From the NCBI GenBank assembly GCA_964493715.1, contig CAZBPC010000094.1:1-12709 (forward strand): a DNA stretch of 12,709 nt, written 5' to 3'. The position numbers and the translations under genes are program-made. Below the pieces are notes generated by a model that was not told where the DNA came from, made no database searches, and saw nothing but the letters and a program-made list of their open reading frames with translations. How positions within the stretch are numbered: position 1 is the stretch's first letter; every line of letters begins with the position of its first letter. The DNA comes from an uncultured archaeon. Lineage in GTDB: Archaea; Asgardarchaeota; Lokiarchaeia; Sigyniarchaeales; SOKP01. Shown here one piece after another: positions 1 through 12,709 of this stretch.

Positions 1-1555
1 TGTTTAATTTCGCACTATGATATATAGCAATTATTTTTTCATCAGTTTTGTCTATTTTTTCAATCTTGATATTCATTAGATCTTTTAGCCGAATTATTTG
101 ATTAATCTCGAGTTTATCTCTATCAGATTTTGAAACAAATACACTCAGGATATTGTTTTCAGCATTTAATTTGATTATTCTCTTTCCTTTTTCTGGTTTT
201 GAAGGCAATATAAAAGGTTCAGCTATATAATGCTCTTTTGGAACTTCCTTTATTTCTATCTGTATTGGATCTTCAACATAAAAATATCGATCGGATAGTT
301 CATCAATGATGTTTTTATTATTTGCATATAACCAATTAACAGAAAAAGAGATTCCCGTTAATGACATTCCCAAATCTAATAAGGAGATTCTTAAAGCTTC
401 GGGCTTGATACCACGCTTTTTTAATGATTGTAGACTCCACGTTCTTGGATCATTCCAACTTTGAAATGTCCCGTCTTTTATTTTATTTCTGGACTCTGTT
501 TTGCTTAATTTCATATCAGAAAATTTTAATCTTCCATAATGTAAGAATTCTGCTTTTGGCCATTTGAAATGCTCCCAAATAAAAGTTTCAATAAAATCTT
601 CTTTGACTAAATCCAACCCTCTTAGAATGTGAGTAGCTCCTATTAAATGATCATCAATAGCCCATGAAAATTCTAACATTGGCCATACCCTATATTTCGT
701 TCCCACTCTTGGATGTTCTGCCTCAGAAATTCTCATTATTATTTGATCACGCAATGCAGGATCTTTTTGATCCATTCCCGTTTTTAATCTTACTGTAGCC
801 GTAGTTTCAGGATATTTCCCTTGTAGCATGTTATTCCATTCTAGTAGATTAGTTTCAATTTTATTATTTCTGTGAGGACAATCTTTTTGTGTCAGTTTAT
901 ATTTATCTTTGAATTCTTTTGCTTCACAAAAACAAACATAAGCGATCCCATCTTCAATGAGTTTTTTACAATACTCATAGAAAATTTCTAGCCTATCACT
1001 CTTATAATAAACCTTTGAGTAGTTAACACTTAACCATTTTAATCCCTCTTTAATCAGATCATAAGATTCGGGTAGGACGTACTTAGCTTTTGGACTGGAT
1101 CTCTGAGACTTTGAGCTTCCAATTGTATCATCAAAAAATAATATCAATTCTCCCTTATAGCGTTTTACGTATTCATCATTTAAAATTACCATTCTAGCAT
1201 TTCCGATATGTAAAGCTCCACTGGGATATGGTGCTAATCTCATTACGACTTTTTCATATTTTTTTATATTAGGTAATTCGGGTAAGATTTTCTCTTCTCT
1301 CGAAGATTCTTTCTTATTTAGTGCGTCCGGATCAAGTTCTAATAACTTTTTTCTTTGTTCATCAATATTTAATTGTTCTATTGCTTCTATAACTTCCTCT
1401 AATAATGGAGTTATGAATGATGCTTGTGATCTCAGATCTTTTTGATCTTGCATTATTTTACCCATTATTGCTTTTTTATTTGGTGTTCCTCCAAATTTTA
1501 CAGCATTATTTAGAGTAAATTTCCAAATGAGTTGTTTTAGTTTATCTTCATCCAT
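1..1555 (-). CDS. gltX: Glutamyl-tRNA synthetase, archaeal type (3' end runs off the window)
   Basis: Manual translation from ATG at 1555 (MDEDKLKQLIWKFTLNNAVKFGG...) stays open for ~518 codons to the window edge. It contains RLAPYPSGALHIGN (HIGH motif), FDDT, CFC...CPH zinc-type motif, IDDHLIGATHILRG, MKLSKT (KMSKS equivalent) and WNDPR...RGIKPEAL. Not in the ORF track because the stop lies outside the window. Confidence 0.96.
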   Translation of the reverse strand, partial: MDEDKLKQLIWKFTLNNAVKFGGTPNKKAIMGKIMQDQKDLRSQASFITPLLEEVIEAIEQLNIDEQRKKLLELDPDALNKKESSREEKILPELPNIKKYEKVVMRLAPYPSGALHIGNARMVILNDEYVKRYKGELILFFDDTIGSSKSQRSSPKAKYVLPESYDLIKEGLKWLSVNYSKVYYKSDRLEIFYEYCKKLIEDGIAYVCFCEAKEFKDKYKLTQKDCPHRNNKIETNLLEWNNMLQGKYPETTATVRLKTGMDQKDPALRDQIIMRISEAEHPRVGTKYRVWPMLEFSWAIDDHLIGATHILRGLDLVKEDFIETFIWEHFKWPKAEFLHYGRLKFSDMKLSKTESRNKIKDGTFQSWNDPRTWSLQSLKKRGIKPEALRISLLDLGMSLTGISFSVNWLYANNKNIIDELSDRYFYVEDPIQIEIKEVPKEHYIAEPFILPSKPEKGKRIIKLNAENNILSVFVSKSDRDKLEINQIIRLKDLMNIKIEKIDKTDEKIIAIYHSAKLN

Positions 1556-1648
1556 GACGTAAAACCACTGTTTGAATTTAATAAGTAAATTTATTAATTA
1601 AATTCTCTAATTTCCCATATTAGTAATATCTTTCTAATGCAATTCATT

Positions 1649-1945
1649 ATGACTCCTAATTATTATCGTGGTTATATATTAATAAGATTAAAAGTAATTG
1701 GAACTGAATGGGAAGTCGTAAAAAGATTAACGAATTTATCCTCTTCAGAACCAGATGATGATTGGAAGGTTGGTTACGTGACCCCTGTATATGGGGGATG
1801 GGATTTAGTAGTCGAGTGTAAATTTCGAAAGTTACTTGAATTAGATAAAATTGTTGGATACCTTAGTACTGAAGAAGAATTAAGTTCTTGGATTGAAGAA
1901 ACAACGACTTTAGTATCGAATAAACCAGATGATGTATCTCAATAA
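1649..1945 (+). CDS. Stand-alone Lrp/AsnC ligand-binding (RAM) domain protein without HTH
   Basis: ~98 aa with YILIRL...G.E..V...L and VTPVYGGWDLVV (cf. VxGxYDxxx of RAM domains) and C-terminal TTTLV. Start is ATG 1649 or 1637. Confidence 0.65.
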   Translation: MTPNYYRGYILIRLKVIGTEWEVVKRLTNLSSSEPDDDWKVGYVTPVYGGWDLVVECKFRKLLELDKIVGYLSTEEELSSWIEETTTLVSNKPDDVSQ

Positions 1946-1989
1946 AGATTAGTACATATCTTTTTAAAAAGTAATTAAATCTGAAAGTC

Positions 1990-2658
1990 CTATTGAATTT
2001 TAATATTTAATAGGTTGCAAATTTCTTTAACGCTGATAAAGGATAGATCTTGAATTATCATATCAGCAGTGCGGAGTTCAACGATATCATGAGTTGTAGT
2101 TAAAGCAATACATTTCATATTTGCTCGTTTTGCTGCTTCTATGCCTACAGGTGCATCTTCAATTACTAAACAATTTTGTGGTTTTAAATTAATCTTTTGA
2201 GCAGCTATTAGGAACACGTCTGGAGAAGGTTTTCCCCTTTGAACATCTGCAGCAGTTATTATGGCGTCAAAAAAGGATTCAATTTTAAGAGAAGTTAGAA
2301 GTAATTCTACGTTTTCTGGAGGACCACTTGATCCTACTGCTATTTTGAAATTTTTTGATTTTAGCTCCTCTAATAATTCTATAACTCCAGGGAGAGGTAC
2401 GATATTATCTTTAACCATTTCTCTGTAATATTGTTCCTTTAATTGAGCCCATTTTTCAACAAGATTCTGATCCACTTTTCTACCGACTAATTTTCGTGCT
2501 ATAGGTACGCTTTGTTGTCCAAAAGTAGCTTCAAAAAAGCTTTTTTTGAAGGTCATTCCGATTTCATTTGCCATCTTTACCCAACTTTCATAATGGATTA
2601 GCGCCGTATCTGCTAATACTCCATCCATATCAAAGATTACGCCATAGTTGTTAGACAT
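1990..2658 (-). CDS. HAD-superfamily phosphatase, beta-phosphoglucomutase/CbbY-like
   Basis: Motif I IFDMDGVLADT, motif II VGSSG, motif III GKPSPD, motif IV IEDAPVGIEAA. ATG at 2658 preferred over the track's TTG at 2679. Confidence 0.9.
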   Translation of the reverse strand: MSNNYGVIFDMDGVLADTALIHYESWVKMANEIGMTFKKSFFEATFGQQSVPIARKLVGRKVDQNLVEKWAQLKEQYYREMVKDNIVPLPGVIELLEELKSKNFKIAVGSSGPPENVELLLTSLKIESFFDAIITAADVQRGKPSPDVFLIAAQKINLKPQNCLVIEDAPVGIEAAKRANMKCIALTTTHDIVELRTADMIIQDLSFISVKEICNLLNIKIQ

Positions 2659-2706
2659 AGCTTTGAGGTTAAAAGACAATTAGATAATTATTATAGAGAT
2701 GTTTAA

Positions 2707-2714
2707 TTTTTAAG
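2707..2714 (+). promoter_or_regulatory. Candidate TATA box of the tRNA gene
   Basis: TTTTTAAG centred ~25 nt upstream of the mature tRNA 5' end; AT-rich background limits certainty. Confidence 0.4.
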
Positions 2715-2752
2715 GATTATAAAAACTTCATAAAGGACCTGGTAGTCTAGCT

Positions 2753-2781
2753 AATTCTTAGAATTTTCTCTGGATCTAGAA
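2753..2781 (+). other. tRNA intron 1 (29 nt, D-loop, about position 17/17a)
   Basis: BHB geometry: 4-bp helix CTAG(2747-2750)/CTAG(2776-2779), 3-nt bulges CT|A and AA|T, intron stem ATTC/GGAT. The spliced D-loop reads AGCTTGGATA. Exact junction could shift by 1 nt. Confidence 0.8.
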
Positions 2782-2824
2782 TGGATAGGGCGCTGGCTTG
2801 CGGAGCCAGATATCGAGGGTTCAA

Positions 2825-2854
2825 ACCTTATTTCGTTTGGTAATGAGGGAACAA
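2825..2854 (+). other. tRNA intron 2 (30 nt, T-loop, position 58/59)
   Basis: BHB geometry: helix GTTC(2819-2822)/GAAC(2849-2852), bulges AA|A and AA|T, 7-bp intron stem CCTTATT(2826-2832)/AATGAGG(2842-2848). The spliced T-loop reads TTCAATT. Confidence 0.88.
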
Positions 2855-2869
2855 TTCCCCCCCAGGTCA

Positions 2870-2874
2870 TTTTT
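2870..2874 (+). terminator. Oligo-T tract directly after the tRNA, candidate archaeal terminator
   Basis: TTTTT immediately follows discriminator A2869. Confidence 0.4.
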
Positions 2875-2882
2875 CCATAATT

Positions 2883-3632
2883 TCATTCTATCAAACCAAT
2901 GATTTCTGAGATGTCATTTATTTTTATATACTCTGGTCCAATTATGTCTTTTTCATAAGGAAATTCATATAATCTTTTACAGAGGATTGTCTGAAGTCCT
3001 GCTCGATAACCTCCCATTATATCAGCATACTCATCTCCACAAATCATACAAGAATCAGGGACTTCTAAACCCATTTTTTTTAATGTGTAGTGAAAGATTT
3101 CAGGATCTGGTTTTCTCTTTCCAAATTCAGCAGAAGTAACCACCACATAAAAAAATTTTCTTAAATCATATTTTACTAACAATTTTTCTATAGTTTTATG
3201 GTGAGGATGGTTAGAAAGTACTGCTAATTTAATTTCTTTATTTTCCTTTAATTTCTCAAGCGTCTCAGCAGTTTTTTCAAGCGGGTACCATTCTTCTTCT
3301 TCACAGGAATGATAAATATCTGCGAGTTCTTCATACAATTTTGGATTAAGATCTTTTGCATTAAGCATTTCGAGAGTTTCTTTAAAAATTTCTGCAGTTC
3401 GATGTTCTGTTTTTGACTTCATACTCTCTTTAAAGTATCTTGCTCGCTTTCTATTAAATATATTAATAAAAAATGCTCCATCCTGTTCATTTTTAATGAT
3501 ATTAGATATTTTCAATTTATTTACAGATTTCACCAATCCGGCTTTATAGCAATTAAGATATTTTTCAACAGATGCATCTTTGAATTCAAATAATGTGAAC
3601 CCAAAATCAAAGATTAGCCCTTTAATTTTCAA
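2883..3632 (-). CDS. HAD-superfamily hydrolase, subfamily IA
   Basis: IFDFGFTL (motif I variant), VLSN, KRKPDPEIF, CGDEYADIMGG. TTG start. Confidence 0.88.
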   Translation of the reverse strand: MKIKGLIFDFGFTLFEFKDASVEKYLNCYKAGLVKSVNKLKISNIIKNEQDGAFFINIFNRKRARYFKESMKSKTEHRTAEIFKETLEMLNAKDLNPKLYEELADIYHSCEEEEWYPLEKTAETLEKLKENKEIKLAVLSNHPHHKTIEKLLVKYDLRKFFYVVVTSAEFGKRKPDPEIFHYTLKKMGLEVPDSCMICGDEYADIMGGYRAGLQTILCKRLYEFPYEKDIIGPEYIKINDISEIIGLIE

Positions 3633-3673
3633 ATTTTAATTTAACTTAGAGAGACAATGATTAATTATAATAG

Positions 3674-3730
3674 AATTATAGTTATATTTGAATACTTCAA
3701 ATTTTAATTTATCTCAGAATAACTATAATT
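3674..3730. repeat. Nested inverted repeats in a divergent intergenic region
   Basis: AATTATAGTTAT (3674-3685)/ATAACTATAATT (3719-3730) is a perfect 12-bp IR enclosing ATTTGAA-tac-TTCAAAT (3686-3702). Confidence 0.6.
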
Positions 3731-3786
3731 ATTAATGAAGTAACAAGAATAGAATATTTATCGCGAATCCTATATATAATAGAATC

Positions 3787-4305
3787 ATGGCCCTTAATAA
3801 ATGGCTCTCAGATCCAGAAATAGAAGAGAGAAGAAAAAAGAAGGAAGAGATGTACAATTCGTTACCAGACCAAGAAATTCAAGAATTAAAAAAAGAATCG
3901 ATACGGAAAATTGTAAGGGATGAGAAGGAAGAAGGGTCAACTGAAGATATTTCGGATAATATCTTAAATGATATCATTGAATTTAAGAACTGGGTTGATT
4001 CACGAACATATTTAAAAGGGGATTTAGAAAAGATTGAGATTTGGATTAAAATTTTATATAAAAAAATGGTTTCAACCAATAAATTATTAAATAAAGATAA
4101 TTTTGATCGGGATCTCGGTGAGGATTTCAGAAAGATACCAGTCGATTTTTTAGATGAACAAACTAGATTTGCTGTAATAAAGAAGTTACGAAATACAAAA
4201 AGAACAAATTCTGATAATTACTTCTTGCGAAAGTTAAAAATGATTGTAGAAATGAAGCTAATTGAGGCAAAATATTACAAGATTTTGAAGAATATATTAG
4301 ATTAA
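3787..4305 (+). CDS. Hypothetical protein, highly charged and probably helical
   Basis: 172-aa ATG ORF filling the space between neighbours, preceded by TATTTAT at 3755-3761; no recognisable motif. Confidence 0.75.
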   Translation: MALNKWLSDPEIEERRKKKEEMYNSLPDQEIQELKKESIRKIVRDEKEEGSTEDISDNILNDIIEFKNWVDSRTYLKGDLEKIEIWIKILYKKMVSTNKLLNKDNFDRDLGEDFRKIPVDFLDEQTRFAVIKKLRNTKRTNSDNYFLRKLKMIVEMKLIEAKYYKILKNILD

Positions 4306-4395
4306 CTAAAGTAATCAATTACCAAAACATTTTTTATTATATTTGTATTAATGTAAAGTACCATTGGTAAAACCATTTATAAATTTACGTTAATC

Positions 4396-5478
4396 ATGCG
4401 TATTATATGTCCTTTAGCAGGAGTAGGAAAAGGGTTACAACCGTTTACATACTCCAAACCAAAAGCTTTTTTAAAAGTGGCAGGTAAACGATTAATTGAT
4501 TTTAATCTAATAAAACTTATGAAGAGTTTCCCAAAAGGGACTAAAATTTGTTTTATTGTAGGATATAAAAAAAGGCAAATTAAAGAATACCTAAATCAGA
4601 AGTATTCAGAATATTTTGAGATAGATTTCATTGAACAAAAGCCTTTAGGTTATACCGCCGAAGAACCCTTTTTTCCGGGTCTTGGAGATGCTATTTTGTA
4701 CGCTAAAGAATTCGCTTTTAATGATGATGCTTTTATTTTTTTAAGTGATAGAGTACCATTGGAAGATTATTCTTCAATATTAATAAACTTCCATCAATGT
4801 GATTGTGATGGAATAGTGAATGTGAAAAAGGTAGAGGAACCACAGCATTATGGTGTTGTTAAACTCGACAATGATGGTTTTTTAACTCAAATTGTTGAAA
4901 AACCAGCAATTCCTGAATCAAATGTTGCAGTATCAGGAGTTTACATCATTGCTAAATCGATAATTAATCGATTATTCGAGCTCTTAGATAATCAAAGAAA
5001 GAAGACTCTTAAGAATGGAGAAGTGTATCAATTTACACCAATCCTTGACAAAATGATCCAAGAAGGAGCGAGAATTAAATCAAATGAAATGATAGAAGAA
5101 GTTTTGGATTTTGGGAGACCTGATAGTCTCTTAAAAGGAAATCGATTTCTTTTATCAGAGATAAAGAATCAAGATCCAATATATGAAGATCTAACTAGGA
5201 ATGGCATGATTATTGATACCAAAATCATCCCTCCGGTATATATTGGAAAAAATGTAAAAATAATTGATTCTGTAATTGGACCAAATGTATCAATGGGGGA
5301 CGATCTCAACCTTGAAAAATGCATCCTTTCAGAATCTGTACTAGGAGATGGAGTTCGATTAAAAAGGATAATATCTTCAGAAAGCATAATAGGAGACTAT
5401 TCCATACTAGAAGATCTAATCAAAAATGGAATAACCATAGGAGATGCTTCATTCATTACAACAAGTAATACTAAATAA
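4396..5478 (+). CDS. Sugar-phosphate nucleotidyltransferase family protein (NTP_transferase + C-terminal left-handed beta-helix; glucose-1-P thymidylyltransferase long-form-like)
   Basis: PLAGVGKGLQPFTYSKPKAFLKVAGK, GLGDAI, PQHYGVV, IVEKP, DFGRPDSLL and hexapeptide repeats (PPVYIGKNVKIIDSVIGPNVSMG). Confidence 0.88.
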   Translation: MRIICPLAGVGKGLQPFTYSKPKAFLKVAGKRLIDFNLIKLMKSFPKGTKICFIVGYKKRQIKEYLNQKYSEYFEIDFIEQKPLGYTAEEPFFPGLGDAILYAKEFAFNDDAFIFLSDRVPLEDYSSILINFHQCDCDGIVNVKKVEEPQHYGVVKLDNDGFLTQIVEKPAIPESNVAVSGVYIIAKSIINRLFELLDNQRKKTLKNGEVYQFTPILDKMIQEGARIKSNEMIEEVLDFGRPDSLLKGNRFLLSEIKNQDPIYEDLTRNGMIIDTKIIPPVYIGKNVKIIDSVIGPNVSMGDDLNLEKCILSESVLGDGVRLKRIISSESIIGDYSILEDLIKNGITIGDASFITTSNTK

Positions 5479-5493
5479 AAAATGGTGAATATT

Positions 5494-6921
5494 TTATATG
5501 TTTGGCTTTTTATCTTGCCAAGAAGCGAGTTCTTCAAAAGCTTTTGACACCTGAAGGACTGTTTTTTCATCATAACGCTTACCAACAATTTGCATTCCAA
5601 TTGGTAAACCAGATCTTGTCCAACCACATGGAATTGACGCAGCTGGTAACCCAGTCATATTAAAAGGATATGTATATGTGATCCAATCCATAGTACTTAA
5701 TGTCTTTTTACCGATTGTAGGAAATGTCGTTCCAGAATCTAACCAACCGGGTTTAAAGGCAGGGCAAGGAGTCGTTGGTGTAATCAGTATATCATAATCC
5801 TTAAAATATTGATACATGACTTCATAGACTTGTTTCCTTTGTTCTCTAGCTTTCCCAATATTAATCGAATTAGTATCTAATCCTAATCTTACTATAGAAT
5901 TTAAATCAGTACTTAAAATTTCAGGGTTTTCATTATAAGCTTTTTGTAAGTCATAAGCATAACCTACGCTAACTAAAGTTTTAAATGCTAGACCGGGGTT
6001 TTTTATTTTTAATTGAGTTTCTTCTACATCCCAATCATATTTTTCAAATTTGTGAATACCATTTAGAACATTTTCTTTAACTTCATCTTCAAGAACTTTC
6101 GCAAAACCTAAAGTCATTGAATAACCAATCTTTAATTTTTTAGGTTTATCCTCAAGTGCTTTGATGTAATCAATATGATCGTCGGGTATAGAATTATTAT
6201 CAGCGGGATGATATCCTTTCATTACATTTAACATTAGTGCTGCATCCTTGACATAACGAGTAATTGGGCCATAATGATCCATTGACCAAAATGCAATGGT
6301 ATCATGTGGGTATCTCGGTATGCGACCAAAGGTTGGCTTTAACCCAAATACTCCACAACAACTACTAGGAACTCTAATTGAACCTCCTCCATCAGAACCT
6401 AAAGCTAAAGGCCCCATACCTGCTGCTACTGAAGCAGCTGCTCCTCCACTTGATCCTCCAGAATTTGTCTCGATATTCCATGGACTTTTTGTTTCTCCAA
6501 AGATCTTATTATTTGTAAGAGCGACATGTCCAAATTCAGGTGTATTTGTTTTTCCTAAGATAACACAACCTGCATTTTTCAATCGTTTTACTGCAACTTC
6601 ATCTTCTTCAGGAACAAATTTCTCGTGCAACAATGAACCATAAGTAGTTCTAATCCCTTTTGTTAGCATTAAATCTTTAATTGACGTCGGAATACCTGTT
6701 AAAGAACCAAGATTTTGTCCATTTCTAATAGAGTCATCCGCTTTTTTAGCCATCTCTCTTGCCATATCAAAGGTAAGAGTGCAATAAGCATTGATTATTG
6801 GATTAATTTTTTCGATTCTTTCTATAAAAACCTCTAAAATCTCACTCGAGGTCTCTTCTCCATTCTTTATAGCTTCTGCCATATCCACAGCAGACATAAA
6901 ACAAATTTCTTCCTTATTCAT
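5494..6921 (-). CDS. Amidase-signature family amidase
   Basis: SIKD (catalytic Lys), GKTNTPEFG, GGSSGGAAA, GSDGGGSIRVPSS (Ser-cisSer-Lys triad), PFNMTGLPAASIP, GLPIGMQIVG. Confidence 0.93.
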   Translation of the reverse strand: MNKEEICFMSAVDMAEAIKNGEETSSEILEVFIERIEKINPIINAYCTLTFDMAREMAKKADDSIRNGQNLGSLTGIPTSIKDLMLTKGIRTTYGSLLHEKFVPEEDEVAVKRLKNAGCVILGKTNTPEFGHVALTNNKIFGETKSPWNIETNSGGSSGGAAASVAAGMGPLALGSDGGGSIRVPSSCCGVFGLKPTFGRIPRYPHDTIAFWSMDHYGPITRYVKDAALMLNVMKGYHPADNNSIPDDHIDYIKALEDKPKKLKIGYSMTLGFAKVLEDEVKENVLNGIHKFEKYDWDVEETQLKIKNPGLAFKTLVSVGYAYDLQKAYNENPEILSTDLNSIVRLGLDTNSINIGKAREQRKQVYEVMYQYFKDYDILITPTTPCPAFKPGWLDSGTTFPTIGKKTLSTMDWITYTYPFNMTGLPAASIPCGWTRSGLPIGMQIVGKRYDEKTVLQVSKAFEELASWQDKKPNI

Positions 6922-6971
6922 TAGTCAATCTCACAAAATTTGATTTATTATTGTATATGTATTTTATTGAA

Positions 6972-7065
6972 GTTAAACAACTATATATTGATTGTGTCTA
7001 ATTTATCAAATAAAATATGTTATCATTTACAAAATCTTAGATCTTTAAGTGAATAGAATATTTAT
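6972..7065 (+). repeat. Degenerate direct repeat, copy 1
   Basis: 6972-7044 aligns ungapped to 7584-7656 (hand count 59/73 identical) with identical 21-mer CATTTACAAAATCTTAGATCT at 7024-7044; similarity continues past a 1-nt indel to AATATTTAT. Confidence 0.85.
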
Positions 7066-7113
7066 GTCAATATAATATTATAAATCATAATAAAATCGCT
7101 GATGTGAGGAAGT

Positions 7114-7518
7114 TTGCCAAGCTCAATTGGAGATGATTGGGATTTATCTTTTTGCGGTTTAAATTGCGTAAAATGTGATATCTTTTTATCCTCTCACGGA
7201 GATGAGAAATTACAAGAGGAATTGGTGAAATGGTTTAAGGAAAATGTAGATTCCACTATAGAGCATGTTAACTGTGAAAAATGTAGAAGTCCCATTGGAG
7301 AATGTTGGAGTAGTGATTGTGAATTAAGATCTTGCGCCACGAAAAGGAATGTTAATTATTGCTTTGAATGTCCAGATTTCGTCTGTGATAAATTAGACAA
7401 ATTTGCAAATGATGGTTATGGACATCATAAACGGACAGTAGAAAATATGAGAGATATGAAAAAAAAGGGTTTAAAAAAATGGATTTCTTTTCACAAAGAA
7501 GCTCAGTTTTGTCCTTAA
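7114..7518 (+). CDS. DUF3795-like cysteine-rich (putative metal/Fe-S-binding) protein
   Basis: CGLNCVKC...CEKC...C....C...C......C..C....C pattern typical of DUF3795. TTG start with SD-like GTGAGG a few nt upstream. Confidence 0.82.
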   Translation: MPSSIGDDWDLSFCGLNCVKCDIFLSSHGDEKLQEELVKWFKENVDSTIEHVNCEKCRSPIGECWSSDCELRSCATKRNVNYCFECPDFVCDKLDKFANDGYGHHKRTVENMRDMKKKGLKKWISFHKEAQFCP

Positions 7519-7583
7519 ATAATTATTAAAACACAATTTTCAAAGAGTTTTAAACACTTAGACTGACTTTATAGAATAATTTT

Positions 7584-7676
7584 GTTGAACAACTATATTT
7601 TAATTGCTTTTAGTTATTTAAAGAAAATATGATGCCATTTACAAAATCTTAGATCTAAGGTAAATAAAATATTTAT
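7584..7676 (+). repeat. Degenerate direct repeat, copy 2
   Basis: Offset 612 bp from copy 1; 21-mer core at 7636-7656; contains perfect palindrome CTTAGATCTAAG (7648-7659). Confidence 0.85.
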
Positions 7677-7745
7677 TTATCAATTGATTATATCAGTTAA
7701 TATCGATCAGAATGTTGATTAAAAATAAGCTCCTATTGATGAACT

Positions 7746-8426
7746 TTGAATAAAAAACATAAGCAAATATTAAATGTCCTCTTTTTAAGTTTCCTTATTA
7801 TTTGCATTTTTTTCAGCGTTAATGTAAAAGCCCAAACATTCAATTTAGAAATAAAGGAAAATGATGAATTTGTATGGGAGATAAAAGAATTAAATATAGA
7901 TAAATTTGAATACACTTTCAATACAGAACCAAATTTTGACATTGGAGATCAAGTAAAAATGGTTATTAGAGACGTCACGGATCTAAAAGGAGTTAGATGG
8001 TCAGTTACTGTTGAATTTTGGGATTACGGAACTGATTGGACTGCTAGTGGAGAGCTTGAATATTTGAGTATATATGAATCTCCTACTGAGTATGATGATT
8101 ATCTCTTTGTTCCAACTCCTGTAGATGATTATTTTAAAACGGCCATCGAGAGTTTACCATCAGATTATTATTCTAATTCCCCATTAACTATCGGAAGACA
8201 AGCAAGAAGTGATACAGGTATCCCTTACAGAGTAGAGAAGAGTTTCGATATTCATGGAATTTTATTATCTGAAACTTACTTTAATGAACAAAATTCAGTT
8301 ATCGTAAAGTTAGAAGGAACATTCTTCTTGGTGCCATTAGGATTCTCTTTTATAGGATTCATGGCGATAGCGATAATTTCGATAATAGCAATATTCTTTA
8401 AAAAGAATAAAATAAGTATTGGTTAG
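7746..8426 (+). CDS. Secreted, C-terminally membrane-anchored surface protein
   Basis: Basic-hydrophobic signal peptide ending VKA|QT, acidic ectodomain, then VPLGF + transmembrane helix + KKNK tail. TTG start. Confidence 0.8.
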   Translation: MNKKHKQILNVLFLSFLIICIFFSVNVKAQTFNLEIKENDEFVWEIKELNIDKFEYTFNTEPNFDIGDQVKMVIRDVTDLKGVRWSVTVEFWDYGTDWTASGELEYLSIYESPTEYDDYLFVPTPVDDYFKTAIESLPSDYYSNSPLTIGRQARSDTGIPYRVEKSFDIHGILLSETYFNEQNSVIVKLEGTFFLVPLGFSFIGFMAIAIISIIAIFFKKNKISIG

Positions 8427-8434
8427 CTAGACGT

Positions 8435-8842
8435 TTAGAATTTAAAATCTTTTTGGTATTCTCGATATCCTAACTTTAGAAGCTTTAAACTTGATTTATT
8501 CAGTTTATTATCAACCTCAATTCCAGGACGTGGATTGTTCATCATATTATGATAAAGAGTATAATAATCATCTGTTGATGGATTATTTCGAATTAAATCA
8601 AGAATTGCCTTTTCTGTGAAATATAAAATTAGATCAGGTTTGAAACCAGGATTTATTTTAGTCATTTCTACAGTATTAGCATCTTTTTTAAATAAAAAAT
8701 AACGTAGTTTAGCGTGTTCTTCACGTGTAGATTCCTCAGTAATGATATATTCCCAACAGGCGTTAATACTAAGATGTCTCATCAAATCAGGGTTCTTTGA
8801 AAAATAAGCTTTTAATTTCTCATATAATTCTTTAGTTTCCAT
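8435..8842 (-). CDS. Hypothetical protein B, SCP2-like features, paralogue of 10406-10867
   Basis: 135-aa ORF with KPDLILYFTEKAILDLI resembling the SCP2 (P/A)DxxL...helix segment. Fold assignment is tentative. Confidence 0.7.
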   Translation of the reverse strand: METKELYEKLKAYFSKNPDLMRHLSINACWEYIITEESTREEHAKLRYFLFKKDANTVEMTKINPGFKPDLILYFTEKAILDLIRNNPSTDDYYTLYHNMMNNPRPGIEVDNKLNKSSLKLLKLGYREYQKDFKF

Positions 8843-8862
8843 ATTTGTAAAAATGTATAAGG

Positions 8863-10356
8863 TTATTTGATATTCTCAAGATTCGTCGGAGTTCCATCAT
8901 AAATATATTTTTGATATACTAGCTCTTGGGGATAATATTTGCATCCTGAAGGATAAGCTGAATCCTTAATTCCACCTAAAGCAACGGTTATATCAGTTAA
9001 CATGGGTCTAGCATTAATATATATATTCGCTGCTTCTAATTCCCTTTTGAAAACCTCAATTTCTTCCAAGTTGGTCGAGTATACTACTGCTCTCATCCCA
9101 TAATTACTAGCATTTGCAAGTCTGATTGCATCCTTTAAACTATTAGCTTTAGTAATTGATCGCACGGGACCAAATGCCTCTTCGCGCCATAGAAAAGGTG
9201 CTTTGGTCAGATCTTCGCATAGTTCAGGTTTGATCTCCACAAGTGTAGGTTTATAAAATAATCCATAATCTTCACCAGTGTCAATTTTTTCAGCACCTGT
9301 ATATATATGAGTATTATAATTTTTTGCATCCTCAACCATAACATCCATCATCATTAATATACGTCGAGATCCTAATGGTCCGATGTCAACAGTGGGATCT
9401 GTGGGGTCTCCATATCTCAATTTTTCAATTTCTTTTACTAAACATTCTACATAATCATCATAAATATCTCGATGTACGATTATTCGCTTCATAGAGAAGC
9501 ATTGTTGACCTGAATTGGTGTAACTTGCCATGGCATTCCATTTGGCAACTTTTTCTAAATTGACATCATTCATCACGATTCCAGCATCATTTCCCGCGCA
9601 TTCAAAGAAGAATTGTTTAAAGGGTTGAGTATACATTTCTACTCCCATCGATTTATTTGAAGTTTTTTTCAATAATCTTCCATATCTTACAAGAATATCT
9701 TTTGCTGTATGTGAGGAGGTAACTGTCATAATAATTTTGATAAGATGAGATTTCAGAAATTCATCTACTGCCCATTCACCAGGAGCAATGATCAAATTTA
9801 ATGCATCTAAACCAGGTAGATTCGTATCTTCCATGGTAGAAAAAGCTTCTAGCATAGTTAAAGGACAAGCGGTAGATGGCTTAACAATCGCACCATTCCC
9901 CACTAAATAGTTAGCACCCAACTGATAAAGGGGAAGACTAATAGGTGTGTTACGTGGGGAAATACAAGCAGATAGTCCATGTGGAATATACTTTATTATT
10001 ACATTTTGCTCTCCTTCAATCCCAGTTAATGGTTTGTCTTCTATAAATTGATAATACCAATCACAAAATCGGAAACCGGTTAAAACAATATTCAATTCCC
10101 ATTCCGAGTATTTGATCGGCAGACCTCCTTCAGCAACAACTAAATCTTTTAATTTATTCTTTTTAAATCGCATTTTACCTGCATATTTAGAGAGATTTTG
10201 AGCGCGTTCAAAGAAGTCCATTTTATTGAGTAGATGTTGTGATTCATACACTTTTTTTATTTTATCTCTAAGAGACTCAGGAGTATCTGCTTTTATGGTA
10301 TCAATAACTTCTCCAGTATATTTATTCTTTATTTCTAATTCTGATGATTTTGACAT
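8863..10356 (-). CDS. Aldehyde dehydrogenase family protein (divergent motifs)
   Basis: SPRNTP, GNGAIVKPS, FECAGND (catalytic Glu), NSGQQC (catalytic Cys), EEAFGPV, ANASNYGM. ATG 10356 is preceded by SD-like AGGTG; the track's GTG at 10365 lies within that SD. Confidence 0.92.
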   Translation of the reverse strand: MSKSSELEIKNKYTGEVIDTIKADTPESLRDKIKKVYESQHLLNKMDFFERAQNLSKYAGKMRFKKNKLKDLVVAEGGLPIKYSEWELNIVLTGFRFCDWYYQFIEDKPLTGIEGEQNVIIKYIPHGLSACISPRNTPISLPLYQLGANYLVGNGAIVKPSTACPLTMLEAFSTMEDTNLPGLDALNLIIAPGEWAVDEFLKSHLIKIIMTVTSSHTAKDILVRYGRLLKKTSNKSMGVEMYTQPFKQFFFECAGNDAGIVMNDVNLEKVAKWNAMASYTNSGQQCFSMKRIIVHRDIYDDYVECLVKEIEKLRYGDPTDPTVDIGPLGSRRILMMMDVMVEDAKNYNTHIYTGAEKIDTGEDYGLFYKPTLVEIKPELCEDLTKAPFLWREEAFGPVRSITKANSLKDAIRLANASNYGMRAVVYSTNLEEIEVFKRELEAANIYINARPMLTDITVALGGIKDSAYPSGCKYYPQELVYQKYIYDGTPTNLENIK

Positions 10357-10405
10357 TTTAAACACCTTTTTACATAGTTAATATTATAAATTTGACGATT
10401 AATTA

Positions 10406-10867
10406 CTATATATTATTATAATCAGATTCGAGGATTCCAGCCGTTTGGGCGAACTTTCCGTATCCCATATCTAATAAAATTTGAGTTCTTTTATGTAACA
10501 TAAAATCTATCCACCCATTTTCCTCATCCGGTTCATTAAAAAAAGATCCTAAAAGGTGGGCATATTCTTCTTTATCTTTAGTTTTAATCAATTTTTCAAC
10601 TGCATCTATAGATAATGCTAGTTCTAAATCAGCTTCCTTTGCTTTCCCTGGTTTTATTTCAATGCCATTTCCATTAGAAAGAACATTAAAACTATCAATG
10701 GGTGATCCATTATCATAAGATTCAAGTGAATTATAAATTGCAAAATCAAAGATTGAACCCGAAATTAAATCAGAAAAAATCTCTGGATATTGAGTTAGGA
10801 ATAAAGTATACTTTTTCGCTATTTCCGTTTTATATTCATTATTTTTAATAATTGCACTTGATTTCAT
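10406..10867 (-). CDS. Hypothetical protein A, SCP2-like features, paralogue of 8435-8842
   Basis: 153-aa ORF with IEIKPGKAKEADLELALSIDAVEKLI, an SCP2-like segment. Start overlaps the SDR stop (ATGA, 10864-10867). Confidence 0.72.
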   Translation of the reverse strand: MKSSAIIKNNEYKTEIAKKYTLFLTQYPEIFSDLISGSIFDFAIYNSLESYDNGSPIDSFNVLSNGNGIEIKPGKAKEADLELALSIDAVEKLIKTKDKEEYAHLLGSFFNEPDEENGWIDFMLHKRTQILLDMGYGKFAQTAGILESDYNNI

Positions 10868-11901
10868 TTAACCACCCTTATTCCAATTTTCTTTTTTTTC
10901 TTTCCATTCACATTTATAAAATCTTTATACCATTTAACAGTCTCAGTTAATCCTTCCCTTATAGGTGTTATTTTAAAACCTAATTTTTTTATGGCAGATT
11001 CTGAAGAGAATGCCCAATTATAATCCATACCAATTATCATATCAGGTGTAATATAAGGGACTCTTTTTTTTGTGAATATGGTTTTAGATTTGCATAATCT
11101 AGCATAGATCATTCCGAGCCATTTGGGGAAGCGTCGGGGTCTTTTAACTCCTGCTATCTCTGCAATTAAATCAAGAAATCCTCCAATTGTTATATTATCT
11201 CCCCCTAAAACGAAACCTTGACCATAAAAATTATCTTTACCAATAATGCTAGCCATTCCATTTATTACATCACCTAAATAGCACATGCAAAAAACAGATT
11301 CTCCTTTACCAGGAAGACCTAAGAACTGTCCAGCAACTATGTCAAAAACCATTTCTCCGTAAATGTTGAAGTCTCCCGGACCATAAACAAAACCAGGATA
11401 AAATATCACGGATTTAAGTCCTTTTTCAATAAATTCCTTTATTTTCTCACGTCCGAGATATTTTGTTTTCTCATATTCATTTATGAAAAAATCTACGTGT
11501 TGAAAGTTTTCATTTGTTGGCTCAGTGCTATTAACTGGATTTGGTCCTATTGCTCCAAAAGAGCTCATATATATTAGAGGGATATTTTTTTCGAATGCTA
11601 CTTTAGCGATATTTTCAGCACCAAGAACATTAATGTTATAATAAGAAGATTTATCCTTTGCCCAAATCTTGACATATCCCGCAAGATGATAAATTAAATC
11701 AATATCATTTATTGCCTTATATAAACTATCGATATCTTGTACATCCCCAATGGAATATTCAATATTATTTAAATTCTTAAAATGGGTTGTATTGCTATTT
11801 TGCCTTATTAATAGTTTTAAAGAATGTCCAAAGGAATTCAATTTTTTAACAAGGGGGATGCCAATAAATCCTGTACCACCGGTTATTAGTATTTTAGCCA
11901 T
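10864..11901 (-). CDS. Extended SDR, NAD-dependent epimerase/dehydratase family (HpnA/farnesol dehydrogenase-like)
   Basis: ITGGTGFIG, GDV, YHLAG, NVLG, YMSS, YEKTK (YxxxK), YPGFVYGPG. ATG 11901 is preceded by SD-like TGAGGA; alternative start 11925. Confidence 0.9.
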   Translation of the reverse strand: MAKILITGGTGFIGIPLVKKLNSFGHSLKLLIRQNSNTTHFKNLNNIEYSIGDVQDIDSLYKAINDIDLIYHLAGYVKIWAKDKSSYYNINVLGAENIAKVAFEKNIPLIYMSSFGAIGPNPVNSTEPTNENFQHVDFFINEYEKTKYLGREKIKEFIEKGLKSVIFYPGFVYGPGDFNIYGEMVFDIVAGQFLGLPGKGESVFCMCYLGDVINGMASIIGKDNFYGQGFVLGGDNITIGGFLDLIAEIAGVKRPRRFPKWLGMIYARLCKSKTIFTKKRVPYITPDMIIGMDYNWAFSSESAIKKLGFKITPIREGLTETVKWYKDFINVNGKKKKKIGIRVVK

Positions 11902-12053
11902 TTCCTCAACTTTTAATGAGTACATCGATAATTTTGTTTTATAAACTCTTAATCAAATTTTAAACAAATCATACTCATGCTATTTGTAACAGTTAAAAGT
12001 TTGAAATGTATTAAAGCATACTTATATTCTTACAGAATTGTAAAAAAGGATAA

Positions 12054-12060
12054 TATTTAT
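12054..12060 (+). promoter_or_regulatory. Candidate TATA box (TATTTAT) with upstream purine-rich BRE-like tract
   Basis: AAAAAAGGATAATATTTAT ends 25 nt before ATG 12085; the same heptamer ends 26 nt before ATG 3787. Confidence 0.5.
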
Positions 12061-12084
12061 TTTATAATGATCTAAATACTCAAG

Positions 12085-12636
12085 ATGAAGGATAATAAAT
12101 ATTATGAATTCCAAGCACAGCTTTCACTCCCATTTTTGTCTACTTCAACAGAAGCATTATTTCAAATATTTAAGACGTTGGAAAATCAGTTTGGTTTAAT
12201 AAAAGGTTCATCACAAAAATTCATAGATCTTGGAGCAGGAAATGGTGTTGTAGTTATATTTTCAGCACTGAACTATAGCATATCATCTCTCGGGATAGAG
12301 ATTAATGATGTCTTGATTAATGAAATAAAAGATCATATTAAAATTTTAAAAGAAACGAAAAAATACTCATCTAAAATCCTCCACAAAATAGTCATAAAAA
12401 AGAAAGATCTTTTCCAGCAAGATCTAAGCAATTTCGACTACGTTTATCTTTTCACTTTACCAACAATGCAAAAATACTTAAAACACGTATTTCTTACTGC
12501 GAAGGAAGGTTCGATTTTTATATCATATAAATATCCTTTAGAAGGATTTGAGTCCATTCTCAAATTGGAGTATGTTCTTGATATTATAGAAACAGATTTG
12601 GTTAAGACTTATTTCTATATGAAATTGAATTCCTGA
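12085..12636 (+). CDS. Class I SAM-dependent methyltransferase, FAM173/aKMT-like (possible protein-lysine methyltransferase)
   Basis: LPFLST, IDLGAGNG (motif I), GIEIN, DLFQQDLSNFDYVYLF, GSIFISYKYPL. Substrate is inferred, not shown. Confidence 0.78.
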   Translation: MKDNKYYEFQAQLSLPFLSTSTEALFQIFKTLENQFGLIKGSSQKFIDLGAGNGVVVIFSALNYSISSLGIEINDVLINEIKDHIKILKETKKYSSKILHKIVIKKKDLFQQDLSNFDYVYLFTLPTMQKYLKHVFLTAKEGSIFISYKYPLEGFESILKLEYVLDIIETDLVKTYFYMKLNS

Positions 12637-12709
12637 AGTGGAATGTTAAAAATACATCATAATATCATGATATGATAATTTGAACGTGAAATGAGTGTTT
12701 CACGAAAAA

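Follow-up and report, generated by a model that had tools for sequence, protein, structure and literature searches.

The window (the whole stretch of DNA that was analyzed, 12,709 nt) contains, at positions 2736 to 2869 of the plus strand, what reads as a gap until two inserts are removed from it. The original prediction held that excision of 2753-2781 and 2825-2854 turns this gap into a full tRNA-Arg(GCG) gene with one intron in the D-loop, another in the T-loop and none at position 37/38. This was borne out, with coordinates and lengths in agreement: the joined exons form a 75-nt molecule that ARAGORN calls as tRNA-Arg(gcg). The parts of the gene and the run that follows it are listed below.

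2736-2752, + strand: exon 1, 17 nt; acceptor 5' strand GACCTGG, T8 and A9, D-stem 5' strand GTCT, and D-loop bases A14 G15 C16 T17
2753-2781, + strand: intron 1, 29 nt, in the D-loop at position 17/17a; its hairpin h' pairs 2754-2757 with 2772-2775, and 2776-2779 is the intron strand of the central helix
2782-2824, + strand: exon 2, 43 nt; D-loop remainder T17a G18 G19 A20 T20a A21, D-stem 3' strand GGGC, anticodon arm, variable loop ATATC, T-stem GAGGG, and T54-A58
2800-2802, + strand: anticodon GCG
2825-2854, + strand: intron 2, 30 nt, in the T-loop at position 58/59; its hairpin h' pairs 2826-2832 with 2842-2848, and 2849-2852 is the intron strand of the central helix
2855-2869, + strand: exon 3, 15 nt; T59 T60, T-stem 3' strand CCCCC, acceptor 3' strand CCAGGTC and discriminator A73
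2870-2874, + strand: T5 run directly 3' of the discriminator, read from the sequence

The T5 run resembles an archaeal transcription stop signal and may act as one. The CCA 3' end is not encoded by exon 3. In the spliced product, the acceptor stem has 7 bp, two of the D-stem pairs are G.U, and the D-loop (with A14, G18 G19 and A21) is 10 nt long; the variable loop has 5 nt, the discriminator is an A, and in the T arm ARAGORN reports one mismatch, A50.C64, that is common to the intronless ortholog of a related genome. The conserved bases T8, A14, G18 G19, A21, T33, G53 T54 T55 C56, A58 and C61 are all in place, and the anticodon arm, CTGGC-TTGCGGA-GCCAG, is continuous across 37/38. The GC content of the joined exons is 58.7%, that of the introns is 27.6% (intron 1) and 36.7% (intron 2), and the flanks are at about 31%. 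Both introns have A as their first base and AA as their last two, as had been pointed out before this analysis.

Splice-site motifs and their controls

In the BHB model that was applied, a 4-bp helix lies between two 3-nt bulges, one per strand, and each bulge is cut after its second base. The motifs read under this model are given below, with a slash marking the cut.

2747-2782, + strand: BHB motif 1; central helix H of CTAG (2747-2750) with CTAG (2776-2779), four Watson-Crick pairs
2751-2753 (5' bulge, CT/A) and 2780-2782 (3' bulge, AA/T), + strand: bulges of motif 1; inner helix h' of 4 bp, outer helix h of one G.U pair
2819-2855, + strand: BHB motif 2; central helix H of GTTC (2819-2822) with GAAC (2849-2852), four Watson-Crick pairs
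2823-2825 (5' bulge, AA/A) and 2853-2855 (3' bulge, AA/T), + strand: bulges of motif 2; inner helix h' of 7 bp, outer helix h of 2 bp

A 4-bp helix with 3-nt bulges had been predicted for each junction, and the four Watson-Crick pairs of each helix withstood both shuffle and offset controls. Shuffling the letters of the introns gave an equally good or better BHB at the exact junction in 19 of 200,000 trials for intron 1 and in 5 of 200,000 for intron 2. When the boundaries were moved by up to 5 nt (an 11x11 grid), the junction given here was, for each intron, the only one that passed. Loose BHB-like pairings are frequent in the AT-rich DNA of this locus, at about 97 per 300 nt, and for this reason the weight lies in the coincidence of each motif with the junctions that restore the tRNA and not in the motif by itself. 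The exon-side helices had been described as weak, and with one G.U pair at intron 1 and two pairs at intron 2 the outer exon-exon helix h probably leaves both motifs short of a full hBHBh' structure. A 28-nt register for the second intron, 2826-2853, in which TTCA and GGAA form three of four pairs, was rejected, as the T-loop would then be 9 nt.

Neither BHB is present in the MFE or centroid fold of the precursor computed with ViennaRNA, and the stability of the precursor fold is ordinary (z of -1.58, with 14 of 200 shuffles folding as well). The free-energy fold was treated as uninformative because the energy model penalizes 3-nt bulges. Forcing both BHBs into the fold gives -39.5 versus -43.7 for the MFE, a cost of 4.2 kcal/mol, with the acceptor and anticodon stems kept.

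Visibility of the gene, splicing enzymes and the tRNA set

Default annotation had been expected to overlook this gene, and it does: ARAGORN calls no tRNA in the raw window, and none is reported there by Rfam at the gathering score. The Rfam tRNA model (RF00005) gives the unspliced gene 24.3 bits, against a threshold of 29, at C94:2779-2839, over exon 2; the intronless ortholog in the related genome G007 scores 58 bits on the Rfam tRNA model. Whether the genome has another Arg(GCG) gene was a point raised with the original prediction, and none was found by ARAGORN, BLAST, pattern search or BHB-splice scans in a genome whose recovered tRNA set is incomplete; a further copy with unusual introns may have escaped them. 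The genome is rated 100% complete, and in open reading frames of at least 200 codons CGT (4,003) and CGC (1,774) together account for 5,777 of 933,260 codons.

Across the genome, ARAGORN finds 16 uninterrupted tRNAs, and 27 when introns in the anticodon loop are allowed. A genome-wide splice scan with strict BHB rules adds six clear loci, namely Gln(CTG), Gln(TTG), Lys(TTT), His, Thr(CGT) and Arg(GCG), and a relaxed scan of intergenic GC islands adds eight more: Phe, Met, Asn, Ile(TAT, by hand), Ala(CGC), Trp, Asp and Leu(TAA). Among the intergenic GC islands without an explanation, 93 span 60 nt or more, and eight of these were resolved in this way. No gene for Tyr, Cys, Glu, several Val or Arg(CCG/CCT) turned up in the census by splice scans, and the recovered set is to that extent incomplete. 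ARAGORN read C26:18122-18304 ambiguously, with Arg(acg) and Arg(cct) among its calls; by hand, this locus reads as Ile(TAT). At least 14 further tRNA genes, including the sole decoder of CGU and CGC that was found, become visible only after BHB-guided splicing, and annotation pipelines would consequently show a gap in the code that is not real.

The genome is that of an Asgard archaeon, as had been suspected: the homologs of its GatA come from "Promethearchaeota" and Hermodarchaeota metagenome-assembled genomes at 82-84% identity. Two EndA paralog loci are present, C5:37733-38356 and C58:18440-19057, encoding proteins of 207 and 205 amino acids that both match PF01974 and PF02778. The first is closest to the alpha subunit of Aeropyrum pernix EndA (3p1z_B, E value of 1e-36) and has the Tyr, His and Lys in place; its segment FYGAPLGISKPRMEYF aligns without gaps to YYGQPLDVEKPRGADF of 3p1z_B, and in this gap-free alignment its K-P-R falls on K44-P45-R46 of the Crenarchaea-specific (L1) loop. 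In the second, beta-like paralog, Ser replaces the catalytic His. Read from these alignments, the genome encodes a two-gene EndA whose catalytic subunit carries a Crenarchaea-type loop. In A. pernix EndA, K44 is needed for cutting a D-loop BHB intron, and K44 and R46 are defined in the loop, according to the available part of PMC3241643. There is one rtcB locus in the genome.

Orthologs in the genus and the reading of the locus

Orthologs of the gene in related genomes were located by BLAST and pattern search. In these relatives the gene is flanked by the same two HAD-hydrolase genes, with both matched in six loci and one in four more. The syntenic gene of G007 is intronless and is identical to the spliced product of the host genome (G000) at 70 of 75 positions; the five differences include a compensatory change of the 2-71 pair, which is A2-T71 in G000 and G2-C71 in G007. 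The 43 nt of exon 2 are identical in G023 and G007. G023 has an intron at the D-loop site 17/17a alone; it is 30 nt long and differs in sequence, but the pairing of CTAG with CTAG and the AA/T bulge are kept. A comparison of intron positions among relatives, which had been proposed along with the prediction, covers 19 genomes of the genus and yields five intron sites in eight architectures, one of them an intronless genome:

No intron: G007
17/17a only: G023
17/17a and 58/59: G000
Second D-loop site and 45/46: G021, G018, G010, G019, G045, G047, G054
45/46 only: G046 (intron placed by eye)
45/46 and 58/59: G041 (variable-loop intron placed by eye)
58/59 only: G015, G014, G044, G017
37/38 and 58/59: G024, G012, G043

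The T-loop introns were measured in eight genomes (G000 and seven more; that of G014 was read and lies outside the eight). All are 30 nt long and pair GTTC with GAAC, GAAT or GGAT, and their hairpins differ in sequence with the pairing kept. The second D-loop site, occupied in seven genomes, shows a relaxed BHB with three of four H pairs, and there is some uncertainty about where exactly its boundary lies. BLAST and pattern search did not locate the gene in 22 of the 41 genomes of the genus, and a pattern-search match in G055 was a false positive. The relaxed splice scan of the relatives produced many spurious ARAGORN calls, and only the combinations that agree with the intronless reference were kept. 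Such a series within a genus, at a single syntenic locus, amounts to a clean natural experiment in how introns are gained and lost, and it could serve to date these events. It fits the picture of repeated gain given in bioRxiv 10.64898/2026.10.13.758758.

We put at about 90% the probability that 2736-2869 of the plus strand is a single functional tRNA-Arg(GCG) gene, whose 134-nt precursor would contain two hairpin introns at 17/17a and 58/59. A search for RNA sequencing runs listed none. In the transcribed precursor, each intron would pair with the exon bases that immediately precede its 5' splice site, forming the 4-bp helix and the two 3-nt bulges. The two-subunit EndA, composed of the catalytic alpha subunit with its Crenarchaea-type loop and the beta-like paralog, would then cut after the second base of each bulge, and the three exons would be ligated by RtcB. 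After addition of CCA to the 3' end, the 75-nt product would read CGU and CGC.

It is possible, but quite improbable, that the gene is real and that one splice boundary differs from those given here, for example by a T-loop cut one base further 3' (59/60) or by another second intron. A cut at 59/60 would give the T-loop TTCAAAT that is found in intronless relatives, whereas the junction at 58/59 gives TTCAATT, and the tRNA-Asp gene on contig C124, read by hand, seemingly has the 59/60 register with the T stem as outer helix. However, that register would here pair TTCA with AACA at one of four positions, every shifted junction in the 11x11 grid fails the BHB test, and the orthologous T-loop introns fit 58/59 in eight of eight cases, with base 59 itself varying between A, G and T. 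Under relaxed rules, other and worse splice combinations also pass ARAGORN, among them those with 2814-2835 or 2815-2834 in place of the second intron; both were rejected, the products being 83-85 nt.

The locus might also be a decaying tRNA pseudogene whose two insertions stay in the RNA, with the CGY codons read by another tRNA that escaped the searches, which we judge very improbable. The weak outer helices, the T-stem mismatch and the incomplete tRNA census of the genome are what decay would have in its favor. Against it stand exons with 70 of 75 positions shared with an intact ortholog and a compensatory change in the acceptor stem, inserts that both lie exactly in strict BHB motifs, and a T-loop intron whose length and pairing are kept in the eight genomes of the genus that were measured. 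A search by BLAST, pattern and ARAGORN returned no second Arg(GCG) gene, in a genome rated 100% complete whose long open reading frames contain 5,777 CGY codons. A chance resemblance, in which GC-rich intergenic fragments happen to form a cloverleaf, could draw on the frequency of loose BHB-like pairings (about 97 in 300 nt) and on the many spurious splice combinations that ARAGORN accepts under relaxed rules. An orthologous, syntenic and intronless tRNA gene nonetheless exists, the 43-nt exon 2 is identical in two other genomes, and the shuffle and offset controls speak against chance; we regard this explanation as extremely improbable and in practice refuted.

Known systems and inserts in rtcB

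Members of the Thermoproteales with multi-intron tRNAs have an (alpha-beta)2 EndA. Their multi-intron tRNAs, with several BHB introns at non-canonical positions, were reportedly described by Sugahara et al. 2008. The gene described here belongs to another phylum and to an Asgard genome that is mesophile-like at 30% GC, whereas theirs are those of hyperthermophilic Crenarchaeota. The pre-tRNA-Thr of A. pernix combines a D-loop BHB intron with a CSL-bearing EndA, as is the case here, but, as the accessible text of PMC3241643 has it, cleavage was shown biochemically in that organism, and the present case is known from sequences alone.

Much of this ground has been covered for the Asgard archaea themselves. 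In the portion of PMC5829648 that was available, these archaea have an (alpha-beta)2 EndA with the L1 loop, in a survey that includes Lokiarchaeota CR_4, and their tRNA sets are incomplete, which is taken to point to unidentified disrupted genes. The available part of PMC11291895 states that 92-95% of the tRNA genes in three Asgard genomes (Atabeyarchaeia/Freyarchaeia) bear introns, often non-canonical and multiple. A preprint of October 2026 (bioRxiv 10.64898/2026.10.13.758758), as far as its available text goes, presents a census of 90 genomes with hidden D-arm introns that standard callers miss and T-arm inserts with strong canonical motifs; it reports repeated intron gain on terminal branches, among close relatives, and treats EndA as a permissive background and not as an explanation. 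The heavy cases in that text are Freyrarchaeaceae, Jordiarchaeaceae and Atabeyarchaeaceae, and names beginning with Lokiarch- or Promethearch- are absent from the preprint's text.

Within the accessible parts of these sources, the published Asgard introns share with those described here a short BHB, non-canonical sites, several introns per gene and a two-paralog EndA. Since hidden multi-intron tRNA genes have been published for Asgard archaea, the tRNA-Arg(GCG) gene is a new instance and no new kind. What differs from the published cases is the particular gene and genome together with the genus series (five sites, eight combinations, 19 genomes), which is our own observation. The link that the original prediction drew to the EndA type of the lineage is correct but is not new, as it appears for Asgard archaea in the available part of PMC5829648. 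More generally, the novelty of the find was overrated, judging from what could be consulted of PMC5829648, PMC11291895 and bioRxiv 10.64898/2026.10.13.758758. In terms of novelty, the tRNA offers little and the locus series a moderate amount, and the rtcB inserts described below deserve a follow-up of their own.

The only rtcB gene of G000 is split into two frames by a 29-nt insert (C2:12136-12164, minus strand). Removal of these 29 nt restores PGGVGYDINCGVR, including the motif GGVGYDINCG, and the insert lies within this motif, between GGVGY and DINCG (site A). The junction at site A is a strict BHB, with a central helix H of TTGG with CCAA, an inner helix h' of 9 bp, and the bulges AT/A and AG/A. 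The insert is also present in G001, where 28 of 29 positions are identical, and in G152, a member of another genus, with 26 of 29; between G152 and G000, both changes in the stem keep the pair. The 39 remaining genomes of the genus matched the exons alone or had no match spanning the insert. Once the insert is taken out, the RtcB proteins of G000 and G001 are identical at 426 of 462 positions, and their codon differences comprise 89 synonymous and 36 non-synonymous ones. Comparison of 28/29 in the intron with 90% identity in the coding sequence involves too few sites, and no claim of extra conservation is made for the intron.

A second site (site B) was seen in the genus g38 of another Asgard family, where rtcB is interrupted between LPD and AHQGYG, in six of six genomes, by an insert of 29-30 nt that contains a stop codon. 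Its BHB pairs CCCG with CGGG, with AC/A or AT/C as one bulge and AA/G as the other, and the hairpins vary. Five of the genomes pass the scripted BHB test, and in the sixth, G093, three of four H pairs were read by hand.

The rtcB inserts are putative BHB introns in a protein-coding gene and as such would be more unusual than the tRNA case. For protein genes with BHB introns, a literature search within one library found the work on cbf5 alone. The cbf5 pre-mRNA intron of Crenarchaeota is, in the available part of PMC2738675, likewise a short BHB insert that is patchy among relatives and whose removal restores the frame. The rtcB case differs from cbf5 in that the gene is that of the ligase itself, in a different phylum and with two sites in two Asgard families, and in that the splicing is putative. 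We think it fairly probable that BHB introns in this Asgard family turn over fast and have been placed in rtcB as well, in which case the synthesis of RtcB would need RtcB and EndA, a self-referential splicing loop. The two independent rtcB sites, A and B, lend support to this reading. If confirmed, the rtcB introns would extend the BHB introns of protein genes beyond cbf5 and into relatives of the eukaryotes, and the expression of an RNA ligase would be tied to the splicing pathway that this ligase serves.

A search of the genome for copies of the rtcB intron (blastn-short) gave, among the matches listed, none longer than 17 nt except the intron itself, and there is thus no sign in these matches of copying between genes. 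A strict BHB scan of G000 for inserts whose removal joins open reading frames gave 325 clusters; it ranked rtcB first and yielded no other convincing insert of this kind. Six other short candidates that fuse open reading frames were set aside after reading. Two of these were ambiguous; the other four look like ordinary gene spacers, with either a typical N-terminus or a start codon accompanied by a GGAG/GGAGG-like box.

The A50.C64 mismatch of tRNA-Arg(GCG)

The T stem of tRNA-Arg(GCG) carries a mismatch, A50.C64, which places window position 2816 opposite position 2860. This mismatch is common to all relatives in the genus with a GGCCTGG-type acceptor (found at matching positions in loci L002, L003, and L006 to L009), including the one whose gene is intronless. 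It is a lineage trait and not damage.

Other tRNA genes and tRNA-like loci of the genome

The genome to which the window belongs contains at least 14 further tRNA genes that were missed by ARAGORN and became visible only through splicing guided by the bulge-helix-bulge (BHB) motif. Many of them have a T-loop intron of 28 to 30 nt. Examples, by contig of this genome, are as follows:

C17:36140-36288, hidden tRNA gene
C23:5055-5206, hidden tRNA gene
C23:31406-31594, hidden tRNA gene
C87:6622-6761, hidden tRNA gene
C104:2046-2226, hidden tRNA gene
C124:1091-1207, hidden tRNA gene
C149:3079-3311, hidden tRNA gene

Several isoacceptors were not found in the tRNA census of this genome, and 85 of its 93 GC islands (intergenic stretches of at least 60 nt) were without explanation. 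Three other loci were noted in the same genome:

C26:15797-15889, tRNA-SeC(tca), called by ARAGORN
C27:32051-32122, direct repeat with a ~53-nt unit present twice
C41:39-126, tRNA 3' half at the start of the contig

The ARAGORN call suggests selenocysteine decoding in this organism. The repeat, seen among the GC islands, has a unit that includes GGTTCAAGATCCCCTCGAAAAC; it resembles a T arm but is not a tRNA. The 3' half terminates in ...GGGTTCAAATCCCTCTCTGCGCACCA, and CCA therefore appears to be encoded; its 5' part is either truncated by the contig edge or located elsewhere.

Interruptions of rtcB

The gene of the RNA ligase that would join the tRNA exons, rtcB, is present once in the genome, outside the window, and is itself interrupted:

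C2:10967-12309, minus strand, rtcB
C2:12136-12164 (L073:1237-1265), minus strand, 29-nt insert whose junction forms a strict BHB

The insert divides the gene into two frames, and the conserved motif GGVGYDINCG is regained once it is taken out. The same insert occurs in a genus relative (G001) and in a member of another genus (G152). Searches of the remaining 39 genomes of the first genus did not reveal it.

A second, independent insert site was observed in rtcB of g38, a genus of another Asgard family, in all six genomes examined (L096, L105, L106, L107, L108, and L109, from G105, G109, G100, G116, G093, and G084, respectively). This insert, of 29 to 30 nt and containing TAA or TGA, lies between LPD and AHQGYG, immediately 5' of the AHQGYG codons, in a CCCG/CGGG BHB whose hairpins differ among genomes.

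Split RtcB matches occur in still other genomes. In two of these, G082 (L099/L103) and G129 (L097/L102), rtcB is one open reading frame of ~990 amino acids; the family match breaks near the same conserved region into two pieces separated by ~1.4 kb, and the interruption looks like an intein.
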